From: Ignavibacteriota bacterium
Lineage (GTDB): Bacteria > Bacteroidota > Ignavibacteria > UBA10030 > UBA6906
Assembly: GCA_963843525.1 (NCBI GenBank)
Contig: CAWJKM010000003.1
Coordinates: 477,033 to 541,032, forward strand
Direction: 5' to 3'
Length of the DNA: 64,000 nt
In this document: in pieces, positions 1 to 64,000 of the stretch
How positions within the stretch are numbered: the first letter of the stretch is position 1
How the letters are laid out: each line of letters starts with the position of its first letter
Program-made: the position numbers and the translations under genes
Notes under the pieces: model-generated
The model's input: only the letters and a program-made list of their open reading frames with translations
Databases searched by the model: none
Told to the model about the DNA's origin: nothing

Positions 1-666
1 AGGGGTGGGATGGATCCCGGAAAGGTCTATATCGTCAGGAGCGGCCCCAATGTATCGAAATTCCGTCCTGTGGCTCCGTGCGCTGAGCTCAAACGGGGTT
101 TCAGCTACCTCGTCGGGTATGTCGGGGTGATGGGGAAACAGGAGGGACTTGACTACCTGCTGCGGACTGTTCACACAATCGTGCAGGAGCGGGGAAGGAA
201 AGATGTTCTGTTTGTCCTGATTGGCAGCGGGACGGAATTCAGTTCCCTTCAGACCTACGCAAAGGATCTTGGCGTTGCAGACTATGTGCAATTCACCGGT
301 CGAATCTCGGACGCGGAACTGCTCTCCTATCTTTCGACTGCGGAGGTGTGTGTGAACCCCGATGTCGCGACAGAGATGAACGATAAGTCCACCATGAACA
401 AGATCATGGAATACATGGCGCTGGGAAAACCGATTGTGCAGTTTGATCTGACGGAAGGCCGGCGCTCGGCCGATGAGGCTTCGCTCTACGCCGATCGGAA
501 TGATCCTGTGGATTTTGCAGAAAAAATCCTCGAGCTTCTCGCCGATCCGACACGTCGCGCGCACATGGGCCAAATAGGAAAAGAGCGCGTGGAAAACGAG
601 CTGGCCTGGGAATACTCAGCCAAAGTCCTTCTGCAGTCGTACGAGAATTTATTCGCAAACTTTTAG
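1..666 (+). CDS. Glycosyltransferase family 4 (GT1-fold), C-terminal part; 5' end lies outside the window
   Basis: Open frame runs to base 1 with no stop. Translation shows a GT4 C-terminal Rossmann domain (…VLFVLIGSGTE…, …MEYMALGKPIV…). Called a GT4 fragment from motif recognition only. Confidence 0.7.
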   Translation, partial: RGGMDPGKVYIVRSGPNVSKFRPVAPCAELKRGFSYLVGYVGVMGKQEGLDYLLRTVHTIVQERGRKDVLFVLIGSGTEFSSLQTYAKDLGVADYVQFTGRISDAELLSYLSTAEVCVNPDVATEMNDKSTMNKIMEYMALGKPIVQFDLTEGRRSADEASLYADRNDPVDFAEKILELLADPTRRAHMGQIGKERVENELAWEYSAKVLLQSYENLFANF

Positions 667-1159
667 CGAAGTAACTCTCCCCCCCTTACGCTTCTGCACC
701 GGCGGCCTCTGTGACCCAAGTCACTACATTGCGATTCCCTGCGGAACGACGGAACTCGGCAGTGGAGGAATTGGTTTTTCGAGTGAACTAATTGTGCAAG
801 GACGGGGCCGAGGATAAGAAAATTGAAGAAACGTTTGTGACGTACGACACCGTTTTTCCCGGGCTGATGCGTATATTATGTGAGCGTCTAGTGAAAGCCT
901 TCCCCGGGACAGGGCACTCCACCTCCGTCCATTTCAAAGTCCCGGAGGCTTCGACCGCACAGGGGTTCTTCTGCGGGCCTGGATTCGATCGAAAGAAGAA
1001 ATTCAATATCCCGGCTGTTCAGCCGGCACTGCAATCAAAGACTGAAGTTGTTTCTATTTTCGATTAGTGGTATCTTGGGGCGATTCCGAACCTTCTTTCT
1101 CGGATCGGTCGTCCGGCGGTGTTCATGAAGTTCTTTGCGATGCCTGGGGGTACGCAGAC

Positions 1160-2623
1160 ATGAGATCTCTCAAGAAATATCCACCGTACGCATCTATTCT
1201 GCCTGTCCTTGACGGACTCACGATCATGGCATGTTTGATATTTGCCATCATCCTGAGAGGTCGATCCTTCGCGGGCGAATTCACCTTTATTGGCGAGCCT
1301 CTCGACGGCGAGAAAATATTCCTGTTCTTCTTCGCCGCGTGCAGCACCTTCATTTTCCATTATTTTAATCTCTACAAGATCAACGTTATTGTGAGCGTTG
1401 CCGATCAAACCATCCGGATCGTCAAAGCATTGTCCTTTGTTGTTCTCGCCATTGCGATCCTCTCGTTTTTCACGCGCGCATCGTTCATTGTTGATAGTCG
1501 TCTCGCAATCCTGTATTTCACTGCATCGTCGTTTTCGATGATGCTTGTCGGCCGCGTCGTGATCTTCCGCACGGTTCTGCTTTTCCTCACTCGAACGCGC
1601 CTGTTCAAGCGGTCCGTGCTGGTCGTAGGCGCCGGGACGAGCGGCAGGAACCTGGTTGCCAATATCGACGTCCACGACTACCTCGGCCTCTCCGTGGTCG
1701 GCTTTCTGGATGATCAACTTTCGCCGGGAACGGTCGTCTATGATGGCGCGAAAGTCATCGGGTCCGTGTCAGAGCTGCGACAGATCGTCGAGATCTTTGA
1801 TGTCGATGAGATCCTGATCTGCCTGGAAAACGTCTCACAGGCGAGACTGTTCGAAGTGATGGAGGAGAGCATTAAGACCGAACGCAGTGTGAAGATCTCC
1901 TCTCCGCTCTACGATGTCGTCCCTTCGCGGCTGGACATGGAGAAGTACGGCGAAGTGGCTGTCGTCGCAGTGTCGCGGTTCGGGCCCAGTCCGGTATTCA
2001 TTGCCTACAAGAGAATTTTTGATGCGGTGTTTGCGGTGTTCGGCCTTCTCCTTCTTCTCCCCGTTTTTGCGGCGATCGCTCTTGCGGTCAAAATCACCTC
2101 GCGGGGACCGGTGTTTTTCAGACAGGTGAGAATCGGCAAGGACGGAACTCCCTTCGACTTCTACAAATTCCGTTCCATGACGGTAGGAAGTGATTCCGAC
2201 CCCAACCGGGAGAAGAAGTATGCGGAGCTGATCAGGGGCGAGTACAAAGCGAAGGATGATTCCAGCGCGCCTCTGAAAATTATTGACGATTCCCGGGTGA
2301 CGAAAGTCGGACGATTTCTCCGCCTTACGAGTCTCGATGAGCTTCCGCAGTTGTTCAACGTGCTGAAAGGCGATATGAGTCTTGTGGGCCCCAGGCCCTG
2401 CCTGCCGTACGAATGGAAGCACTACGAAGATTGGCACAAAAAACGCCTGAGCGTGACCCCGGGTTGCACCGGCATGTGGCAGGTTGTCGGCCGGAGCAAA
2501 GTGAGCTTCCAGGATATGGTCATCCTCGATCTCTTCTACAGCCAAAGCGTGTCGTTCCATCTGGACCTCTGGCTACTTCTCAAAACCATCCCTGTCATGG
2601 TGTTTGGAAGGGGTGCGCGGTAG
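1160..2623 (+). CDS. Undecaprenyl-phosphate sugar phosphotransferase (WbaP/EpsB-like initiating phosphoglycosyltransferase)
   Basis: N-terminal TM helices, a central CoA-binding-like region and the C-terminal bacterial sugar transferase signature (…[21 protein letters not shown]…, …[14 protein letters not shown]…). Start ambiguous: the ORF opens at 1067, and the ATG at 1160 is followed immediately by a TM segment. Confidence 0.85.
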
Positions 2624-2736
2624 ACATTGTGCCATTACTTCGGACTACCCTCACGCACTGAGCCGCATGCCGTCATACGGTATCGGCATGCCATGTTCCC
2701 GCAATTCCATCCAGGGCAACAACAGGAATCCACCTC

Positions 2737-3510
2737 ATGAAAGTAGCGATCCTCGCTGGCGGTGTTGGCACGCGTCTGGTCGAAGAGACCGAAGTGAAGC
2801 CGAAACCCATGGTAGAAATCGGTGGTCGACCGATTCTCTGGCACATCATGCGCCACTATGCACACTACGACTTCAAGAATTTTATCATTGCGCTCGGCTA
2901 TAAAGGCGAGGTCATCAAGAAATACATGGTGGACTATGCGAACCTGAACAGCAACCTCACTGTCAACATCGGCTCGGGAAAGGTCACTTCCCATGGCGGG
3001 TTTCGACCGGACTGGACTGTGGAACTGATTGATACGGGGACCACCACCCTGACCGGGGGGAGGATCAAACGCCTCGCCCCGTACATCGGGAAGGAGACGT
3101 TCATGCTCACGTGGGGAGACGGGGTGTCCGACGTGAATCTGAATGACTTGCTCGCCTTTCACCGACGTCACGGGAAAATCGCAACCCTCACGGCTGTGAG
3201 ACCCTCTGCCCGATTTGGGCATCTGGTGTTCGAAGGCGATCAAGTCTCGCAATTTTCGGAGAAGCCGCAGACCATGGAGGGATGGATCAACGGGGCGTTC
3301 TTTGTGCTGGAACCGAAGGTGTTCGATTACATCGACGGCGACCAGACACAATGGGAGCGTGAACCCATGGAGCGACTGGCGGCCGACGGACAGCTGATGG
3401 CGTACCGTCATACATCGTTCTGGCAGTGCATGGATACATTACGCGACAAACACCTGCTGGAAGAGCTCTGGCAGGGGGGGAAAGCACCCTGGAAAATCTG
3501 GGAGGATTGA
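2737..3510 (+). CDS. rfbF: Glucose-1-phosphate cytidylyltransferase
   Basis: MKVAILAGGVGTRL…KPKPMVEIGGRPILWHIM… is the classic RfbF/DdhA N-terminus, and the protein is about 257 aa. An AGGAA-like RBS lies upstream. Confidence 0.9.
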   Translation: MKVAILAGGVGTRLVEETEVKPKPMVEIGGRPILWHIMRHYAHYDFKNFIIALGYKGEVIKKYMVDYANLNSNLTVNIGSGKVTSHGGFRPDWTVELIDTGTTTLTGGRIKRLAPYIGKETFMLTWGDGVSDVNLNDLLAFHRRHGKIATLTAVRPSARFGHLVFEGDQVSQFSEKPQTMEGWINGAFFVLEPKVFDYIDGDQTQWEREPMERLAADGQLMAYRHTSFWQCMDTLRDKHLLEELWQGGKAPWKIWED

Positions 3511-3511
3511 T

Positions 3512-4570
3512 ATGCGCGTTCTCGTCACGGGACATAGTGGATATATCGGGACGGTCATGGTCCCGATGCTTCTGGCTGAGGGACACGAGGTTGCCGGATA
3601 CGACAGCGATCTTTTCGAGAATTCGACGTTCGGTAATGGCATCGTACAGGTCCCGTCTGCGAGGAAAGATATCCGCGACGCAACGCTCGACGATGTAAAA
3701 GGCTTCGATGCGATTATCCATCTTGCCGGTCTCTCCAATGATCCCCTGGGTGACCTGAATCCAAATTTGACCTACGAGATCAACCACCTTGCGTCCGTTC
3801 GTCTCGCCACTCTTGCGAAGGAGGCCGGGGTGGCCAGATTCATCTTCTCTTCGTCCTGCAGCAATTACGGCGCAGGAGGAGAAGATCTCCTGAATGAAAA
3901 CTCCGCGTTCAACCCCGTGACCCCCTACGGCATCTCCAAGGTCAGAGTCGAACAGGACGTGGCGAAACTGGCTTCGCGGGAGTTCAGTCCGACGTTTCTG
4001 CGGAACGCCACCGCCTTCGGTGTTTCTCCGCGCCTGAGGTTCGATCTGGTGCTCAACAATCTGGTTGCCTGGGCTTTCACGACGGGAAAAGTCTTCATCA
4101 AAAGCGATGGAACACCGTGGCGGCCGATCGTCCACATCGCGGATATTTCCAGGGCCTTCATCGCTGTTCTCACGGCACCGCGGGACGTGGTGCATAACGC
4201 CGCCTTCAACGTTGCAAGGAACGAGGACAACTATCGCATCCGCGAGCTGGCCGACATTGTGAAAGAGACGGTCCCCAACTGTACGATCGAATACGCCAAA
4301 GACGCTGGTCCGGACAAACGATGCTATCGTGTGGATAGCAGCAAGATACTTCGCACTCTCCCGTCGTTCAAGCCTGTCTGGAACGCCCGCAAAGGCGCCC
4401 AGGAACTGCATGAAGCGTACAAGCGCATCGGGCTCAAACTGGAGGACTTTGAGGGGCCAAAGTACAAGAGGATTGACCATATCAAACAACTTCTGAGCTC
4501 CGGCCGGTTGAATGCAGATCTACGGTGGGCCGGGAGAGCCGCGGAAGCTACGACACAACAACGAGGCTGA
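3512..4570 (+). CDS. NAD-dependent epimerase/dehydratase family SDR (nucleotide-sugar modifying; exact reaction unresolved)
   Basis: Has the Rossmann motif [11 protein letters not shown] and a YxxxK motif (PYGISK). A GGAGGA RBS sits 6 nt upstream. It lacks the TDE triad of true 4,6-dehydratases, so it is not called ddhB. Confidence 0.75.
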
Positions 4571-4583
4571 GCAAGGAAGATCT

Positions 4584-5822
4584 ATGAGCCAGACACCACT
4601 GCCTCCCTGCCGTTCGTGCGGGAGTACAAATCTGCAACTGATTATCTCCTTCGGGAAAACACCGCTGGCGGATGCGCTTGTATGGGAGAAAGACCTCAGT
4701 AAACCGGAGATATTTGCCCAGCTCGACCTGGCGTTCTGTCCCGATTGCGCACTGGTGCAGATCACCGAATCTGTCGATCCCGAAATCCTCTTCTGCCGCG
4801 ACTATCCGTATTTCTCCTCGGTCTCCACTTCACTGCTCCGCCACTTCCGCGACAGTGCTCTGGATATCATCGAGCGGCGCCGGCTCAACTCTTCCAGCCT
4901 CGTGATCGAAGCGGCGAGTAACGACGGATACATGCTCAAGAATTTTGCGGAACGCGGGATCCCGGTGCTCGGTATTGACCCCGCCGATGGGCCCGCGAAA
5001 CTGGCGGTGGAAGCAGGGATCCCAACCCTCAACACCTTTTTCACCGAACAGCTTGCGAAGGACTTGAAACAAAAAGAAGGAAAGGCGGCAGATGTCTTCC
5101 TGGCAAACAACGTCCTCGCCCATGTTCCCGACTTGAACGGGTTCGTGAAAGGCATACGGGAACTGCTGAAGCCAACCGGGGTGGCGGTGATTGAGGCCCC
5201 GTACCTTGTGGACTTGATCAACCACTGCGAATTTGACACGATCTACCATCAACATCTCTGTTACTTCTCCGTAACGGCTCTTGACCGTTTGTTCCGACGC
5301 CATGGTCTGTTTTTGAATGATATCAAACAGACGGGTATCCATGGCGGCTCTCTCCGCTTGTTTGTTGAGCCAGTGGAAAACGTTGGCACAACCGTCAAGA
5401 ACCTGCTCAAGGAGGAAAGTACACTCGGAGTGGATACCCTGACCTATTACAAGGGGTTTGCGCACCGGGTGCAGGAAATCAAAAATGCGCTTCAAAAGAT
5501 GTTGCGAGAGCTGAAGTCGCAGGGAAAGAGCATTGTGGGGTACGGTGCTGCTGCAAAGGCAGCAACGATGCTGGCGTTTGTCGGCATCGACCGGACGCTT
5601 CTGGACTACGTCGCAGATCTCAACAAGTTTAAGCATGGCCGGTACATGGGGGGCAATCACCTCCTCATTGTCCCTCCGTCCCGCATAGGAGAAGACAAAC
5701 CCGACTATGTCTTGATACTGGCCTGGAATTTCGCCGACGAAATTATGAAGCAACTTCAGGTCTATCGAAATGCAGGGGGGAAATTCATCATACCGATCCC
5801 CGATCCTGTCATCCGGGAATAA
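4584..5822 (+). CDS. Class I SAM-dependent sugar C-methyltransferase-like protein with N-terminal zinc ribbon (TylCIII/TcaB9-like architecture)
   Basis: N-terminal CxxC…CxxC ribbon (CRSCGS…CPDCAL), a central SAM-binding region (…[13 protein letters not shown]…) and a C-methyltransferase-like C-terminal domain. Start chosen at the ATG at 4584 with an AAGGAAG RBS; the ORF track opens at 4512. Confidence 0.7.
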
Positions 5823-6534
5823 GTCTGTGGCTCTGCTGTGGCGAGCCAAAGTGAGAGAGCACCAAAAGCGACCTTACGCAGCGAGCGGTAGGAGGAAAAG
5901 GCAGCCCATCCGTCCCCTTGGCGATCGGGAACATGTTGACTGGCATTGATGTCAGCTGATATGGCACGATAGCAGGAATTCAGATCCAGAAAGCTCCGTA
6001 CTGTCGCTGACAGACGGAGTTTTCTTTTCTAACCACCCCTTTGCCTCAGGACGGGGAAGCATGGCCCCAAGAAAAACTCTGGTATCGGACTTCGCCTGTG
6101 ACGATGATCACACAACGTTTCTTTTCGGAACACGAATGGCTATATTGGAAGTCAATCGCTCAGAAGCGCCGTCCTTTTGTGGAAAACCGTGTGTCCCTGG
6201 ATCGGCGTTTTTGTGATTTCGGGCACAGCGAGACTGGGCCGTTTTGCGCTCTATGGTACGGGTTGAAGAAATCGAACGCTGACTTAGAGGAGCAGAAACC
6301 GCAGTTCAGACATCGTGGCGTGAACCGGCGAGGCTGTCCGTCATGCCGCATTGTCGGGGGGGGGAGCACCCGTTATCGCCAATGCGGGCCCTCTTCGGGC
6401 TGGAGGGGGGCGCAAACCGAGTCCTGCAGCCTTCCTGCGTTCACCCGGCCGTTCGTCGGGTCGACGGAAAATTACTGAAGCTCTCTGTACCATGACAAAC
6501 GGATCGCGGTAGGACTGCAGGTGCCAAACCTTGT

Positions 6535-7449
6535 ATGAACCCACTTCCTGTTGTATCGATTGGTGTACCGCTGTACAATGCGGAAAATTTCGTCGAACAG
6601 GCGCTTGATTCCCTGATCGGTCAGACCTGGACCGACCTCGAAATCATTATTTCTGACAACGCTTCGACCGACCGAACGGAAGAAATCTGTCGCCGATATG
6701 CTGCCTCGGATCAAAGGATCCGGTATTATCGAAATGACGTCAACGTGGGGGCAGGCAGGAACTACAACCGCGTATTTGAACTCTCGCGTGGGAAGTTTTT
6801 TAAATGGGCTGCCCATGACGACGTTTGTGCCCCTGAATTCGTTGAACGCTGCCTCAAGGTTCTTGAGGAACGCCCGGATGTGGTGCTCGCCTTCCCTCGC
6901 ATGGTGGATATCGATGAAAAGGGGACGCCCATTGAGGGCAAACCGATCAGTGATATGCCGCGGGGAGAGCGGGGTTCCTCTCCGGTTGCCCACACAAGGT
7001 TTCGGTATCTCGTACGACTCGGGTATACCTGCGAAGAAGTCTTCGGCGTCATCCGGAGCGATGTGCTGAGAAAAACACGACTGATTCAGAGTTACACCGA
7101 CTCTGATCGAACGCTCCTTGCCGAACTCTCTCTCCATGGCCGACTGGAAGAGATTCCGGAACAGTTGTTCTACCACCGGGTCCACAAAGGAATGTCGACT
7201 CAGGCGTTTACCGATTGGCAGAGCAGAACGGCGTGGTTTGATCCGACAAAAGCAGGGAAAGTCGTTTTCCCTCTTTGGCGACAGTACAGGGAGTATCTTG
7301 CTGCCATTGTGCGTTCACCCGCGGCGCTCAAGGACAAATTGTATTGTTTTTTGTATATGGCAAATTGGCTGCGGAGACATAATGGGCACCTCCGCATCGA
7401 GATACAAAAGGGTTTCCAGCTTATGATGCATCGCGGAGCACTTTCGTAA
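6535..7449 (+). CDS. Glycosyltransferase family 2
   Basis: GT2 N-terminal motifs VSIGVPLYNAENFVEQALDSL…IIISDNASTD…, and a DxD-like HDD. Confidence 0.8.
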   Translation: MNPLPVVSIGVPLYNAENFVEQALDSLIGQTWTDLEIIISDNASTDRTEEICRRYAASDQRIRYYRNDVNVGAGRNYNRVFELSRGKFFKWAAHDDVCAPEFVERCLKVLEERPDVVLAFPRMVDIDEKGTPIEGKPISDMPRGERGSSPVAHTRFRYLVRLGYTCEEVFGVIRSDVLRKTRLIQSYTDSDRTLLAELSLHGRLEEIPEQLFYHRVHKGMSTQAFTDWQSRTAWFDPTKAGKVVFPLWRQYREYLAAIVRSPAALKDKLYCFLYMANWLRRHNGHLRIEIQKGFQLMMHRGALS

Positions 7450-7471
7450 TATCTTTCTCCGGCATTACACC

Positions 7472-8389
7472 ATGATTCCCATCAGCGCAGTTATTCCGAC
7501 GTATAACAGGGGGCCACTGCTCGCCCGGGCGATTGAAAGTGTCCTCTCGCAAACCTATGCTGCGCGAGAAGTGATTGTGATTGATGACGGCTCGAAAGAC
7601 GACTCGGCTGCCCAGGTGGCAAAATTCGGTTCGCGGGTACGATATATCCGGCAGGAAAACGCCGGTGCCTCCGAAGCGCGAAATCACGGTGTACAATCGG
7701 CTACGACTGAGTGGATCGCGTTCCTGGACTCCGACGATATCTGGGTGAATACTCACCTCGAACGCATGGCTGCTGCGATTACCGCGACAGCGGGCCGGGC
7801 ACCGGTGTACTTCTCAGATATGGAACAGACAACAGAGGATGGCGGGGGAAGCCTTTGGGATTCGATCGGTTTTCACATTCATCCGCCCCACGAGCTGGTC
7901 GACGATGCCTCTGCCTGGGTGATGATGGATCGTCAGCCGACGATGCTCCAGTGCAGCGTGTTCCGGAAATCCCGTTACCTTGAAACCGGCGGGCTTTGGA
8001 AACAACTCTGGCTTACTCATGATACACATCTGTTTCTGAAACTCTGCCTCGGGGGACCGGCGTGTGCCGTGGCTGGCTTTGGAACCATCCAGACTTCCGA
8101 CGATGCAGCCCAGGGCACGCGGTTGACGCAAACTCATGGAAGTAAGACAAGAGCATACTGGGTGGAGTCTTCGATCCTCTGGGACGACGTGATGAATCAT
8201 GCGGCGAGTAATGCGCCTGACTGGACAGCGATTGCACGTTATCGATCCTCGAACGCACGATGGCGTATTGCAAGGCATGACCTCGCGCACGGGAAGGTGT
8301 TTGCTGGCATATGGTCGGCAGTCAAGGCTGTCACCATCCAACCATCGTTGCCCGTGGTTCTTGCCCGCAGAGCCTGGTCTCGTCAATGA
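7472..8389 (+). CDS. Glycosyltransferase family 2
   Basis: ISAVIPTYNRGPLLARAIESVLSQTY…VIVIDDGSKDDS… and a DSDD motif. Confidence 0.8.
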   Translation: MIPISAVIPTYNRGPLLARAIESVLSQTYAAREVIVIDDGSKDDSAAQVAKFGSRVRYIRQENAGASEARNHGVQSATTEWIAFLDSDDIWVNTHLERMAAAITATAGRAPVYFSDMEQTTEDGGGSLWDSIGFHIHPPHELVDDASAWVMMDRQPTMLQCSVFRKSRYLETGGLWKQLWLTHDTHLFLKLCLGGPACAVAGFGTIQTSDDAAQGTRLTQTHGSKTRAYWVESSILWDDVMNHAASNAPDWTAIARYRSSNARWRIARHDLAHGKVFAGIWSAVKAVTIQPSLPVVLARRAWSRQ

Positions 8390-8534
8390 TCGGTCTTCCC
8401 GAGTTACGCTGAACCCAACAGGGAATTGTCTTACAACGGCTGCGACCTGCGCCGACACGATTTTCTCCACACCAAGACAGACGGAGTATTTTATCAGCGA
8501 TCTGAAGACACGGACGTTTAAGGGGAGTATCGTC

Positions 8535-9974
8535 ATGGGGGGAGCGACCATCGCGCTCCGGGTCCTCTCGATCGTCTCCGGTGTCATCCTGGCAAGATTG
8601 CTCAATCCCCAGGATTTTGGCATTGTTGCGTTAGCCGGAGTGGTTTTGTCGACGACCAGCCTGTTTTCCGGCTTGGGTATGAATATGGCTGTGGTTCAGA
8701 GCCGGCTGGAGCGAGGGAGTGTTGCCTTTCATGGGTTTGTTATCAGTTCGATTTCAGGGATTGTTCTTTTTCTTCTGGTTCTCGCAGGAGCGGACTTTTT
8801 CGCGCACTTTCTCGGGAGCCCATCGGTAGTGCCGGTTCTCCGGTGGATGTCGTTGCTCGTCCTGCTCGGGTCCATGGCTACGGTGCCGGAAGGTCTTCTG
8901 CAAAAGGATATGTTGTTTGGCCGGCAGAGCATTGCTGTGGTCGCCTCGGATATTGTCAATATCGGACTTTCCGTGGGGCTTGCTGTCGCCGGGTTTGGAC
9001 TTTGGAGCCTGGTCTTCGGCCCGCTTGCCAAAGGGGTCGTCTACGTCGCGCTTGTATGGATTCTTGCACCTGGTTGGGATTGGCTGCGACCCAGGCCGTG
9101 GGATAGGAAACTGACGAAAAGCATGCTCTCCTTTGGCTCACAGACCACCGGGGGCGGACTCGTTTCGTTCTTCTATTCGATAATCGACAACCTCCTTGTC
9201 GGGAGAATCCTGGGGACCGTGGCCCTCGGGTTATATGCCAAAGCGTACGATTTCAGTCTTCGGACGGTCGACGGCATTATCAACTTCATCGGGGTCGTCT
9301 TGTTCCCATCGTATGCACAAATTCAGGAAGATAAAGATCGACTGGCCCGGGCCTATTTGAAGAGCCTTCGTTTTCTCTCGTTCTTCACGGTTCCCATTGC
9401 CCTCGGGATGTTTGCGACAGCTCCCGAGATGATCGCAAAGCTCCTCGGTGAAAAATGGATCCCGATGATTGTCCCGTTTCAAGTGCTGACATTCGTCGGC
9501 GTGGTGAAACCGCTGTCAGGAACGACCGGGGCACTCTTTGCCTCCACCGGTCATCCGTCGTTTAACCTCCGCGCCGGTATTATCATTACGTTGGTCCTGG
9601 TCCCGCTTATCCTTCTGTTTCTTCACCTGGGTTTCGGGATCGTCGGAGTTGCCGCGGCCGTCGTCATCTCCCATGTCGTTGGTTTCGGTGTGAACATGGT
9701 TCAACTTCGATATCTGTTGCCGGGGAAGTCGAAGGACATGGTCGTCGCGCTTATCCCGGCCCTGCTCTGCGGTGGTGCGATGGTTGCGGCGGTATTTCTG
9801 GTCAAGCAGCCGCTCCTGGCCTGGGCCGGCGGGCGGCCAACGATCGGCACTCTGGTCTCCATGGTCGCGGTCGGAGCTGTTGTCTATGGTTCGCTCCTCT
9901 TGTTGATCCAGCGGCCACTTGTTACCGAGGTCGCTGGCATCGCATTCAAAAGGTTCCGGTCGCAGGAAGTATGA
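8535..9974 (+). CDS. Wzx-type oligosaccharide flippase (polysaccharide biosynthesis protein, MOP superfamily)
   Basis: Polytopic membrane protein with the typical N-terminus …ALRVLSIVSGVILARLLNPQDFGIVAL…. Internal ATG at 8535 is chosen because it has an AAGGGGAG RBS; the ORF track's 8199 start overlaps the upstream GT2. Confidence 0.75.
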   Translation: MGGATIALRVLSIVSGVILARLLNPQDFGIVALAGVVLSTTSLFSGLGMNMAVVQSRLERGSVAFHGFVISSISGIVLFLLVLAGADFFAHFLGSPSVVPVLRWMSLLVLLGSMATVPEGLLQKDMLFGRQSIAVVASDIVNIGLSVGLAVAGFGLWSLVFGPLAKGVVYVALVWILAPGWDWLRPRPWDRKLTKSMLSFGSQTTGGGLVSFFYSIIDNLLVGRILGTVALGLYAKAYDFSLRTVDGIINFIGVVLFPSYAQIQEDKDRLARAYLKSLRFLSFFTVPIALGMFATAPEMIAKLLGEKWIPMIVPFQVLTFVGVVKPLSGTTGALFASTGHPSFNLRAGIIITLVLVPLILLFLHLGFGIVGVAAAVVISHVVGFGVNMVQLRYLLPGKSKDMVVALIPALLCGGAMVAAVFLVKQPLLAWAGGRPTIGTLVSMVAVGAVVYGSLLLLIQRPLVTEVAGIAFKRFRSQEV

Positions 9975-10035
9975 GTTCAATCCAATCGATGCACAGGCGT
10001 TCTTAGCAAAACGAACTTATTGAGAGGAGTTCACC

Positions 10036-11256
10036 GTGGAACAGAAGCGCCAAGACAGTTGTCCGGCCTGTGGCCATGCGGCAATGCAGATTTTCTATGA
10101 TATCAATCAGGTGCCGGTCCACAGCGTATTGCTCATGGAGACCAGGGAACAGGCGCTCACGTATCCGAAGAGGGATATCAAGCTCGGGTTCTGTCCTTCG
10201 TGCGGGTTCATCTCGAACGTTGTGTTCGACCCTACTGTCCATGAGTATTCCTCGAAGTACGAAGAAACACAGGGCTTCTCCACCACCTTCCAGGATTTTC
10301 ACCACGGACTTGCGCAACGGCTGGTAGATCGCTATGACCTGCACGGAAAAGCCCTGATCGAAATAGGGTGCGGCAAAGGCGAGTTTCTCACGATGCTCTG
10401 TGAAATGGGGAACAATACGGGCGTGGGATTCGATCCGGCATATGTGAGTGAGCGGAATACCAGCCCGGCGCGAGACCGTATCAAGTTCATTAAAGATCTG
10501 TATTCGGAAAAATATACTTCGTATCACGGCGATTTCCTCTGCTGCAAGATGACGCTTGAACATATCCACCAGGTAGCGGACTTCATGAGCACCGTGCGCC
10601 GGTCAATCGGGGATCGTCGTGAAACTGTGGTGTTTTTCCAGATCCCGGAGATGAGCCGGATCCTCCATGAATGCGCGTTCTGGGATATTTATTACGAGCA
10701 CTGCTCCTATTTCACGCAAGGGTCGTTGGCCAGGCTCTTCAGGAAGACGGGATTTGATGTCGTGGATCTCGGAACCGAATACGACGGTCAATACCTGACC
10801 ATCGAAGCGAGACCGGGTACCGGTCATGGCACACCGTTGCTCCCCAAGGAAAATGATCTCAGCGCGACAGCGGAATCGGTGCGCGAATTCACCGCGTCCA
10901 TCAAGCGGACCCTTGACGGCTGGCAGGACCGGTTGCGCGAATACAAACGAGAAAACAAACGCGTCGTCATCTGGGGCGGTGGCTCAAAGGGCGTCGCTTT
11001 CCTGACGAAGTTGGATATCCGGGACCAGATCCAGTATGCCGTCGATGTCAATCCTTACAAGAAGGGGACGTTTATGGCGGGAACAGGGCAGGAGATTGTC
11101 CTTCCTGACTTTTTGACTACCTATCGGCCGGATGTGGTGATCGTCATGAATCCCATCTATGTGACGGAAATCGGGCAGGATCTCCTCAAACTGGGGCTTT
11201 CTCCAACGGTGATTCCGATTGTCGAAGATGGGCAAGTTCATGGAGGGAAAACGTGA
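10036..11256 (+). CDS. Zinc-ribbon SAM-dependent C-methyltransferase-like protein (paralog 2)
   Basis: CPACGH…CPSCGF ribbon, methyltransferase core (…LIEIGCGKGEF…) and C-methyltransferase-like C-terminal domain. Same architecture as the 4584 gene. GTG start preceded by a GAGGAG RBS. Confidence 0.7.
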   Translation: MEQKRQDSCPACGHAAMQIFYDINQVPVHSVLLMETREQALTYPKRDIKLGFCPSCGFISNVVFDPTVHEYSSKYEETQGFSTTFQDFHHGLAQRLVDRYDLHGKALIEIGCGKGEFLTMLCEMGNNTGVGFDPAYVSERNTSPARDRIKFIKDLYSEKYTSYHGDFLCCKMTLEHIHQVADFMSTVRRSIGDRRETVVFFQIPEMSRILHECAFWDIYYEHCSYFTQGSLARLFRKTGFDVVDLGTEYDGQYLTIEARPGTGHGTPLLPKENDLSATAESVREFTASIKRTLDGWQDRLREYKRENKRVVIWGGGSKGVAFLTKLDIRDQIQYAVDVNPYKKGTFMAGTGQEIVLPDFLTTYRPDVVIVMNPIYVTEIGQDLLKLGLSPTVIPIVEDGQVHGGKT

Positions 11257-12443
11257 TGGCCGCTGCGAACCCGCAAGCAATGTCCTGTCCTGTATGCGGC
11301 ACCGGACCGTTGAAGGAATTTATGAGTCTCACAGGTGTGCCGGTGCACTGCAATGTCCTGTGGCAGACGGCAGAGAAGGCCCTGGCTGCTCCCCGCGGCG
11401 ACCTCAGATTGGGGTTCTGTTCTTCGTGCGGCCATGTCTACAACATGGCGTTCGACCCCGCTTTGATGGAGTATACGCAGTCCTATGAGAATTCGCTGCA
11501 TTTCTCCCCGCGTTTCCAGGCCTATGCGAAAGCGCTGGCCGACCGGCTCATATCGACGTACGCGATTACGGGGAAGGACGTGATCGACATCGGCTGTGGC
11601 AAAGGAGATTTCCTCGCCATGCTCTGTCTGCAGGGGGAAAACAGGGGAGTGGGTTTCGACCCAAGCTATGTGCCGGAATATATGGAGGCGAATGCCGCCG
11701 CAAGAATGGAAATTGTGCGTGATTTCTATTCTCCGCGCTATACGAAATATTCCGCCGATCTTCTCACATGCAGGCATGTGCTTGAGCACATCCAGGCACC
11801 GCGCGATTTCGTCCGGAATGTCCGGGACGCTGTGGGTGACCGCACACAGAGTATTGTGTTTTTCGAGGTTCCCAATGTCCTCTATACGCTCCGCGATCTC
11901 GGGATCTGGGATCTCATCTATGAGCACTGCTCCTACTTCTCACGCTGGTCTCTGGCCAGGGTCTTTTCGGAGGAACGGTTCCAGGTGATCGCCGAGGAAG
12001 AGCTTTACGAGAGCCAGTTCCTGGGCATCGATCTCAAACCCGTGCCGGAAACCCGGAGACCGTCATCCCCCGTGCAACTCGGATCGATGCCGGAGGAAGT
12101 GAATTCATTTGCCAGGCATTACCAGCAGAAAGTGCAACACTGGCAGAAGGTGTTTTCACAGTTGAAAGAAAAAGGGAAACGGGCGGCGGTGTGGGGCGGG
12201 GGGTCAAAAGGGACGATGTTCCTGAACACGCTCAAACCCGGGGAGTCCGTCGCGTGTATGGTAGATATCAACCCGCGAAAGCAGGGGATGTTCGTTGCGG
12301 GAACAGGGTATCCCGTCGTGGGTCCTGATCGACTTGCGGGTATGGACCTGGACACGATTATCGTGATGAATCCGATTTACCGGGAGGAGATCATGACCCA
12401 GGTCGACCAGTTGGGAATTTCAGTCAATATCATGGTCGCTTGA
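11256..12443 (+). CDS. Zinc-ribbon SAM-dependent C-methyltransferase-like protein (paralog 3)
   Basis: CPVCGT…CSSCGH ribbon and …VIDIGCGKGDF… core, clearly paralogous to the preceding gene. Its start overlaps the upstream stop (GTGATGG). Confidence 0.7.
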   Translation: MAAANPQAMSCPVCGTGPLKEFMSLTGVPVHCNVLWQTAEKALAAPRGDLRLGFCSSCGHVYNMAFDPALMEYTQSYENSLHFSPRFQAYAKALADRLISTYAITGKDVIDIGCGKGDFLAMLCLQGENRGVGFDPSYVPEYMEANAAARMEIVRDFYSPRYTKYSADLLTCRHVLEHIQAPRDFVRNVRDAVGDRTQSIVFFEVPNVLYTLRDLGIWDLIYEHCSYFSRWSLARVFSEERFQVIAEEELYESQFLGIDLKPVPETRRPSSPVQLGSMPEEVNSFARHYQQKVQHWQKVFSQLKEKGKRAAVWGGGSKGTMFLNTLKPGESVACMVDINPRKQGMFVAGTGYPVVGPDRLAGMDLDTIIVMNPIYREEIMTQVDQLGISVNIMVA

Positions 12444-13249
12444 TGACGAAGTTTGCCCATTTCATATTGACGGTGTTCAATGTGCGGTTAAGCCACGGCG
12501 GCGAGACTTCCCCCGACAGTGCGTGGCTCGAACATCGGTTCCGCCTGTTTGAAGAGTTCTGTTATCCCTCTGTCCGGGCGCAAACCACGAGCGATTTCAC
12601 CTGGCTGGCTTTCTTCGACACCTCCACGCCGCCGGAATACAAGGACCGGATTGCACAACTGGCAAAGTGGAAACCCTTTGTTCCCTGTTTTGTCAGCGAA
12701 GTGATGTCGGTCGAGTCGTTCGCCGGAATGAAGAAGTCACTGCTCTTCCCCCGCGTTTCACCGGGGACGACGCATTTGATTTCCACGAATCTTGACAATG
12801 ACGATGCACTTCACGCTCGATACGTCGAGACGGTGCAAAAGGAGTTCTCGGGCCAGGATTTCGAATTTGTGAACTTCACCAATGGATATGTGTTCGACAG
12901 GGAACGGGAGAGGCTGTATTTGAGAAGGCATCACTCCAATCCTTTCGCCAGTCTCCTGGAGAGGCTGGAGAACTCAAAAACCGTCTGGTGCGCCCCTCAT
13001 CCCGAATTCTCCAGGATTGGTCCGGTCCGACAGGTGGAAACGGAACCGATGTGGTTCCAGGTGGTCCATGGGCGCAACGTCAGCAACAGCACCGCCGAAG
13101 CGCGCAGAGTCTCATTGGACAGCATCGGACATGGTTTCGATGCGGTGAAGATCATTCCCCGTCGGAGGGAATCACGGTCTTCCCTGGCATTGGAAAACGT
13201 TGCCATCCGCACGCGCGCCGTTCTTTCACGGATCACGGGCCGCCAATAA
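12443..13249 (+). CDS. Putative glycosyltransferase (rhamnosyltransferase-like DUF-type fold)
   Basis: Protein of about 268 aa. N-terminus …FILTVFNVRLSHG…WLEHRFRLFEEFCYPSVRAQT…FTWLAFFD… resembles the 'putative rhamnosyl transferase' family from memory; this is not verified. Confidence 0.45.
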   Translation: MTKFAHFILTVFNVRLSHGGETSPDSAWLEHRFRLFEEFCYPSVRAQTTSDFTWLAFFDTSTPPEYKDRIAQLAKWKPFVPCFVSEVMSVESFAGMKKSLLFPRVSPGTTHLISTNLDNDDALHARYVETVQKEFSGQDFEFVNFTNGYVFDRERERLYLRRHHSNPFASLLERLENSKTVWCAPHPEFSRIGPVRQVETEPMWFQVVHGRNVSNSTAEARRVSLDSIGHGFDAVKIIPRRRESRSSLALENVAIRTRAVLSRITGRQ

Positions 13250-13312
13250 TCGATCCGCGGTCCGGTGTCCCCGGAGTCGCCAGAACGAATTCATTCCTTC
13301 GAGACCAGTTCC

Positions 13313-14404
13313 ATGCTCCGAGTGTTTGCGATCTACCCATCGTTTGATCCACTGATGAACGAGATGGCGATCGTCTGGCATCACCTTGCGGCGGTCGGTG
13401 CTGTTCACTGCACCGTCGTTGCCAAAACGCGTGATGTCCTTAAGGGGTTTTCCTCCGCTGATGGAAACGAGCTCGATGGACATCTCTCAATTCACCGGTT
13501 CACGAAAATTCAAGCTGATCAGGCGCTCCTTTCGATTGCCCGATCGGCGAACCCTGATGTCATTTTCTGTGCGGTTGCTCATAATCTCCCGGTCGCCCTG
13601 GCGGTGGCTCGCGAGATCAGAAAGCCAATCGTTCTCCACACGGAGTTTTTCCTCGACGACGGGTATCTGATCCGAAGGCGGTATCACTTCGGATCCCGGG
13701 CGATTCGACGCGTCGAGGCCAACCTGTATCGGCGATATCTTGCCGGCGCTGTGCGTTTGATCCTTTCTTCCGATCCGCAGGAATTTCGCGATGGACCTTC
13801 CCCGCGATACCCGTCCCTGCGCTATCTTCCATGGCCGTTCTTCGGCCCCGTGCTCCCCGTGGGGTATGCAGAGCGGGACAAGTCGGCCTCGACGTACATA
13901 GGGTCCCTGAGCAAAATAAAAGGAGCAGGGGATCTGGCGCTCTATTGGAGGCATGCCTTGACGGAACTGCCGGATTTCAAGCTCTCCGTCATCGGGACGC
14001 CCGTGGACGCAGTGGGTCGAGCGGCGAGGGAGGAATTTCAAGCGTTGGCGGAGGGTGGGAGGATCGAAATGGTTCTGCATTGCGACCGTGAGGAGGCTAT
14101 GGAACGCATCCGCAGGGCGCTGTTCGTTTTCTCCCCCGGAAAAACATTCGGATGGGGTCTCATTCTGGATGCGTGGGCGACCGGGACCCCGGTGATTTCC
14201 CGCTCACCGCATTTTGATCTCGTTCCAGAGCAGAATTGCCTGATCGCCCGCAGCCCGCAGGAATTCGTTGCAAGCATCAAACGTCTCCGCCAGGATCCTC
14301 TTCTGTGGAAGAGGCTGCAAATGGGCGGACTTCAGAGTCTCCGCCAACACAGTCTTGAAAATGTATCGAATCTCCTTCTCGAATCTCTCCGACTGACAGT
14401 GTGA
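13313..14404 (+). CDS. Glycosyltransferase family 4 (GT1-fold)
   Basis: C-terminal GT1 motifs (…GWGLILDAWATGTPVISRS…). ATG at 13313 preferred over the upstream GTG at 13265. Confidence 0.7.
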   Translation: MLRVFAIYPSFDPLMNEMAIVWHHLAAVGAVHCTVVAKTRDVLKGFSSADGNELDGHLSIHRFTKIQADQALLSIARSANPDVIFCAVAHNLPVALAVAREIRKPIVLHTEFFLDDGYLIRRRYHFGSRAIRRVEANLYRRYLAGAVRLILSSDPQEFRDGPSPRYPSLRYLPWPFFGPVLPVGYAERDKSASTYIGSLSKIKGAGDLALYWRHALTELPDFKLSVIGTPVDAVGRAAREEFQALAEGGRIEMVLHCDREEAMERIRRALFVFSPGKTFGWGLILDAWATGTPVISRSPHFDLVPEQNCLIARSPQEFVASIKRLRQDPLLWKRLQMGGLQSLRQHSLENVSNLLLESLRLTV

Positions 14405-14425
14405 GCAGTGTCCTTCCCCGGTCTT

Positions 14426-15412
14426 TCACTTGATGACCGCCGGCCTCTCCGGCTTCACAACGGTTGCGGAGATGTGAAACTGTTCTGCTGGACGAATCCC
14501 GATGAAGATCCCCTTCGCAATATTCCAGGGGATAAGCACGCGTCGCTTTGCATAAAGCAGGACCTTTCGGGATCCTTTCCAGAGCAGAAGGAAAACCACG
14601 AAGAACCCGATCAAGGTCGCGCCCACCAACGCGGCGACAGGGAATCCAGTTGCTGCGAGAACGATGAGGAGAGCAGGAATTCCCCAGAGCCCCAATTGTT
14701 TCATGAGCTCGCCGGTTTGCAGCCGTATGATCCGCCAGCAAAGCGATGTAAACGGATAACCGCGTATCAGCTGTCCGACCCCCCTGAAGTACCGTGACTT
14801 CTCGTTCACTTCCCCGTGGTCCTGGACCTTTTCCACGTGCATTGCCATGTCGACCGGGATCTTCTCAAGCCGGTAGCCGGCGCTCCGGATTCGAAACCCG
14901 AGTTCCCGTTCTTCTTCCCCCAGCATGTAGGGATTGAAAGTCCCGGCACGTGCGAGCGCCGTCGACCGATACAGGGCCGCCCCCCCGAAGCACTCCACTT
15001 CGCCGGTGGGCGCTGTGTCCTTGCGGACGAAAGGTTCCGGTTCACCCGGCAGGGAACGATGAAGAAACCCTGCGACACCGCCGATCTTCTCATCAGTCAT
15101 CCTCTGCAATGCGGACGCTATCCACCCGGGGAGCATAATCATGTCCCCGTCAAGAAATTGGACGAAGGGTGCCGTGGCATAGGGCGATCCCGCGTACCTG
15201 CCGACACTCGGGGACAACAATGGAGACGGGTCCAATCGGACAATCGTTACCGGGTAGCGGGAAGCTATTGCCACTGTCTGGTCCGTTGATGCGGAATCGA
15301 CGAGGATGAGTTCGACCTGAAGATCTCCCCTGGTAGAGAGAATCGATTCGAGGCAAGGACCGATATTGGCACTCTCGTTCTTCGTAATAATAACGATGCT
15401 TACATCATTCAT
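14426..15412 (-). CDS. Glycosyltransferase family 2 with C-terminal transmembrane segments
   Basis: Only minus-strand gene in the first 47 kb. …VSIVIITKNESANI…LILVDSASTD…FLDGDM… followed by TM helices. The ATG at 15410-15412 gives the canonical GT2 start MNDVSIVII; the ORF track extends to 15625. Confidence 0.75.
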   Translation of the reverse strand: MNDVSIVIITKNESANIGPCLESILSTRGDLQVELILVDSASTDQTVAIASRYPVTIVRLDPSPLLSPSVGRYAGSPYATAPFVQFLDGDMIMLPGWIASALQRMTDEKIGGVAGFLHRSLPGEPEPFVRKDTAPTGEVECFGGAALYRSTALARAGTFNPYMLGEEERELGFRIRSAGYRLEKIPVDMAMHVEKVQDHGEVNEKSRYFRGVGQLIRGYPFTSLCWRIIRLQTGELMKQLGLWGIPALLIVLAATGFPVAALVGATLIGFFVVFLLLWKGSRKVLLYAKRRVLIPWNIAKGIFIGIRPAEQFHISATVVKPERPAVIK

Positions 15413-15766
15413 GAATGTCTCTGCGTTACTGATGTGTGTGCCGCACGACTCGGGCTTCTGAAGTCTCAAAGTAGCAGGGTGGCATGGAAGATGCAACCCG
15501 CGAAAGTCGTCACCGGTGAACAGAGGCGGGTGACCGAAATATCGCAACGTGGCCCCGTGCGCCCTCTTACAGGCGATCCTTTGTAGAAATCTGGAGAACA
15601 ACCATGTAGATGTTTGTGTTTCCACTGTCTACTCCTCGTTCCTTCCTGCTCTCGATCGTGGAATACAAGCCGGAATCCTTCTTTTCCGCCTTCGCTTGCT
15701 TCATGGCATAGGATGTGACCCAAAGCACACGGATTACATCAGCAACAGAAGGGGGCAGAGACTCCA

Positions 15767-18670
15767 ATGAGAGGATTACTCTGGATAGCGGTCATCGTAC
15801 TGATGGTTGTGAATACAGAAAACGGTTTCGGGCAGTCACATCTTTCAGCAGTCTGGGCAGTAGATGATGGAGAGAAAGTTCGGCAGGACGATTTGCAGCA
15901 CTGGGCAAAGAGCAGCGCGAACAACGAGGTCTGGAATGGCAGCAGCATCAGTCTCTTTGGGGCGATAAACGAAGTCGTGGCGTTCCAGGTGATCCTGGAG
16001 GCTGCCGGATCCCCGGCCAGCAATGTCACCGTTGCACTCGATTCGCTGGTGAATGGAAGCGCTGTTATCACAAATTCCGGCGTTGTGGGAGACCCATCGG
16101 ACTTTGTCGGCAAACACGTTGAACTGTTTGTCGAACATTATACAAACGTCACGCAGAGATCTCCGTTCACCGCGGGATACGGACTTCCCAATTCACGCCC
16201 ACTCCCCGATGCGGATTTTCTGGGCATGATGCCTGATGCCCTTGTTCCCTTTGATGCCCCGGTGAAATCGCCTGCACATGGTCAGGGAGGGGCGCCATTC
16301 GGGATTGGTGCGGGGAAGAACCAGGGAGTGTGGGTTGACATTTATATTCCCAAAGATGCCGTCGCGGGCGTCTATGCGGGGACCGTGCGAGTCGTCGAAG
16401 GAGGGGTAACCACCTATCGGCTCCCACTGACATTGAGAGTGTACAATTTCACTCTGCCCGACGAAACCCACCAGCGGAGTTTCTTTTCCTGGGATTCGGA
16501 CCTGTTGACGAATCGTTATGGCATTGCGTGCAACACGCCCGGGTACTGGGATATGTACCGCAAGTTCATGAACATGGCTCACCGCCACCGGATGACCCTG
16601 GTGGATGGGCGAGAAAACCTCGCGACGTTTGAATCCCACCTCGGCGAGTACTATACCGGTGCAGCATATACCGCGCAACATGGCTACGAAGGCCCAGGGA
16701 TGGGGGTAGGGGACAGGACCTATTCCATCGGGACCTATGATCAGCCGAACAATGGATTCATTTCGGGCTTTTCTCCCAACACCAAAGAAGTCTGGCAGGC
16801 TTCGGCGGACGCCTGGGAGCAGTGGTTTCTCGACAACGCCCCTCAGACCCTTCGGTTCAAATATTTTGATGACGAGGGCGATGTGACGAACCCGACGGTC
16901 GTCCAATCGATCCAGGACAAATGCACGTGGATCAAATCGAGTCCGGGCCCGGGGAAGAACCTTCATCGGTTCTTCACGAAGGAGTTCGTTTACAAGGGCT
17001 TCTATGATTACATCGATATCTGGTCGTTGTCTGCCCAGCCGGGCTTGCTGCTCAACGACATGCGAACACGGCGGCCCAGCGGCGATCTCTTTAGCAGTTA
17101 CAATGGAACACGGCCGATGTGGGGGAACATGGAGTTGATCGACGTGTATGCCACGGACAATCGGGTCAATCCATGGATCTGTTGGAAATACGGCGTGGAC
17201 CTCCTGTTTTACTGGACGACATCCTTCTATGCGGAGAACCTGCCTCCGAGTCCGAATGCAAAGAATGTGTGGAACGACAACTTCCTCCCCAGTGGTTCAC
17301 CCTATGGATCGATCAAGGCGTGGGGAGCGGGAATGTTGTTCTACCCCGGCGTGGACGTGCTCTATCCGGACGACTCCCGCGGTGTTCAGGGTCCCATCGG
17401 CTGTGTCAGGATCAAGAATTTCCGCAGGGGGCAGCAAGACTATGAGTACCTCTGGCTTGCCAAAAAGATGGGGATCGACGTCTCCGGTATCGTAAACCAG
17501 ATCGTCCCTCACGCTCTCGACGACTGGGGAGATAGCTATACGAGCAGTGCGGGTTTCAACCAACAGCCAACGTATGCTCAGAAGGGATACCTTTTCGAAA
17601 ATGCCCGTCGGGCGATCGCGCAAATGCTTGATGCCGAATCGGAGGGGGGGACTACTCCGGCCGGTACGATCTCCGTGACTCCTGGCGTTCTCCCCACAGG
17701 TGGTGGAACCGTGACGATCTCCTGGTCTGCGAGTGGAGTGTCCACCGCCCAGATTGACAATGGAATCGGAATTGTCGGGGCGAGCGGAACGAGGTCGCTG
17801 CAGGTGTCGAATACGACGACGTTTACCCTCACCGCCTCCAACGGAACGGATTCCTTGCGCGTTGCAAGCACCGTGAATGTGGAGTCCGGTGCTCCGGACA
17901 CCGCGAATATTGTGTCGAACCCGTCGTTCGAAAGCGGTACTTCACCGTGGGTTTCCTATTCGAACGGCAATGCTTCATTCGAGGCGAAGGGTCCCGGGCG
18001 GGATGGCCATCTCGCCGCGCATCTCAGCATCGCGCAGCCCGGATCAAACGAACAGCTGTACCAGTACGAGCTTGTCCTCGAGCCGAATACGGCATACCGT
18101 CTTGCGTTCTCCGCGTATTCCAACTCGGGAGACAATATGGATGTATCGCTCATCCAACATGTTGCTCCCTATGCGGACTACGGTCTCTCGGCCTCCTCAG
18201 TCGAGTTGGGCACGGGGTGGCAGGACTACACCATCGAGTTTACCACCAGGAATTTTTCGGCACCGGTCGACGATGGACGCCTACGATTCTCGTTTGCGCC
18301 CTACGCGCAGAGCGGGGACGAATACTGGATTGACAATGTCATGCTCCAGGAAGCGGAAACAGCCAGCGGCGTTTCTGCGCAGAGCGGCGGAAAGTCAGGT
18401 CCCTCCAAGTTTGGGCTGAATCAAAACTATCCCAATCCTTTCAATCCGACGACGCAGGTGACGTACACCCTTGCTGCTGCAGAACCCGTGACATTGAAAG
18501 TCTTCGATCCGCTCGGCCGTGAGATCGCGACCTTGGTTGACAGCGAGGAACAACGACCGGGGATGCACAGCGTGCAGTTCGATGGCGCGCACCTCTCGAG
18601 CGGCGCATATTTTTGCCGCCTGATAACTCCGCATTACGCCCAGACGATGAGGATGATGTTAGTTCGATAG
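15767..18670 (+). CDS. Secreted multidomain protein: signal peptide, conserved ~600-aa putative glycoside-hydrolase-like module, Ig-like domain, CBM4/9/22-like module, T9SS type-A C-terminal sorting domain
   Basis: N-terminal signal peptide MRGLLWIAVIVLMVV… is present. A CBM-like region (NPSFESGTSPW…YWIDNVMLQ) follows the conserved module. The C-terminus …NYPNPFNPTT…KVFDPLGREIATLV…SGAYFCRL… matches the Por_Secre_tail pattern. The ~600-aa N-terminal module is assigned as hydrolase-like by inference only. Confidence 0.75.
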   Translation: MRGLLWIAVIVLMVVNTENGFGQSHLSAVWAVDDGEKVRQDDLQHWAKSSANNEVWNGSSISLFGAINEVVAFQVILEAAGSPASNVTVALDSLVNGSAVITNSGVVGDPSDFVGKHVELFVEHYTNVTQRSPFTAGYGLPNSRPLPDADFLGMMPDALVPFDAPVKSPAHGQGGAPFGIGAGKNQGVWVDIYIPKDAVAGVYAGTVRVVEGGVTTYRLPLTLRVYNFTLPDETHQRSFFSWDSDLLTNRYGIACNTPGYWDMYRKFMNMAHRHRMTLVDGRENLATFESHLGEYYTGAAYTAQHGYEGPGMGVGDRTYSIGTYDQPNNGFISGFSPNTKEVWQASADAWEQWFLDNAPQTLRFKYFDDEGDVTNPTVVQSIQDKCTWIKSSPGPGKNLHRFFTKEFVYKGFYDYIDIWSLSAQPGLLLNDMRTRRPSGDLFSSYNGTRPMWGNMELIDVYATDNRVNPWICWKYGVDLLFYWTTSFYAENLPPSPNAKNVWNDNFLPSGSPYGSIKAWGAGMLFYPGVDVLYPDDSRGVQGPIGCVRIKNFRRGQQDYEYLWLAKKMGIDVSGIVNQIVPHALDDWGDSYTSSAGFNQQPTYAQKGYLFENARRAIAQMLDAESEGGTTPAGTISVTPGVLPTGGGTVTISWSASGVSTAQIDNGIGIVGASGTRSLQVSNTTTFTLTASNGTDSLRVASTVNVESGAPDTANIVSNPSFESGTSPWVSYSNGNASFEAKGPGRDGHLAAHLSIAQPGSNEQLYQYELVLEPNTAYRLAFSAYSNSGDNMDVSLIQHVAPYADYGLSASSVELGTGWQDYTIEFTTRNFSAPVDDGRLRFSFAPYAQSGDEYWIDNVMLQEAETASGVSAQSGGKSGPSKFGLNQNYPNPFNPTTQVTYTLAAAEPVTLKVFDPLGREIATLVDSEEQRPGMHSVQFDGAHLSSGAYFCRLITPHYAQTMRMMLVR

Positions 18671-18705
18671 CGCGAAATCTGCTTTCCAGGAATCCCATTG
18701 AATCG

Positions 18706-18743
18706 AAAAAGGAGCCTCATGCTGGTGTGAGGCTCCTTTTTTT
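18706..18743 (+). terminator. Rho-independent terminator
   Basis: Perfect 9-bp stem GGAGCCTCA…TGAGGCTCC with an 8-nt loop, preceded by an A-tract and followed by T7. It lies 36 bp after the stop at 18670. Confidence 0.6.
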
Positions 18744-18881
18744 GAAGGACCTTTTCATTGATTCATACCGTCTGGGAGCTCAGCTCCTGTCCCACATGTC
18801 TCCCAAATCGAACAGCAGGCTCACTAATAGGCAGAATTATCAGATTTTATGATAAACCAAAAATATATTATTCGCAAAAAC

Positions 18882-18916
18882 TATAATCACTTGCTTTTTC
18901 TCTCGAAAAATATAAT
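18882..18916 (+). promoter_or_regulatory. AT-rich putative promoter region with two TATAAT boxes upstream of the second T9SS paralog
   Basis: The 18745-18970 stretch is conspicuously AT-rich in a GC-rich genome. TATAAT occurs at 18882-18887 and at 18911-18916. No experimental support. Confidence 0.3.
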
Positions 18917-18971
18917 TTGTGTGAAGTCAAAAATGTTCTGTCCCTTTAAACCCCGATCTGTGGAATCCCCT

Positions 18972-21900
18972 ATGCGTTTAGTCTGGTATACTGTGCCCAT
19001 TCTTCTGCTTTTTTGTTCCTGCGCGAAGACAGTTGCTCAGCCTGGGGTGACACGAGTCTGGGCCATTGACGACGGAGAAAAAGTCAAGCAGGATGATCTT
19101 ACCAACCCCGCGAAGACAGGGGTGAACAACCCCGTTTGGGACGGCAGTCGCATTACGTTGTTTGGAGCCAAGAATGAGACTGTTGCGTTTCAGTTGATCC
19201 TCGAAGCGTCCGGAACGGGTGCAAGTAATGTCAATGTCGTACTCGACAGTCTGGTGAACGGCACTGCCGTTATCACGAACACCGGGTCGGCTGGACCCTT
19301 TTACTACGTCGGACGCCGGATCGATCTTTTTGTCGAGCACTATACAAATGTGACGCAGCGTTCACCGTACACGGGCGGGTATGGATTCTCGAACGCACGC
19401 GCTCTGCCTGATGATGATTTCCTCGGGTGGATTCCTGATGCACTCGTCCCCTTTGAAGCTCCCGTAAAGTCACCGGCGCACGGACAGGGCGGTGCCCCGT
19501 TCCCCATCCTTGCCGGAAAGACGCAGGCAGTCTGGGTGGATATCTACATCCCGAAGGATGCTGTGGCGGGGACGTACGCAGCCACGGTGCGCGTCACAGA
19601 AGGCGGAAGCACGACCTTCACCATCCCGCTGGCACTCTCAGTGTACAACTTCAGTCTGCCCGACGAAAACCATGCAAAATCTTTTTTCAACTGGGATCTT
19701 GACCTTCTGACCGCACGATACGGAATAACATACGGGAGCCCCGGCTACTGGGACATGTTCCGTAAGTTCATGAATTTTTCGCACCGGCATCGCATTGATC
19801 TGGTGGATGGCCGGGAATCGCTCGATGGTTTTGAATCCCATCTCGCGGAGTACTATACGGGCACTGCTTATACGGCGCAACACGGCTATGATGGCCCCGG
19901 TGTGGGCGTGGGGAACAAAGTCTATTCGATTGGCACCTATGACCAGCCGAACCATGGAGATGTCTCCGGGTTTGCTCCTGCCACTGCATCCGCGTGGCAA
20001 TCTGCAGCCGACGCGTGGGAAGGATGGTTCCAGAGCAATGCACCCGACGTTCTCCGGTTCAAGTATATGGATGACGAAGGGGATGTGAAAAATCCGGCCG
20101 TCGTGCAGCTGATCAAAGACAAGTGTTCATGGATCAAGTCGAGTCCCGGCCCGGGGAAAAACCTGCATCGATTCTTTACGAAAGAATTTGTCTATCAGGG
20201 ATTCTACGACTACATCGACATATGGTCATTGTCAGCGCAACCGGGAATACGGCTCAGCGACCTGAGTGCACGCAAGCCGGCCGGTAACCTCTTCAGTATG
20301 TACAACGGCACCCGGCCGATGTGGGGCAATATGGAGCTCCTCGACAATTATGCGACGGACAGCCGGGTGAACCCCTGGATCTCGTGGAAGTACGGCGTTG
20401 ATCTTTTCTTCTTCTGGATAACTTCGTTTTACGCAGAGAATCTGCCACCCAGCCCCAACGCAAAGAACGTCTGGGATGACAACTACATCCCTGGGGGAAC
20501 CCCCTATGGATCGAATAAAGCGTGGGGCGCAGGGATGGTCTTCTATCCCGGTATCGATGTCCTCTACCCGGCGGATTCCCGCGGCCTCCAGGGGCCCATC
20601 GGATGCATTCGACTGAACAACTACCGGCGCGGTCAACAGGACTATGAATACCTCTGGCTGGCGAAACAGGCAGGGATTGATGTCTCGGCGATGGTTGATA
20701 AAATCGTTCCTCATGCTCTCGATGATTGGGGAGGTTCCTATACCAGCGCCGGCGGGTTCGACCAGCAACCTGTGTATGCAGAGCATGGCTACATTTTCGA
20801 ACAGGTACGTCGCCAACTTGCCGATTCATTGGCAAGCCATGCCGGACAAATCGTGTTTCCACCGACAGGGACGTTTAGTGTGGACCCCACCGTGCTTCCT
20901 GCAGGAGGGGGGACGGTATCCCTCTCGTGGACTTCGTCGCATGCAACTTCTGCAACGATAAACAACGGCGTCGGTTCCGTACCCCTCGCGGATAGTGTGA
21001 AGCTCAACGTCAGTTCTTCGACCTCATACGTACTGACATTAGCCGGTTCCGGAGGGAGCATCCAATACGTTGCGTCCGTCTCCGTGGGAAGCAAACCTGC
21101 GGATCTTTCCGGAAACCTTATTTCCAACCCGGGTTTTGAAGATGGAACGACGGACTGGCTCTCATTTTCCGGCGGGTCCGCCTCCTTTACCATCGCAAGT
21201 CCGAGCATCGATGGATCGAATGCGGGGAACTTGTCCGTGACCTCGACCGGAACAAACATCCAGATCTATCAGTATAATCTTTCCCTGGAACCGGCGACGG
21301 CATACGAATTGACCTTTGCCGCCAAGTGCAATTCGGGTGATTCTATGGACGTGTCCCTCGGGAGACATGATGCGCCATTCACGAACTATGGCCTGGCATC
21401 GCAGCCGGTGAAATTGACGAACTCGTGGGCGGTGTATACCATCGATTTCACCACGAAGAACTTCACCGATATTGTTTCCAATGCGCGACTTCGATTCTCA
21501 TTTGAGGCGCATGCAAAGGCCGGCGATCAATACTGGATCGACAATATCTCGTTGAAAAAGAGGTCCTCGGCGAATCCTCTCCCGGTTACCCTCTCCGTCC
21601 CCCGACTATTGTTCCCTGCAACAGGAACATCGAATCTCTCGCAGGTGGTGGACTTTGTCTGGCACCCGGTGCAAGGGGCGACGGCCTATCAAGTGCAACT
21701 GGCGCTCGATTCGTTGTTCACACGGTTCGTTGTGAATGATTCGACTGTCTCCGACACAGTGCGGCAAGTCCGGGAACTGGCATATTCCACTCGGTACTAT
21801 CTTCGGCTCCGTGCCCTCAGTCCGGCGGGAGTCAGTGCCTACGGATCCACGGCGAGCTTTCTAACGATCCCGGCTCCCCCTTCCGGCACCCTCGCTGCAC

Positions 21901-22742
21901 CTCTCCTGACAGCTCCTCCCGCTGGGGCGAAGGACCTTCCGCGGACCATCATGTTTGTCTGGGAGGAGGTCATTGGAGCAAGCAAATACTATCTCGATGT
22001 CGCAAGGGACGAGGGCTTTTCTGACCGGGTGTTGTACGATTCAGCGACGGCGGGCAGCAAAACGGTGACACTGCCTGACAATCAGACCTTGTACTACTGG
22101 AGAATCCGTGCCTCGAACGGGACGACAGCAGGACTCGCCAGTGAAATCCGATTTTTCAATACGCAAGCGGCCGTGCTGCCTGTACCGGAGGTTCAGCTCG
22201 GCGGGATTGCTGCAAGCCCGCAGGGGCTGAAACAAGATGTGTCATGGGCACGAGTGCAAGGGGCGATACGGTATCAGTTCCAATCGGCAATGGATTCCCT
22301 GTTCGTCTCGGTGGTCGTGAACGATACGTCCCTCACGGATACAACTCGCGAGCTCACGGGGTTGGCTCCCCAGACACGTTATTTCGTTCGCGTACGCGCT
22401 GTCGGGGCTGATGGCAAAAGCCCGTTCACCCCGGTAGTCTCGTTCACTACCCCCGCGGATCCGAATTCAACTTCGCCGGCGGTCTTCGCCCTTGAGCAAA
22501 ACTTCCCCAATCCGTTTAACCCCCAAACGACCATCCGGTATCATCTTCCCATCGTCGCTGCAGTAAGCCTCACCGTGTTCAATGTGTTGGGGCAACAGGT
22601 GCGGAGTCTTGTTGACGAAGTACAGAAACCCGGATCCTACCAGGTGGTTCTTGACGCCGGGGACCTCGCCAGCGGGATGTATTTCTGCTGGCTCAAGGCC
22701 GGTCTGTTCACCCAGGTGCGTCGGCTGATTCTTGTGAAATAA
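18972..22742 (+). CDS. Secreted multidomain protein paralogous to 15767..18670: same ~600-aa module, Ig-like domain, CBM-like module, three FN3-like repeats and T9SS C-terminal sorting domain
   Basis: About 70% identical to the upstream paralog across the N-terminal module (VWAIDDGEKVKQDDL…, HRFFTKEFVYQGFYDYIDIWSLSAQPG). C-terminus …NFPNPFNPQTTIRY…SGMYFCWL… is a T9SS tail. Start taken at the ATG at 18972, which gives the signal peptide MRLVWYTVPILLLF…. Confidence 0.75.
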   Translation: MRLVWYTVPILLLFCSCAKTVAQPGVTRVWAIDDGEKVKQDDLTNPAKTGVNNPVWDGSRITLFGAKNETVAFQLILEASGTGASNVNVVLDSLVNGTAVITNTGSAGPFYYVGRRIDLFVEHYTNVTQRSPYTGGYGFSNARALPDDDFLGWIPDALVPFEAPVKSPAHGQGGAPFPILAGKTQAVWVDIYIPKDAVAGTYAATVRVTEGGSTTFTIPLALSVYNFSLPDENHAKSFFNWDLDLLTARYGITYGSPGYWDMFRKFMNFSHRHRIDLVDGRESLDGFESHLAEYYTGTAYTAQHGYDGPGVGVGNKVYSIGTYDQPNHGDVSGFAPATASAWQSAADAWEGWFQSNAPDVLRFKYMDDEGDVKNPAVVQLIKDKCSWIKSSPGPGKNLHRFFTKEFVYQGFYDYIDIWSLSAQPGIRLSDLSARKPAGNLFSMYNGTRPMWGNMELLDNYATDSRVNPWISWKYGVDLFFFWITSFYAENLPPSPNAKNVWDDNYIPGGTPYGSNKAWGAGMVFYPGIDVLYPADSRGLQGPIGCIRLNNYRRGQQDYEYLWLAKQAGIDVSAMVDKIVPHALDDWGGSYTSAGGFDQQPVYAEHGYIFEQVRRQLADSLASHAGQIVFPPTGTFSVDPTVLPAGGGTVSLSWTSSHATSATINNGVGSVPLADSVKLNVSSSTSYVLTLAGSGGSIQYVASVSVGSKPADLSGNLISNPGFEDGTTDWLSFSGGSASFTIASPSIDGSNAGNLSVTSTGTNIQIYQYNLSLEPATAYELTFAAKCNSGDSMDVSLGRHDAPFTNYGLASQPVKLTNSWAVYTIDFTTKNFTDIVSNARLRFSFEAHAKAGDQYWIDNISLKKRSSANPLPVTLSVPRLLFPATGTSNLSQVVDFVWHPVQGATAYQVQLALDSLFTRFVVNDSTVSDTVRQVRELAYSTRYYLRLRALSPAGVSAYGSTASFLTIPAPPSGTLAAPLLTAPPAGAKDLPRTIMFVWEEVIGASKYYLDVARDEGFSDRVLYDSATAGSKTVTLPDNQTLYYWRIRASNGTTAGLASEIRFFNTQAAVLPVPEVQLGGIAASPQGLKQDVSWARVQGAIRYQFQSAMDSLFVSVVVNDTSLTDTTRELTGLAPQTRYFVRVRAVGADGKSPFTPVVSFTTPADPNSTSPAVFALEQNFPNPFNPQTTIRYHLPIVAAVSLTVFNVLGQQVRSLVDEVQKPGSYQVVLDAGDLASGMYFCWLKAGLFTQVRRLILVK

Positions 22743-22853
22743 TCGCCTCCCGCCCTTTCCGCTCCGAGGAGACTGTTGACGCCCGTCACAGTCTCCCACT
22801 CGCTGGAATCCTACCTTACGCGATGACTATCAGTACCTGGATGACTTCCTCTT

Positions 22854-24056
22854 TTGTCTCACCTTGACTCCGGAAAAAGGGGATTGAACCCTGTGGACTC
22901 AACTGTTCTATCAAGTGTTGATCAACTCATGGCGCTTCGTCCTGAGTGGGAGAGTCTTTGGGCAGAAGCAGGGGGAACTCTCTACCAATCGTTTTTCTGG
23001 CTTTCCACGTGGTGGCAGGTCTACCATGACAAGGTCCAAATGCAGCTGCTGGTTGTCCGCGACGGAGGACGCCTTGTCGGACTGGTGCCCTGCTTTATTG
23101 AGGTAATGAAGTTCGGCCTCTTCCGCCTTCGTCGCCTTCGCATGATGGGTGAATATGAGACCTCCGGAGAATACGAGCCGCTCTACCTTCCGCAGTACAT
23201 GAAGGATGTCGCCGCGGCGTCGTCGGAATTTTACGCACAACTCCTTTTGCGCAAAGAAATCGACGTCATCGACTTCCACCATTTCTCTTCAGTGTCATCC
23301 GTTTTTGAGCAGATCGTGCAGAATCTCAGGGCCGGGGGGCTCTACGTTCGTCACGAGGCTCGAAGCGCTGTTCGCCTCGTTCTGGAGACTCCTCCGGATT
23401 GGCCAAGGTACCTGGATTTGCTCGCCAGACATGACCGTCGAAACCGTGAGAAGCACGAACGGGCGCTGTTCAGGAATGGCGCGGTACTCGAAATGATCCC
23501 CTGTGCCGGTAACGAGCAAGCATTCAATGATTTCGCGCAACTGCATACCAAAGCAATGGCGGCGCGATCCATTGGAGGGCATTTCGTTTCCAAGGAGCGG
23601 TATGGTGATTTTCTGAAAATGGTCACTTTTGGGGCAACCGACCCGGAGATGTCGCGGTGGTTCTTTTTGAAGAAAGGCGACGACCGATTCGCAGCGCTTC
23701 TGGTCTTTTATACACAGGACGCATGTTGCTTTTACCTGAGCGGGCGGGATCCCATTCATGAACTGTCGCGATTGGGCCCGGGGATCGTTCTCATGAACCT
23801 TGCGATCAAAGAGGCGATCCGTCGCGGGTGCAGATCTGTCGATTTCGTTGAAGGAGGAACCGCTTATAAATTCACGATGGGGGCAAAAGACCTGGGTTTT
23901 GGCAGGATATCCATCACGCGCCGGCGTTTCACCAGTATTGTTCTCATGACCTATATCGCAGTCGTCGTTTTTCGACAGAGCAGTCTCTGGAAAGAGTATC
24001 TGGAACCCCTGGATGTGCGATGGCGTTTTCGAAGGCTGCGGCACCATAAACCGTAG
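22854..24056 (+). CDS. GNAT-fold acyltransferase of the CelD/BioF2/FemAB-like family
   Basis: …LRPEWESLW…LYQSFFWLSTWW… N-terminal pattern and overall length are typical of CelD-like acetyltransferases in exopolysaccharide loci. Start uncertain between TTG at 22854, GTG near 22893 and ATG at 22929. Confidence 0.55.
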   Translation: MSHLDSGKRGLNPVDSTVLSSVDQLMALRPEWESLWAEAGGTLYQSFFWLSTWWQVYHDKVQMQLLVVRDGGRLVGLVPCFIEVMKFGLFRLRRLRMMGEYETSGEYEPLYLPQYMKDVAAASSEFYAQLLLRKEIDVIDFHHFSSVSSVFEQIVQNLRAGGLYVRHEARSAVRLVLETPPDWPRYLDLLARHDRRNREKHERALFRNGAVLEMIPCAGNEQAFNDFAQLHTKAMAARSIGGHFVSKERYGDFLKMVTFGATDPEMSRWFFLKKGDDRFAALLVFYTQDACCFYLSGRDPIHELSRLGPGIVLMNLAIKEAIRRGCRSVDFVEGGTAYKFTMGAKDLGFGRISITRRRFTSIVLMTYIAVVVFRQSSLWKEYLEPLDVRWRFRRLRHHKP

Positions 24057-24210
24057 CCAATTCATTGATTATTCCCACCGAAATCTGTATCTTTAACAGT
24101 TTGGCTGCGAGCAATGAGCCTCCTCACCCTCGCTTCAGGGGCACAGGGGGCAGAAGAACCGCGAAGAGCCCTCTCACCTTATCCGCCAACATCCAGAAGG
24201 TAACAGCGCG

Positions 24211-24684
24211 ATGTTCTCCAAAGGGAAGATCCACGACATCGTCGTGCACGATCTTGTGAAGTTCATTGATGATCGAGGATGGCTCACAGAGCTCTATCGG
24301 GCAGATGACCTCGATGCCTCCTATCACCCGGTCATGGGCTACATTTCCATTACTCTCCCCGGCGTCCCGCGGGGACCCCATGAGCACGTCGATCAGGCGG
24401 ACAATTTTGCGTTCATCGGGCCATCGGATTTTAAGATCTACCTCTGGGACAATCGCCCCACCTCCCCCACCTACAAGATTCGGCAGACGTTTTTCGCGGG
24501 GGAAAATGCTCCCCGGTCTCTCATCATTCCCCCGGGAGTAGTCCACGCCTACAAGAACGTCGGGGGGAAACCCGGGATGGTGGTGAACCTGCCCAATCGC
24601 CTGTACGCCGGCGAGAAGAAACGATCCCCTGTTGATGAAATCCGCCACGAAAGCGACCCCAACTCTCCTTTCCTCCTGGATTGA
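24211..24684 (+). CDS. dTDP-4-dehydrorhamnose 3,5-epimerase family cupin (RmlC-like), intact copy
   Basis: 157-aa cupin with …DDRGWLTELYR…GPHEHV…GVVHAYKNVG…. Its stop overlaps the start of the downstream rmlB remnant (TTGACATG). Confidence 0.7.
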   Translation: MFSKGKIHDIVVHDLVKFIDDRGWLTELYRADDLDASYHPVMGYISITLPGVPRGPHEHVDQADNFAFIGPSDFKIYLWDNRPTSPTYKIRQTFFAGENAPRSLIIPPGVVHAYKNVGGKPGMVVNLPNRLYAGEKKRSPVDEIRHESDPNSPFLLD

Positions 24685-24685
24685 C

Positions 24686-25420
24686 ATGAAAGTAATACTG
24701 GTGACGGGCGGGGCTGGGTTCATAGGCTCCAATTTTATCCATCGTTTGCTCCGGAACGACCGGGATTGGACCATCGTTAATTTCGATGCCCTGACCTACG
24801 CGGGCAATCTCGAGAATCTTCAGGACATCGCTGCGGATCCACGGTACCATTTTGTGCGTGGCGACATCTGCGACTCCGCGAGCGTCCTCGCAACCCTGAA
24901 AAAGTTTTCCGTCGACACCATAGTCCACTTCGCCGCTGAGTCGCATGTCGACCGGAGCATCCTTGGTGCAGCGATATTTGTGAAGACCAACGTGCTCGGG
25001 ACGCAGGTCCTGCTCGATGCTGCAAGAGAGACCGGGATCGAACGGTTTGTGCATGTTTCGACGGACGAAGTCTACGGTTCTCTCGGTCCGACCGGGAAAT
25101 TCACCGAGAACACCCCGCTCCATGCCAACAGCCCGTACTCTGCGAGCAAGGCGGGATCGGACCTGCTTGCTCTTGCCTTTCACCATGCATTCAACCTGCC
25201 GATCGTTCTCAGCTGTTGTTTAATCAACTACGGACGATCGTCGGTTTCTTGAAAATGTGATTCCATTGATGATAGTGAATGCACGGAAGGACGAACCGTT
25301 ACGGTTGAGAGAGAAGGGGAATAGGCGATCACATTCCCTCGAATTGTTGTTAATGAGTCGGCTTCGCGGTACCATCGCGATTATCACGTGCCATGTCTTC
25401 CTCGCTCTGCCATCTCAAGT
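24686..25420 (+). pseudogene. dTDP-glucose 4,6-dehydratase (rmlB) pseudogene: frameshifted and truncated copy
   Basis: The first 175 aa match RmlB (MKVILVTGGAGFIGSNF…STDEVYG…YSASKAGSDLL…). The reading frame collapses near 25210 relative to the intact paralog at 28814. Nucleotide homology to the intact copy continues out of frame to about 25400 (ttcttgaaaatgtgattccattgatgatagtgaatgc vs ttccctgaaaagatgatccccctgatgatcacgaatgc). Confidence 0.7.
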
Positions 25421-25457
25421 TTAACTTGTTGCCGTCCATAGAACACTTTTCTGATAT

Positions 25458-26762
25458 ATGAATACTCAGGCGATTCTCCGGAAAATCGAATCTAAACAAG
25501 CTATCATCGGCGTTGTTGGGCTCGGTTACGTCGGCCTTCCCTTGCTGCTTTGCTTCATCGAAAAAGGATTTCAGGTTGTCGGGTTGGACATCGATGAGAA
25601 AAAGACCGCTTTATTGACCAAGGGGGAGTCGTACATAAGACACATAAGCAAAGATCGCGTTGCAGGAGCCGCTCGGTCGGGTCGTCTTCTCACGACAACT
25701 GATTTCTCGCACGCCCGAACTTGTGATGCAATTCTCATCGCAGTGCCCACCCCGCTCAATAAGAACCGTGAACCGGACATGTCGTTCATCGTAGCGACCT
25801 GTGAGGCTCTTATTCCGCACATCCGTGAGGGGCAACTCATCGTTCTTGAGTCGACGACGTATCCAGGCACGACTGAAGAGGAGATGGTTCCCATCCTGGA
25901 AAGGAGCGGTCTGAAAGCGGATAGGGACTTCTTTGTTGCCTTTTCCCCCGAACGTGAGGACCCGAGTCGAACGGATTTCACAACCGAGACAATTCCGAAG
26001 GTGGTCGGGTCCACAACGTCTGAAGGGCTCGCGATCGCCGAGAAGGTCTATCAGCAGATAGTAGTGAACACTGTTCCTGTGTCCTCCACACGCGTGGCTG
26101 AAGCGACGAAACTTCTCGAAAATACGTTCCGCGCAGTCAACATAGCGCTTGTCAACGAACTCAAAATGACTTTTACGAAGATGGGGATCGACGTTTGGGA
26201 GGTGATCGAAGCCGCTAAGTCGAAGCCATTTGGGTTCATGCCGTTCTATCCCGGCCCCGGCCTGGGCGGGCATTGTATTCCAATTGACCCGTTCTATCTG
26301 ACGTGGAAAGCGCGGGAGTATGGTGTGACCACAAAGTTCATCGAGCTTGCCGGTGAAATCAACACGGGTATGCCTGACTTCGTCATCCAACGGGCCATGG
26401 AAGTGATGAACGACCTTGGCAAGCCGTTGAAGGGGGCACGGGTGCTGTTGCTGGGTCTTGCCTACAAGGCGAACGTGGATGATGACAGGGAATCTCCGTC
26501 CTATCACTTGATCGAGAAGCTTGAGGCGCGGGGGGCAACGGTGAGCTACAACGATCCGTTCATTCCAGTGATTCGGCCCTCGAGGGAGTTTTCGCGATAT
26601 GCCGGGAGGAAGTCCGTCGAAGTGTCTCCGCAGTATGATTTGATAATTGTTGCGACCCCGCATGAGAAATACCGTTCCCTTGATTTCTCGTTGTATGACC
26701 TCCCGATTCTCGATACCAGAAACATCGTGGTCAAACGGAATCATCTTTACTTTCAGGCCTGA
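25458..26762 (+). CDS. Nucleotide-sugar dehydrogenase (UDP-N-acetyl-hexosamine 6-dehydrogenase, WbpO/TviB/WecC-like)
   Basis: …IGVVGLGYVGLPLLL… NAD-binding N-terminus, the catalytic-region motif …GGHCIPID… and a UDP-binding C-terminal domain; 434 aa. Confidence 0.85.
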   Translation: MNTQAILRKIESKQAIIGVVGLGYVGLPLLLCFIEKGFQVVGLDIDEKKTALLTKGESYIRHISKDRVAGAARSGRLLTTTDFSHARTCDAILIAVPTPLNKNREPDMSFIVATCEALIPHIREGQLIVLESTTYPGTTEEEMVPILERSGLKADRDFFVAFSPEREDPSRTDFTTETIPKVVGSTTSEGLAIAEKVYQQIVVNTVPVSSTRVAEATKLLENTFRAVNIALVNELKMTFTKMGIDVWEVIEAAKSKPFGFMPFYPGPGLGGHCIPIDPFYLTWKAREYGVTTKFIELAGEINTGMPDFVIQRAMEVMNDLGKPLKGARVLLLGLAYKANVDDDRESPSYHLIEKLEARGATVSYNDPFIPVIRPSREFSRYAGRKSVEVSPQYDLIIVATPHEKYRSLDFSLYDLPILDTRNIVVKRNHLYFQA

Positions 26763-26764
26763 CC

Positions 26765-27700
26765 ATGCGTTATCTTGTCACCGGCGGCGCAGGGTTCATC
26801 GGATCGAATATCGTGGAGGAACTTCTACGACGCGGGGAAAAGGTGCGTGTCCTCGACAACCTGGCTACAGGGAAAAGGGAAAACCTCAATGAATTTGCAG
26901 GCCGTATTGAGTTGATTGAAGGGGATATTCGCAACTACCATGTTGTGAGGGAGGCCACAGATGGCATAGACGTAATCCTTCATCAAGCCGCACTCCCGTC
27001 AGTCCCACGCTCCGTGAAGGATCCGATCACCACCAACCAGGTGAATGTCGACGGGACACTCAACATCCTTTACGCTGCAAAAGACGCAAAAGTCAAGCGC
27101 GTTATCTCTGCCTCGTCCTCCTCAATCTACGGCGACACTCCGAGCCTTCCGAAGCATGAAGCGATGGCGCCCAAGCCCCTCTCTCCTTACGCAGTCAGCA
27201 AACTGGCCGGGGAGACGTATTCCCGTGTGTTCCATGGAGTTTTCGGTCTCGAGACGATCGCCCTTCGGTATTTCAATGTCTTCGGGCCTCGTCAAGATCC
27301 GACCTCACAATATTCGGCGGTAATTCCGAAATTTATCAATGCGATCCTTCAGGATCGTTCCCCGGTGATTTATGGTGATGGAACACAAAGTCGCGATTTT
27401 ACTTATGTAGCCAATGTTGTCGAAGCAAACATCCGGGCGGCGACCGTTTCGTGTGAGACCGGGATCGTAATGAATTGTGCCTGTCACGGTCAAGTAACCC
27501 TGCTGGAACTTGTTGCTGCCATCAATTCCATTCTCGGGAAGACTATCCAACCCGAATTCTCGGACGAGCGGCCCGGAGACATCAAGCACTCCTTCGCCGA
27601 TATCGAAATGATGAAAAACGTACTCGGATTCTCTCCGTCGATTGACTTTCGCTTAGGGCTCGAATTGACGTGTAAACATTATCTGCGACTTGCGAAGTAG
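26765..27700 (+). CDS. NAD-dependent nucleotide-sugar 4-epimerase (WbpP/TviC-like SDR)
   Basis: MRYLVTGGAGFIGSNIVEELL…, YAVSKLAGE (YxxxK) and …RYFNVFGPRQDP…. The ATG overlaps the upstream stop, as in WbpO/WbpP operons. Confidence 0.8.
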   Translation: MRYLVTGGAGFIGSNIVEELLRRGEKVRVLDNLATGKRENLNEFAGRIELIEGDIRNYHVVREATDGIDVILHQAALPSVPRSVKDPITTNQVNVDGTLNILYAAKDAKVKRVISASSSSIYGDTPSLPKHEAMAPKPLSPYAVSKLAGETYSRVFHGVFGLETIALRYFNVFGPRQDPTSQYSAVIPKFINAILQDRSPVIYGDGTQSRDFTYVANVVEANIRAATVSCETGIVMNCACHGQVTLLELVAAINSILGKTIQPEFSDERPGDIKHSFADIEMMKNVLGFSPSIDFRLGLELTCKHYLRLAK

Positions 27701-28499
27701 ATGCTCGCCTTCGGATCAACGAGAAAAGGTGTTCGCGAACAATTGCCAGCCCGTGCAGCGAGCCCTGTGGAGCACGAGTGTACAACTCGGAGGGCGGGCG
27801 AACTGCCTTTATGGACGTGTCACGGCTACTTGTTTGTCCAATTTGCACGAGCTCCGGGACGTCCTCGATCGATTTTGAATTGGATTGTGCGCGGACGTAC
27901 CGGGGGAACCTCATCTCCACCTCTGTTCTGTCGGCGCCGACGAGCTTACTCGTCCCGAATTGAATGTGCCCCCCTTTCACAATCTGGTGGCTTACGTGTT
28001 CGTCCGGCGATAGGTGTCATCACTATGCACAATGAATGAGTGTGGTGATCCCAAGCGGAATCTTCGTGACCGGATCGAAATGGAGACAGACCTTCAGATC
28101 GCGAGAGATCGAGTGTCCCTTGTCCTGGCGTACCCGGTCTGGTGAATTAATGCTGCTTTGAAGTGGCGGCAAACGAAATTCAGCCGCTCTCCCAGTTCGT
28201 TCAACCCTTTGCATCAGGGAATCGGTCTTTGAGCTTTTGAGCCTCATCGGAGCCGTTTCCTTCAACTTTCCACCTTCGCCTGACGACTGATTCAATTGCT
28301 TTTGCACGGGGGAGTGCGTATTTTACAAAGCAGGCGTTTGGGACCGGGCAGGATGAGGTTGAAGGATAAGGTCTTCAGGAACGATGGGCATCCGTATTCG
28401 TCGAAACCTTCCCCGTATTCTCTTATATTTCGAAGCATATCTCCTCGTGTGATCCAAGATGTCAATTGAGCCGGGCAAGAATTCTGAGAGTCAACGAGA

Positions 28500-28817
28500 A
28501 TGTCTACTGACGGGCCCATTATGGGTGCGGTCGGTGGCGGTCTTCTCATACATTGTGATCACCGCGGATGGTTGCGGGAAGTGCATCGGAAGGGCGAGGT
28601 CGAACAGCAGCACCTTCCGGTTATGAGTTCCATATCGAGGACAACCCCCGGGACCGCGCGGGGAACGCATGAGCATGTCGCGAAGGCCGATCCAATTTGT
28701 TCTACCGGTCCGTCGGATTCCGAATACTGTTTCCGAGACGGCCGCAAATTCTCACCTCCGAATCTCATTCGCCATGAAGGCGACTCCTCCTCACCCTACA
28801 ATCTCGACTGCCTATGA
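28500..28817 (+). pseudogene. Degraded RmlC-like cupin remnant (in-frame internal deletion of the cupin core)
   Basis: N-terminus MSTDGPIMGAVGGGLLIHCDHRGWLREV… aligns with the intact 24211 copy (…FIDDRGWLTELY…). C-terminus …NLIRHEGDSSSPYNLD aligns with …DEIRHESDPNSPFLLD. About 50 central residues are missing. It keeps the same stop/start overlap with the downstream rmlB. Confidence 0.55.
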
Positions 28818-29821
28818 AGAGCATTCTCATTACTGGGGGGGCCGGATTTATAGGCTCGAATTTCATTCATCATGCCCTTGAGAATCATCCGGAGTGGTCT
28901 CTTGTCAATTTCGACGCTCTGACGTACGCAGGAAATCTGGAAAACCTGAAGGACGTGGCCACCCATCCACAGTATCAGTTCGTCCACGGAGACATTTGCG
29001 ATCAGGAGACGGTCAACTCTACATTGCAGAAATTCTCGATCGATACGATTGTGCACTTCGCAGCAGAGTCCCACGTCGACCGGAGCATTCTTGGACCCGC
29101 GGTGTTTGTGAAGACAAACGTTCTGGGTTCGCAAATTCTCCTGGACGCAGCCAGGGCGCATGCAATCGAGCGGTTTGTCCACGTCTCAACGGATGAGGTG
29201 TACGGATCTCTCGGTCCGACGGGCAAATTCACGGAAAACACTCCGTTGCACGCGAACAGTCCTTATTCCGCAAGCAAAGCTGGATCTGATTTACTGGCGC
29301 TAGCCTATTATCACACCTTCGGACTACCGGTTGTGGTGACCCGCTGTTCGAACAATTACGGCCCATACCAGTTCCCTGAAAAGATGATCCCCCTGATGAT
29401 CACGAATGCGTTGAACGACAAACCATTGCCGGTGTATGGGAACGGCTTGAACGTTCGAGACTGGTTGCACGTGAGCGATCATTGTACAGGAATTGATGCA
29501 GTGCTTCATCGGGGTCGGGTAGGGGAGGTCTATAATATAGGCGGGGAGAATGAGTGGAAGAATATCGATATCGTCAGGTTGATTCTGGAGCGATTGGGAA
29601 AGTCTGAATCGTTGATCACTTATGTTAAGGACCGGCCTGGGCATGACCAAAGGTACGCAATTGACGCGGCAAAGATAAGAAGTGAACTCGGCTGGAAGCC
29701 ACAACAGACATTTGAGAAAGCCATCGATAGTACGATCGAGTGGTACAAAAAGCATGTATCCTGGTGGAAGCGGGTGATGACCGGTGAGTATCTCCAGTAC
29801 TACGCCAAACAGTACAGTTGA
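28814..29821 (+). CDS. rmlB: dTDP-glucose 4,6-dehydratase
   Basis: Full-length 335-aa RmlB with GGAGFIGSNF, STDEVYG, YSASKAGSD and a conserved C-terminal half. Confidence 0.9.
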   Translation: MKSILITGGAGFIGSNFIHHALENHPEWSLVNFDALTYAGNLENLKDVATHPQYQFVHGDICDQETVNSTLQKFSIDTIVHFAAESHVDRSILGPAVFVKTNVLGSQILLDAARAHAIERFVHVSTDEVYGSLGPTGKFTENTPLHANSPYSASKAGSDLLALAYYHTFGLPVVVTRCSNNYGPYQFPEKMIPLMITNALNDKPLPVYGNGLNVRDWLHVSDHCTGIDAVLHRGRVGEVYNIGGENEWKNIDIVRLILERLGKSESLITYVKDRPGHDQRYAIDAAKIRSELGWKPQQTFEKAIDSTIEWYKKHVSWWKRVMTGEYLQYYAKQYS

Positions 29822-29830
29822 GCTAAATAC

Positions 29831-31528
29831 ATGGATCAAATCTTTTTTTCCCGGTGGCGATGCTTGGTAGCAGTCGTCTTCTTTACCGGTTCCTGGGTAA
29901 TACCTTCTACGTACTCGCAAACGAAACAGCCTATTACGATTCCTGACCTTCAGTCGCTAACCCAGGGGACGAAACTCCCTTCGCGCACTTTGGAAACGAA
30001 GCCGGCTGTTCCAGTGGATTCTCCTGTGGACCCCAACGAATATATCGTCGGGCCGGGGGACCAAGTTGCGATCAACGTCTGGTCGAGCTCCCCTGTTGAT
30101 TATCTCCTTACGATATCACCTGAAGGGACATTGCTTCTCCCTAATGTGGGAGTTGTAGATGTTAGGAATCTCTCCCTCGCGGCCGCGAAGGTTAAAGTCA
30201 GAGAAACGCTGGTTCGGAAGTTTGTCAATTCGACGGTGACCGTTACTTTGCAGACTCCACGCAAAGTCATGGTGGACATCTCGGGATTTGTTTTGAATGA
30301 GGGGAAGAAGGAAGTGAGCGCCGTAGAACGAGTCGATCAGCTGATCGCAGAGTGTAATGCCTTGCCGCAGGATCGCATGACGTACGAGGACTATTCACAC
30401 GAAATTCTCCGCTTGCGGCAGGCAGCCTCTGAACGGCGGATCATTATCAGGAGCAGGGATGGAACGACTCGTCGAGCGGATATCCCGCTCTACCGCGGGA
30501 CCGGGATGGGCGCTCTCGATCCCTATCTCCGCGAGGGTGACGTGATCTACGTTCCTGAACGCACGGAAACGGATCTTTCCATCGGTGTCTTTGGTAGCGT
30601 GATGGAATCTGCGAACTTTGAGTATGTTGAGGGGGACAGCCTTACAACCCTTGTTGCGATGTGTCTGGGATTCAGACAGGATTCTGATCCCGAACGCGCT
30701 ATTCTGACAAGGCTCAATGCAGATGGGAAGACCATGGACACCGTGCGGGTGAATCTGAAAGCTGTTATGGCCCACCATTCCCCCGACATCGCACTCCGGC
30801 CGGGAGATCGAGTCGTCATTCCGACCTATCCTCCGAGGCTGCAGGACTTCCGGGTATCGGTCCAAGGAGAGGTTCGCTCCCCCGGGTCGTACCCGATCTC
30901 CCGCAACGGGACCCGCGTATCCGGCATTATTGCGCTTGCGGGAGGGATAACAGATGATGCAAACCTTGGAGCTGCGGTGTTATATCGCCACAGCTATGCC
31001 ACGAGCAATTCCACGGATGCAATCAATCGGGAATTGCTCCTCAGCCAGCGGACGAATCTGGATGTCGAGGACACGGCATCGTACAGAGTGGAGTCCAGCC
31101 TCAGGCTCTCTGACGAGGTTGTTTCGCTGGATTTCAAGAGATTACTCACCAACGGCGACAGCACCCAGGATGCGATTCTACGGAATGGTGATCGTATCGT
31201 TATTCCGGCTGCGACGCGCACCGTGTATGTGTTTGGACAAGTGCGACTGCCGGGCCATATCCCGTTTGTGAACGGCTCGAGTGCAGACGACTACATCGCA
31301 ATGGCTGGGGGGTTTACCGATGAGGCCCGGACCGGTCATGTGAAGGTGATCAAAGCATCGACGCGCCGCTGGCTTGACCCTTCAGAAACCACAGTCGATG
31401 ACGGGGATTTCATCTGGGTTCCGAGAGAGCCCATTCGGCCATTTTCGTATTATATGACCATCTACGCCCAATTAGCCAGTATTGTTGCCGCGATCGCAAC
31501 AGTTGCTCTCCTGGTCAAATCTTTGTAA
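29831..31528 (+). CDS. Polysaccharide export protein (Wza-like; Poly_export plus SLBB repeats, C-terminal TM helix)
   Basis: Signal peptide, then …YIVGPGDQVAINVW…LLLPNVGVVDVRNLSL… (Poly_export motif). Several SLBB-like repeats (…GDRIVIP…, …GDFIWVP…) and a terminal hydrophobic helix. Confidence 0.7.
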   Translation: MDQIFFSRWRCLVAVVFFTGSWVIPSTYSQTKQPITIPDLQSLTQGTKLPSRTLETKPAVPVDSPVDPNEYIVGPGDQVAINVWSSSPVDYLLTISPEGTLLLPNVGVVDVRNLSLAAAKVKVRETLVRKFVNSTVTVTLQTPRKVMVDISGFVLNEGKKEVSAVERVDQLIAECNALPQDRMTYEDYSHEILRLRQAASERRIIIRSRDGTTRRADIPLYRGTGMGALDPYLREGDVIYVPERTETDLSIGVFGSVMESANFEYVEGDSLTTLVAMCLGFRQDSDPERAILTRLNADGKTMDTVRVNLKAVMAHHSPDIALRPGDRVVIPTYPPRLQDFRVSVQGEVRSPGSYPISRNGTRVSGIIALAGGITDDANLGAAVLYRHSYATSNSTDAINRELLLSQRTNLDVEDTASYRVESSLRLSDEVVSLDFKRLLTNGDSTQDAILRNGDRIVIPAATRTVYVFGQVRLPGHIPFVNGSSADDYIAMAGGFTDEARTGHVKVIKASTRRWLDPSETTVDDGDFIWVPREPIRPFSYYMTIYAQLASIVAAIATVALLVKSL

Positions 31529-31630
31529 TTGGTCTTTTGACGCAGTTCCGTGCGTTCTCGGCCGTGTCGCAGAGCTACGAAACTCGCAACGGTGTCACAC
31601 TCTCATTGACCGTTTATCGAATTCGGACTG

Positions 31631-32872
31631 ATGGAACAACAGGTGGAAAAAACAGAAACCCCTTCGGCAATGCTCATCCAGCTTCTGAGTGTATTGACAC
31701 GCTACCGGAGATTCCTTGTCCGCACGGTCGTGGGCTCCACTCTTCTGATAATTGTAATTGCCCTTTTCCTGCCGAAATGGTACAAGTCTTCTGCCTCCGT
31801 TTTCCCGGCAGAGAAAGCCGATCTCTTCGGAGGATTGGAGGGTATCGCGTCGATTGCAAAGTCAATCTCTCCGGCGAAAGCCCTATCGGCTCTTGGTGGC
31901 AATCCCGAGACTGATCGTTACCTCGCGATCCTGAAAAGCGGCACGGTTCTCACCGCTGTAATACAGAAGTTTGACCTGGTTCATGTGTATGATATCACAT
32001 CCTTCCCCGGTGAACAGACGATGAAGGAACTTCTTTCCAACGTGGAATTCACCGTCGAGAGTGAAGGGAACCTTACAATAGTAGTCTATGACAAGAGTCC
32101 GCAGAGAGCAGCGGACATGGCCAACTATTTCGTCGAGATGCTCAACAAGACGAATACCGAACTTCAGGTGCAGAACGCCCGGGGAAACCGGGAGTTCATT
32201 GAGCAACGGTACAAGAAGAATGTTGTCGATCTGGCTGCTGCGGAAGATTCACTGAGGGCCTTCCAGGAGAAATACGGGGTCATTGCATTGCCCGAACAGA
32301 CAGAGGCCGCGGTAAAAGCGGCTGCAGAAATCAGTGCGCAACTTGCCATCAAGGAGGTTCAGCTGAGTGTTCTTCTTCGCACACAAACCAACGACAATCC
32401 CGGGGTCCAGGCATTGCAGGATGAGATTGACGGAATCCGTCACAAGCTTCAGGAAATGAATACGGGGGAGGGAATGTCTGGGGGTGAAAAGGCCGTCTTC
32501 GTTCCTTTCAAGAAGATTCCTTCTCTTGGAGTGGGGTACGTGCGTCGTTTTCGGGATGTTGAAATTCAATATAAGATCCTGCAATTCATCTCACCGCTCT
32601 ATGAACAAGCGAAGGTGGAGGAGCGTCGGCAAACGCCATCGGTGCTCGTCCTGGACAAGGCAGGACCGGCAGAGCGAAAGGCCAAACCCAAGATATCTCT
32701 TTTCGCGTTGCTTGGTTTTGTTGGATCCACGCTACTTTCCCTCCTGATCATTTACCTCATTGAGGCATACAAAAAACTTCAGGCAGCCTACCCCGATCAG
32801 ATGCGGAACATCGTGGAGGTGCTCCGATCAGACTGGTTCGGATTCAAGTTGCGCCGCCGGGAAAGAGTGTGA
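31631..32872 (+). CDS. Wzz-like chain-length determinant (polysaccharide co-polymerase without kinase domain)
   Basis: N-terminal TM helix, a long coiled-coil periplasmic region (…LQVQNARGNREFIEQRYKK…) and a C-terminal TM helix. This is PCP-1/GumC-like topology. Confidence 0.6.
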   Translation: MEQQVEKTETPSAMLIQLLSVLTRYRRFLVRTVVGSTLLIIVIALFLPKWYKSSASVFPAEKADLFGGLEGIASIAKSISPAKALSALGGNPETDRYLAILKSGTVLTAVIQKFDLVHVYDITSFPGEQTMKELLSNVEFTVESEGNLTIVVYDKSPQRAADMANYFVEMLNKTNTELQVQNARGNREFIEQRYKKNVVDLAAAEDSLRAFQEKYGVIALPEQTEAAVKAAAEISAQLAIKEVQLSVLLRTQTNDNPGVQALQDEIDGIRHKLQEMNTGEGMSGGEKAVFVPFKKIPSLGVGYVRRFRDVEIQYKILQFISPLYEQAKVEERRQTPSVLVLDKAGPAERKAKPKISLFALLGFVGSTLLSLLIIYLIEAYKKLQAAYPDQMRNIVEVLRSDWFGFKLRRRERV

Positions 32873-32876
32873 GGCA

Positions 32877-34313
32877 ATGTCCGAAGGCGCTCGGATCAGG
32901 AAGAATTCTTTCTTTGCACTCTCCTCGCAACTTATTCGTTTGCTGACGAATTTTCTCCTTTTCGTAGGGATTGCACGGTACTACGGTGAGGAGGCGTTCG
33001 GGCAATTTACGACTGCACACACGTTGTCGGCAGTGTTCCTCCTGTTTGCCGATTTCGGGTTCGATATGCTCCTCCCGACGGAGATATCTCGAAACCGGCA
33101 CGCCGCCGCCGCCATGGCCCGGAAGTACTTTTCATTCAAGATTCTCTTTGCGCTGCTCGCTACAGTCGGTATGATGGCCCTGCCGCTGGCGCAGGCAATG
33201 TCGCCATCGACAAGAACCCTCGTTGAGATTTTTTCATTCTATGTTCTTCTCTCTTCTCTCAACAACTTCTTTTTCGCACTCTTTAAAGGGTTCGAGGAGT
33301 TTCAGCATGAAACGCGTATCAGCTTGGCAGTCAATGTTGTCCTTCTCACACTTCTGGTCGTGCTGGGCATTGTTCACGCCCCGCTGTACGTCATTGCGCT
33401 GGCTTTTGTCGGCACACGCTTGATTGGCATCGTCTCCTGCTTCTCTATTGCGAAACGTCTTCTCGGTGGCTTTTCGTGGCGGTTCAGCACCGAAGGCTGG
33501 GGAGAAGTGTGGAGGCATGTCGTTGTATTCGGGCTGCAGTTCGTGTTCGGAAACCTTTTCTTTCAGCTTGATACCATCCTGCTGGCGTTCTTACGCGGTG
33601 ATCGTGACGTGGGGGTCTATCAAGCTGTCTTTAAACTCGTGATTTTGACCCTGGTGATACCAGACATTCTGGTCAATACGATGGCGCCGGTCCTTTCCCG
33701 TCTTCATTCCCAGGATCGAGAGACATGGAATCGTGTCGGACGACTGCTGAATAAAACGCTCTCACTCCTTGCCCTGCCGATCGCTCTCGTGCTGTTTATC
33801 TTTCCTGATCAGCTCGTCAATTTGATCTACGGTCCGACAGCATTTCGCCAATCGATCCCAATTCTGCGGATCTTCGCCTGCACGATCCTCATTCGCTTCG
33901 AGGTGGAAGCGTACGCTCTGACGCTGACCACGTCGCATCGACAGGCGTCACGGCTCATGGTCGTCATCATTGGTACCTTGACAAATATCGCTCTGAACGT
34001 GTTCGCAATACCAGCGTACGGTCCGATTGGAGCCGCATTCGTCTCCCTCTTCACCAATCTGCTGGTGGGGATTGGCTACGTCGTGACCTCTAAGCAATCT
34101 GTTCTTGAATGGACCTTCAATCCCCGGATTCTTGTCGTCTCTGGATTTGGATTGTGCGCTGCTGCGGGGCTTTGGCAAGTGCGGAACATCTCGATGTTCT
34201 ATACCGTTCCCGTGCTGGTTGCGTTCTATGGCGGTCTTCTGTATTTCGTCGGATTCACTCGCGATGAATGGTCACTTTTCCTCACTGGCAAACGTCGCTC
34301 TTCCCTCGTGTGA
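32877..34313 (+). CDS. Wzx-type flippase (polysaccharide biosynthesis protein, MOP superfamily)
   Basis: …ALSSQLIRLLTNFLLFVGIARYYG…FGQF… is the classic Wzx N-terminus, with about 12 TM helices. Internal ATG at 32877 chosen directly after the upstream stop. Confidence 0.7.
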   Translation: MSEGARIRKNSFFALSSQLIRLLTNFLLFVGIARYYGEEAFGQFTTAHTLSAVFLLFADFGFDMLLPTEISRNRHAAAAMARKYFSFKILFALLATVGMMALPLAQAMSPSTRTLVEIFSFYVLLSSLNNFFFALFKGFEEFQHETRISLAVNVVLLTLLVVLGIVHAPLYVIALAFVGTRLIGIVSCFSIAKRLLGGFSWRFSTEGWGEVWRHVVVFGLQFVFGNLFFQLDTILLAFLRGDRDVGVYQAVFKLVILTLVIPDILVNTMAPVLSRLHSQDRETWNRVGRLLNKTLSLLALPIALVLFIFPDQLVNLIYGPTAFRQSIPILRIFACTILIRFEVEAYALTLTTSHRQASRLMVVIIGTLTNIALNVFAIPAYGPIGAAFVSLFTNLLVGIGYVVTSKQSVLEWTFNPRILVVSGFGLCAAAGLWQVRNISMFYTVPVLVAFYGGLLYFVGFTRDEWSLFLTGKRRSSLV

Positions 34314-34337
34314 GCGCCTAAAAAGCAGGAGCGGAAT

Positions 34338-35618
34338 ATGACGATGGCATCCTGGGCCTGCTTTCTGGCGGGAGGTCTGATCCTCACCGAAACTTTCGTC
34401 CTTCGCAGGGATCTCCTCTCACCCGGCCGGCTCTTTTCCGTTCTCTGGTTTCTGGTAATCGGCTTGACCGATTTGAAGTTGAGTCGCTTTCAACATGAGT
34501 GGAGTGCTGAGGCATGGGTCTATGTCCTTCTCGGGCCATGTTCCTTCCTCCTGGGCATTTTCATCGCTTATGTTGTTCACATGAATAAGCCCCTGCTGAC
34601 AGTGCGGGAAATGCGGAACACCTGGAGAAACCAGATTGTCATTGAGCCGCGACTCTTTGTGAGCGTCGTTGTCGCTTTCTTGTTGTTCGTCGGCGCCTTC
34701 CTGTTCATTCGTTACGTCAAAGGCGTGCCAGCTCCGCTCTTCAGCAAAACTCCAGGGATTACCAGGGCCGAGTTTACGGTTTTCGGTCTGGGGCTGTTTC
34801 TTCACAACGTGGTTATCATACTGTTCTTCACGGTGACCTATCACCTCCTGGTGCGGGGGAACAATTCGAGAAAGTGGATTCTAAAGATCCTGTCAGGGGT
34901 ATCGGTCATTCTGTATTTCTTCTTGCTGCAACGCTTCGAACTGTTCCTTACCATCGTCGCCTGCACAGTCCTGCTGCACTATGCAACTCATCGTTTACGT
35001 CCAAGAGTTGTAGTCTTGTATTCGTCCTTCATCGTGCTCCTGTTTTATTGGGTCTCGACCCTCCGGTCGGGATTGGGTCTGTTTATCTACTACCTCTATC
35101 AAGATTCGCGAATGCGGTTCCCCCCAAAGTTTGCCATTCTCACGGAGCCGTACATGTACATTGCCATGAATCTGGAGAATTTTGCGCGAGGAGTTGAGAA
35201 GATACAAAGCCACACGTTCGGGTACTATTCTTTTGATTTCCTCCTCGCGGTCACGGGTCTCAAACACCCACTCGCGACATATTTTGGACTGGATGACACT
35301 CCCTTCCTTATCAGCGGATATAACACCTATTCAGGTTTCTGGGTGTACGAAAGAGATTTTGGCATCCTCGGTGTCGTCTTCATTCCGGTTCTTCTCGGAC
35401 TAGGCGCCGGCTGGCTCTACTACGCTCTTCGCCGGACTCCGACCCTATATAATCTGGGACTCTATGGCTTGGCGGTGTTCGCAATCCTGTTCTCGTTCTT
35501 TAATAATCCACTCTCCTTTCTCTGGTTCATGTACACGGTCGCAGGAATGATCGTCATTATTCGTTTCGTTCAGGGTTCGACGAAACGGGAGGCCCGTCTC
35601 GGGGAGGTGCCGGAGTGA
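34338..35618 (+). CDS. Polytopic membrane protein, putative repeat-unit polymerase (Wzy-like)
   Basis: About 11-12 predicted TM helices with a larger loop between late helices. Its position between a flippase and GT4 genes suggests Wzy; no diagnostic motif verified. Confidence 0.45.
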   Translation: MTMASWACFLAGGLILTETFVLRRDLLSPGRLFSVLWFLVIGLTDLKLSRFQHEWSAEAWVYVLLGPCSFLLGIFIAYVVHMNKPLLTVREMRNTWRNQIVIEPRLFVSVVVAFLLFVGAFLFIRYVKGVPAPLFSKTPGITRAEFTVFGLGLFLHNVVIILFFTVTYHLLVRGNNSRKWILKILSGVSVILYFFLLQRFELFLTIVACTVLLHYATHRLRPRVVVLYSSFIVLLFYWVSTLRSGLGLFIYYLYQDSRMRFPPKFAILTEPYMYIAMNLENFARGVEKIQSHTFGYYSFDFLLAVTGLKHPLATYFGLDDTPFLISGYNTYSGFWVYERDFGILGVVFIPVLLGLGAGWLYYALRRTPTLYNLGLYGLAVFAILFSFFNNPLSFLWFMYTVAGMIVIIRFVQGSTKREARLGEVPE

Positions 35619-36721
35619 AGGTGGCAATCGATGGAACAGAGGGCTACCTGTCACAGCTGACGGGAACCGGTGTGTACGTCCGGGGGTTTGTCCGTGAACT
35701 GCTCGCGATGAATTCCGGCTTCGACTTCACTGTTCTCGGGATCCGTTCTGCAGGGAATGAAACGAACCATGTAGTTCCGGAGTCGCGATTGCTGCTGCGC
35801 TCGTCGCAAATCCGGACACTCTGGTCCCAGTTTCGACTTCCTCTCCATCTCGTCGGTCATCGGTACGATCTCTTGCATATGCCGGACCACAAACTCCCTC
35901 GCTTGGTTCCGTGCCGTGCAGTGATCACGGTCCATGATTTGGCCTTCATGAGGTTTCCTGAAACCTTCTCACCGGCGCATTTGCGACGACTGCTGTGGTT
36001 TACGCGAGATTCTGTGAGACGGGCTGACCATATTATCGCGGTGTCAGATGCCACCCGCAAGGATTTGCTCGAGTTGTTGGAAGTGGAATCGGAGAAAATA
36101 TCCGTCGTGCCTCATGGTGTCGATCCTACAGTGTTTTTCCCGGGGCCAGAATCTCCGCGCACGAAAGTCCAGTATATTTTGAGCGTCGGCGCGCTCCAGC
36201 CTCGGAAGAACTATATCATGCTTATCCGAGCGTTCAACAACCTGTGCAGCCGGGAGCATAAGCGAATTGATCTTGTCATCGTGGGCCAACGAGGTTGGCT
36301 CTGGGAACCCATCGAACGTGAGGCACGCCAGGGACCATTTGCGGATCGCATTCACTTGGAGGGGTATGTAACCGAGCAGAAGCTCCGATCCTTTTATACT
36401 CACGCAACCATGGTTGCGATGCCGTCGAAGTACGAAGGGTTCGGGATTCCACTTCTCGAAGCAATGGCGTGCGGAACTCCTGTCCTTGCCGCGAATGTAT
36501 CATCGTTCCCTGAGGTCATCGGTGACGCAGGCATCCTGCTCGACGCTGACAAACAGGATGGATGGACGGAGGCAATGGGACGACTTCTGCACAACGATGA
36601 AGAACGACGTGTGCTGCGTGAAAAAGGACTTCGCCGGGTGCAAGCGTTCTCCTGGAAGAATACGGCGGAAAAGACACTTTCCGTCTACCGAAGCATTCTT
36701 GCCCGTCCGATGCGACCATGA
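35615..36721 (+). CDS. Glycosyltransferase family 4
   Basis: …[33 protein letters not shown]… is the GT4 C-terminal motif. GTG start overlaps the upstream stop. Confidence 0.75.
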
Positions 36722-37779
36722 AGATTCTCCTCCTCAGCCGGTACGGTTCACTCGGTGCAAGCAGCCGGTATCGGAGCTACCAATACCTGCCTTATCTTCG
36801 GTCGCGCGGATTGGAGATCACGGTTGCCCCCCTCCTCGGGAATGAATACCTGAGACGCCTCTACAACGGAGAGAGCTTGGATATCCGTGATATCGTCTCC
36901 TCCTACGGTCGTCGGATAGTCAGACTCCGCAGGAGAGCGCGCCACCAGCTTATCTGGATCGAGTATGAAGCGCTTCCGTGGTTGCCATCGATTGTGGAAT
37001 CATTGGTCGTGGGGACGGATATCCCCTATGTTGTCGACTACGATGATGCAGTCTTTCACCGGTATGACCTTCATCGTTCGATCGTTGTGCGGGCACTTCT
37101 CAAGAGGAAGATCGACTCCGTCATGCGGAAGGCACGCGTCGTGATTGCTGGCAACCGTTATCTAGCCGATCGTGCATTCTCTGCGGGGGCGAGCAGAATA
37201 GAGATTATCCCTTCGGTCGTCGATCTTGATTGCTACCCGCTCTCACCGAAGGAAGATCGATCCGGATTTACCATAGGGTGGATTGGCAGTCCGTCCACGC
37301 AGCATTATTTGACGGGGATCCAACTCGCCCTCGACGACATATGCCGGGATCCGCTCACGCGTGTCGTTGCCATCGGGGCACGGTCGACACCCGGACTCCC
37401 TGCAGCAGTCACGGTGCGGCCTTGGAGTGCGGCGGAAGAACTTCACGAACTGCAGCAGTTTGACGTCGGGATCATGCCGTTAATCGATTCGGAATGGGAA
37501 CGTGGGAAGTGCGGGCACAAACTGATCAAGTACATGGCATGTGCACTGCCTGTTGTCGCTTCCCCGGTCGGTGTCAACGGCGAAATCGTTTCTAACGGGA
37601 GAAACGGCATCCTGGCAGGGACCAGCGAAGAATGGAGCGCTGCGCTCATGACGTTGAAGCAGGACTCCTCGCTCAGGAATACAATGGGGTTGGAGGGAAG
37701 GAGAATCGTCGAAGAGAAGTATTGTACGGCAGTCACAGGTCCCCGACTATTTGGCGTGCTCACCGAGGCGGCCTCCTAA
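36718..37779 (+). CDS. Glycosyltransferase, GT1-fold (group 1)
   Basis: Two Rossmann halves with …GHKLIKYMACALPVVASPVGVNGEIV…. ATG overlaps the upstream stop. Confidence 0.7.
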   Translation: MKILLLSRYGSLGASSRYRSYQYLPYLRSRGLEITVAPLLGNEYLRRLYNGESLDIRDIVSSYGRRIVRLRRRARHQLIWIEYEALPWLPSIVESLVVGTDIPYVVDYDDAVFHRYDLHRSIVVRALLKRKIDSVMRKARVVIAGNRYLADRAFSAGASRIEIIPSVVDLDCYPLSPKEDRSGFTIGWIGSPSTQHYLTGIQLALDDICRDPLTRVVAIGARSTPGLPAAVTVRPWSAAEELHELQQFDVGIMPLIDSEWERGKCGHKLIKYMACALPVVASPVGVNGEIVSNGRNGILAGTSEEWSAALMTLKQDSSLRNTMGLEGRRIVEEKYCTAVTGPRLFGVLTEAAS

Positions 37780-37809
37780 ACTTATTATCAGATCGAACGG
37801 AATGTGACC

Positions 37810-39702
37810 ATGTGCGGAGTGTTTGGAGTGGTTTCGCGAAATCCGGATCATTTTCTTTACGTTGACCGGCAGCTTGACATGATTACCCATCGGGGTCCCG
37901 ATGAGGAAGGCAAATGGAGAGGCGATGGAGTCTTCCTGGGGAGTCGGCGACTGAGCATCATTGATCTCAAAGGAGGCAATCAGCCTATATTTAACGAAGA
38001 CTCCACTCTCTGCATTGTTTACAATGGTGAGCTGTATAATTTTCTGGATTTGCGCCCGGAGTTGATTTCCCTGGGGCATGTCTTCCGCACGCGTTCAGAC
38101 ACAGAGGTCATTCTCCACGCCTTTGAGGAGTGGGGAGACGAATGTCTCCGGCGGTTCAACGGAATGTTTGCATTTGCTATTTGGGATACCGAAAGAAGAC
38201 GACTGTTTATTGCACGGGATCGCGTAGGGGAGAAACCGCTCTACTATTTCTCAGACCCTCATCGATTTGTATTCGCCTCCGAGATTAAGTCGATTGTTGC
38301 GGACCCCTCCGTCGCGCGGCAGGTTAACCCACGCGGTATCGCGAATTTCTTTACGTATGGTCACGGGATCGGTCCCGATACAATGTTCAATCATATCTTC
38401 AAGCTTCTCCCAGGACATTTTCTCAGTCTGGAGAACGGGAAGGTCCATACGGTTCAATATTGGGACGTCGGTGACGAGACAACGGGGGAAATGCGTTCGA
38501 ACGTCCGGGAAGATGATTACATCCGCCAGATTCGTGATCTTCTCGATGATGCTGTCCGTCGACGAATGATAGCCGATGTACCGGTTGGAGCGTTTCTAAG
38601 TGGCGGCGTTGACTCGACTGCAGTTGTCGCGTTGATGCGAAGCCATGCCACGGGGCCCGTCAAAACGTTTTCTCTGGGGTTTAAGATCGGCGGAGCGTAC
38701 AACGAGCTCTCAGATGCACGTCGCGCTGCGACGTACCTGGGGACCGAACACCACGAATTGGAAGTTGACCATGTAGACATGATCGGGACGTTGGAGAAAC
38801 TCGTGTATTCGTACGATGAGCCGTTTGGCGACGCCGCTAACTTTCCTCTCTATCTGCTCAGCGCTTTTGCGAGGAAGCACGTGACGGTGGTTCTGGCAGG
38901 GGAGGGAGGGGACGAACTCTTCGGTGGGTATCGTCGATATGTCGCAGACGGTCTCGCGCCTTGGTATCAACATCTTCCCGCCTTCGTTTCCGCCGTGCTT
39001 CCACAGCTCGCCGGCTCCATCCCGCGTCTCCGACGTATCAAGCGGATCCTCCGCACTCTGCCGATCAAGGATCCGGCGTTGCGCTACTCCGCATGGCTCG
39101 AAGTATTCAACCAAGAGATGTTACACAACCTCCTCGTCCCGAGTATTATCAATGAGCTTGGGAGTTATGACCCCCGATGGCAATATTCTCGGTACTACTA
39201 TCGAAATCTTTCTGGGGGGACCGTTCCCGATCATTTGAACCGAATCATGTACGTGGATTTCAAAACATGGCTCCCCGATACATTCATGGAGAAGGTTGAC
39301 AAAGCGACGATGGCATGCAGCCTTGAGGGTAGACTTCCCATTCTGGATCACCGTCTTGTCGAACTCGCCTACCGAATTCCTGGTTCGTTCAAAATCCGCG
39401 GGATATCGACAAAGCGGATCCTCAAACGGGCGGTCAGAGATCTTGTTCCCAAGGAAGTCTTGACAAAAAGAAAGCACGGCTTTGCTGTCCCGACGGATCC
39501 ATGGTTTCGTGGTCCACTCAAAGAGTACGTTTTTGAGACACTCATGGATGAAAGAACAAGACGTAGAGGTTACTTCAATTTTGCTTATATTGAAAAGCTG
39601 TATAAGAAGCACCGTGATGGCGAGGAAGTCTTTGACGTTCCCCTCTGGCTGCTGTTGAATTTTGAGATCTGGAACAGGCTGTACATTGACCAAACCGTTT
39701 GA
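37810..39702 (+). CDS. asnB: Asparagine synthase (glutamine-hydrolysing) family amidotransferase (WbpS-like)
   Basis: MCGVFGV… (Cys2 Ntn nucleophile), an …SGGVDSTAVVALM… PP-loop and the correct length. ATG at 37810 preferred to the GTG 6 nt upstream. Confidence 0.85.
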   Translation: MCGVFGVVSRNPDHFLYVDRQLDMITHRGPDEEGKWRGDGVFLGSRRLSIIDLKGGNQPIFNEDSTLCIVYNGELYNFLDLRPELISLGHVFRTRSDTEVILHAFEEWGDECLRRFNGMFAFAIWDTERRRLFIARDRVGEKPLYYFSDPHRFVFASEIKSIVADPSVARQVNPRGIANFFTYGHGIGPDTMFNHIFKLLPGHFLSLENGKVHTVQYWDVGDETTGEMRSNVREDDYIRQIRDLLDDAVRRRMIADVPVGAFLSGGVDSTAVVALMRSHATGPVKTFSLGFKIGGAYNELSDARRAATYLGTEHHELEVDHVDMIGTLEKLVYSYDEPFGDAANFPLYLLSAFARKHVTVVLAGEGGDELFGGYRRYVADGLAPWYQHLPAFVSAVLPQLAGSIPRLRRIKRILRTLPIKDPALRYSAWLEVFNQEMLHNLLVPSIINELGSYDPRWQYSRYYYRNLSGGTVPDHLNRIMYVDFKTWLPDTFMEKVDKATMACSLEGRLPILDHRLVELAYRIPGSFKIRGISTKRILKRAVRDLVPKEVLTKRKHGFAVPTDPWFRGPLKEYVFETLMDERTRRRGYFNFAYIEKLYKKHRDGEEVFDVPLWLLLNFEIWNRLYIDQTV

Positions 39703-39904
39703 AGACCTGTGAGAAAATTTGAAACGGCAGACCTACCGCCTCAAGAAGAAGACCGGTGGATTCCCCCGCCTTGTGGAACCCTTGGCCAAACAAATTTCCG
39801 ATTCCTTTCCTCTGGAGCACTTCGCGAAACAGAAGCGTTCGACACTCATTCCCGGGGGTAATGGGAGAGCGAAAGAATAGTTGCGGTCGCTGGACCCCCT
39901 TATC

Positions 39905-41137
39905 ATGAATCTAGAGTCAATGACAGATCATCCTAATCCTCGCTCAAAGATAAAGGTGCTTCATGTTATCACGACCTTTAGTCTGGGTGGCGCAACTGAG
40001 AATACCCTCCTTTCGGTGGAGGGGCTGCGGGACCTGGGGTACGATGTGTCGATCCTGACCGGTCCGCCAAACACGTCGGAGGGGAGCCTTTTTGAACGGG
40101 CGCGACGAAATGGGATACGGGTGGTGGTGATCCGTGATCTCCAGCGAAGCATCCACCCATTTCACGATTTCCTCGCGTTCCTGAAAATATGGAGCTACCT
40201 GCGCCATGATGATTATGCGATTGTCCATACTCATAGTTCCAAGGCGGGCTTCCTCGGACGCCTCGCAGCACGGCTGGCGGGAGTTCCGGTCGTTACTCAT
40301 ACGATCCACGGATTGCCGTTTCACGAATACCAGAATCCGGTGCTTCGATCGGTATTCGTACTGGCAGAAAAGATCGGCATGACACTGTCGAACAAGGTCG
40401 TTGCGGTAACCCATACCATTGTGGACAAGGCAATCGCTGCCGGGGTCGGCAAGCGGGAAAAATTTGTCGTGGTCCGGAGCGGGTTCGAGATGGAGTCTTT
40501 TGCAGTAACACCGGAGCAGACGGCCGTCGTACGATCATCTCTGGGGCTTTCTCGGGATGACCTTGTCGTCGGCAAGATTGCCCGGTTCTCAAAGCTTAAA
40601 GGGCATAATTATCTGCTTGAGGCCATTCCCCGGGTCATCGAGCAAGTTCCGAATGCGAAATTTCTCCTCGTGGGCAGCGGAGAACTCGAGGCAATGGTGC
40701 GAACCCAGGTCCAGCAACGCGGCTTGTCACCCTATATTGTCTTTGCGGGACTTGTCGAACAAGAGCATATCCCCGCCATGATTTCCACTATGGACGTAGT
40801 CGTGCATACCTCGCTTCTCGAAGGTCTCGCTCGTGTCTTGCCACAAGCGCTCTCCATGCGGAAACCGGTGATTTCTTTCGATATAGACGGAGCACATGAA
40901 GTCATTGCTTCTGGAACGACAGGGTATTTGGTATCGCCAGGGGACTCCCAGCAGTTGGCTGAAAAAATCATCGCAGTTCTAAAGGACGTCGGAAGGGCGC
41001 GAAAGATGGGGGAAGCTGGCTACAATATGGTTGCCCATGACTGGACAAAAAGAGGGATGGTTGAAGGGATTGATCGCGTGTACTTTGCTATGCTGTGCGA
41101 GTCACCGAAATCAGAAAGGTTCAGGTGGGCTGATTGA
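39905..41137 (+). CDS. Glycosyltransferase family 4
   Basis: …KIKVLHVITTFSLGGATE… N-terminus and …EGLARVLPQALSMRKPVISFDIDGAHEVI… C-terminal motif. The first ATG is at 39905; the ORF track uses TTG at 39881. Confidence 0.75.
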   Translation: MNLESMTDHPNPRSKIKVLHVITTFSLGGATENTLLSVEGLRDLGYDVSILTGPPNTSEGSLFERARRNGIRVVVIRDLQRSIHPFHDFLAFLKIWSYLRHDDYAIVHTHSSKAGFLGRLAARLAGVPVVTHTIHGLPFHEYQNPVLRSVFVLAEKIGMTLSNKVVAVTHTIVDKAIAAGVGKREKFVVVRSGFEMESFAVTPEQTAVVRSSLGLSRDDLVVGKIARFSKLKGHNYLLEAIPRVIEQVPNAKFLLVGSGELEAMVRTQVQQRGLSPYIVFAGLVEQEHIPAMISTMDVVVHTSLLEGLARVLPQALSMRKPVISFDIDGAHEVIASGTTGYLVSPGDSQQLAEKIIAVLKDVGRARKMGEAGYNMVAHDWTKRGMVEGIDRVYFAMLCESPKSERFRWAD

Positions 41138-41275
41138 TCTGATCGCAAGATCTGTTTGCTGAATGAAAAGTGAGAGACACCCGTACCGCCAGCCAGAGAG
41201 AAAGCGGTTTCCATGACCTGCAAGAATTCGACGGGGAGATAGTCTAACATTCGCCAATCTTCACTTGGCACCATT

Positions 41276-42670
41276 TTGGACAAGCGCATACAATTCGTCA
41301 CCTGTCTATTCGTTGATTTTTTGTCGATTAACCTTGCGGGGTCATTGTACTTCTATCTGCGCACCCAGACAGGTTGGTTGACGGTGGTCGGAACGCCAGA
41401 CTTTGTTGCCCCGATGGTCGTGCTTTATGTCTACTGGTCGGCGATTTTTGCCTTCACAGGACTCTATCAGCCTCTCTATGCAGGGTCGCGGATCGACGAA
41501 CTGGCAAAGGTGTTCAAGGCCACTGCAGTCGGGTGCCTTGTCCTGTTTTTTCTGATCTATGTTGACGATGCGTCCTCGTCAAGCGGAGCCCCGAAGGCAA
41601 GGTTTCTTATGGCGGTTTACTGGATTCTACTCCTCACGTTTGCAGGGACCGGACGGGCGGTTGTGAGGAGTGTCCACCGCAGACTGCTGATTAAAGGAAT
41701 CGGTGTTCACCGAACATTGATAATCGGCAGCATGACGAAGGCAAGATCACTGTACGACATGGTCAGGCGATTTCCGGCACTCGGGTTCAATGTCGTCGGA
41801 TTTGTGGGGTTGTCCCGGCGAAAGAATGTCCCCTATCGAGATGTTCCTGTCGTCGGGGTGGTTGAAGAACTGCCTGCGATTCTTGAAAAGGAGAGGGTGA
41901 AAGAAGTCCTCGTGGCCCTCGACAGTACCGACCACGATCGACTCCTGGAAATCCTCTCGCTCTGCAACGGGAATGACGTCAGCCTGAAAATCATGCCTGA
42001 CATGTATGACGTGATCAGCGGACAGGCAAGAACCAACCAGATCTACGGGTTCCCGCTCATTGCGATCTCGCCACAGCTGATGAAGCCGTGGGAGGAGGCG
42101 GTGAAGCGTGGCCTCGATGTGATCGTTGCACTCATTATTCTGGTCCTGGGATTCCCGTTCTGGATCCTGATAGGTGTCGCCATCCGCCTGGAATCTCCCG
42201 GGCCGGCTCTCTATCGCCAGGAACGGGTAGGCAAAGACGGCGTTCACTTCAACATGATCAAGTTCCGCTCGATGCTCAACGATGCCGAACGGCATGGTCC
42301 CCGGTGGGCAAAGAAAAAGGATCCGAGGGTCACGCTGGTGGGCAGGCTTCTGCGCCAGCTGCACCTCGATGAGATACCACAGGTCTTGAATGTCCTCAAA
42401 GGTGAAATGACGCTGATTGGGCCGCGGCCGGAACGACCGGTCTTCGTCGAGAAACTCACGAAAGAGATCCCGCTCTACTCCCGGCGCTTGAAGGTGCGCC
42501 CCGGCGTCACCGGCTGGGCCCAGGTGAAGCACCGGTACGATGAAACCATCGATGACGTGCGACTGAAGGTGCAATATGATCTGTTCTATATAGAAAACAT
42601 GTCTCTGATGATGGATCTCAAGATCATCCTCTATACCGTTTTTCACGTGATCCTTGGCAAAGGGCGGTAG
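41276..42670 (+). CDS. Exopolysaccharide biosynthesis polyprenyl glycosylphosphotransferase (second initiating PGT, WbaP/EpsB-like)
   Basis: TM region and CoA-binding-like domain (…FNVVGFVG…), then …FRSMLNDAE… and …DEIPQVLNVLKGEMTLIGPRPERP…GVTGWAQV…. Apparent TTG start; no in-frame ATG near the N-terminus. Confidence 0.85.
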   Translation: MDKRIQFVTCLFVDFLSINLAGSLYFYLRTQTGWLTVVGTPDFVAPMVVLYVYWSAIFAFTGLYQPLYAGSRIDELAKVFKATAVGCLVLFFLIYVDDASSSSGAPKARFLMAVYWILLLTFAGTGRAVVRSVHRRLLIKGIGVHRTLIIGSMTKARSLYDMVRRFPALGFNVVGFVGLSRRKNVPYRDVPVVGVVEELPAILEKERVKEVLVALDSTDHDRLLEILSLCNGNDVSLKIMPDMYDVISGQARTNQIYGFPLIAISPQLMKPWEEAVKRGLDVIVALIILVLGFPFWILIGVAIRLESPGPALYRQERVGKDGVHFNMIKFRSMLNDAERHGPRWAKKKDPRVTLVGRLLRQLHLDEIPQVLNVLKGEMTLIGPRPERPVFVEKLTKEIPLYSRRLKVRPGVTGWAQVKHRYDETIDDVRLKVQYDLFYIENMSLMMDLKIILYTVFHVILGKGR

Positions 42671-42703
42671 GGAATGAGCCAACAAAACCGCAAAGGTGTC
42701 GTA

Positions 42704-43807
42704 ATGAACATTCAAATGGTCGACGTCGTTGGACAGTACAACAAAATCAAGCCGGAAGTCGATGCCGCAATCCACCGGGTCCTCGATTCCGGACAATTCA
42801 TCAACGGCAAGGAAGTCGGCGAATTTGAATGCTCCGTCGCGGGCTACCTCGGGACTAAATACGCACTCGGATGCGCCTCGGGCACGGATGCCCTCCAGAT
42901 TGCAATGATGGCGCTTGGAATCGGACCGGGCGACGAAGTGGTAACGACGCCGTTCACGTTCGTGGCGACAGCGGAAACGATCGCCATCCTTGGCGCAAAA
43001 CCGGTGTATGTGGACATCGAACCCGAAACGTTCAACATCGATCCGGCCAAACTCGCATCGGCCATCACCCCCCGGACGAAAGCCATTATCCCTGTCCACC
43101 TGTACGGACAGCCTGCCGACATGGACCCGATCATGCAAATCGCCCGGGAGAAGAAGATACCGGTGATTGAGGATTGTGCGCAGGCGATGGGAGCATCGTA
43201 TAAGGCGAAAAAAGTGGGAGGAATAGGATTGATCGGATGTATCTCGTTCTTTCCCAGCAAGAATCTCGGATGTTTTGGTGACGGCGGCATGATTGTGACC
43301 GACGATAAAGTACTCGCAGAACAGATGAAGGTGATCGCCGCCCATGGCTCGCGGGTCCGCTACTACCACGATCTCCTCGGCGTGAACAGCAGGCTTGATA
43401 CTCTCCAGGCCGCAATTCTCGGGGTGAAAATCCGTCACCTCGAGGAATACAACACCACGCGCCAGCGTGCCGCCGCAAGATATGAAGAACTCTTCCGGGG
43501 CACCCCAGTCACCGTTCCTGCGGTTGCGCCTTACGCCCAGCATATCTTCCACCAGTTTACCCTCCGTGTCCCCCGGCGGGATGATCTTGCGAACTTCTTG
43601 AAGGGAAAAGGGATTCCCCATGCGGTGTACTATCCTGTTCCACTTCATCTGCAAAAAGCGTTTGCAATGTCGGGGGGGAAACCGGGCGACTTTCCTGTGG
43701 CCGAAAAGGCAGCGGCGGAGGTGCTTTCTTTGCCTATGCATACCGAACTCACGGCGGATCAGCAGGAACATGTCGCTTCTGCGATTGCAGAGTTCTACCG
43801 GCAATGA
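42704..43807 (+). CDS. DegT/DnrJ/EryC1/StrS family PLP-dependent sugar aminotransferase
   Basis: …LDSGQFINGKEVGEFE…GCASGTDALQIAMMALGIGPGDEV… and a catalytic-lysine region …FFPSKNLGCFGDGG…. The ATG at 42704 gives the canonical N-terminus. Confidence 0.85.
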   Translation: MNIQMVDVVGQYNKIKPEVDAAIHRVLDSGQFINGKEVGEFECSVAGYLGTKYALGCASGTDALQIAMMALGIGPGDEVVTTPFTFVATAETIAILGAKPVYVDIEPETFNIDPAKLASAITPRTKAIIPVHLYGQPADMDPIMQIAREKKIPVIEDCAQAMGASYKAKKVGGIGLIGCISFFPSKNLGCFGDGGMIVTDDKVLAEQMKVIAAHGSRVRYYHDLLGVNSRLDTLQAAILGVKIRHLEEYNTTRQRAAARYEELFRGTPVTVPAVAPYAQHIFHQFTLRVPRRDDLANFLKGKGIPHAVYYPVPLHLQKAFAMSGGKPGDFPVAEKAAAEVLSLPMHTELTADQQEHVASAIAEFYRQ

Positions 43808-43837
43808 TCATTATTCATCCATCTTTCGAAAAGGTTT

Positions 43838-44575
43838 ATGGACTCTTCCAGACCGGCGGACACGACGATTCTCGTCGTGGTCCCGACGTATAACGAAGCA
43901 GATAACATCGCGCGGCTCATACCGGTATTGCTGGGACTTGCCGGCGAGATCGAAATTCTCGTCGTCGACGACAATTCCCCCGACGGCACCGCGGGGGTGG
44001 TGAAGGAGATGGCAAAGAGGGAATCCCGGATCCATCTCCTCGAGCGACCGGGGAAAATGGGACTCGGGAGTGCCTACGTCCTCGGATTCAAATACGCTCT
44101 GGAACACCACTATGGCTTTGTTATACAAATGGACGCCGATTTTTCGCACGATCCACACGAAATTCCGACTTTCTGTGCCGCGGCGAAAAACGCAGACCTG
44201 GTGCTCGGTTCCCGGTATGCGAACGGTGTCCGGGTTTTGAACTGGCCGATCCACCGGCTTCTGCTCAGCTATTTCGCGAATGTGTATTCAAGGATTATGA
44301 CCGGGCTCCCCATCACGGATGCAACAGGGGGTTTTAAGTGCTTCCGTCGATCCGTGTTGGAGTCCATTAACCTGAACACCATCCGCTCGAACGGCTATGC
44401 GTTTCAAATCGAAATGACGTTCAAGGCGTGGAAGAAGGGATTCCACGTCGAAGAGATCCCGATTACTTTTCTCGACCGTCGCCATGGATCGTCAAAGATG
44501 TCGAAGCAGATTGTGTATGAAGCGTTGTTCATGCTTTTCCGGCTGAGGGTGAGAGCGTGGATGAATCGGCTTTAG
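43838..44575 (+). CDS. GT2 polyprenyl-phosphate glycosyltransferase (Dpm1/ArnC-like)
   Basis: …LVVVPTYNEADNIARL…EILVVDDNSPDGT…QMDADFSHDP…. The 245-aa soluble GT2 is typical of dolichyl/undecaprenyl-phosphate sugar synthases. Confidence 0.75.
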   Translation: MDSSRPADTTILVVVPTYNEADNIARLIPVLLGLAGEIEILVVDDNSPDGTAGVVKEMAKRESRIHLLERPGKMGLGSAYVLGFKYALEHHYGFVIQMDADFSHDPHEIPTFCAAAKNADLVLGSRYANGVRVLNWPIHRLLLSYFANVYSRIMTGLPITDATGGFKCFRRSVLESINLNTIRSNGYAFQIEMTFKAWKKGFHVEEIPITFLDRRHGSSKMSKQIVYEALFMLFRLRVRAWMNRL

Positions 44576-45099
44576 CCAGTTGACAGTAAACAGTTGACAG
44601 TAGACAGTATATCGCAAGTAAGTGAGCACGGACATTCGATTGTGAATACAAATCTCCAGATAGAAAATGATCAAGTTACCCGCCAAACCCGTGATTACCG
44701 TGATTTACTTGTATGGCAGAAGGGGATTCACCTGGTGAAGGACATCTATGCCCTCACGAGGGGGTTTCCAAAGGATGAACTATTTGGACTTTCGAGTCAA
44801 CTACGTCGGGCTGCAGTCTCTGTGCCGTCCAACATTGCTGAAGGTCAGCAGAGAAGATCGGTGAATGATTTCAAAAGATACCTCTCCATCGCCCTTGGCT
44901 CCCTGGCCGAAATCGACACGCAACTGGTTGTCGCGGGTGAGCTCGGATACACATCCGGTGAAGGCCTCCGGCAACTCCAATCAGACATTTGCGATATGCG
45001 AAAGATGCTCTATGGCCTCATTGCGAGTCTTGAGAACCAGTCCTCCGTCAAGCATTAGGCTATCGCCACTGTCTACTGTCAACTGTCGTCTGTAAACTG
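44576..45099 (+). mobile_element. Four-helix-bundle gene cassette bracketed by ~33-bp imperfect inverted repeats built from CAGTNNA heptamers (IVS-like insertion)
   Basis: Left arm 44576-44610 is CCAGTTGACAGTAAACAGTTGACAGTAGACAGTAT. Right arm 45066-45099 is its near-perfect reverse complement. The arms abut the stop of the upstream gene and the start of the downstream gene. Confidence 0.45.
44594..45058 (+). CDS. Four helix bundle protein (23S rRNA intervening-sequence protein family)
   Basis: …YRDLLVWQKGIHLVKDIYALTRGFPKDELFGLSSQLRRAAVSVPSNIAEGQ…SLAEIDTQL… is the family signature. The true start may be an internal GTG at 44642. Confidence 0.7.
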   Translation: MTVDSISQVSEHGHSIVNTNLQIENDQVTRQTRDYRDLLVWQKGIHLVKDIYALTRGFPKDELFGLSSQLRRAAVSVPSNIAEGQQRRSVNDFKRYLSIALGSLAEIDTQLVVAGELGYTSGEGLRQLQSDICDMRKMLYGLIASLENQSSVKH

Positions 45100-45101
45100 A
45101 T

Positions 45102-47096
45102 ATGGATCTCACCGTCATCATCGTCAACTACAACGTTCGCCAGTTCCTGGAGAACGCGCTGACCTCCATCGGCCGGGCGCTCGAAGGGATCGAGGGTGAA
45201 GTCATTGTCGTGGATAATGCCTCACGCGATGAAAGCGTCGCGATGGTACGGAAGTCCTTCCCGTGGGTCCGGGTGATCGCCAATGCCAGCAATGACGGGT
45301 TCGCACGGGCCAATAACTCTGCACTCAGGGAGGCGAAGGGCCGGTACGTCCTTCTCATCAACCCCGACGCGATCGTGCAGGAGGATACGTTCAAGGTCAT
45401 GCTCCGGTTCCTCGATGCACATCCTGACGTCGGCCTCGCCGGGTGCAAGGTTCTCAATCCGGATGGGACGTTTCAGCTTCCCTGCAGGAGGAGTTTTCCG
45501 ACACCGTGGGTCGCGTTCACCAAAATGTTCGGCCTCTCTTCACTCTTCCCGCAGTCCCGGATCTTCGGGAAGTACAACCTTACGTACCTCAATCCGGACG
45601 AGAGCTACCCTGTCGACGCCGTGAGTGGATCGTTCATGATGGTGCGCGCCGAAGTGTACAGAAAGATCGGCGGATTGGACGAGTCGTTCTTCATGTACGG
45701 CGAGGATCTCGATTGGTGTTTCCGCGTTCGGGAGGCGGGGTTTGCGGTGTACTATGTCCACGAGACGTCCATCATCCACTTCAAGGGTGAGAGCACGCGG
45801 CGGAGCGAGATCAATGAGGTCCGCCTCTTCTACCAGGCGATGGAGCTCTTTGTTGCGAAGCACTTCCGGCGATCGACGCTGCAACGGTTTATCCTTTCCC
45901 TCGGGATCTCCATTCGCGAATTCTTCGCGTGGAGCCGACGCCTCGTAACTCCGACGTTGCTGATTGCGGTGGACTTTTCCCTCGTCGATGCCGCATTGTT
46001 CCTGAGTGCGTTCGCCTATTTCCAGGACCCGTACAAATTCATCAATGGCGCGAGTCCGGTTGTCTGGTTTGCCCCGGCGATCATCGTCGTCCTGGGACTG
46101 GCAGGATCGGGCTCGTATCACTCCAACCGGCACTCTCCCTCCCGTGCCGCGATCGGTGTCATCGGCGGCTATGTCCTGATCTCTGCCGCCGTGTTCTTTT
46201 TCAAGAACCTCGCATACAGCAGGGCCGTGGTGGCGATCTCCGGCCTGGTGAGCCTGGTGATGATCCCCGTGTGGAGGGTGGTCCTCTACAAGATTATCGC
46301 GGGAAGATCGCACGCGGGCCAGCGGAGGACGCTGTTCGGCGGCCGGACTCTCATCGTGGGCGTGGGAGAATCGGCCCGGGAGTTGCTCCGGCGTCTCCGA
46401 AGCCGCGTGGACGGGGCATACGACGTCGTGGGGTTTGTGGATACCAGCGGTCGCCATGTGGGAGAAGTCCTCGACGGCGTGGAAATCGTGGGCAACCTGG
46501 AAAATGTGGGGAAGGTCGTGGACCAGCTGCGCGTCAGCGATGTCATTTTTTCCACGGACGGACTTTCCTACGGTGAAGTGCTCTCGGTGATCACCAGGAG
46601 CAATAATAGCGCGATCAATTTCCGCCTTGTCCCGAATAGCCTCGAAGCGATCATCGGGAAAACACGGATCGATCAGCTCGATACGATCCCGCTTGTGGAC
46701 ATTGAGTACAACCTGCATTTGCCCTCTCATCGATTCCTGAAGCGCATCGTCGACCTGATTGTTTCGTCCATTATTCTCCTCCTTTTATATCTGCCTCTCC
46801 GACTGCTGAAGGGATGGTCGAAACCGGACGGCCTGGTGCGCGTGATCCCCCTGGTCTTCATCGGGAAACGCAGCCTTGTCGGTCTGCCGTTTTCGGCTGA
46901 CGGCGCGGTTGCGGCTGCTCTTTCCCGGCGCTGCGGCGGGGCGGATCTCGGCCCGATCGGGCTCACCGGGCTGATTCAGGTGAATAGCCACCCGGGAATG
47001 ACGGAGGAAGAGATGGAACGCTACGCTCTTTTTTACGCGAAGAACCACTCCTTCGGGCTGGATGTTGAAATACTGATGAAGGCGATAGGTTTTTGA
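45102..47096 (+). CDS. Fusion protein: N-terminal GT2 (WbbL-like) domain, then TM helices, CoA-binding-like domain and a degenerate phosphoglycosyltransferase C-terminal domain
   Basis: N-terminal …LTVIIVNYNVRQFL…VIVVDNASRDES…YGEDLDWCFR…. Then hydrophobic helices and …RTLIVGVGESAREL…YDVVGFVD… (the WbaP central domain). Then …DGLVRVIPLVFIGKRSLVGLPFS…, which aligns to DE(L/I)PQ…[14 protein letters not shown] with the DE dyad and PRP lost. Confidence 0.7.
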   Translation: MDLTVIIVNYNVRQFLENALTSIGRALEGIEGEVIVVDNASRDESVAMVRKSFPWVRVIANASNDGFARANNSALREAKGRYVLLINPDAIVQEDTFKVMLRFLDAHPDVGLAGCKVLNPDGTFQLPCRRSFPTPWVAFTKMFGLSSLFPQSRIFGKYNLTYLNPDESYPVDAVSGSFMMVRAEVYRKIGGLDESFFMYGEDLDWCFRVREAGFAVYYVHETSIIHFKGESTRRSEINEVRLFYQAMELFVAKHFRRSTLQRFILSLGISIREFFAWSRRLVTPTLLIAVDFSLVDAALFLSAFAYFQDPYKFINGASPVVWFAPAIIVVLGLAGSGSYHSNRHSPSRAAIGVIGGYVLISAAVFFFKNLAYSRAVVAISGLVSLVMIPVWRVVLYKIIAGRSHAGQRRTLFGGRTLIVGVGESARELLRRLRSRVDGAYDVVGFVDTSGRHVGEVLDGVEIVGNLENVGKVVDQLRVSDVIFSTDGLSYGEVLSVITRSNNSAINFRLVPNSLEAIIGKTRIDQLDTIPLVDIEYNLHLPSHRFLKRIVDLIVSSIILLLLYLPLRLLKGWSKPDGLVRVIPLVFIGKRSLVGLPFSADGAVAAALSRRCGGADLGPIGLTGLIQVNSHPGMTEEEMERYALFYAKNHSFGLDVEILMKAIGF

Positions 47097-47118
47097 GCGG
47101 GGATAAGGCAGGGGGGCC

Positions 47119-47345
47119 ATGAGTAAGAAGTAAGAAGAAGGAAGAAGGAAGAAAACAGTGGACAGTGGACAGTGGACAGTGGACAGTGGACAGTGAACAG
47201 TGAACAGTGAACAGTGAACAGTGAATAATGAACAATATACTGTAATTACTTTTTTTAACTGTCATCTGTCTACTGTATTGTCATGACTATCTACCGTTCC
47301 CTTCTTTCTTCCTACATCTTACTTCGTACTTCTTACTCTTCGTAG
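47119..47345. repeat. Large imperfect palindrome with tandem heptamer repeats (CAGTGGA)x5 (CAGTGAA)x4 and an AT-rich centre; flanked by an inverted GAAGAAG-rich arm pair
   Basis: Left arm GAGTAAGAAGTAAGAAGAAGGAAGAAGGAAGAAAA plus heptamer tandem. Centre aatatactgtaattactttttttaac. Right arm ctgtcatctgtctactgtattgtcatgac…ttcttcctacatcttacttcgtacttcttactcttcg, roughly the reverse complement. It lies between the fusion gene and accA. Confidence 0.6.
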
Positions 47346-47369
47346 ATTGACACTACAGTGAGGACTTCG

Positions 47370-48320
47370 ATGGCTAAGGTTATACTGGATTTCGAGAAAC
47401 CGATCGTCGAGCTCGAGCAGAAGGTCGAGGAGATGCGTCGCTATGCAGGGAATCCTGATATCGCCCAGGAGATTGTCAAGATTGAAAAGCGGGTGAATCA
47501 GCTGCAACAGAGCATCTACTCCCGTCTCACCCGCTGGCAACGGGTCCAGCTTGCGCGCCACCCGGAGCGGCCGTATACGCTGGACTACCTCCAGATGATG
47601 ACGAAAGGGTTCCAGGAGTTGCACGGCGATCGATCGGTGCGCGACGATCATGCAATCGTCGGCGGACTCGCCATGATCGACAGCGTGAAGGTGATGATTA
47701 TCGGGCATCAAAAGGGGCGCGACACGAAGTCGAACGTCTACCGGAATTTCGGGATGGCGAATCCGGAGGGATACCGGAAAGCACTCCGCCTCATGAAGCT
47801 GGCGGAAAAATTCCGGATTCCTGTCGTGACTCTTCTTGATACGCCGGGAGCGTTCCCGGGCCTCGAGGCCGAGGAACGCGGCCAGGCCGAAGCAATCGCG
47901 CGCAACCTTCTGGAGATGGCGCGACTGAAGACACCGATCGTCGTGTGCATCATCGGGGAAGGAGCATCGGGAGGAGCGCTCGGGATCGGCGTGGGTGACA
48001 GGATCCTGATGCTGGAGAACGCCTGGTACTCTGTGATATCACCCGAATCGTGCTCGAGTATCCTGTGGCGAAGCTGGGACTACAAGGAACAGGCGGCGGA
48101 GGCGCTCCAACTCACGGCCGCAGATCTCAAGAAACAGGGAGTGATTGATATGATCATCCCGGAGCCGCTGGGAGGAGCCCACAAGGCACCACAACAGATG
48201 GCGGATATCCTTAAGGAGACGTTGCTGGATGAGCTCAAGCAACTGTCGCGCCTCAAGCCTGACAAGCTGGTGGAACGAAGGATCGAGAAATTTTCGAAAA
48301 TGGGTGTGTGGGTAGGATGA
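47370..48320 (+). CDS. accA: Acetyl-CoA carboxylase carboxyltransferase subunit alpha
   Basis: [19 protein letters not shown]…[19 protein letters not shown]…[15 protein letters not shown]…[11 protein letters not shown]… is unmistakable AccA. Confidence 0.9.
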
Positions 48321-48327
48321 CGCAAAA

Positions 48328-48750
48328 ATGATCAAAAATACGTCCGACATCCGTGTCCGGTATGCGGACACGGACCAGATGAAGTTCGTGTATTACGGGA
48401 GGTTTTTCGAGTATTTCGAACAGGGAAGGTCGGACCTTCTCCGGGCTGCCGGACTCCCGTACAGCGCTGTCGAAGAGCTCGGGTTCTACCTGCCGGTCAT
48501 CGAAGCGCACGCAGTCTATAAGCGCCCGGCCCGCTTCGATGATCTCCTGCACGTCGTGACGATTCTCCGGGACATGCCTGTGGCGCGGGTGCGAATTGAT
48601 TATGAAGTGCGCAGCAACGATGACCCTGACCTGGTGGCGGAAGGCTATACCATCCACAGTTTCATCAATGCCAGAACGGGGAGGCCGTCCAGGGCGCCGG
48701 CTCAGTTTCTGGAGGCCCTTGAAATGTACAGGAAAGGATCCGGTGATTGA
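48328..48750 (+). CDS. Acyl-CoA thioesterase, hotdog fold (YbgC/4HBT family)
   Basis: …IRVRYADTDQMKFVYYGRFFEYFEQGRSDLL… is the typical 4HBT N-terminus; 140 aa. Confidence 0.7.
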   Translation: MIKNTSDIRVRYADTDQMKFVYYGRFFEYFEQGRSDLLRAAGLPYSAVEELGFYLPVIEAHAVYKRPARFDDLLHVVTILRDMPVARVRIDYEVRSNDDPDLVAEGYTIHSFINARTGRPSRAPAQFLEALEMYRKGSGD

Positions 48751-49664
48751 CCGTGGCCAATGGCGATGAACCATACGGGAGGGCTGAACGGGAGGTTCCG
48801 TTCGACGGCCGGATTCTCGGGGCGATAGAGAATGCCTTGAGGGAAGACATCGGGATGGGGGATATCACCGGTGACTCCACGCTGGATGCAGACGCGCGGA
48901 CGGGCGGTGAATTCCTCGCAAAGGCTGATGGGGTCATTGCCGGCATCGAAGTGGCGGGAGCGGTCTTTCACCTCACCGATGAAGAGGTGGTGTACCGGCC
49001 TGTGGTGAGCGACGGGACGGGCGTGAAGTCCGGGACGGTGATTGCACTGGTTGAAGGGAACGCGCGAGGAATCCTGAGGGCGGAGCGGGTCGCGCTCAAT
49101 TTTCTGCAACGAATGGGCGGGATCGCGACGATGACGCGGACATACGTCGATGCGGTGCGCGGAACGAAAGCGAAAATCACGGATACGCGAAAGACCGCCC
49201 CCGGGCTCCGCGCGATCGACAAACTCGCCGTGCGCATCGGAGGCGGTGTCAATCATCGCTATGGACTCGATGATATGGTCCTGATCAAGGATAATCACAT
49301 CGTCGCCGCGGGCGGGATCACCGCGGCCGTCCATCGCTGCCAGGATTACCTTCGCGAGCACAACATCAAGGTCGGCATTGAAGTGGAAACAACCTCACTG
49401 AAAGAGGTCAGAGAGTCGCTGTCGCTCAAAGGGCTGCAGCGCATCATGCTTGACAATTTTTCTGTTGCCGCAATGCGTGAGGCGGTCCTTCTGATTGGCG
49501 GACGCGTGGAGGTGGAAGCATCGGGCGGTATTACGCTGGAGAGCGTGAAGGAGGTCGCGATGACCGGGGTGGATTTCATTTCCGTCGGCGCCATCACCCA
49601 CTCGGTTCATGCTCTTGACATCTCTCTGGAGTTCACGTCGGGAACCCATGCCCCCCATGCGTGA
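48747..49664 (+). CDS. nadC: Nicotinate-nucleotide diphosphorylase (carboxylating), quinolinate phosphoribosyltransferase
   Basis: …GDITGDST…ERVALNFLQRMGGIATMT…TRKTAPGLRAIDKLAVRIGGGVNHRYGLDDMVLIKDNHI…; the N-terminus may be slightly over-extended. Confidence 0.85.
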   Translation: MTVANGDEPYGRAEREVPFDGRILGAIENALREDIGMGDITGDSTLDADARTGGEFLAKADGVIAGIEVAGAVFHLTDEEVVYRPVVSDGTGVKSGTVIALVEGNARGILRAERVALNFLQRMGGIATMTRTYVDAVRGTKAKITDTRKTAPGLRAIDKLAVRIGGGVNHRYGLDDMVLIKDNHIVAAGGITAAVHRCQDYLREHNIKVGIEVETTSLKEVRESLSLKGLQRIMLDNFSVAAMREAVLLIGGRVEVEASGGITLESVKEVAMTGVDFISVGAITHSVHALDISLEFTSGTHAPHA

Positions 49665-51108
49665 TCAGATACGAAGTCTGGGGGCCGACACTGCGATCTA
49701 CGGCATCAGCACCATCGTCGGCAGGTTCCTCAATTTCCTCCTTGTCTTCTTCTACACCAACGTCCTCCAGCCCGGTGATTACGGCATCGTGGCCTACGTC
49801 TATTCGCTGGTGGCATTCCTCACGATCCTCTACGGATTCGGGATGGAATCGGCGTACTTCAAGTATGCCTCCACAAAGGAACACGGGACGGACCGTGAAA
49901 ACTTCTCGACGCCGCTCCTGGCCCTGCTGGTGAGCTCGGTCGCGCTCTCTTCCCTCATCACCCTGTTTGCGTCGCCCATCGGCGGACTTGTGGCCGTCCC
50001 CGGCGAGCATGTTTCGATTATTTCGTACGCGGCATGGATCCTGTGTCTTGACACCGTGGCGGCCGTCCCGTTCGCGGCTCTCCGTCTCGAACGGCGTCCG
50101 CGCCTTTTCGCGCTCATCAAGACGGTCAACATCGTTGTGAACGTCGGAGCCAATCTTGTCCTCCTCCTGATCTATCATGCAGGCGTGGAAGGAATTTTCC
50201 TCAGCGGATTGATAGCGTCCGGGGCGACTCTTGCACTCCTGCTGCCTGTTATCATCCGTCGGTTTGAACTCCGGTTTACGCCACCCTTATTCAGGACCAT
50301 GCTGCGTTTCGGCCTTCCCTATGTTCCTGCAGGCCTGGCGAGCATGATGATCCAGGTGGTCGACCGACCGATCCTCAGGGCTATGACCGACGATGCCACG
50401 GTAGGCATCTATCAGGCGAACTACCGCCTCGGCATCTTCATGATGCTTGTGGTTTCGATGTACGACTATGCGTGGAGACCGTTTTTTCTCTCCCATGCAA
50501 ATGATCCGGACGCGAAGGCACTCTTTTCGCGTATTCTGACCTATTTCGTCCTTGTCGGCTCATCCATAACGGTCATCCTCTCGCTGTTCATGGATGATTT
50601 CGTGAAGATTCGGGTCTTCGGGCACAGCCTCATCAACCAGGAGTATTGGCCGGGACTGCCAATTGTCCCCGTGGTCCTTCTGGCATATCTCTTCCTTGGG
50701 GTTTACAATAATCTCATAGCCGGCATCTATATTAAGGAGAAGTCCCGATATCTCCCGGCCATTACCTTTGCGGGGGCAGGAGTGAATGTCATTGTCAATA
50801 TTCTTCTCATCCCGCCACTGGGAATGATGGGGGCTGCGATTGCCACCCTGGCAGCCTACGCAGCTATGGCGCTGACATTGTATATTGTAGTGCGGAGATT
50901 CTACCCGGTTCCGTACGAATGGGGCCGGATTGGGGTGATCCTCTCTTGTGGATGCGTCTGCTACATACTGTACAGGCTTGTTCCCCCGGTCTTTACGCCG
51001 ATCCTCTGGAAAACTCTTCTGGTGGCGCTTTTCGGTGGCTCGCTCATTCTTTTTAGGGCGGTTCGTCTCAGTGGATTGAGATCGTTCGGGAAGGCAGGTG
51101 AGATGTAA
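49648..51108 (+). CDS. Polysaccharide biosynthesis protein, Wzx/MOP-family flippase-like (third in window)
   Basis: …GADTAIYGISTIVGRFLNFLLVFFYTNVLQPGDYGIV… and 12-14 TM helices. Start uncertain (49609, 49648 or 49657); it overlaps the end of nadC. The last codons are embedded in the first linker-like unit of the downstream repeat array. Confidence 0.6.
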   Translation: MPPMRDQIRSLGADTAIYGISTIVGRFLNFLLVFFYTNVLQPGDYGIVAYVYSLVAFLTILYGFGMESAYFKYASTKEHGTDRENFSTPLLALLVSSVALSSLITLFASPIGGLVAVPGEHVSIISYAAWILCLDTVAAVPFAALRLERRPRLFALIKTVNIVVNVGANLVLLLIYHAGVEGIFLSGLIASGATLALLLPVIIRRFELRFTPPLFRTMLRFGLPYVPAGLASMMIQVVDRPILRAMTDDATVGIYQANYRLGIFMMLVVSMYDYAWRPFFLSHANDPDAKALFSRILTYFVLVGSSITVILSLFMDDFVKIRVFGHSLINQEYWPGLPIVPVVLLAYLFLGVYNNLIAGIYIKEKSRYLPAITFAGAGVNVIVNILLIPPLGMMGAAIATLAAYAAMALTLYIVVRRFYPVPYEWGRIGVILSCGCVCYILYRLVPPVFTPILWKTLLVALFGGSLILFRAVRLSGLRSFGKAGEM

Positions 51109-51113
51109 GGAAC

Positions 51114-51813
51114 TGTAGGACGGGACGCCAGTCCCGTCCCTGAGAGGGTCGGGTCAGCGACCCGACCTACAGATCGTGGGAGATGTGAGGCATTGTAGGA
51201 CGGGACGCCAGTCCCGTCCCTGAGAGGGTCGGGTCAGCGACCCGACCTACAGATCGTAGGAGATGTGAGCCACTGTAGGACGGGACGCCAGTCCCGTCCC
51301 TGAAAGGGTCGGGTGAGCGACCCGACCTACAGATCGTAGGAGATGGAGGCACTGTAGGACGGGACGCCAGTCCCGTCCCTGAGAGGGTCGGGTCAGCGAC
51401 CCGACCTACAGATCGTAGGAGATGTGAGCCATTGTAGGACGGGACGCCAGTCCCGTCCCTGAGAGGGTCAGGTCAGCGACCCGACCTACAGATCGTAGGA
51501 GATGTGAGCCACTGTAGGACGGGACGCCAGTCCCGTCGCTGAGAGGGTCGGGTCAGCGACCCGACCTACAGATCGTGGGAGATGTGAGGCATTGTAGGAC
51601 GGGACGCCAGTCCCGTCCCTGAGAGGGTCGGGTCAGCGACCCGACCTACAGATCGTAGGAGATGTGAGCCACTGTAGGACGGGACGCCAGTCCCGTCCCT
51701 GAGAGGTCGGGTCAGCGACCCGACCTACAGATCGTAGGAGATGTGAGCCATGTAGGACGGGACGCCAGTCCCGTCGCTGAGAGGGTCGGGTCAGCGACCC
51801 GACCTACAGATCG
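51114..51813. repeat. Tandem array of ~8.8 copies of an 80-bp noncoding repeat, each unit carrying two 9-bp-stem hairpins nested in a 7-bp outer stem
   Basis: Unit is TGTAGGACGGGACgccaGTCCCGTCCctgagaGGGTCGGGTCagcGACCCGACCTACAGatcgtaggagatgtgagccac. Unit starts at 51114, 51194, 51274, 51353, 51433, 51513, 51593, 51673 and 51751, a period of 78-80 bp. All frames carry stops. Only a few point variants occur between units. Confidence 0.9.
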
Positions 51814-51866
51814 AAAATAAATAGTCGGGATTAGGGATTTCACACAATAACAGACGCAGAGGATAG

Positions 51867-52898
51867 ATGTCATCGAAGGAGCAACAAAGCAACAAGGCGC
51901 TATCGTCCGACCAGATTCTGCTTGGCGGCCAGGCGGTGATAGAAGGAGTGATGATGCGGGGGCCGCAGTCGATTGCCACGGCCGTCCGACGGCGAGACGG
52001 TGTCATCGTGGTTCACAAGGAGGCGTTCATTCCTCTCACGCGGCGGTATCGTATCTGGCGATTCCCTATCCTCCGCGGGGTGGCTGGATTTTTTGAAATG
52101 ACCGTGCTCGGAATCCGGATGCTCAATTTCTCGGCAGACGTAGCGATACATGACGGGGAACCGGAGGGGGAGGAGGCGAAGGTCGGAGAGAAACACGGAA
52201 AGGGGGCGGGGGGGTGGAGCCTTGCCCTGGCCGTTCTGGTGTCGCTTACTGTCGCCGTAGGGTTATTCTTTGTAGTCCCCATTCTGCTTGCGACCACGTT
52301 GTTCAGTGTCTCCCAGGATCCCCTCGTGTTCAATTTCGCCGCGGGCTCGATACGCCTCTTAATCTTCCTCAGCTATCTTGCACTGATAGCCAGAATCCCC
52401 GACGTACGACGTCTCTTCATGTATCACGGGGCAGAACATATGACGGTGTTCGCCTTCGAGCGTGAAAAGACTGTCACGGCGGAAGCGGCGTCGCGCCAAT
52501 CGCGGTTTCATCCGCGGTGTGGAACGAGCTTCCTGCTCATAGTCGTGTTTGCATCAATCGTCCTCTTCTCTTTGGTGGATGCCGTGATCCTGTACTCCAC
52601 GGGCAGTATCACCCTTCCGCTGAGACTCCTCTGGCACCTGCTCCTCCTGCCGCTCGTGGCAGGGAGTTCCTATGAGGTGATCCGCTTCTCCGCGAGGCAT
52701 GCAGAGACTTTCCTCGGCCGTCTTATTATGAAGCCCGGACTTCTGCTTCAACGGCTGACAACCAGAGTTCCAACAGAAGACCAGCTCGAGGTGGCGGTGG
52801 CGGCACTGCAAGCCGCCCTTGAACAAACACAGGATCTTCCTGTCGCGCAGGCAGAAGCCGGGAGCGGTGAGAGCTTGCGGGTTGCGGCGCTGGGTTAA
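51867..52898 (+). CDS. DUF1385 domain-containing protein (YqhQ-like)
   Basis: …LGGQAVIEGVMMRGP… is the hallmark of DUF1385, with several internal hydrophobic segments. It sits immediately upstream of prfA, a commonly conserved arrangement. Confidence 0.7.
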   Translation: MSSKEQQSNKALSSDQILLGGQAVIEGVMMRGPQSIATAVRRRDGVIVVHKEAFIPLTRRYRIWRFPILRGVAGFFEMTVLGIRMLNFSADVAIHDGEPEGEEAKVGEKHGKGAGGWSLALAVLVSLTVAVGLFFVVPILLATTLFSVSQDPLVFNFAAGSIRLLIFLSYLALIARIPDVRRLFMYHGAEHMTVFAFEREKTVTAEAASRQSRFHPRCGTSFLLIVVFASIVLFSLVDAVILYSTGSITLPLRLLWHLLLLPLVAGSSYEVIRFSARHAETFLGRLIMKPGLLLQRLTTRVPTEDQLEVAVAALQAALEQTQDLPVAQAEAGSGESLRVAALG

Positions 52899-52928
52899 AC
52901 GACATCTTCTTGAACGTGGGCAAATATC

Positions 52929-53993
52929 ATGCTGGATAGACTTGAAAAAGTACGGGAGCGGTACGAAGAACTCACTGCACTCCTGAGCGAGCCGGGCGTC
53001 GTGGCGAATCAGGAGCGCTTCCGGAATCTGAGCAGGGAACACAGTCAGCTGACTCCGGTGATCAAGGCATACGATCGATATCGAAAGGCCAAAACCGATC
53101 TCGAGGAGACAAAGGAACTTGCGGAGAACTCTCAGGACCCCGAGCTTCGTCAGATGGCATATGGCGAGCTGGAGGGGGCGAGGGCGCGGATGGCTGAACT
53201 TGAAGAAGAATTGAAAGTTCTTCTGATCCCCAGGGATCCCAACGACAGCAGGAATGTGATCGTGGAAATCCGTGCAGGGACGGGCGGGGATGAAGCCGCG
53301 CTCTTCGGATCGGATCTCTTTAGGATGTACTCGCGCTATGCGGAAAAACGGGGGTGGAAGGTTGAAGTCCTTGATCTCTCCGATACCGGGATGGGAGGGA
53401 TCAAAGAGATTTCCTTTTCGATGATCGGTGAGGACGTCTACGGTTCCATGAAATTCGAAAGCGGTGTCCACCGCGTGCAGCGTGTTCCGGAAACGGAGGC
53501 GCAAGGCCGCGTGCATACGTCTGCCGCCACCGTCGCTGTTCTCCCGGAGGTGGAGCAGGTGGAAGTGGAGATCAATCCCGCCGATCTCATGATCGACACC
53601 TTTCGTTCGGGAGGGAAGGGCGGACAGAACGTCAACAAAGTTGAGACCGCGGTCCGGATCACGCACAAACCCTCGGGGATTGTGGTCGCCTGCCGGCAGG
53701 AGCGTTCGCAGTTCCAGAACAGGGAGCGCGCGATGAAGATGTTGCGGGCGAAGCTCTACGAATCAAAGATTGAAGCGCAAACCGGTGATGTTGCAGCACA
53801 GCGCAAGCAAATGGTGAAGAGCGGAGACAGGAGCGACAAGATCCGGACATACAATTTTCCACAAAACCGGGTGACCGATCATCGGATCGGAGTCACGCTC
53901 TACAATCTCTCTGAAATCATCGACGGTCACCTCGACGATCTTGTTGAGCAGCTCAAGATCGCTGACCGTGCGGAGAAGCTGCGGGGGGGCTGA
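52929..53993 (+). CDS. prfA: Peptide chain release factor 1
   Basis: …[12 protein letters not shown]…, a PET-like tripeptide region and …[20 protein letters not shown]… (GGQ motif); 354 aa. Confidence 0.92.
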
Positions 53994-54142
53994 CGGCACG
54001 CTCTCAGGGGAAGGGTGTTTTCTGGAGCCGTGTCGCTCTTGACGTCCGGGAAGTGAAAGCCTTGGTCTTTTTTGTGCACTCTGCTAATAGTCGCCTTTGC
54101 CAACCAACTCGCAGAAACTTGTAACTTTATTTTTTCTCCCTC

Positions 54143-54229
54143 TTGACAATTGAGACTTGCGCCTTTATCTTTATGAAAACGTTTACAGTGGGTCAACATT
54201 TTTTTTCTCTTCTTATGTAAACGTTTTCA
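54143..54229 (+). promoter_or_regulatory. Putative sigma-70-like promoter with two LacI-family operator palindromes
   Basis: TTGACA at 54143-54148 with a 17-bp spacer to TATCTT. Operator-like sites TGAAAACGTTTACA (54174-54187) and TGTAAACGTTTTCA (54216-54229) are mutually inverted. Both fit the LacI-family consensus TGnAANCGNTTnCA. They lie 28-83 bp upstream of the LacI-family gene. Confidence 0.5.
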
Positions 54230-54256
54230 TAACCTTTCAACCATCCCCAGGGTACG

Positions 54257-55267
54257 TTGAGCACCACCATCAAAGAAGTCGCCCGGCATGCCGGTGTGTC
54301 TATCGCGACGGTCTCACGCGTCTTTAACAATACCGGCCCCGTCGAAATAAATACCCGCGCGCGGGTCCGTGCCTCCGCGTTGGAATTGCGCTATGTCCCG
54401 AATGCCCTTGGTCGAAACCTGAGCCGTCGACGCACCGACGCAATTGGACTCCTGCTGCCGGACCTCTTTGGGGAATTCTTCTCGGAAGTCATTCGCGGCG
54501 CTGACGAAACGGCGCAAAGTCAGGGATACCATCTCCTGGTGTCCAGCTCGCACAGCAACCGGCAGGAGATCGAAGCTGCTCTGAAAATGATGCGGGGACG
54601 TGTCGATGCTCTCGTGATCATGTCGCCGCATATCGACGCCCAGACACTGAACGCCAACCTTCCGCGGAATCATCCCGTGGAGCTTTTGAACTGCCAGGTG
54701 GAGGACACCTCGTTCGATTCACTGAACATCGACAACTATGGCGGCGCGTACAGCATGGTGGGACACCTCATCGAACATGGACACCGGAGTATTGCCATCG
54801 TGACCGGGACACCCGGTAACATCGATGCGGAAGAGCGGCTTCGTGGCTACCGGGATGCGATGGCCCAGGGAGGTTGCCCCCTGGACGATGCTCTGGTGAT
54901 CCGCGGAGATTTTTCGGAATCATGCGGGGTACGGGCCGTGGAGCAGATCCTCGCACTCAATCCCGTCCCGACTGCGGTCTTCGCCTCCAACGATTCGATG
55001 GCGATAGGAGTTCTCGGGGCGTTCCATCACCGGGGGGTGCAAATCCCCGAACAGATGGCCCTGGCAGGGTTCGATGATGTCCCTGTCGCGTCCTTCCTCT
55101 CCCCCCCGTTGACGTCCGTCCAGGTGGGAATTCATAATCTCGGCGTGCTTGCAATCAGCCGTGCGATCGACGCGATCAAGCTCGGGGAATCGTTTCAAAC
55201 CCGACAGGCAATTCTCCCAACGACCTTGAGGCTCCGGGAATCTTGCGGTTGCCCTTCCGTCATATGA
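54257..55267 (+). CDS. LacI family transcriptional regulator
   Basis: HTH N-terminus …TIKEVARHAGVSIATVSRVFNN… followed by a periplasmic-binding-protein-like sugar-binding domain. Apparent TTG start. Confidence 0.85.
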   Translation: MSTTIKEVARHAGVSIATVSRVFNNTGPVEINTRARVRASALELRYVPNALGRNLSRRRTDAIGLLLPDLFGEFFSEVIRGADETAQSQGYHLLVSSSHSNRQEIEAALKMMRGRVDALVIMSPHIDAQTLNANLPRNHPVELLNCQVEDTSFDSLNIDNYGGAYSMVGHLIEHGHRSIAIVTGTPGNIDAEERLRGYRDAMAQGGCPLDDALVIRGDFSESCGVRAVEQILALNPVPTAVFASNDSMAIGVLGAFHHRGVQIPEQMALAGFDDVPVASFLSPPLTSVQVGIHNLGVLAISRAIDAIKLGESFQTRQAILPTTLRLRESCGCPSVI

Positions 55268-55373
55268 CGATGCCTGTGTCGTGCCCCGCTGGTTGGTGAA
55301 ACCAAGGCTGTAGTGGTGTGGTACATTCAATTCCATGCAGTGTCAATCTCATTACGTATTTATGGAGGGTTCT

Positions 55374-57245
55374 ATGAGTAATCGCAGACTATTTCTTCTC
55401 TTCGCTGTGTGCGTGGTGGCGACCACAAGCCTCTTCGCACAGTTCACACCGCGAAAGGACTACGTGTGGGCAAGGGATATCTCTGCCGCCGCAAGTCCGA
55501 CGATCACCGTTGATGGAATGCTCTCAGAAGCCGTGTGGGCGCAGGCGGAATCCGTTCTCGTCACGTACGGCGCCATCGATGGCAATCCGGGAAGTGGCTA
55601 CAAGATTACGAATGGCACCGGAACGCCGACGGACTCCACAAGGGCCGTGCTCAAGTTCCTGGTGGACAAGACCACGAACACCCTGTACATTGCGGTGATC
55701 GCCGAGGACAGCTCGATCGGCGGAGCCGGGTGGGAGAACAGCGACGGAATACTTGGCGGCATTTACGAGCGTGCGGCACGCGAACCGAATCTCGGTATCA
55801 CGCTCCAGCGCGATATTTTCATATCCTTCGTGGACTCCTCAGCGCCGAACGCCACGTTCAATTTCAAAGGCGGGAACCTCCCGAGCCGCGGAGTCATCAC
55901 GGCCGCCGGAACGATCGATGGGACGGCCAACATCGATACAAATGCATCCGGCGTTGCAACGTATGACAAGAGTTGGACCCTTGAAATGGCCGTGTCGCTG
56001 GACAGCCTCGGCTACAATGCCAACACCGCGACCACTGATGAAGTCCAAATGTGCATGGACATCTGGGATGCAGACTGGGTGCATGGTGGCAAGTCTGGTA
56101 TTGCGACCAAGGCGTGGTGGGGGAACGAGTGGGGCAATAATGGTCAGGGACTTGCAGCGCGGGTGCTCCTTCGGAACGACGTGACCGTGAATTCCGGTCC
56201 ACTGCCGTACTACCCCTACGATCTCGTGATCCCCAACGGGGCAAACTATGCGACACCAACAATTGATGGGAGCCTGCAGGATACCGTTTGGTCGAAGATT
56301 CCGGGCTTCAACATCCATTATGGGGATGCTGCTCTCCGTGCTACCTATCCCACAATTGGAAAGGACCGGAGCGGCAACTTCAAAGCGAAAGGCGCCACAG
56401 CGTTCGATGCTGGCATCGCGAAAATCAAATTCTTCTTCAAGGGCGACGTGCTCTATCTTGGCGCCGATATCGCGGATAAGTCACTCAACTCCTACGTGGG
56501 CGATGACTTCCTGGATGCAGTTCAATTGAATATCAATGTCCCGACCGACACACTCTACGACAAGAACGTCCACCAGATGGCTGGCAAAAGGTTCGGCGTC
56601 GCCATCGATTCATCGGCCAGTCATACGCGCGGTTTGTGGGATCTCACGGACTCCACCTTTGCCGCAGCGGTCACGTATGCGGCGAGCCTGAAGCCGGGCT
56701 CAACGGTCGACGACAACTCTGACGTGGACGCCGGCTATACGGTTGAAATGGCGGTGGATCTCTCGAAGCTCGGCTACCCTGCCGGCGCGCAGAACAAGGT
56801 GGTTGCCATCGGTGTCGATTATCATGACTACGACATTGCCACCGACACCTCTGCGTACCGTGTCTGGTGGTTCCGTGAATGGCCGTGGGCCGCGTCTCCC
56901 GCGTTCTGCGTGCTTGCGAATGACACACTCCTGACCGCTATCGGCAGCCAACCGACCACGACGGCGACTTCCTTCAGTCTTCTCGGCAACTATCCGAACC
57001 CGTTCAATCCGTCGACGACAATCCGCTTCAATGCCCGCGACAAAGGCACAGCGAGACTGATCGTATACGATGTTCTCGGGCAGAAAGTGCGGGAAATGAC
57101 CGCTGCGGCGACGCCGGGTCAGAATGAGGTCGTGTTCAATGCCAGTACTCTTGCAAGCGGCGTCTATTATTACCGGGTGGCATTCCAGACCGCATCGGGG
57201 ACGACGCTGACCTCAGAAGCGAAGATAATGACGCTGTTGAAGTAA
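55374..57245 (+). CDS. Secreted protein with two CBM9-like carbohydrate-binding modules and a T9SS C-terminal sorting domain
   Basis: Signal peptide MSNRRLFLLFAVCVVATTSLFAQ. Repeated …DG.L.E.VW… modules resemble CBM family 9. C-terminus …NYPNPFNPSTTIRF…IVYDVLGQKVREM…SGVYYYRV… is a T9SS tail. Confidence 0.65.
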   Translation: MSNRRLFLLFAVCVVATTSLFAQFTPRKDYVWARDISAAASPTITVDGMLSEAVWAQAESVLVTYGAIDGNPGSGYKITNGTGTPTDSTRAVLKFLVDKTTNTLYIAVIAEDSSIGGAGWENSDGILGGIYERAAREPNLGITLQRDIFISFVDSSAPNATFNFKGGNLPSRGVITAAGTIDGTANIDTNASGVATYDKSWTLEMAVSLDSLGYNANTATTDEVQMCMDIWDADWVHGGKSGIATKAWWGNEWGNNGQGLAARVLLRNDVTVNSGPLPYYPYDLVIPNGANYATPTIDGSLQDTVWSKIPGFNIHYGDAALRATYPTIGKDRSGNFKAKGATAFDAGIAKIKFFFKGDVLYLGADIADKSLNSYVGDDFLDAVQLNINVPTDTLYDKNVHQMAGKRFGVAIDSSASHTRGLWDLTDSTFAAAVTYAASLKPGSTVDDNSDVDAGYTVEMAVDLSKLGYPAGAQNKVVAIGVDYHDYDIATDTSAYRVWWFREWPWAASPAFCVLANDTLLTAIGSQPTTTATSFSLLGNYPNPFNPSTTIRFNARDKGTARLIVYDVLGQKVREMTAAATPGQNEVVFNASTLASGVYYYRVAFQTASGTTLTSEAKIMTLLK

Positions 57246-57329
57246 CCACGCTACCGTATCGACTTCCTGGCGCCTGTCCAGCTGGCAGGCGTCGGGGGGC
57301 TCGATTCCGGCTATCGGTTCCTGACATTA

Positions 57330-60005
57330 ATGATGTCCTTCATGAATCCACTCGCAGAATTGTTTCGCAGGCCCTGGCTCTCCCTCGTTGCGATCTTCGT
57401 CGTGTTCGTTGCCTCGACGTCGCCGGGGCTGGCGGATACCCGGGGGAAGCTGGCCGGGAAGGCGGTCGACCAACAGGGGAATCCGGTGGTGGGGGCGAAT
57501 ATCGTGATCGTAGGGACTCAGTTGGGAGTGACTGCGGATATCAATGGCCGCTACGTCATCCTCAATGTGCCCCCCGGCGTATACGAAGTACGCAGCAGCG
57601 CCGTCGGGTACCAGGGAAGCGCGGTGCGTGAGGTCGTGGTCAGTTCCGGCCAAACGACGACGATCAACTTCACACTAAAGGAATCCGCCATCGAGACGGC
57701 TGAAATCGTCACAGTCGCTGAGCGGCCGTTGGTGGATACACGGCAGACGAGCTCCGTGGCGATCCTTGACCGGGAGGATATTCAGGCACTCCCTGTGCAA
57801 ACCCTCGCCGATATTGTGAATCTCCAGGCGGGAGTCGTGGACGGCCATTTTCGTGGCGGTAGGGCCGGAGAGGTTCAATATCAGGTCGACGGAGTCTCCG
57901 TCAACAATCCGTACGATAACTCTTCCATCCTCCAGCTTGACAGGTCAGTTTTACAGGAGGTGCAGGTCATTAGCGGAACGTTTGACGCGGAGTACGGCCA
58001 GGCAATGAGCGGCGTCGTCAACGCTGTGCTGCGCAGTGGATCCGAAGACCACTATGCGACATCGTTGGAAGTCTATGGAGGTGCTTACGCGGCGGGCCCG
58101 GGCGGGACCGAGACGTTCCCCCACTCGTCGCCGTCATTTCCTCCTGCAATCCAGAGCTTCACGGGTTCGATCAGCGGACCTGCCGGCATTCCTCATACGT
58201 CATTCCTGCTGAACCTCCGCCGGTTCGTGGACGAAGGCTATCTCTGGGGCACGCGTCGATTCGTCCCCACGGACCAGTCGGACTATTCGCAGCGTATCTT
58301 TCTGCCCTCCGGGGACAACAATGCCACCTCGATGAGCTTTCACCATGAATGGTCAGGCCAGTTCAAGATCAGCAATCGCTCGATTCCGGAAGTCCAGCTT
58401 TCCTATCAGGCGATCGGGGCGACGATACAGAGCAAAGGGTACAATTTTGGATACAGGTTCAATCCTGACGGGAGCAGAACCCAGAAAAATCAGTCGTTTG
58501 TCCATGGTTTTGATGTTACACAGACGCTTTCAGAAAAGTCGTTCTATACGGTGAGCGTCCGTCAGAACTATTTTCACTATACGGATTACGCGTTCGCCTC
58601 CGTCGACGATCCCCACTACCAGGCGGCGGGGGCGCCGCGTGGCGACCCCAACTACGAACTCGGAGCCGTCATCCAGGGGTACGATCTCGGGCGGTTCGAA
58701 CAGAAGACGAACGCCTTCCTGGTCAAGGCCTCGTTAACGCGTCAGGTCACACCCGACCACCTGTTGAAATTTGGGGCAGAGGGGGAATCATCGTTGATCT
58801 CGTTTGGCTCGCCCGGCACGCTGACTTCGGAAATCACCGGTCCGACTCAATCGCGCGTGTACGAGCTTCCCGATTCGCTCTCGCAAAATACGCGAACATT
58901 CTACCCGCGAGCCTTCGCGGTGTATGCGCAGGACCGCATGGAAGTGGCCGATATCCTTGTGCGTGCCGGGGTGCGATTTGAATACTACGATGCAAATTCG
59001 CAGATCCCCGGGGACCTCGCAAATCCAGCCAACACCATTGCCGGAGCCCCCGCTCCGCCGCCGAAAAGGACAACGAAGAAATATGCGCTGGCTCCACGCC
59101 TCGGCGTTTCGTATCCCATCACCGCAACCGGCGCGCTTTATTTTTCCTATGGCCATTTCTATCAAATGCCCGGACTTGGGAATCTCTACTCGAATTCGGA
59201 TTACTACATCCTCCGCAACCTTCAGTCGGGGAGCACATCCTACGGCGTAATGGGAAACCCCGACATCAAACCGGAGTTCACGACCCAATACGAGTTCGGC
59301 TTCAAAGAGCAGTTTGGGGGTTTCCTCGGTGTCGACCTCTCGACTTTCTACAAGGACATCCGGGATCTTCTGGGCGTGGAGTTCATCGATACGTATGCCG
59401 ATTCACGGTACGCGAGATTTACGAATGTGGATTTCGGGTCGGTGGTCGGATTCAAACTCTCAATCGATCAGCGGTTCACCCCATCGTTTCTTGTGTCTGT
59501 GGATTACACCTATCAGAACGCGGTTGGCAACTCGAGCGACCCGCGTGAGACGGCGGATCGTGCCGCCGCGGGTCAAGATTCGCGCCCGCGCGAAGAACCG
59601 TTCGACTGGGATCAGCGGCATACGCTCAATATTGCCGCCACATATGCGATCGAAGGGGACTTCAGCGTGACCGCAATTCTGCGGTACGGCAGCGGAAGCC
59701 CGTACACACCATCCATCGGGTCAGGATACGGTGCATCGCTGGAACGGAATTCCTCCTCCAAACCGGCATGGGTGGACGTCGATCTGCGCGCTGAGAAGTC
59801 ATTCTCCTACGGCCCGGTGACCTTGAATGCATTCTTCCGGGTCGTCAACCTCTTCGATGCCCGCTACGAAAACGGATTTGTCTTCAGCACAACCGGAACC
59901 CCATACTCTTCGTTGACTCCTCAATCCGATGCCGGACAGCTCCTCGATCCGTCCCGATTCGCTGCCCCTCGAAGGATTGAACTTGGCCTCGGCGTAACGC
60001 TGTAG
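57330..60005 (+). CDS. TonB-dependent outer-membrane receptor with N-terminal carboxypeptidase-regulatory-like domain
   Basis: Signal peptide, then …GKAVDQQGNPVVGANIVIVGTQLGVTADINGRYVILNVPPGVYEV… (CarbopepD_reg-like domain). Plug region …LDREDIQALPVQTLADIVNLQAGV… and a long beta-barrel. The C-terminus lacks the usual terminal aromatic residue, which lowers confidence. Confidence 0.65.
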   Translation: MMSFMNPLAELFRRPWLSLVAIFVVFVASTSPGLADTRGKLAGKAVDQQGNPVVGANIVIVGTQLGVTADINGRYVILNVPPGVYEVRSSAVGYQGSAVREVVVSSGQTTTINFTLKESAIETAEIVTVAERPLVDTRQTSSVAILDREDIQALPVQTLADIVNLQAGVVDGHFRGGRAGEVQYQVDGVSVNNPYDNSSILQLDRSVLQEVQVISGTFDAEYGQAMSGVVNAVLRSGSEDHYATSLEVYGGAYAAGPGGTETFPHSSPSFPPAIQSFTGSISGPAGIPHTSFLLNLRRFVDEGYLWGTRRFVPTDQSDYSQRIFLPSGDNNATSMSFHHEWSGQFKISNRSIPEVQLSYQAIGATIQSKGYNFGYRFNPDGSRTQKNQSFVHGFDVTQTLSEKSFYTVSVRQNYFHYTDYAFASVDDPHYQAAGAPRGDPNYELGAVIQGYDLGRFEQKTNAFLVKASLTRQVTPDHLLKFGAEGESSLISFGSPGTLTSEITGPTQSRVYELPDSLSQNTRTFYPRAFAVYAQDRMEVADILVRAGVRFEYYDANSQIPGDLANPANTIAGAPAPPPKRTTKKYALAPRLGVSYPITATGALYFSYGHFYQMPGLGNLYSNSDYYILRNLQSGSTSYGVMGNPDIKPEFTTQYEFGFKEQFGGFLGVDLSTFYKDIRDLLGVEFIDTYADSRYARFTNVDFGSVVGFKLSIDQRFTPSFLVSVDYTYQNAVGNSSDPRETADRAAAGQDSRPREEPFDWDQRHTLNIAATYAIEGDFSVTAILRYGSGSPYTPSIGSGYGASLERNSSSKPAWVDVDLRAEKSFSYGPVTLNAFFRVVNLFDARYENGFVFSTTGTPYSSLTPQSDAGQLLDPSRFAAPRRIELGLGVTL

Positions 60006-60017
60006 GAAGGTAAAGGC

Positions 60018-63000
60018 ATGGCGACACGAACTTTCATTTCTGCAATGCTGGTGATGATCTGTGCAACGGCGGCCGCACAACTTCCCCTGGCTCCGGTGGT
60101 CCCCAAGGATCAGCGTGGACGGAACGATGCAGAACGCTCCGGTACCCATGACGCCGGCAACATCCGCACGATTTTCTATAATTACGGGATGGTGGGGGAC
60201 TATCCCTCCGATCCGATCAACGTCGATCTCTCGATCTTTCATTCGGCGGAGGTGCCGAAGGGATCGGGGATGAACTACACGGACGGAATCACGCCATTCG
60301 TCCTCGCCGGCATCCGCGACGCGAGAGGCGACTCCGTGTTTATCATGGAAACGGGCTTTCGCGAACGGCAGGAACCCAGTCCCGTTACTGGAAAAACCAT
60401 GAGGTTCGAGCCGCGACCGGGTTTCTTTCGGGCCGACCCGACGATCAATGTCGGACGATCTGTTGCGATCAGCAACGATCCTCGAACCTGGCCCGACTCA
60501 TGGCCTGACAAACTCTCGGATTCGACTGACCCGGGATGGGCAGGAAGTTGGAACGGATACTTCGGGAAGCGTCCGAATGCAGACCAGGAAAGTTTCTCGG
60601 TCATGGATGATGACTATTACGACAAATGGAATTTCTCTCCCGATACGCGTGACGCGACGCGCCGAGGTCTCGGCCTCCGGGTCGAAGTCCGCGGTTTTCA
60701 GTGGGCGAACCCTCAAGCAACCAACGTGATCTTCTGGCACTACGACATCACGAACGAATCGACCACCGACTACGCTGATGACATCATTTTCGGGCTCTAC
60801 ATGGACTCCGGCGTGGGAGGCTCCGCATATTCCTGTGATGGCGTGGCGGAGTCCGACGATGACAACGCCTTTTTCGAGCGATCACCCGGATTGAACCTCA
60901 CCTATACGTGGGATAAATATGGTCACGGAGTCGATCTGCAAAGCGCCTGTGCACCGACTGGCTATCTTGGCTATGCCTACCTTGAAACCCCGGGGAATCC
61001 CTATGACCAGGTCGATAACGATGACGATGGGATTACCAACGAGAGGCGGGATAGCGGACCCGGACAATTCATCGTCGGGCAGGAAAACATCCGGGCCTAC
61101 GTTCAAGCTCACTACAATATGACCAACTTCGAAGCATTCTACGGAAAGCTTGAGAACCGTCCCGCGTTCAAGGCTGGTCGGTGGTGGACTGGAGACGAGG
61201 ACATGGACTGGGTCGCGGACTACGATGATGTCGGCGCAGACGGAGTAGCAGGAACCCATGATGCCGGCGAAGGCGACGGCATCCCGACCGACGGCGAGCC
61301 GGATTTCGACAGCAGGGACAAAGATGAATCGGATCAGATCGGTCTGACCGGGTTCAAAATGAACAGGATCAAAGGGCCTTCCAAGAACGATCCCGTGGAC
61401 GATATCGTCTTCTATGGTCTGTGGCCGCCGAAACTGTACAATCAGTTTACGGATCCGGTCGAGGCAAATCGGTATGACTCGCCCGTTGTCTTGAACTACA
61501 ACATCGCTTTTCTTTTCGCCTCAGGCACCTTCCGTCTTCCGGCCGGAGCGCATGAACGTTTCAGTCTGGCACTGGCGTACGGAGCCGATTTGAACGAACT
61601 CAGGACGCAGGTGAAGACTGTGCAACAGATCTACAACGCTAACTACCAGTTCGCCGTGCCGCCGCCTGCGCCAGTCGTGAATGCTGAGGCCGGCGATCAC
61701 TATGTGCGACTCACGTGGTCCGATTTCTCCGAACGGGCCATCAATCCCATAACACGGAACAATGAGTTCGAAGGGTATCGGATCTACCGCTCGACCGATC
61801 CCGAGTTCCGCGATCCCAAAGTCATTACGAATGCAAAGGGAACCGGGCCATTCGGCAATGGGAAACCTATCGCGCAGTTTGATCTGAAGAACGGCATCTA
61901 CGGATTCTCCAAGCAACAGATAGAAGGAGTGGCATACGATCTGGGGAACGACACGGGACTCATGCACTCCTATACCGACAGCCTGGTGAATAACGGCCAG
62001 GATTACTACTATGCTGTTTGTGCGTATGACCATGGCTCCGACTCGCTCGGGTTCTTCCCTTCGGAGAATTCCATTGCCGTGTCGCGAACGCTCCGGGGGG
62101 GGACAATCCTGCCCACAAATGTCGTTCTTGCACGGCCGGAGCCTTCAGTGCCCGGGTTCACGGCAGCGCGCACCGACAACGTCCGCCATACGGCAGGACC
62201 GGGGACAGCAGCAGTCCAACTCAAAGTCCTCGAGTCCCAGAAGGTTCCGGACGGCAAGACGGTCCAGATCAAATTTGATACGGACAACCCCGGCCACATT
62301 CACGCGGTGCGGTACCGCATGGTCGACAGCTCCAGCGGAAAAGACATCTTCAGCTTTGGTGCGGATTTCCACGGAGAAGGACGTGGACCGGTAGGACTAG
62401 GCATTCTTCCGATTATCAGCACTCCGGATTCCACATACGCGGACAGCGCGAGGACAGGTTTTGAGGCGGGCAGCCACGTTACGCTCGGGCTGCTAGTAAC
62501 GAACAAGGATCGAGACTCGATCGACATCCGTCGCCCCGGATATCCCGCCGATTTTTCCATTACATTTTCGCACGACGTTCTCGACACAAGCCTTCTGTCC
62601 ATAGTCAGTGACGCGGTCCCGGTCAAATTCCGTATCACGGCGCAGACTTCCAGCGGGACAATGAGGCTGCCGTTCTATTTTCACGACGCGAACGGCGACA
62701 GCACAATGAGTGTGTTCGGTGATTTTATCGATATTGTCACGTACACGCCGGGGAGCAGGCAGGCAAGAGTCACGTGGCGCGTCGAAGTCGATACGTCCGG
62801 TCAGTCTTCACGCGGGCCTCTGGTGTTGCCGACAGACGGTGATGTCTTCTCCGTCGGATTGGCAATCCCCGTCAGTTACGATGACGTCTTCAGTTACGTT
62901 ACCACAGGGCAATCCGTGTCAACAGGCCTTGCGAGGAGTCAATACGTGAACGGACCCTACGTTGTGCCGAATCCTTACGTCGGAGCAGCGAGTTTTGAAC

Positions 63001-63257
63001 CCGAACGATTCGCGATTACGGGACGGGGCGACCGGAGGATGGAATTCCGGAATTTGCCGGTGGGAGCCACCGTGCACATCCTTTCAGTTCGCGGAGACCT
63101 TGTGCAGACCCTGCACCAGGACGGATCGACAAGCGGGACGGTACCTTGGGATCTCAGGACCAAGGACAATCTTGATGTCGCGCCCGGATTGTATATCTAC
63201 CAGGTGGAGGCTCCGGGCTTCACAGCATTCATCGGAAAGTTTGCCATCATCAAATAG
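60018..63257 (+). CDS. Large secreted protein with Asp-rich calcium-binding repeats and a probable T9SS-type C-terminal domain
   Basis: Signal peptide MATRTFISAMLVMICATAAAQ. DNDDDGITNERRD and DYDDVGADG…DGIPTDGEPDFDSRDKDESD resemble thrombospondin-type-3-like Ca-binding motifs. C-terminal ~90 aa (…VPNPYVGAASF…LYIYQVEAPGFTAFIGKFAIIK) resembles T9SS / FlgD-Ig-like sorting tails. Function unknown. Confidence 0.55.
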   Translation: MATRTFISAMLVMICATAAAQLPLAPVVPKDQRGRNDAERSGTHDAGNIRTIFYNYGMVGDYPSDPINVDLSIFHSAEVPKGSGMNYTDGITPFVLAGIRDARGDSVFIMETGFRERQEPSPVTGKTMRFEPRPGFFRADPTINVGRSVAISNDPRTWPDSWPDKLSDSTDPGWAGSWNGYFGKRPNADQESFSVMDDDYYDKWNFSPDTRDATRRGLGLRVEVRGFQWANPQATNVIFWHYDITNESTTDYADDIIFGLYMDSGVGGSAYSCDGVAESDDDNAFFERSPGLNLTYTWDKYGHGVDLQSACAPTGYLGYAYLETPGNPYDQVDNDDDGITNERRDSGPGQFIVGQENIRAYVQAHYNMTNFEAFYGKLENRPAFKAGRWWTGDEDMDWVADYDDVGADGVAGTHDAGEGDGIPTDGEPDFDSRDKDESDQIGLTGFKMNRIKGPSKNDPVDDIVFYGLWPPKLYNQFTDPVEANRYDSPVVLNYNIAFLFASGTFRLPAGAHERFSLALAYGADLNELRTQVKTVQQIYNANYQFAVPPPAPVVNAEAGDHYVRLTWSDFSERAINPITRNNEFEGYRIYRSTDPEFRDPKVITNAKGTGPFGNGKPIAQFDLKNGIYGFSKQQIEGVAYDLGNDTGLMHSYTDSLVNNGQDYYYAVCAYDHGSDSLGFFPSENSIAVSRTLRGGTILPTNVVLARPEPSVPGFTAARTDNVRHTAGPGTAAVQLKVLESQKVPDGKTVQIKFDTDNPGHIHAVRYRMVDSSSGKDIFSFGADFHGEGRGPVGLGILPIISTPDSTYADSARTGFEAGSHVTLGLLVTNKDRDSIDIRRPGYPADFSITFSHDVLDTSLLSIVSDAVPVKFRITAQTSSGTMRLPFYFHDANGDSTMSVFGDFIDIVTYTPGSRQARVTWRVEVDTSGQSSRGPLVLPTDGDVFSVGLAIPVSYDDVFSYVTTGQSVSTGLARSQYVNGPYVVPNPYVGAASFEPERFAITGRGDRRMEFRNLPVGATVHILSVRGDLVQTLHQDGSTSGTVPWDLRTKDNLDVAPGLYIYQVEAPGFTAFIGKFAIIK

Positions 63258-63259
63258 CC

Positions 63260-64000
63260 ATGGGAAAACGTATTATGCATGGTCCTCAGTGCAAGAGCCC
63301 GTCGGTGCGTCATGTCCGGCTCGGGCTTGTCGTTGCTCTCTGGGCGACGTTGCTGACCCCATTGAAGGGTGACCTCCTGGCGCAAACGAAGACGGGGACG
63401 ACCATCGGACAATTCACGCTCATCGATCCGAGCGCGAGAAGTGCCGCCATGGGTGGTGCAGGGGTGACCTCCTCAACTGAAGCATTTGCTTCCTTCTATA
63501 ACCCCGGTGCCCTGGGTGCATTGACGTCCACCGACCTTCAGTTTTCTTACAATGCATGGTTCGCGGGAATCAACCTAAACTACGCCGCCGCCGCATTTTC
63601 TCTGGGAAGTTGGGGGAATACGTCTGTCATGGTGACCAGTCTGAATTCAGGAGACATCAACGTCACCACCGTGGAACAACCTCTCGGCACCGGGGAAAAG
63701 TATTCGGTCAATGACCTTCTCATTGGTTTAGGGTATGGAATAAGGATCAGCGATCGATTTACCTGCGGGCTCCAGGTCAACTATGTGAGCGAAAGAATCT
63801 GGCATAGCAGTATTTCTACCTTTGGATTCAATATCGGGACGCTGTATCAACTCTCCCCCAATGGCCTTCGGATTGGTGCCAGTCTCACCAATTTTGGATT
63901 CAAGGGGCGCTTCGACGGCACCGACATTCGAATACGCTACGATATCGATCCGACGCGCTATGGGGACAACAGCAGCGTCCCGGGAGAAATCCTTACGGAT
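63260..64000 (+). CDS. PorV/PorQ-family outer-membrane beta-barrel protein (T9SS-associated), 3' end beyond the window
   Basis: Own translation of the frame opening at ATG 63260: signal peptide, then …GTTIGQFTLIDPSARSAAMGGAGVTSSTEAFASFYNPGAL…. This matches the conserved PorV-family N-terminal motif (G-T-x-x-x-x-F-L-x-I-x-x-x-A-R-x-x-A-M-G-G-A…NPAGL). The frame is open to the window end. Confidence 0.55.
   Translation, partial: MGKRIMHGPQCKSPSVRHVRLGLVVALWATLLTPLKGDLLAQTKTGTTIGQFTLIDPSARSAAMGGAGVTSSTEAFASFYNPGALGALTSTDLQFSYNAWFAGINLNYAAAAFSLGSWGNTSVMVTSLNSGDINVTTVEQPLGTGEKYSVNDLLIGLGYGIRISDRFTCGLQVNYVSERIWHSSISTFGFNIGTLYQLSPNGLRIGASLTNFGFKGRFDGTDIRIRYDIDPTRYGDNSSVPGEILTD

Follow-up and report, generated by a model that had tools for sequence, protein, structure and literature searches.

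The 64,000-nt stretch of DNA analysed here (referred to as the window) holds an intervening sequence (IVS)-type cassette, in which one small four-helix-bundle gene lies between two complementary arms of ~4.6 heptamers each. Within an Ignavibacteriota-like lineage, this cassette entered a 6–12-nt spacer between two polysaccharide-operon genes long ago, and its inheritance has been vertical since. In many phyla, members of this gene family as a rule have such a bracket of complementary arms; the cassettes are usually co-oriented with their neighbours, and the arms abut the stop and start codons of these neighbours. As the best explanation overall, and at somewhat better than an even chance, we propose that in this old and vertically inherited insertion the arms pair as RNA into a stem by which the cassette is extruded and which RNase III probably cuts.

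A heptamer-bracketed cassette at an operon junction

The cassette spans bases 44577–45099 of the window and consists of a single gene of 138 codons between two 32-nt arms built from CAGTNNA heptamers (Table 1). A sequence-only reading of this DNA had placed it precisely between the stop codon of a GT2 gene and the ATG of a fusion gene, and gaps of just 1 nt (left) and 2 nt (right) bear this placement out. Its description of the flanking inverted repeats stands with regard to the arms themselves and their CAGTNNA make-up, but its term 'near-perfect' is slightly generous because the left arm (CAGTTGACAGTAAACAGTTGACAGTAGACAGT, 44577–44608) and the right arm (ACTGTCTACTGTCAACTGTCGTCTGTAAACTG, 45068–45099) pair at 28 of 32 positions (88%) and thus carry 4 mismatches, with 459 nt between them.

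Table 1. Features of the cassette and of the ORF-less hairpin at the following junction (positions within the window).
Feature	Position	Strand	Remark
TAG stop of upstream Dpm1-like GT2 (gene 43838–44575)	44573..44575	+	1 nt before left arm
Left (5′) arm, 4.6 tandem heptamers CAGTTGA-CAGTAAA-CAGTTGA-CAGTAGA-CAGT, G-rich AGT-core type	44577..44608	+	
Spacer, left arm to cassette-gene start	44609..44641	+	without sigma-70-type promoter consensus
Cassette gene, 138-aa four-helix-bundle protein (PF05635/TIGR02436, XCC0516-/Avd-like), GTG start, TAG stop	44642..45058	+	
Right (3′) arm ACTGTCT-ACTGTCA-ACTGTCG-TCTGTAA-ACTG, complement of left arm at 28/32	45068..45099	+	
ATG of downstream GT2 + CoA-binding + sugar-transferase-remnant fusion gene (45102–47096)	45102..45104	+	2 nt after right arm
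ORF-less hairpin, outer left arm, AGTAAGA/AGAAGGA heptamers, fusion-gene/accA spacer	47121..47153	+	
ORF-less hairpin, inner left array, 11.6 copies ACAGTGG/ACAGTGA, CAGTNNA class like cassette arms	47154..47236	+	
ORF-less hairpin, inner right arm TTAACTGTCATCTGTCTACTGTATT	47255..47279	+	
ORF-less hairpin, outer right arm (…CCCTTCTTTCTTCCTACATCTTACTTCGTACTTCTTACTC)	47286..47338	+	

TRF returned a period of 7/14 on both cassette arms. The pattern CAGTNNACAGTNNACAGT, with up to two mismatches allowed, yielded 17 matches in the window, where shuffles led to an expectation of 0.17 (largest shuffle count 2), and all of these matches were located either at the cassette or at 47149–47275. Aside from a trivial match of 2 copies at 33245, the same two junctions were the only sites of period-7 tracts in the 64-kb window. 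The minimum-energy fold of the cassette element contains the arm–arm stem, and the fold of the whole element is only modestly better than that of shuffles (z = –2.4). Scanning for sigma-70-type promoter and intrinsic-terminator consensus sequences, which leaves out Bacteroidota-type promoters, revealed none in the cassette. Likewise, no Rfam family reached its gathering score in the window, and nothing appeared at E ≤ 1 over the cassette and the ORF-less hairpin. Because the window contains no rRNA and the cassette is flanked by protein-coding genes, the location within an rRNA gene that marks an IVS does not apply here. Called genes within ~5 kb on either side encode glycosyltransferases, a sugar transferase, an aminotransferase, AccA (accA), a thioesterase and a QRPTase.

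The cassette protein belongs to the 23S rRNA IVS protein family

With the start codon set by the gene callers at the GTG at 44642, the cassette gene encodes a protein of 138 aa. The sequence-only reading had assigned it to the 23S rRNA IVS protein family, and profile searches confirmed this membership with scores above the cut-offs for PF05635 (2.4e-37; 127.8 bits, cut-off 33.8) and TIGR02436 (123.2 bits, cut-off 24), as did a match to PDB entry 2GSC (XCC0516) at 3.6e-27. The protein also scored above the cut-off for NF008911 (140.8 bits, cut-off 137). The family motif of PF05635 proteins is G-x2-R-x3-S-x3-N-x2-E (PMC3936711), the core of which (R-x3-S-x3-N-x2-E) is present in the cassette protein as RRAAVSVPSNIAEG and was aligned to XCC0516; the leading G-x2 is unmatched, with an S at this place (SQLRRAAV...). 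XCC0516 has been described as a homopentameric toroid (PMC4990558), and the homologues 2GSC and 2RLD were each deposited with 5 chains. From homology to these two structures, we infer that the cassette protein would form a four-helix-bundle pentamer as well.

Among orthologues, the protein is under purifying selection (pN 0.22–0.29 versus a saturated pS of 0.66–0.86). A 1-nt frameshift near the N-terminus occurs in 2 of the 4 orthologous copies, one of these assemblies possibly being error-prone. No recombinase, nuclease or transposase domain was found in the cassette by profile searches. A role as a defence system was rejected since PADLOC gave no match for the cassette, and a CRISPR array or Cas accessory was rejected given that the repeats are contiguous 7-nt units, without cas genes nearby and again without a PADLOC match.

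Avd, the accessory protein of diversity-generating retroelements (DGRs), is a homologous four-helix-bundle pentamer (the homology was noted in PMC10053308), and the cassette orthologue in the related locus L084 also matches PF22296 bAvd. However, neither a reverse transcriptase nor a template/variable repeat pair adjoins the cassette, the neighbours of which are glycosyltransferases, an aminotransferase and accA, so that a DGR accessory role was rejected. Moreover, a heptamer-arm bracket has not been described for Avd genes.

The cassette is an old, vertically inherited insertion

That the gene is an insertion, as the sequence-only reading had claimed, is corroborated by empty sites in more distant relatives, where the same two genes are only 6–12 nt apart. 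Specifically, the orthologous and syntenic operons of L086 and of a JGI contig have spacers of 12 and 11 nt and of 6 and 12 nt, respectively, at the two junctions. No target-site duplication was visible in the one empty-site comparison.

Three closer relatives, with GT2 proteins 80–89% identical to that of the window, carry a cassette at the same junction, and their cassette proteins are the closest homologues of the window protein. The arm heptamers differ between these loci (CAGTTGA in the window, CAGCGGA/TCCGCTG in L084 and CAGGGAA/TTCCCTG in L085), yet the arms are still complementary. Relatives with the gene and without the repeats had been named as the case that would speak against the sequence-only reading; those found retain the repeats in altered but complementary form. 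The conservation of complementarity in changed heptamers points to a function rather than to a transposition scar. Because the same junction is occupied in these closer relatives, the arms are complementary and the protein is under purifying selection, the insertion is old and vertically inherited. The proposal of a mobile cassette did not hold up in this respect, since the cassette has not been recently mobile here; recent mobility at this locus was rejected because the cassette is common to relatives with saturated synonymous sites.

An ORF-less hairpin fills the next junction

A search for further copies of the stem, which the sequence-only reading had advised for the genome and which here covered the 64-kb window, revealed one ORF-less stem of the same heptamer class (47121–47338; Table 1). 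It fills the junction after that of the cassette, 2 kb downstream, and folds at –96.7 kcal/mol (z = –6.3). ORF-less heptamer hairpins are also present at the same second junction in relatives. This hairpin may represent the same device minus its gene.

Complementary arms accompany the gene family across phyla

The PF05635-type family comprises 9,365 cluster representatives at 50% identity (E ≤ 1e-10), and homologues were surveyed in 79–80 gene copies from many phyla, depending on the test. Flanking inverted repeats well above shuffles were detected at 63 of 80 gene copies, and a matching heptamer consensus was present in both arms of 48 of 79. Period-7 arrays were found in 56% of the flanks of 79 copies versus 5% of control windows, with other periods at ≤1%. 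The median arm measures 32 nt on both sides, and array lengths run from 17 to >100 nt. Across phyla, the heptamers retain a (C)AG(T) core spaced at 7 nt (6.14 bits versus 3.34 ± 0.15 in shuffles), and it is invariably the arm upstream of the gene that is rich in G (39% G, 15% C). Duplexes between arms of the same locus had a mean energy of –55.8 kcal/mol, versus –25.6 for non-own pairs (p = 1e-14). The surveyed loci contained 38 further heptamer tracts elsewhere.

Between co-directional neighbours, 45 cassettes were co-oriented and 3 antisense. The left arm, where detected in co-oriented loci, mostly begins within a few nt of the upstream stop codon, and the gaps between the right arm and the next start codon are wider in these loci, mostly about 3–60 nt. 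Start codons of downstream genes are sometimes annotated inside the arms.

The surroundings of the cassettes are diverse and include cas, nrd and acc operons as well as rRNA. One heptamer type, AGTGACG, is common to Acidobacteriota, Verrucomicrobiota and Planctomycetota. In Xanthomonas, the XCC0516-type gene is located between accB and accC and is bracketed by the published GGGAATC repeats. Cyanobacterial cassettes carry heptamer arms as well, for which the cyanobacterial STRR heptamers would be candidate counterparts. In Azospirillum (locus L094), the ORF lies inside a 23S gene (Rfam LSU, 2529 bits) with CAGAGGA-type arms; none of the other loci among 97 related ones showed 23S similarity.

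A predicted RNA stem and alternative explanations

Under the explanation that we favour, the cassette would have no promoter of its own and would be transcribed within the operon RNA, in which the arms would pair into a stem of ~32 bp. This stem would loop out the 460-nt insert and place the GT2 stop and the fusion-gene start adjacent again, which would explain why operon junctions and the tips of rRNA helices tolerate such cassettes. Given its homology to 23S rRNA intervening sequences of like architecture, the stem would most likely be cut by RNase III, and such a cut would excise the cassette RNA and part the upstream from the downstream cistrons. RNase III stems in polycistronic RNA are known from the rRNA operon stalks around 16S and 23S and from the intercistronic sites of phage T7 early mRNA, where a long stem flanking a unit or located between cistrons likewise directs cutting and separates the units. 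In contrast to the arms described here, those stems are not tandem heptamers, are not gene-borne and are not insertions.

The likeness to rRNA IVS stems that the sequence-only reading had seen in the arms proved apt, since heptamer arms also flank the 23S IVS of Azospirillum and since the 23S IVS of Coxiella burnetii has a 28-bp stem with three GACAGAT heptamers, cut by RNase III at the first of them (PMC4990558). The cassette resembles S23p/IVP-encoding rRNA IVSs (Coxiella burnetii, Leptospira, Azospirillum L094) in its protein family, in a long stem that closes the element at its ends and has the ORF in its loop (28 bp in Coxiella and 32 in the cassette), and in arms of CAG-core heptamers (GACAGAT in Coxiella, CAGAGGA in Azospirillum). 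It differs from them in that its host RNA is a protein-coding operon, RNase III cleavage having been shown for the rRNA versions and being predicted here, and in that purifying selection acts on its ORF, as opposed to a decaying and apparently untranslated one in Coxiella (PMC4990558).

Some observations fit this RNA stem less readily. Selection on the sense RNA stem should make G.U-compatible mismatches of the sense strand outnumber A.C ones, but no such excess was seen (69 versus 67 in 52 loci), and stem energies did not differ between the sense and antisense strands, the sense stem being more stable in 15 of 31. Since the sense stem is not the more stable one, selection on sense-RNA pairing is not visible, and homogenisation of the arms at the DNA level fits equally. 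Nor does a plain RNase III stem account for the period of 7 or for the conserved (C)AG(T) core, and the co-orientation could merely reflect the need to express a promoter-less gene. The idea that the arms serve as three-frame stop-codon arrays was rejected, because a stop triplet occurs in only 19 of 46 upstream heptamers.

In another proposal, to which we give a low probability, the heptamer arrays would be binding sites for the putative pentameric ring of the cassette's own protein. Each ring would take up about five (C)AGU heptamers in single-stranded RNA or DNA, each subunit contacting one of them, a tentative arrangement that resembles the TRAP ring, which binds spaced GAG/UAG triplets. 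It is further conceivable, if unlikely, that binding would compete with the stem and so control processing, translation of the gene itself or the downstream gene. The ORF-less arrays could then be targets in trans, which is similarly doubtful, and RNase III cutting would be compatible with all of this. In keeping with recognition by the protein, the core and its 7-nt spacing persist from phylum to phylum, with other positions changing even among orthologues, the polarity of the G-rich arm is fixed, the protein is under purifying selection, and the 45 versus 3 co-orientation would on such a reading mean that the protein must be expressed. The median arm of 32 nt corresponds to ~4.6 heptamers, and both 2GSC and 2RLD were crystallised with 5 chains, as would suit a homopentameric toroid like XCC0516 (PMC4990558); however, equating 5 subunits with 5 repeats is numerology for now, and the arrays vary from 17 to >100 nt. 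Heptamer arrays far outnumber the genes, with 183–186 arrays per Xanthomonas genome (PMC4692102), and a study of Nostoc postulates a protein partner of the heptamer repeats (bioRxiv 10.1101/2022.06.06.494920). On the other hand, the GGGAATC arms of Xanthomonas lack the AG(T) core, so that recognition would have to differ between subfamilies, and the Coxiella protein is apparently not made at all (PMC4990558).

Two further accounts do without a function of the RNA. It seems rather improbable to us that the arms act at the DNA level, as the terminal inverted repeats of a mobile element akin to foldback transposons, with any RNA stem as a by-product. Foldback transposons have long inverted ends built of short tandem repeats, and insertion or excision would here involve hairpin or cruciform DNA and a host or trans-acting recombinase, a route that we judge to have equally poor prospects. 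Such an element would fit a site filled in some lineages and vacant in others, a gene that is patchy over many phyla with its AGTGACG heptamer in Acidobacteriota, Verrucomicrobiota and Planctomycetota, hosts as different as cas, nrd and acc operons and rRNA, stems without a strand-specific RNA signature, and nested two-layer arms, which suggest repeated insertion at one place. Nevertheless, recombinase and nuclease domains are absent from the cassette, as are matches in PADLOC or to another such family, the single empty-site comparison lacks a target-site duplication, and the cassette remained at one junction while synonymous sites became saturated. Arm sequences are moreover not conserved between orthologues, unlike recombinase-bound ends, and the 45 versus 3 co-orientation with host transcription is unexpected for a purely DNA-level element. 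Hardly credible, in turn, is the view that the arrays are functionless, slippage-prone microsatellites of intergenic DNA among which the gene merely happens to lie. Heptamer arrays are indeed common elsewhere (38 further tracts in the same loci and 5% of random windows), and their copy number varies, as in the 11.6 copies at 47154–47236. Yet they are ~11-fold enriched beside the gene, at period 7 alone; they are complementary to their own partner and not to the arms of other loci, have a fixed polarity relative to the gene, persisted at the orthologous junction through saturated synonymous divergence and, in the 64-kb window, are confined to two junctions save for the 2-copy match at 33245.

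Relation to dispersed heptamer repeats

A single gene between inverted short repeats that are also scattered gene-less through intergenic DNA is known from REP/RAYT systems (REPtrons), in which the RAYT is an HUH tyrosine transposase and the REPs are imperfect palindromes. By contrast, the cassette protein has no recognisable catalytic domain, and its arms are heptamer arrays instead of REP-type imperfect palindromes.

Tandem heptamer repeats in the intergenic DNA of bacteria have repeatedly been listed in the literature without being explained. They include GGGAATC in Xanthomonas and GGGGA(C/T)T in Nostoc (PMC4692102), TAACTGA in Beggiatoaceae, cyanobacteria and Bacteroidetes (PMC4679880), and heptamers near recF/recO in Nostoc (bioRxiv 2022.06.06.494920). 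Like the arms of the cassette, these repeats are tandem and often form convergent inverted pairs, of which there are 70–75 per Xanthomonas genome (PMC4692102), and GGGAATC is the very repeat that brackets the XCC0516-type gene. However, terms for the PF05635, S23 or four-helix-bundle gene have 0 occurrences in the intergenic-repeat papers (PMC4692102, PMC4679880), which discuss G-quadruplexes or translational effects instead. In the open-access literature, we found no paper linking heptamer arrays to this gene family outside rRNA. As for the rRNA-IVS proteins, no function was assigned to them in the literature found, and the 2016 Coxiella study still calls them proteins of unknown function (PMC4990558).

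The tie between the gene family and the heptamer repeats means that each can be used to study the other. At its most speculative, and with low expectation on our part, PF05635 proteins would be the missing partners of the dispersed intergenic heptamers of cyanobacteria, Xanthomonas, Beggiatoaceae, Bacteroidota and many soil phyla: their putative pentamer rings would bind ~five (C)AGU heptamers, and the gene together with its complementary arrays would make up a module complete in itself, able to colonise junctions within operons and the tips of rRNA helices. In that case, the ORF-less arrays would be dispersed targets or offspring of the PF05635 module, much as REPs are to RAYT. The survey also suggests a reason for the recurring 'CRISPR-associated' label of this family in guilt-by-association screens, namely that cas genes, like acc, nrd or glycosyltransferase genes, have cassettes inserted between them. 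Binding and RNase III assays are directly possible with XCC0516, a protein for which purification and crystals have already been achieved and whose gene lies between GGGAATC repeats.

The heptamer-bracketed cassette and its host operon

The sequence-only reading had described a small gene between a glycosyltransferase stop and the ATG of a fusion gene, bracketed by heptamer arms and their complement, and this description proved correct. The ORF between the arms matched PF05635 at 127.8 bits (cut-off 33.8), TIGR02436, and the crystallised Xanthomonas protein XCC0516 (3.6e-27), which confirms its assignment to the protein family of rRNA intervening sequences (IVS). In its long form the ORF opens within the left arm, at a TTG at position 44594, with the family profile aligning from residue 33–36; in public gene calls the protein begins at a GTG at 44642 (138 aa). 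The closest relatives of the window were MAGs labelled Ignavibacteriota.

The upstream host gene is named dolichol-phosphate or polyprenol-monophosphate mannose synthase by the sources, and the downstream one fuses a GT2 domain to a CoA-binding domain and a sugar transferase remnant. This remnant comprises only the last ~45 residues of a bacterial sugar-transferase domain (25 bits, under the cut-off); a complete sugar transferase that shares the CoA-binding domain is encoded upstream of the fusion gene, at 41276–42670.

Cassette, hairpin and host features in the window, and cassettes of distant family members (positions within the respective sequence)
Feature	Position	Setting	Heptamers or sequence
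Upstream host gene, family-2 glycosyltransferase (GT2)	43838–44575	stop TAG 44573–44575	
Left arm	44577–44608		CAGTTGA-CAGTAAA-CAGTTGA-CAGTAGA-CAGT
Right arm	45068–45099		complement of left arm (28/32 positions match)
Downstream host gene	45102–47096	ATG at 45102	
ORF-less hairpin, outer arms			AGTAAGA/AGAAGGA
ORF-less hairpin, inner left array			11.6 copies of ACAGTGG/ACAGTGA
ORF-less hairpin, inner right arm			ACTGTCATCTGTCTACTGT
Nostoc edaphicum plasmid pNe_5 (L095)	1430–1960	between nrdB and nrdA, antisense to both	up AGTAGGG/AGTGGGG x8, down TCCCTAC x5
Anabaena sp. 90 plasmid pANA02 (L091)	1380–2060	between cas6 and cas4	up ACAGGTG arrays, down complement
Nostoc punctiforme		in tightly spaced operon of hypothetical genes	up AGTCAGG, down short
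Riemerella		downstream of iron-sulfur assembly gene	up AGGTTTA, down complement
Azospirillum lipoferum		inside 23S rRNA gene (Rfam LSU, 2529 bits)	up CAGAGGA/CGGATGA, down complement
Xanthomonas, XCC0516-type gene (L096, L097)	1425–1872	between accB and accC	
Xanthomonas, XCC0516-type gene (L098)	1485–1932	between accB and accC	

The heptamer pattern occurred 17 times in the window against 0.17 expected matches, always at the cassette or at 47149–47275, so that copies of the same heptamer type also exist outside the cassette, within a hairpin devoid of an ORF. The 260-nt spacer from the fusion gene to accA is taken up by this hairpin, which folds at –96.7 kcal/mol (z = –6.3). Except for a trivial 2-copy match at 33245, period-7 tracts in the 64-kb window were confined to these two junctions.

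The cassette is an old insertion maintained by selection

Close homologues of the upstream GT2 were looked up and their contigs inspected. The cassette was absent from two fully syntenic, more distant operons (GT2 68–69% identical), in which 12 nt in one and 6 nt in the other separate the GT2 stop from the fusion-gene ATG, with 11 and 12 nt between the fusion gene and accA. The supposition that the cassette is an insertion was thereby borne out, and the comparison shows that it entered a very short operon spacer. In all three closer relatives (GT2 80–89% identical) a PF05635 gene occupied exactly the first of these junctions, and in a species-level genome scan no proteins matched the window protein better than these gene products (67–68% identity; next best 59%), on which grounds we read them as orthologues. 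At the second junction these relatives also carried ORF-less heptamer hairpins, with a heptamer that differed per relative (AGTGACC/AGTGGTC in L084; GTAGGAC in L085). Because the same junction was occupied in three relatives while synonymous sites were saturated between the cassette-bearing operons (pS 0.65–0.86), the insertion must be old, and the recent mobility suspected at this locus did not hold up.

The evolutionary rate of the cassette protein was 2- to 3.6-fold that of its neighbour, and the cassette protein's pN of 0.22–0.29 against saturated pS indicates that it is under purifying selection. None of the three relatives carried the gene without flanking repeats; instead, their arms had remained complementary while being altered on both sides together, with CAGTTGT/CAGTAGC in L083 (CAGTTGA/CAGTAGA in the window), left CAGCGGA and right TCCGCTG in L084, and CAGGGAA and TTCCCTG in L085. 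At such divergence, neutral DNA would have lost all complementarity. These data show that the cassette is a unit of a gene and complementary heptamer arms, of which both the protein and the arm complementarity have been kept by selection.

Two of the four orthologous cassette genes contained a one-base frameshift near the N-terminus (L083 4879–4895; L085 4905–4925), located just past the conserved DYRDL with which the family domain starts, and leaving the remaining ORF intact. One of both might be a sequencing error, as its assembly is long-read. In L083, the closest relative, the fusion gene as called extends at its start through the right heptamer arm (5241–5300), indicating either a mis-called start or an N-terminus encoded by the arm.

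A heptamer bracket shared across the gene family

A homologue scan with one genome per species yielded 577 confirmed homologues, the best 80 of which were analysed; these are not phylogenetically independent, and many of their loci are metagenome-assembled. They stem from Ignavibacteriota, Chloroflexota, Acidobacteriota, Verrucomicrobiota, Planctomycetota, Desulfobacterota, Chlorobium, a purple sulfur bacterium, Synergistota, Nitrospirota and a Saccharibacterium. When the 200 nt upstream of each gene were compared with the 200 nt downstream, using shuffles as control, 63 of the 80 evaluable copies displayed a best inverted repeat far above the shuffles with a heptamer-periodic arm, and in 48/79 copies the heptamer consensuses of both flanks were identical or one base apart as reverse complements. 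Period 7 was found in 56% of the flanks as opposed to 5.1% of windows drawn at random from the same loci, and periods of 5, 6, 8 and 9 in 1% at most, making the signal specific to period 7. The median arm length of 32 nt on both sides equals that of the window arms.

On the coding strand, the phase-aligned upstream heptamer read A-G-T-(G/T)-(G/A)-N-(C/G), with conservation of G2 in 89/89, A1 in 78/89 and T3 in 77/89 cases, and an information content of 6.14 bits compared to 3.34 ± 0.15 for shuffled heptamers under the same optimisation. Arm polarity was fixed, with a G-rich arm upstream (39% G, 15% C) and its mirror downstream, and arms paired far more strongly with their own partner than with arms of other loci (–55.8 versus –25.6 kcal/mol; p = 1e-14). 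The heptamer bracket is therefore a property of the gene family. Beyond the cassettes, the same 80 loci contained 38 more period-7 arrays, many of the AGT type, some being solitary and others having a complementary partner nearby as ORF-less hairpins.

Where both neighbours could be called (by simple ORF rules), 45 cassettes were co-oriented between co-directional genes and only 3 were antisense to such a pair, with 17 further cassettes between convergent or divergent genes, showing a preference of the family for lying in the same direction as its host operon. In co-oriented loci with a detected left arm, this arm mostly started a few bases past the upstream stop, a tight fit shared by the cassette in the window, and the distance from the right arm to the next start was wider (mostly about 3–60 nt). 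Since 23S rRNA similarity was found in none of 97 loci besides that of Azospirillum, the rRNA location to which the family owes its name is the exception among these homologues.

Distant members link the cassette to intervening sequences and known repeats

A plasmid protein search returned 32 mostly cyanobacterial records, the flanks of which were examined for a subset. The Nostoc edaphicum cassette is one of the rare antisense cases. The Anabaena cassette has two nested arm pairs, and the N-terminus annotated for cas4 contains its outer right arm (CTGTCAC x4), so that the cas4 start has probably been placed too far upstream. An association of the family with cas loci, e.g. between cmr3 and cmr2, is listed in two CRISPR surveys (PMC3936711; PMC10910872), neither of which mentions the repeats or the insertion habit; the Anabaena case suggests that this association may arise from the insertion of cassettes at operon junctions and not from a Cas function. 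Plasmids alpha (L088) and gamma (L089) of Nostoc sp. PCC 7120 encode an identical four-helix-bundle protein (WP_010994075.1), with a CTTCTGC/CCTCTGC arm downstream but the matching upstream arm missing. An ISL3-family transposase gene ends just upstream of it on gamma, and alpha carries the same upstream sequence without an annotated gene, so this cassette may be truncated and transported by an insertion sequence.

The Azospirillum case reveals that a genuine intervening sequence has the same architecture. Likewise, the Coxiella IVS has a 28-bp terminal stem with tandem GACAGAT heptamers upstream of its ORF, the first of which begins where RNase III cuts (PMC4990558). The likeness to rRNA intervening sequences noted earlier was thus upheld: both 23S elements combine heptamer arms with a family ORF, as does the cassette in the window, the difference being that this IVS-type element has an mRNA operon as its host where the others have rRNA.

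Xanthomonas relatives were located with the XCC0516 sequence from a PDB alignment. Their gene is preceded by CGGGAAT-type heptamers and followed by CCCATTC-type ones ending exactly at the accC ATG, and these arms are the GGGAATC 'quadruplex' repeat, which is highly enriched in Xanthomonas, has been investigated as a G-quadruplex former and forms 70–75 convergent inverted pairs per genome (PMC4692102). Abundant, unexplained heptamer repeats have been reported for Xanthomonas and Nostoc (PMC4692102) and for Beggiatoaceae, cyanobacteria and Bacteroidetes (PMC4679880), and neither genome survey mentions the S23 or four-helix-bundle gene. For heptamers near Nostoc DNA-repair genes, an unidentified binding protein was postulated (bioRxiv 10.1101/2022.06.06.494920). 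We found no paper in the open-access literature linking the gene family to heptamer repeats outside rRNA, although this may be noted elsewhere, e.g. in database family descriptions. More interesting than the single cassette is this wider pattern of a family-wide bracket, an operon-junction habit and a link to Xanthomonas and cyanobacterial repeats, which is directly testable.

Possible roles of the arms

A scan covering part of the promoter types found no promoter or terminator consensus inside the cassette, which is presumably transcribed together with the operon. The arms would then pair in the RNA, and the arm–arm stem is present in the minimum-energy fold. Such pairing would loop out the insert and place the upstream stop beside the downstream start, which would explain harmless insertion at operon junctions and rRNA helix tips. 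Homology with rRNA intervening sequences makes cleavage of this stem by RNase III probable, which would set the cassette RNA free and split the two cistrons from each other.

A purely RNA-stem view is nevertheless challenged by the arm mismatches, which showed no preference for G.U over A.C (69 versus 67), by the equal stability of the sense and antisense stems, and by the period of 7 and conserved (C)AG(T) core, neither of which is needed by RNase III. This period and core better fit a partner that reads the sequence, for which the encoded protein would be the candidate, being the only partner that travels with the arms; moreover, its homologues form pentameric rings in crystals, and the median arm spans about five heptamers. 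Such a role, which would be compatible with RNase III cutting, appears unlikely to us. The absence of a strand signature would also fit arms acting at the DNA level in mobility, but the stability of the locus and the orientation bias are at odds with this, and we consider it improbable.

A different repeat in the window

The spacer between the ORFs at 49609–51108 and 51867–52898 is filled by an 80-nt unit in nine tandem copies (51100–51813; 95% alike). Within each unit, CTGTAGG/CCTACAG closes a pair of GC-rich hairpins, ACGGGAC/GTCCCGT and GTCGGGTC/GACCCGAC, and the unit's sole Rfam similarity was a sub-threshold one to the Caulobacter sRNA CC3552 family (35 bits versus a cut-off of 50).

What the first reader, a model, noticed from the sequence alone, without database searches (positions are those of the whole stretch)
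45102..47096. GT2 domain fused to a WbaP-like membrane/CoA-binding region whose phosphoglycosyltransferase catalytic domain appears dead
The 664-aa protein starts as a soluble GT2 (WbbL-like; DxD and YGEDLDW motifs intact). It continues into TM helices and a CoA-binding-like domain typical of large polyprenyl-phosphate phosphoglycosyltransferases (PGTs). It ends with a region alignable to the Bac_transf catalytic domain. In that region the essential Asp-Glu dyad (DE-LPQ) reads DG-LVR, and the GPRP loop reads GLPFS. A functional PGT (41276-42670) is encoded 2.4 kb upstream, so this looks like a recycled PGT scaffold now carrying a GT2 activity. That is an unusual architecture; it could position a transferase at the membrane next to the lipid-linked acceptor.
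Basis: partly seen in the sequence, partly recalled or inferred. Interest (0 to 1): 0.6.

Follow-up and report, generated by a model that had tools for sequence, protein, structure and literature searches.

The report
Sugar transferase on a dead primer-enzyme chassis
This gene encodes a sugar-adding enzyme (GT2) permanently fused to the membrane body of a second enzyme type (a WbaP-like phosphoglycosyl transferase) whose own active site has been deleted; the fusion is conserved next to a working copy of that second enzyme in dozens of Ignavibacteria-type genomes, so it is a natural example of an enzyme recycled as a membrane scaffold.

Summary
Window 45102-47096(+) is one uninterrupted 664-aa ORF. 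It contains a GT2 domain (res 1-255), four TM helices, the PF13727 "CoA-binding" DUF, a re-entrant membrane helix, and a 93-residue remnant of the Bac_transf catalytic domain.

The remnant scores 25 bits, against 221 bits for the intact Lg-PGT 2.4 kb upstream. It lacks about 60-70 residues (KFRTM hairpin, DPR, DE helix context). It has no conserved acidic residue where the Asp-Glu dyad should be, in any of 81 orthologues.

What survives is what folds and anchors PglC:
- Lys-Arg (K547/R548)
- the helix-breaking Pro
- Asp654, the partner of the Lys salt bridge
- the C-terminal helices, which are under strong purifying selection

The family is large: 103 of the 150 best-scoring 50%-identity cluster representatives are full-length, from Ignavibacteriota, KSB1, Calditrichota, Gemmatimonadota and Marinimicrobia. 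It sits in a fixed cluster: Lg-PGT-(DegT)-small GT2-fusion-AccA...Wzx.

A rare sister clade (about 750 aa, e.g. Ca. Fermentibacter) has the same GT2 fused to an intact PGT and no separate PGT nearby.

Best reading: an early-step GT2 acting on the undecaprenyl-PP-sugar, tethered by a pseudo-PGT chassis. That does not change the conclusion.

The parts
45102..47096 (+). Whole gene: 664-aa GT2 / pseudo-Lg-PGT fusion protein (the stop codon is at 47094-47096)
   Evidence: It is a single ORF. The identical protein is in NCBI as 'MAG: glycosyltransferase [Bacteroidota bacterium]'. Full-length orthologues at 39-81% identity exist.
45102..45866 (+). GT2 (GT-A fold) glycosyltransferase domain, res 1-255. 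Key residues are D38 (nucleotide-binding), N87-P88-D89 (an NXD form of DxD) and Y199-G-E201-D202-L-D204-W (the Gal/GalNAc-T-like 'ED' catalytic motif).
   Evidence: Pfam gives PF00535 at 81 bits, PF13641 at 76 bits and PF02709 at 23 bits. All the listed residues are invariant in 68 sequences. AF2 pLDDT is mostly 84-96. Foldseek hits are GalNAc-T2, RmlT, TarS and WrtF. There is no QxxRW motif.
45867..46316 (+). Interface helices plus a four-helix transmembrane bundle (res 256-405; TM 281-306, 313-339, 347-371, 375-401), homologous to the N-terminal bundle of Lg-PGTs
   Evidence: Based on hydropathy, the AF2 helices and hhalign to Lg-PGT from res 285.
46317..46721 (+). PF13727 'CoA_binding_3' DUF (Rossmann-like, IVGxGxSA motif at 418-425) followed by the beta-hairpin segment 511-536. 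In WbaP that hairpin is domain-swapped across the dimer.
   Evidence: Pfam scores 57.7 bits. There is 31% identity to the neighbouring Lg-PGT over res 407-561. Invariant residues are G413, V419, G420, G422, V510, P511, E515, G519, K520, D524, L526, P530 and I534. The hairpin has pLDDT 29-47 in the monomer model, as reported for the WbaP monomer (PMC10942596).
46722..46814 (+). Re-entrant membrane helix of the former PGT domain (res 541-571): K547-R548, D551, and Pro at K+17/18
   Evidence: K547 and D551 are invariant in 81 of 81 sequences. R548 is invariant in 120 of 120 and 68 of 68. P564 is present in 77 of 81; the window has P565. This matches the PglC determinants K7-R8 and S23-P24 (PMC6133551). 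pLDDT is 84-93.
46815..47093 (+). Vestigial Bac_transf catalytic domain (res 572-664). It keeps LP.V..G..S.VG.P (583-596), LGP.G.TG..Q (616-626) and Y.LYYAKN.S..LD.EI (641-657). It lacks the hairpin/KFRTM, DPR, the Asp-Glu dyad and GPRP.
   Evidence: Bac_transf scores 25 bits, profile positions 130-174 only. There is no conserved acidic residue between 552 and 636. D654 is invariant and aligns with PglC Asp169, the salt-bridge partner of Lys7. For res 616-664, window versus L005, pN is 0.057 against pS 0.81.
41276..42670 (+). Stand-alone intact Lg-PGT (the initiating phosphoglycosyl transferase), the conserved upstream partner
   Evidence: Bac_transf 221 bits and CoA_binding_3 67.5 bits. TIGR03025 428 bits. 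KFRSM, LDEIPQ and GPRP are present. It lies upstream in 51 of 60 orthologous loci.
42674..43807 (+). DegT/PseC-type sugar aminotransferase (present in part of the orthologous loci)
   Evidence: PF01041 at 420 bits, NCBIfam hits PseC/WecE/ArnB-like, and synteny.
43838..44575 (+). Small soluble GT2 (245 aa). It is immediately upstream of the fusion in orthologous loci. Its nearest named families are polyprenyl-phosphate sugar synthases (PpgS, AglJ, ArnC), all far below their cut-offs.
   Evidence: Pfam and NCBIfam. It is adjacent in 70 of 79 loci, typically about 8 bp from the fusion start.
47358..48320 (+). AccA (acetyl-CoA carboxylase carboxyltransferase alpha), the invariant downstream neighbour. 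It serves as a synteny anchor and is probably not functionally linked.
   Evidence: PF03255 at 493 bits. It is adjacent in 76 of 77 loci.
49609..51108 (+). Wzx-type (Polysacc_synt) flippase, a conserved member of the downstream block
   Evidence: PF01943 and PF13440. It lies downstream in 43 of 59 loci.

Best explanation
The protein is a membrane-tethered GT2 glycosyltransferase built on the chassis of a large monotopic phosphoglycosyl transferase (Lg-PGT, WbaP type). The PGT catalytic centre of that chassis has been lost.

Shown:
- The N-terminal GT-A domain keeps all its catalytic motifs.
- The middle is the Lg-PGT four-helix bundle plus the PF13727 nucleotide-binding/dimerisation DUF and its beta-hairpin.
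- The C-terminus keeps only the membrane-association and folding parts of the PGT domain: the re-entrant helix with Lys-Arg and Pro, the Lys-Asp clamp, and the C-terminal helices.
- It lacks the hairpin/KFRTM, DPR, Asp-Glu dyad and GPRP elements.

Inferred mechanism:
- The neighbouring intact Lg-PGT puts the first sugar-phosphate on undecaprenyl phosphate.
- The fusion's GT2 domain is held at the cytoplasmic membrane face and probably dimerised by the dead chassis. Together with the adjacent small GT2, it adds one of the next sugars to the undecaprenyl-PP-linked intermediate.
- The downstream Wzx flips the product.

Inferred origin: the dead domain is a relic of a bifunctional GT2-PGT enzyme like the one that survives in a rare sister clade.
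For: Architecture and death of the PGT core.
- Bac_transf scores 25 bits against 221 bits for the neighbour.
- Only Bac_transf profile positions 130-174 of 179 are matched (res 618-662), and about 60-70 residues are missing after the re-entrant helix.
- No conserved acidic residue lies between 552 and 636 in 81 orthologues.
- The DE position reads RV, LL, NK, QK, EK or HR in different lineages.

Retained structural determinants:
- K547, D551 and D654 are invariant in 81 of 81 sequences; R548 is invariant in 120 of 120 and 68 of 68.
- Pro sits at K+17 in 77 of 81.
- These match the PglC residues K7/R8, P24 and D169 (PMC6133551; alignment).

Purifying selection on the remnant: pN is 0.057 against pS 0.81 for res 616-664, and mean column identity is 0.73.

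GT2 intact:
- D38, N87-P-D89 and E201-D202-L-D204 are invariant.
- An NXD motif is active in another GT2 (PMC11231755).

Coupling to a real PGT:
- An Lg-PGT lies within 8 kb upstream in 51 of 60 loci.
- The small GT2 is adjacent in 70 of 79 loci.
- Wzx lies downstream in 43 of 59 loci.

Rosetta-stone argument:
- The same GT2 subfamily (46-53% identity) is fused to an intact PGT in P0241 and P0271-P0279.
- The two of their loci that were examined (L085, L086) show no separate PGT nearby.

The Lg-PGT DUF mediates dimerisation and binds uridine nucleotides in WbaP (PMC10942596).
Against: - No activity data exist for any family member.
- Donor and acceptor are unknown. The nearest named GT2 families (WbbL-type rhamnosyltransferase TIGR01556, 58.6 bits against a cut-off of 200) are far below threshold.
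- In KSB1, Calditrichota and some other loci (9 of 60) no Lg-PGT lies within 8 kb, so adjacency is not universal.
- The scaffold is slightly more similar to stand-alone Lg-PGTs (75-80 bits) than to the scaffold of the intact fusion clade (57-66 bits). Descent from that bifunctional form is therefore not proven.
- The domain arrangement in the AF2 model is uncertain (pTM 0.56).
- The first Asp of DxD is Asn.
Confidence: 0.65

Rival explanations
1. Pseudoenzyme partner or regulator. The main role of the dead chassis is to heterodimerise with the genuine Lg-PGT through the DUF and the swapped beta-hairpin. That would form a PGT-GT assembly that channels the Und-PP-sugar, or would tune PGT activity through the uridine-nucleotide-binding DUF. 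Simple self-anchoring of the GT2 would be secondary.
For: - WbaP-type PGTs are obligate dimers held by the DUF and hairpin, and the DUF binds UMP/UDP (PMC10942596).
- The hairpin and the GxGxxA motif are among the most conserved parts of the fusion.
- The hairpin is low-confidence in the monomer model, as it is for WbaP.
- An Lg-PGT is co-located in 51 of 60 loci.
- The fusion DUF is 31% identical to the DUF of the neighbouring PGT.
Against: - No multimer model or interaction data could be obtained.
- A homodimer explains the same conservation.
- KSB1 and Calditrichota members lack an adjacent Lg-PGT.
Confidence: 0.2
2. The GT2 domain does not extend an Und-PP-linked glycan. Instead it makes a polyprenyl-monophosphate sugar, or it glycosylates another membrane acceptor such as a lipid, a protein or a teichoic-acid-like polymer. 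In this reading the chassis serves only as a generic membrane anchor.
For: - GT2 specificity cannot be read from sequence.
- Foldseek hits include TarS, RmlT (wall teichoic acid GTs) and Dol-P-Man-type enzymes.
- The adjacent small GT2 resembles polyprenyl-P sugar synthases.
- The same 4TM+DUF module anchors unrelated enzymes, the PglF-like dehydratases (PMC10942596).
Against: - The same GT2 subfamily is fused to an active PGT in the sister clade, which argues for consecutive steps.
- The gene is embedded between a PGT and a Wzx flippase.
- Its best GT2 family hints are second-step, repeat-unit GTs.
Confidence: 0.12
3. The C-terminal domain is still a working, non-canonical PGT, so the protein is a true bifunctional Bi-PGT.
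For: - A weak Bac_transf match is present (E 1.5e-5).
- Half of the family has a VGRP motif resembling GPRP.
- Bifunctional GT-PGT fusions are known as a class (PMC11626204).
Against: - About 60-70 residues of the core are missing, including KFRTM and DPR.
- There is no conserved Asp or Glu anywhere between 552 and 636.
- Scores are 25 bits against 197-224 bits for real domains.
- A separate intact PGT is conserved alongside.
Confidence: 0.02
4. Artefact: two genes were merged by a sequencing or assembly error or by a missed stop.
For: None was found.
Against: - The ORF is uninterrupted.
- The same single ORF of 657-710 aa occurs in 80 independent species-level genomes and in hundreds of metagenome proteins.
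Confidence: 0.01

Closest known systems
Large monotopic phosphoglycosyl transferases (Lg-PGT; S. enterica WbaP, PDB 8T53; TIGR03025/TIGR03022)
   Same: - Four-helix TM bundle, PF13727 DUF, beta-hairpin, and a re-entrant helix with Lys-Arg and Pro.
- C-terminal helices with the conserved Asp.
- Alignable end to end (hhalign 99.6%).
- 8T53 is found by sequence (E 8.7e-7) and by Foldseek (6e-12).
   Different: - The catalytic core is deleted or degenerate, with no Asp-Glu dyad, KFRTM, DPR or GPRP.
- Bac_transf is below the Pfam gathering score, and TIGR03025 scores 137 bits against a cut-off of 295.
- It carries an extra N-terminal GT2 domain.
Bifunctional monoPGTs (Bi-PGT class; PGT core fused to acetyltransferase or glycosyltransferase domains), including the GT2-Lg-PGT clade found here (P0241, P0271-P0279, e.g. 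Ca. Fermentibacter)
   Same: - A GT domain and a PGT-derived domain sit in one polypeptide.
- The GT2 halves are 46-53% identical to the window's GT2.
- The overall domain order is the same.
   Different: - In those proteins the PGT domain is intact: Bac_transf 197-205 bits, with KFRTM, DELPQ and GPRP.
- The two loci examined (L085, L086) have no separate Lg-PGT nearby.
- In the window protein the PGT half is a pseudo-domain.
WbbL-type GT2 'second-sugar/adaptor' transferases (E. coli, K. pneumoniae and mycobacterial WbbL: Rha onto polyprenyl-PP-GlcNAc)
   Same: - It is a GT2 enzyme predicted to act right after the initiating PGT.
- TIGR01556 is among the best GT2 family hints.
- The role of WbbL as second-step enzyme is described in PMC11231755.
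   Different: - The score is far below the family cut-off (58.6 against 200.55).
- WbbL proteins are soluble or peripheral single-domain proteins without a TM/DUF/PGT chassis.
- The donor sugar here is unknown.
PglF-like membrane-bound sugar dehydratases
   Same: They reuse the same 4TM + PF13727 module to tether a different catalytic domain of glycoconjugate biosynthesis (PMC10942596).
   Different: - The catalytic domain there is C-terminal and is a dehydratase.
- There is no PGT remnant and no GT2.

Membership tests
GT2 glycosyltransferases (Pfam PF00535, GT-A fold, inverting) | Family profile match above the curated threshold | tested here: met
   PF00535 scores 81.1 bits against a gathering score of 23.3. 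PF13641 scores 75.8 bits against 27.
GT2 glycosyltransferases (Pfam PF00535, GT-A fold, inverting) | DXD-type metal/diphosphate-binding motif after beta-4 | tested here: met
   The motif is present as the NXD variant N87-P88-D89, which aligns with DSD of TarS and DAD of 6P61. It is invariant in 68 sequences. NXD is functional in a K. pneumoniae O7 GT2 module (PMC11231755).
GT2 glycosyltransferases (Pfam PF00535, GT-A fold, inverting) | Catalytic acidic residue ('ED' motif) and GT-A fold | tested here: met
   Y199, E201, D202 and D204 are invariant. The AF2 GT-A domain has pLDDT about 84-96. Foldseek hits GT-A enzymes at E about 1e-11.
GT2 glycosyltransferases (Pfam PF00535, GT-A fold, inverting) | Glycosyl transfer activity | not testable with these tools
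   This needs an enzyme assay.
Lg-PGT (large monotopic phosphoglycosyl transferase, WbaP-like) | N-terminal four-TM bundle plus PF13727 DUF | tested here: met
   Hydropathy gives 4 TM helices. PF13727 scores 57.7 bits against a gathering score of 25. hhalign aligns from res 285.
Lg-PGT (large monotopic phosphoglycosyl transferase, WbaP-like) | Re-entrant membrane helix with Lys-Arg and (Ser/BCAA)-Pro motifs | tested here: met
   K547 and R548 are invariant. Pro sits at K+17 in 77 of 81 sequences, and at K+18 in the window. The determinants come from PMC6133551.
Lg-PGT (large monotopic phosphoglycosyl transferase, WbaP-like) | Complete Bac_transf (PF02397) catalytic domain above threshold | tested here: not met
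   It scores 25.0 bits against a gathering score of 27 and covers only profile positions 130-174 of 179. TIGR03025 scores 137 bits against 295.55. A catalytic-domain HMM scores below 48 bits for all dead members and above 244 bits for intact ones.
Lg-PGT (large monotopic phosphoglycosyl transferase, WbaP-like) | Asp-Glu catalytic dyad (with the KFR(T/S)M, DPR and GPRP motifs) | tested here: not met
   The aligned positions are R580-V581 in the window and are variable in the family. No conserved acidic residue lies between 552 and 636 in 81 sequences. The KFRTM, DPR and GPRP segments are deleted.
Bi-PGT (bifunctional monoPGT fusion) | Additional catalytic domain fused to a functional monoPGT core | tested here: not met
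   A GT2 is fused, but the PGT core is non-functional by every sequence criterion. The sister clade P0241/P0271-P0279 does meet this feature.
Processive GT2 synthases (BcsA/HAS type) | QxxRW motif and a TM channel contiguous with the GT domain | tested here: not met
   There is no Q..RW in the protein. The TM helices are homologous to the Lg-PGT bundle. The HAS Foldseek hits have TM-scores of only 0.28-0.36.

The most novel reading that the evidence does not exclude
The dead Lg-PGT chassis is a dedicated pseudoenzyme subunit. Through the conserved DUF and swapped beta-hairpin it would heterodimerise with the neighbouring active Lg-PGT. The vestigial re-entrant-helix domain would still cradle the undecaprenyl-PP-sugar and hand it directly to the fused GT2. 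That would make a hard-wired initiation/extension 'metabolon', possibly gated by UMP/UDP binding to the DUF. It would be the first natural pseudo-PGT with an assigned role, and a direct read-out of what the non-catalytic parts of Lg-PGTs do.
Probability: 0.2. Interest if true: 0.75.

Novelty: new variant of a known kind. Interest (0 to 1): 0.5.

Why it matters
Monotopic PGTs start most bacterial surface-glycan pathways. The function of the accessory TM bundle and DUF of the large class is still only partly understood; dimerisation and UMP binding are known for WbaP.

This family is a natural deletion experiment. Evolution removed the catalytic core. Across a whole group of phyla it kept the TM bundle, the DUF, the hairpin, the re-entrant helix and the Lys-Asp clamp. 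That implies these parts have a selectable function independent of phosphoglycosyl transfer.

A graded series exists, from intact to full-length-degenerate to truncated. This gives a ready set of constructs for asking three things:
- what anchors and organises early glycan assembly at the membrane
- whether PGT and the next GT are physically coupled
- how database annotation should treat such proteins, which are sometimes labelled as PGT/O-antigen biosynthesis proteins although they cannot prime

Tried and rejected
- Single-sequence AF2 gave an unusable model (pLDDT 43). The MSA-based model was used instead.
- O'Toole et al. 2021 (the PGT SSN paper that catalogues fusions) and the 2021 BST review are not held. 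I cannot exclude that this architecture is mentioned there. Full-text searches for PF13727 and for pseudoenzyme + glycosyltransferase + undecaprenyl + scaffold found nothing relevant.
- dN/dS between the window and its closest DNA relative (L005, 75% aa identity) is saturated at synonymous sites for most segments. Only pN/pS contrasts are reported.
- I tried to decide between a single and an independent origin of the fusion by BLAST of the scaffold alone. The result was ambiguous: 57-66 bits to the intact-fusion scaffolds against 75-80 bits to stand-alone Lg-PGTs. That comparison used only three stand-alone Lg-PGTs from related genomes.
- The processive-synthase reading was rejected because there is no QxxRW.
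- The missed-stop or frameshift artefact was rejected.
Full report
**1. Observation**

The ORF 45102..47096(+) is real and uninterrupted: 664 aa with an ATG start.

Pfam finds:
- a GT2 domain at res 4-189 (PF00535, 81 bits; PF13641, 76 bits)
- the PF13727 'CoA_binding_3' domain at res 357-511 (57.7 bits)
- only a sliver of Bac_transf, res 618-662, matching profile positions 130-174 of 179 at 25.0 bits, below the gathering score of 27

NCBIfam's Lg-PGT model TIGR03025 aligns its positions 3-274 of 445 to res 291-563 but reaches only 137 bits against a cut-off of 295.

The gene 2.4 kb upstream (41276-42670) is a normal Lg-PGT. It scores 221 bits for Bac_transf and 428 bits for TIGR03025, and it has KFRSM, LDEIPQ and GPRP.

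Hydropathy gives four TM helices (281-306, 313-339, 347-371, 375-401) and a fifth hydrophobic segment at 544-571, the re-entrant helix.

**2. The dead domain**

A profile of 68 family members aligns to real Lg-PGTs end to end (hhalign probability 99.6%, res 285-662 versus 8-458 of 464). There is a long gap immediately after the re-entrant helix.

The following elements are missing:
- the beta-hairpin with GPxxFxQxRxG...KFR(T/S)M
- the DPRxT segment
- the context of the LDELPQ helix

In total about 60-70 residues are gone.

Anchoring on the conserved LP..V..G..S.VG stretch, the canonical Asp-Glu corresponds to R580-V581 in the window.

In the family these columns are L/R/A and L/R/A/S, and D576 is itself unconserved. 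In deeper-branching members the same positions read NK, NR, RY, RQ, RR, QK, EK or HR.

In an alignment of the window protein with 80 species-level orthologues (39-75% identity), no column between 552 and 636 is predominantly acidic.

A catalytic-domain HMM scores below 48 bits on every such protein and 244-320 bits on intact ones. The PGT function is gone family-wide.

**3. What was kept**

The surviving C-terminal residues are not random.

- K547, D551, G594, G620, Y645 and D654 are invariant in 81 of 81 sequences. R548 is invariant in the 120- and 68-sequence family alignments.
- A proline sits 17 residues after K547 in 77 of 81 sequences; the window has it at +18.

In PglC the re-entrant topology is set by Lys7-Arg8 and Ser23-Pro24, also a spacing of +17. 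Lys7 forms a salt bridge to Asp169 of the C-terminal globular part (PMC6133551).

The HMMER alignment of the window C-terminus to PglC (8E37/8G1N) puts the fusion's LD654VEI on PglC's LDVKI. That is Asp169 once a four-residue N-terminal offset in the deposited chain numbering is removed; I infer the offset from Lys-Arg lying at chain positions 11-12 against native 7-8.

So the elements that fold and seat the domain in the membrane interface are retained, while the chemistry is deleted.

The remnant is under strong constraint. For res 616-664, window versus L005, pN is 0.057 against pS 0.81. That pN is lower than the GT2 domain's 0.102. Mean column identity is 0.73.

The DUF (GxGxxA motif 418-425) and the hairpin segment 510-536 are also highly conserved. 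The hairpin is the only low-confidence part of the chassis in the AF2 monomer model (pLDDT 29-47; overall 78.9, pTM 0.56). The same behaviour was reported for WbaP, where the hairpin is domain-swapped in the dimer and the DUF binds UMP/UDP (PMC10942596).

**4. The GT2 half**

- D38, N87-P88-D89 and Y199-G-E201-D202-L-D204 are invariant.
- The 'DxD' is an NXD variant. It aligns to DSD of TarS and DAD of 6P61. An NXD GT2 module is enzymatically active in K. pneumoniae O7 (PMC11231755).
- There is no QxxRW, so it is not a processive synthase.
- Foldseek finds generic GT-A enzymes (GalNAc-T2, RmlT, TarS, WrtF) and WbaP 8T53.
- Specificity cannot be assigned. The best named hint, WbbL-type rhamnosyltransferase (TIGR01556), is far below its cut-off.

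**5. Distribution and context**

The identical protein is in NCBI as a 'glycosyltransferase' of a Bacteroidota MAG.

Full-length relatives:
- More than 120 relatives at 56-81% identity exist in metagenomes.
- In the search of 1.84 billion representatives, 103 of the 150 best 50%-identity clusters have the complete architecture.
- In GTDB species genomes the 80 best loci are all full length. They come from Ignavibacteriota (including Ignavibacterium album, Melioribacteraceae, Ca. Kryptonium), KSB1, Calditrichota and 'Bacteroidota' MAGs.
- Source-given names among further hits include Gemmatimonadota, Marinimicrobia and Deferribacteres.

Synteny is striking:
- AccA directly downstream in 76 of 77 loci
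- the small GT2 directly upstream in 70 of 79 loci, usually about 8 bp away
- an intact Lg-PGT within 8 kb upstream in 51 of 60 loci
- a Wzx-type flippase downstream in 43 of 59 loci

A variable set of GT, Wzy, Wzz and Wzx genes lies further upstream. The nine loci without an adjacent Lg-PGT are mostly KSB1, Calditrichota and 'Cytophagia'-labelled.

**6. Relatives with a live domain**

One representative, P0241 (755 aa), has the same GT2 followed by a complete Bac_transf (197.5 bits) with KFRTM, DELPQ and GPRP.

Searching with it found nine more such proteins (730-777 aa, 47-71% identical to P0241; one is named Ca. Fermentibacter). These are 10 of the 379 sequences collected.

- Their GT2 halves are 46-53% identical to the window's GT2.
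- Two loci examined have no separate Lg-PGT nearby.

Intermediates also exist:
- Gemmatimonadota-type proteins have a full-length but degenerate domain (P0132, P0284, P0285; 39-48 bits).
- P0137 keeps GPRP but has EK at the dyad position.
- KSB1 and Calditrichota members keep a remnant of the hairpin.
- Ignavibacteriota members, including the window, are the most reduced.

The simplest reading is reductive evolution from a bifunctional PGT-GT enzyme once a separate PGT took over priming. This is an inference. The scaffold alone is no closer to the intact-fusion scaffolds (57-66 bits) than to stand-alone Lg-PGTs (75-80 bits), so independent fusion or domain replacement is not excluded.

**7. 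Mechanism proposed**

Shown: the domain anatomy, the loss of catalytic motifs, the retention of anchoring motifs, and the conserved neighbourhood.

Inferred:
- The neighbouring Lg-PGT primes undecaprenyl phosphate.
- The fusion's GT2 is held at the cytoplasmic face by the 4TM bundle and re-entrant helix and is dimerised through the DUF and hairpin. It adds an early sugar to the Und-PP-linked intermediate.
- The small GT2 adds another sugar.
- The downstream Wzx exports the product.

The fusion of the same GT2 to a live PGT in the sister clade is the main argument that the two activities are consecutive.

Whether the chassis pairs with itself or with the live PGT, and whether the vestigial domain still binds the polyprenyl-PP head group, is open. 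That is the most novel reading not excluded.

**8. Comparison and verdict**

The protein works like a membrane-tethered early GT. It is a member of GT2. It is not a member of the Lg-PGT or Bi-PGT enzyme classes, because the defining catalytic domain and dyad were tested and not met.

Bi-PGTs with fused GTs are a known class (PMC11626204), and the 4TM+DUF module is known to be reused by PglF-like dehydratases.

I found no description of a conserved pseudo-PGT in the papers I could search. The key SSN paper could not be read.

I rate it a new variant of a known kind, of moderate interest. It is a clean, widespread and testable case of enzyme-to-scaffold conversion in a pathway where the role of the accessory domains is an active question.

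Noticed in passing
L001:5557-8040 (+) (ENA ERZ25039554 contig_31679): At the position of the stand-alone Lg-PGT in the conserved cluster, this relative encodes an 827-aa protein. It combines a polytopic WecA/MraY-type PGT domain (PF00953, 136 bits) with PF13727 and a complete monotopic Bac_transf domain (224 bits). That puts two unrelated kinds of initiating phosphoglycosyl transferase in one polypeptide.
   Followed up: partly
window 44594-45058 (+): A 154-aa '23S rRNA intervening-sequence protein' (PF05635, 128 bits) gene sits between the small GT2 and the fusion gene. It is also present at this spot in the closest relative, L005. In L084 it lies between the Lg-PGT and the small GT2. It is absent from most other loci, where the two GT genes are about 8 bp apart. 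It looks like a small insertion into an otherwise tight operon.
   Followed up: partly
L002:5285-6903 and 8164-9021 (GCA_016707525.1, JADJHP010000001.1): In this Ignavibacteriae genome the Lg-PGT is called as two genes (216 aa with PF13727, 252 aa with Bac_transf). The DegT homologue appears only as an uncalled tblastn match. Either the partner genes have decayed or there are assembly frameshifts, while the fusion gene stays intact.
   Followed up: no
window 47358-51108 and orthologous loci: The housekeeping genes accA, a 4HBT thioesterase and nadC (QPRTase) are wedged between the glycan genes (PGT, GT2s) and a Wzx-type flippase. DUF1385 and, in L001-L004, prfA follow. This order is conserved across Ignavibacteriota down to about 40% protein identity. 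It is an unusually stable mixed neighbourhood.
   Followed up: partly
window 41747-43804 (-) and 45540-46730 (-): Long antisense ORFs (685 aa and 396 aa) overlap the PGT/DegT genes and the fusion gene. They are most likely non-coding shadows of the sense-strand genes (local G+C 52-60%). They were not examined further.
   Followed up: no
L085:8532-10031 and L086:8499-10004: In the clade with an intact GT2-PGT fusion, the gene is preceded by a B12-binding radical SAM gene, two GT2 genes and a DUF218 gene. It is followed by a GWxTD-domain protein. This context is quite different from that of the dead-domain family.
   Followed up: no

Follow-up and report, generated by a model that had tools for sequence, protein, structure and literature searches.

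To our knowledge, nearly all work on the REP/REPIN-RAYT system concerns Proteobacteria. REPs (repetitive extragenic palindromes) are short (20-40 bp), GC-rich palindromes that fold into a stem-loop. REPs of the type described here are recognized as single-stranded DNA hairpins and are mobilized in trans by a single-copy HUH/Y1 transposase, the RAYT (REP-associated tyrosine transposase), and REP-RAYT systems are generally considered to be inherited vertically. In BIME-2 elements, REP and iREP copies follow each other in tandem, in a number that differs between strains, and TnpA-REP, which requires the GTAG tetranucleotide, could assemble tandem BIMEs by strand transfer; E. coli strains that lost tnpA-REP retain their REPs (PMC3333891). 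The conserved tetranucleotide at the 5' foot of a REP is either GTAG or CGTC (PMC3333891, PMC3733652). One well-described BIME-2 cluster is REP325 of E. coli, which comprises 12 palindromic units in the arrangement 6 x [Z2+Y] and whose 12 hairpins between yjdM and yjdN act as a partial terminator and as a stabilizer of the upstream mRNA (bioRxiv 10.64898/2026.03.23.713779). Tandem REPIN clusters are also known from Pseudomonas fluorescens SBW25, where they are repeated "including the flanking sequences" (Bertels and Rainey, 2011; PMC3116915). A survey from 2013 reported GTAG-tagged REPs in Proteobacteria, Cyanobacteria, Chloroflexi and PVC, and solely CGTC-tagged ones in Bacteroidetes/Chlorobi (Di Nocera et al., 2013; PMC3733652).

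The window, i.e. the whole stretch of DNA that was analyzed here, is 64 kb long and has a GC content of 55%. Using TRF, we identified a single tandem array in this one assembly (714 bp, period 80 bp, 9.0 copies, 95% matches, 0% indels, score 1295), which very probably represents nine REP doublets (REPINs) clustered in tandem in a BIME-like manner. A sequence-only reading had already described about nine 80-bp repeats at this site, and the repeats were confirmed, but the span given for them, 51085-51815, was slightly too wide on the left. The array and its neighbors are as follows.

51100-51813, no strand assigned: whole array, defined by TRF, pattern searches and unit alignment
49609-51108, + strand: upstream gene, full-length flippase of the Polysacc_synt family (Pfam; C-terminal alignment with orthologues)
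51814-51866, + strand: unique spacer of 53 bp from the array end to the DUF1385 start codon
51867-52898, + strand: DUF1385 gene (Pfam)
52929-53993, + strand: prfA (Pfam)

The array is extragenic, with the flippase stop on one side and the DUF1385 start on the other, and has stops in every frame. The linker of unit 1 contains the flippase stop codon (TAA, 51106-51108); 4 nt past this stop the outer stem of the first doublet begins, and 9 nt past it the stem of hairpin A. A coding repeat was considered and rejected, since all six frames of 51109-51866 carry stops, as had been noticed before, and a period of 80 bp is not divisible by 3. The flippase had also been counted as the third of its kind, and here tblastn gives just one distant paralogue, at about 33.4-34.0 kb.

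Each of the nine units consists of a linker, a GTAG-tagged REP-A read on the + strand, a spacer of 7 nt and a REP-B that is read on the - strand and ends in CTAC, and pattern searches together with the unit alignment give 18 REP palindromes in total. The linker joining the units is about 24 nt long. Hairpin A (GGACGGGAC-GCCA-GTCCCGTCC) and hairpin B (GGGTCGGGTC-AGC-GACCCGACC) each occur nine times in the 64-kb window, always within the array, and neither is found in 100 shuffles of the window. Both REPs are GC-rich with 9-bp stems and loops of 3-4 nt, with a length of 22 nt for REP-A and 21-22 nt for REP-B, and in the consensus unit the stems are perfect palindromes without any mismatch. The individual units, with REP-A on the + strand and REP-B on the - strand, are listed below.

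51100-51179: unit 1, 80 bp; REP-A 51118-51139, REP-B 51146-51167; linker GAGATGTAAGGAA, the most divergent of the nine
51180-51259: unit 2, 80 bp; REP-A 51198-51219, REP-B 51226-51247; identical to unit 7
51260-51339: unit 3, 80 bp; REP-A 51278-51299, REP-B 51306-51327 with C>G in the loop
51340-51418: unit 4, 79 bp; REP-A 51357-51378, REP-B 51385-51406; 1-nt deletion in the linker
51419-51498: unit 5, 80 bp; REP-A 51437-51458, REP-B 51465-51486 with G>A in the stem
51499-51578: unit 6, 80 bp; REP-A 51517-51538 with C>G that breaks the closing pair, REP-B 51545-51566
51579-51658: unit 7, 80 bp; REP-A 51597-51618, REP-B 51625-51646; identical to unit 2
51659-51737: unit 8, 79 bp; REP-A 51677-51698, REP-B 51704-51725; 1-nt deletion in the G run of the A-B spacer
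51738-51813: unit 9, 76 bp; REP-A 51755-51776 with the C>G of unit 6, REP-B 51783-51804; full doublet without the final 4 nt of the linker

A comparison of the units revealed a higher-order pattern, in which units 1-2 recur as units 6-7. The linkers fall into about five variants (GGAAC, GGCATT in two copies, CCAC in three, CCATT, and two further copies with 1-nt deletions), and the two strictly alternating variants proposed earlier were not found. One base is missing in each of units 4, 8 and 9, and part of the unit-to-unit variation may be sequencing error, because the base loss in unit 8 falls in a G run.

REP-A and REP-B are inverted copies of one another, each with a GTAG foot (CTGTAGGACGGGAC for the + strand, CTGTAGGTCGGGTC for the - strand), and the GTAG tag is present at the 5' foot of each REP in nine of nine units (CTGTAGG-ACGGGAC on the + strand, CTGTAGG-TCGGGTC on the - strand). 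As each copy is tagged at its 5' side on its own strand, the unit is a head-to-head REP doublet of the REPIN/BIME type. The two REPs of a doublet form a heterodimer, their stems being distinguished by compensatory A/T swaps. The two 9-bp-stem hairpins of the sequence-only reading were recovered, whereas its enclosing 7-bp stem (CTGTAGG/CCTACAG) shares the inner GG/CC with the hairpin stems, so just five extra pairs are added. Folding of the unit as RNA gave z-scores against shuffles of -4.8 for the + strand and -3.5 for the - strand, and folding as DNA gave -6.3 and -5.5. The minimum-free-energy fold of the - strand is one long hairpin, and the unit HMM also matches the - strand of the array. 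The sequence after each hairpin is either CTGAGAG or TACAGATCG. Intrinsic (Rho-independent) terminators were considered as well and rejected, since no hairpin is followed by a T-run and a scan of 51100-51813 gave no terminator-like site.

The array shares with E. coli BIME-2 elements such as REP325 two REP variants that alternate in orientation, the alternation of short and longer linkers, the GTAG foot and the near-identity of the tandem copies (PMC3333891), and with REP325 in addition the position in a 3' UTR between co-oriented operon genes (bioRxiv 10.64898/2026.03.23.713779). The hosts differ (Bacteroidota versus Enterobacteriaceae), and the RNA effects were measured for REP325, whereas for the array we infer them. 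The REPs themselves are unrelated in sequence, with perfect 9-bp stems and 21-22 nt in the array and imperfect stems and 30-40 nt in E. coli. TnpA-REP of E. coli needs a stem mismatch, which the array stems lack, a requirement documented for the E. coli enzyme only (PMC3333891). The perfect stems therefore bear on the question whether the element works like the E. coli system, and not on REP membership in general. Like the tandem REPINs of P. fluorescens SBW25, the array consists of nearly identical head-to-tail repeats of flank, REPIN and flank, and in both cases the inverted REP doublet is able to form one long hairpin; furthermore, the REPs of SBW25 flank single-copy RAYT genes, and REPs of the array type do likewise in other genomes (PMC3116915). 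In contrast, the REPINs of SBW25 are mostly single and dispersed in hundreds of copies, and the 64-kb window contains no dispersed copy. With nine doublets, i.e. 18 palindromes, the array is an extreme tandem cluster compared with four REPINs plus one REP in the largest cluster of SBW25 and a maximum of 12 palindromic units in E. coli. GTAG stem-loops, head-to-head heterodimers and clusters of dimers reiterated together with flanking DNA are also typical of the GTAG-tagged REP superfamily (Di Nocera et al., 2013; PMC3733652). Over a short stretch, the foot CTGTAGGACGGG looks similar to the 35-bp REP of Pseudomonas putida when the consensus of the latter (...CCCGCtCCtaCaggg; PMC11585281) is read as its reverse complement.

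Additional evidence for a REP origin comes from other genomes. Hairpins of the A/B family flank RAYT-like genes at eight independent loci (L002, L004, L012, L013, L014, L015, L020 and L021) from other Bacteroidota/Ignavibacteria-like MAGs and metagenomes, and several of these hairpins are identical to array copies including the loops, at L004 both A and B. At L016 and L017, the RAYTs are more distant and the GTAG palindrome beside them is a different one, which indicates that the palindrome changes with the transposase. All 18 members of the RAYT family match NCBIfam REP_Tyr_transpos (best E = 2.8e-25) and 13 of them match Pfam Y1_Tnp, the HUH histidines and the catalytic tyrosine are invariant, and the sole PDB match of the family is E. 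coli TnpA-REP (4ER8, profile E = 2.4e-8). Points against the REP reading are that two transposase proteins, the ORF at L002 (65 bits) and P0121 (64.9 bits), stay under the NCBIfam equivalog cut-off of 80 bits and have no Pfam match, and the closest RAYT (L004) is split by a frameshift. The tag combined with the same stem-loop varies, with GTAG in the window and at L001, L003, L004, L020 and L021 and CGTC/CGTT at L002, L012 and L014. Scans for hairpin A gave four loci in genomes and four in metagenomes, and the exact hairpin is therefore rare. Dispersed copies that are not associated with a RAYT were found in two other genomes (L001 and L003). The sequence-only reading had not recognized the unit as a known family and had listed a REP/BIME-like element as one of four options; this option is supported by the GTAG-tagged hairpins beside RAYT genes, which allow a positive assignment. 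Effects of the sRNA or protein-binding type are, in E. coli, known side effects of REP clusters and not alternatives to them.

Within the window, tblastn detected no RAYT gene, and pattern searches and nhmmer detected no further copy of hairpin A or B outside the array, not even a decayed one. A check for dispersal had been proposed before, and its outcome is twofold, with no second copy in the 64-kb window and with hairpins present in other genomes. At an E. coli-like density several REP loci would be expected per 64 kb, and the fact that the array stands alone counts against the REP reading. A cognate RAYT missing from the genome would not be decisive, as E. coli strains without tnpA-REP still keep their REPs. 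The RAYT P0167 from a "Bacteroidota bacterium" MAG was rejected as the window's own RAYT, because its flanking palindrome is different and its GC content is 51% versus 55%, and it therefore comes from another organism. Nor is there support for a plasmid or phage origin; blastn gave no match in PLSDB or INPHARED, and the exact hairpins are missing from IMG/VR. Short tandem REP arrays directly flank the RAYT at L021 (82 bp x 1.9), L002 (69 bp x 2.7) and L012 (187 bp x 1.8), which resembles REPtrons, i.e. RAYT genes flanked by BIME arrays. In contrast, no RAYT adjoins the nine-unit array, and together with the tight junction in relatives this indicates that it is neither a REPtron nor a recognizable relic of one.

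Across the loci, four of the nine stem pairs show double-sided changes, amounting to 22 cells compared with 9.1 +/- 1.7 in shuffles (0/500). The hairpin population is bimodal, and the covariation is therefore not merely a product of the selection filter. Judged by these alignments, the hairpin structure is what is conserved, and the stem changes are compensatory across loci. The variation leads from one Watson-Crick pair to another, with a G-U wobble in only 1 of 162 stem cells, and this near-absence of G-U is more in line with selection at the level of DNA, or of both strands, than with selection on RNA only.

Three syntenic relatives (L006, L007 and L008) have flippase-DUF1385 spacers of 39, 16 and 16 bp, none of which contains the hairpins. 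From this comparison, the array is a lineage-specific insertion that was subsequently amplified. Every linker keeps GAG-ATG-TGA, which mirrors the terminal GAG-ATG-TAA of the flippase, and thus the duplicated unit probably took in flanking DNA. The earlier proposal that the array had grown from the 3' end of the flippase gene holds in this limited sense; that it had replaced this end does not, since the flippase C-terminus aligns to its end with the orthologues and the lengths agree within 0-3 residues. As cause of the first duplication, a microhomology at the ends of the array was considered, with AGATCG present at 51079 and again behind each doublet, but it was discarded, as the registers mismatch. 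Based on the homology to the RAYT-flanking copies, a doublet of this REP family was probably inserted just past the flippase stop in a former operon spacer of 16-39 bp. The pattern of the units shows that the doublet was then amplified locally together with about 13 nt of the left flank, including the flippase GAG-ATG-stop, and about 7 nt of the right flank, single units being duplicated first and multi-unit blocks later. Replication slippage, unequal exchange or RAYT-mediated strand transfer may have been the mechanism.

The location also suggests some local effects. In analogy to REP325 of E. coli, 18 stable hairpins in the transcript would block the 3'-5' decay of the upstream flippase mRNA and would partly attenuate read-through into DUF1385-prfA, and the first hairpin, 4-9 nt past the stop, may disturb termination of flippase translation. 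No sigma-70-like promoter was found on the + strand of the 51814-51866 spacer. prfA is essential in bacteria where this was tested, and the presence of this gene downstream without a recognizable promoter of its own argues against strong termination at the array. Being located inside a probable operon just upstream of prfA, the array is a natural test case for the attenuation of read-through by REPs. We regard the element as most likely a by-product, selfish or neutral, whose side effects are regulatory, and not as a dedicated RNA gene.

A more far-reaching version of the REP reading would regard the array as an orphan cluster of 18 hairpins that the host has retained in a genome otherwise without the REP family or a RAYT, either for uncoupling DUF1385-prfA from the upstream polysaccharide genes or for a ladder of double-hairpin RNAs, and its family as the first GTAG-type REP-RAYT system described in Bacteroidota, spread horizontally between phyla. 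We consider this combination as a whole doubtful. The hairpin is in fact identical in MAGs assigned to different phyla (Planctomycetaceae at L001 versus Bacteroidota), and this identity would, if the version is true, imply horizontal spread of REP-RAYT.

It appears unlikely that the array is a structured-RNA locus selected by the host, whose nine units are transcribed and processed to ~80-nt RNAs with two hairpins, comparable to the naRNAs that were formerly proposed for REP325, or act as an operon insulator, with the REP origin being just history. The high stability of the unit as RNA and the position on the sense strand of a probable operon upstream of prfA would fit, and E. coli REP325 indeed gives a ladder of hairpin RNAs, but the proposed naRNA function was not reproduced (bioRxiv 10.64898/2026.03.23.713779). 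There is also a likeness to double-hairpin sRNAs, which remains sub-threshold in Rfam (CC3552 with 35.1 bits versus a gathering score of 50). Folding and an Rfam comparison had been suggested by the sequence-only reading; the unit folds far better than shuffles, yet no Rfam family reaches its gathering threshold anywhere in the window. A permissive scan gave just generic sub-threshold matches to double hairpins and miRNA precursors, which we took as chance. Furthermore, the array is missing from three of three syntenic relatives and thus not conserved, a promoter was not found, and the scarcity of G-U pairs in the stems speaks against such a locus as well.

An ordinary minisatellite, generated by replication slippage of a chance palindrome and with no tie to REPs or RAYTs, is very unlikely. 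Confinement of the unit to one place in 64 kb, block duplications and more divergent edge units are typical of tandem-array dynamics, but GTAG tags and compensatory stem variation are not expected of a chance palindrome, and the identical 22-nt and 21-nt hairpins, loops included, in unrelated contigs and beside RAYT genes at eight loci largely refute this explanation. Highly improbable is also an assembly artefact, in which a single REP doublet or a short array was inflated by the assembler. The source is a MAG, the single-base deletions in three units, one of them in a G run, suggest noisy reads, and an independent short-read assembly (L005, Logan SRR28023524) breaks at the array, its contig starting within the last unit. 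However, such a break is expected of a real repeat longer than the k-mer, the right-hand junction is matched exactly in L005, and the unit-specific substitutions follow a consistent pattern (units 1-2 match units 6-7, and units 6 and 9 have a variant in common) that would not arise from collapse or expansion during assembly. A CRISPR or CRISPR-like array, which palindromic repeats at regular spacing might suggest, can practically be dismissed, in agreement with the sequence-only reading, because unique spacers are missing (the 7-nt and ~24-nt linkers recur almost unchanged from unit to unit) and successive repeats point in opposite directions.

Taken as a BIME-like cluster of REP doublets, the array is an unusually long but otherwise ordinary example of REP/REPIN/BIME elements in a little-studied Bacteroidota lineage, and it leaves the current understanding of REPs unchanged. 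With this array, the known range of the REP/REPIN-RAYT system comes to include an uncultured Bacteroidota/Ignavibacteria-like lineage, and GTAG-tagged REPs, unreported for Bacteroidota in the 2013 survey (PMC3733652), are added for this phylum. The exact flippase protein has no record elsewhere, which is consistent with other assemblies being truncated at the array. Arrays of this type break short-read MAG assemblies, as seen for L005, and would be suitable as variable-number markers.

Screening of the whole window with Tandem Repeats Finder (TRF) revealed a single strong array at 51100-51813 with a period of 80, 9.0 copies, 95% matches and a score of 1295, and by the TRF count it contains no indels. 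Together with inspection of the sequence from 50900 to 52000, this confirms the tandem array of about 80-bp units claimed by the sequence-only reading, with the true start at 51100 instead of 51085. Stops, claimed for every frame, are indeed present in all six frames of 51109-51866, and in place of two alternating linker variants the unit alignment revealed about five. A 1-nt deletion, for which a read error could account, distinguishes three units. The count of nine units comes from a single assembly; an independent short-read assembly of the locus (L005, Logan SRR28023524) breaks off inside the last unit and confirms the right-hand junction but not the count. The genes at the locus are:

49609-51108, + strand, Polysacc_synt flippase
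51867-52898, + strand, DUF1385
52929-53993, + strand, prfA

Each unit reads GAGATGTGAGSCA / CTGTAGG-ACGGGAC-GCCA-GTCCCGTCC / CTGAGAG / GGTCGGGTC-AGC-GACCCGACC-TACAG / ATCGTRG and contains hairpin A (GGACGGGAC-GCCA-GTCCCGTCC) and hairpin B (GGGTCGGGTC-AGC-GACCCGACC). A pattern search of the 64 kb with up to 3 mismatches found 9 occurrences of each, all inside the array, and 100 shuffles of the window yielded no match to either. On the - strand, hairpin B has the sequence CTGTAGG-TCGGGTC-GCT-GACCCGACC; it differs from A by two stem positions swapped from A/T to T/A, and GTAG is the 5' foot of both, which indicates that A and B are inverted copies of each other. In reverse orientation, too, the array is matched by an HMM of the units. 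The consensus unit folds as RNA with -40.6 kcal/mol (z = -4.8) on the + strand, in line with the double-hairpin described from the sequence, and with -39.9 kcal/mol (z = -3.5) on the reverse strand; as DNA, the 66-nt core reaches z = -6.3 and -5.5. The minimum-free-energy fold of the doublet consists of two small hairpins closed by CTGTA/TACAG on the + strand and of one long imperfect hairpin on the - strand. The proposed outer stem contributes 5 pairs and not 7. Such a doublet architecture is known from head-to-head heterodimers of repetitive extragenic palindromes (REPs), REPINs and BIMEs (PMC3733652, PMC3116915, PMC3333891).

Size, palindrome, extragenic position, GTAG foot and inverted doublet all agree with the defining features of REPs, and the association with a REP-associated tyrosine transposase (RAYT), including co-variation, was found in related genomes. 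Like clusters of the BIME-2 type, it consists of near-identical copies in tandem, with REPs in alternating orientation and linkers that also alternate. The array is most probably a REP doublet cluster of this type, as the REP/BIME-like option of the sequence-only reading had it, and thus belongs to a known class of repeat. It is a long example with its nine doublets, since SBW25 reaches four REPINs (PMC3116915) and E. coli no more than 12 units (bioRxiv 10.64898/2026.03.23.713779). Its stems are perfect, whereas E. coli REPs carry a stem mismatch needed by TnpA-REP (PMC3333891). Besides the length, the GTAG REP in a Bacteroidetes host, not reported by PMC3733652, and a stem-loop with GTAG or CGTC/CGTT feet depending on the lineage deserve attention. 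The defining features of a CRISPR array are absent, as already stated from the sequence; the array also belongs to no Rfam family, and with no T-run after any of its hairpins it is not an intrinsic terminator.

An exact scan with hairpin A of one genome per GTDB species revealed 4 loci, and JGI metagenomes contributed 4 more matches, 3 of which represent the L001 locus; a viral scan gave no match. In other genomes (a search of related ones had been suggested together with the sequence-only reading), the hairpins occur both dispersed and beside RAYTs. Dispersed copies away from a RAYT are found in L001 and in L003, where a doublet lies just past the stop codon of a gene with a second GTAG hairpin 2.6 kb off. 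In L002, L012 and L004, 25-60 bp separate a hairpin from the beginning of an ORF whose product shows the motifs YxRxLPH...FVTFRL, HVH and Y..NP, and a hairpin scan of the contigs placed A- and/or B-type palindromes beside this ORF or its homologue in L002, L004, L012, L013, L014, L015, L020 and L021. The L002 ORF has no match in Pfam and matches the NCBIfam model NF047646 'REP-associated tyrosine transposase' with E = 4.8e-18, although its score of 65.5 bits does not reach the equivalog cut-off of 80 bits. All 18 aligned family members match NF047646 (best E = 2.8e-25) and 13 of them Pfam Y1_Tnp. The sole PDB sequence match is E. coli TnpA-REP 4ER8 (E = 0.0044 with a single sequence, 2.4e-8 with a profile), in an alignment covering the HUH and catalytic-Tyr motifs, and every member of the RAYT alignment has H99, H101 and Y181. 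The protein family beside the hairpins is RAYT.

In L004, A and B equal the window copies including the loops, and A also carries the GTAG tag. Two more distant homologues, in L016 and L017 (~50% identity), are flanked by another GTAG palindrome, GTAGAGCGA...TCGCTCTAC, which means that the palindrome changes with the protein clade. This second REP family (GTAGAGCGA-N-TCGCTCTAC, 12-bp stem) lies directly upstream of the distant RAYTs (L016:9962-9988, L017:9962-9988) in an Ignavibacteriae and a Bacteroidota MAG, and a related palindrome is also found inside both RAYT coding regions. Beside one RAYT clade (L002:757-1816, L012:714-1250, L014:4102-5184), the 5' feet of the A/B stem-loops are CGTC/CGTT; beside another (L004, L020, L021) they are GTAG, as in the window. 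Hence, both 'superfamily' tags of Di Nocera et al. occur on a single stem-loop family. The genes STAS, SSF, Xer-type integrase, RAYT and DUF1611 form a common context in L002, L013, L014 and L015; on these four independent contigs the RAYT occupies a slot between the Xer-type tyrosine recombinase and DUF1611 (L013:8858-11216, L014:2993-5810, L015:5486-9268). This is consistent with a domesticated, vertically inherited transposase and fits the single-copy, vertical inheritance described for RAYTs (PMC3333891). The L004 RAYT (L004:1773-2464), whose flanking REPs are exactly those of the window, is split by a frameshift into two overlapping ORFs, for which either pseudogene decay or a homopolymer error in long reads could account. 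At L001:3569-3662, in a MAG labelled Planctomycetaceae, hairpin A with identical loop lies 50 bp from a hybrid-stem hairpin (GGACGGGTC...GACCCGTCC), and the same locus is present in three JGI metagenomes (L009, L010, L011). A 22-nt REP identical across phyla suggests that the REP-RAYT system moved horizontally or that the contig was binned wrongly.

In an alignment of the 18 distinct hairpin variants that the loci provide, 95.7% of the cells are paired and 4/9 stem pairs show two-sided changes (pair 1: G-C/C-G/U-A; pair 3: A-U/U-A/G-C; pair 7: G-C/U-A; pair 8: A-U/U-A). Doubly changed cells number 22, compared to 9.1 +/- 1.7 in shuffles (0/500), and slid controls collapse. As the hairpins had been chosen by pairing, we checked for bias by anchoring on the left arm alone; the pair counts were bimodal, with a background mode of 3-4 and a sharp peak at 8-9. 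Only one cell is a wobble, from which we tentatively infer a constraint on DNA or both strands, that is RAYT recognition, and not on RNA alone.

The syntenic relatives L006-L008 have the same gene order (accA, thioesterase, nadC, flippase, DUF1385, prfA), with DUF1385 protein identities of 71%, 65% and 64%. Their flippase-DUF1385 gaps measure 39, 16 and 16 bp compared to 758 bp in the window, and neither regex nor nhmmer found an A/B hairpin there. The array is therefore a lineage-specific insertion, and the junction it entered was tight and probably co-transcribed. Since the flippase lacks no C-terminal residues in comparison with its orthologues, nothing was replaced, contrary to the earlier proposal that the array had replaced or grown from the 3' end of the gene. 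Growth from this end holds in a limited sense: the flippase stop TAA (51106-51108) lies inside the unit 1 linker, and all later linkers keep GAG-ATG-TGA. In the simplest reading, the duplicated segment would comprise the last codons of the gene, the doublet and a short stretch of right flank, and tandem REPIN clusters are likewise described as repeating together with their flanks (PMC3116915); alternatively, the element may have come with these flanks and now provide the flippase stop codon. Units 2 and 7 are identical, the GTGG linker end is common to units 1 and 6, a C>G change breaking the closing pair of hairpin A recurs in units 6 and 9, and the edge units are most divergent, which argues for growth by multi-unit duplications. 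These would occur by unequal exchange or slippage, or by TnpA-REP strand transfer, as proposed for the assembly of tandem BIMEs (PMC3333891). The 64-kb window contains neither a RAYT nor further copies of the element.

By analogy to E. coli, the 18 hairpins would shield the 3' end of the polysaccharide-gene transcript and lower read-through into DUF1385-prfA. prfA is known to be essential and no sigma-70-like promoter was recognised before DUF1385 by a tool that does not cover Bacteroidota-type promoters, which argues that any attenuation is partial. The outer stem of the first doublet lies 4 nt and the hairpin A stem 9 nt past the flippase stop; the distance rule for stalling between REP and stop codon would be ~15 nt. 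In E. coli, REPs near stop codons are reported to stall ribosomes during termination (cited in PMC12306157). The nearest analogue is E. coli REP325, 12 hairpins in six Z2+Y pairs between the co-oriented yjdM and yjdN, which stabilises the upstream mRNA, attenuates downstream transcription in a partly Rho-dependent manner and gives rise to truncated hairpin transcripts that form a ladder (bioRxiv 10.64898/2026.03.23.713779).

Further repeats are located upstream. The spacer between a GT2 glycosyltransferase gene and accA (47097-47357) contains 11.6 copies of an (A/G)ACAGTG heptamer at 47154-47234. To the left of this array lies a purine-rich run (GAAGTAAGAAG...), to the right the near-complementary CTTCTTACTCTTC. 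L006-L008 lack the array, which could be a slippage-prone promoter-region repeat. In the polysaccharide locus of these relatives, a 23S_rRNA_IVP/bAvd four-helix-bundle gene lies upstream of the GT2 gene (L006:3683-4021, L007:3649-4065, L008:3614-4030). TRF also detected a 14-bp tandem repeat (CAGTTGACAGTAAA, 2.3 copies) at 44577-44608, 2.5 kb upstream of the heptamer array; both have a CAGT core.
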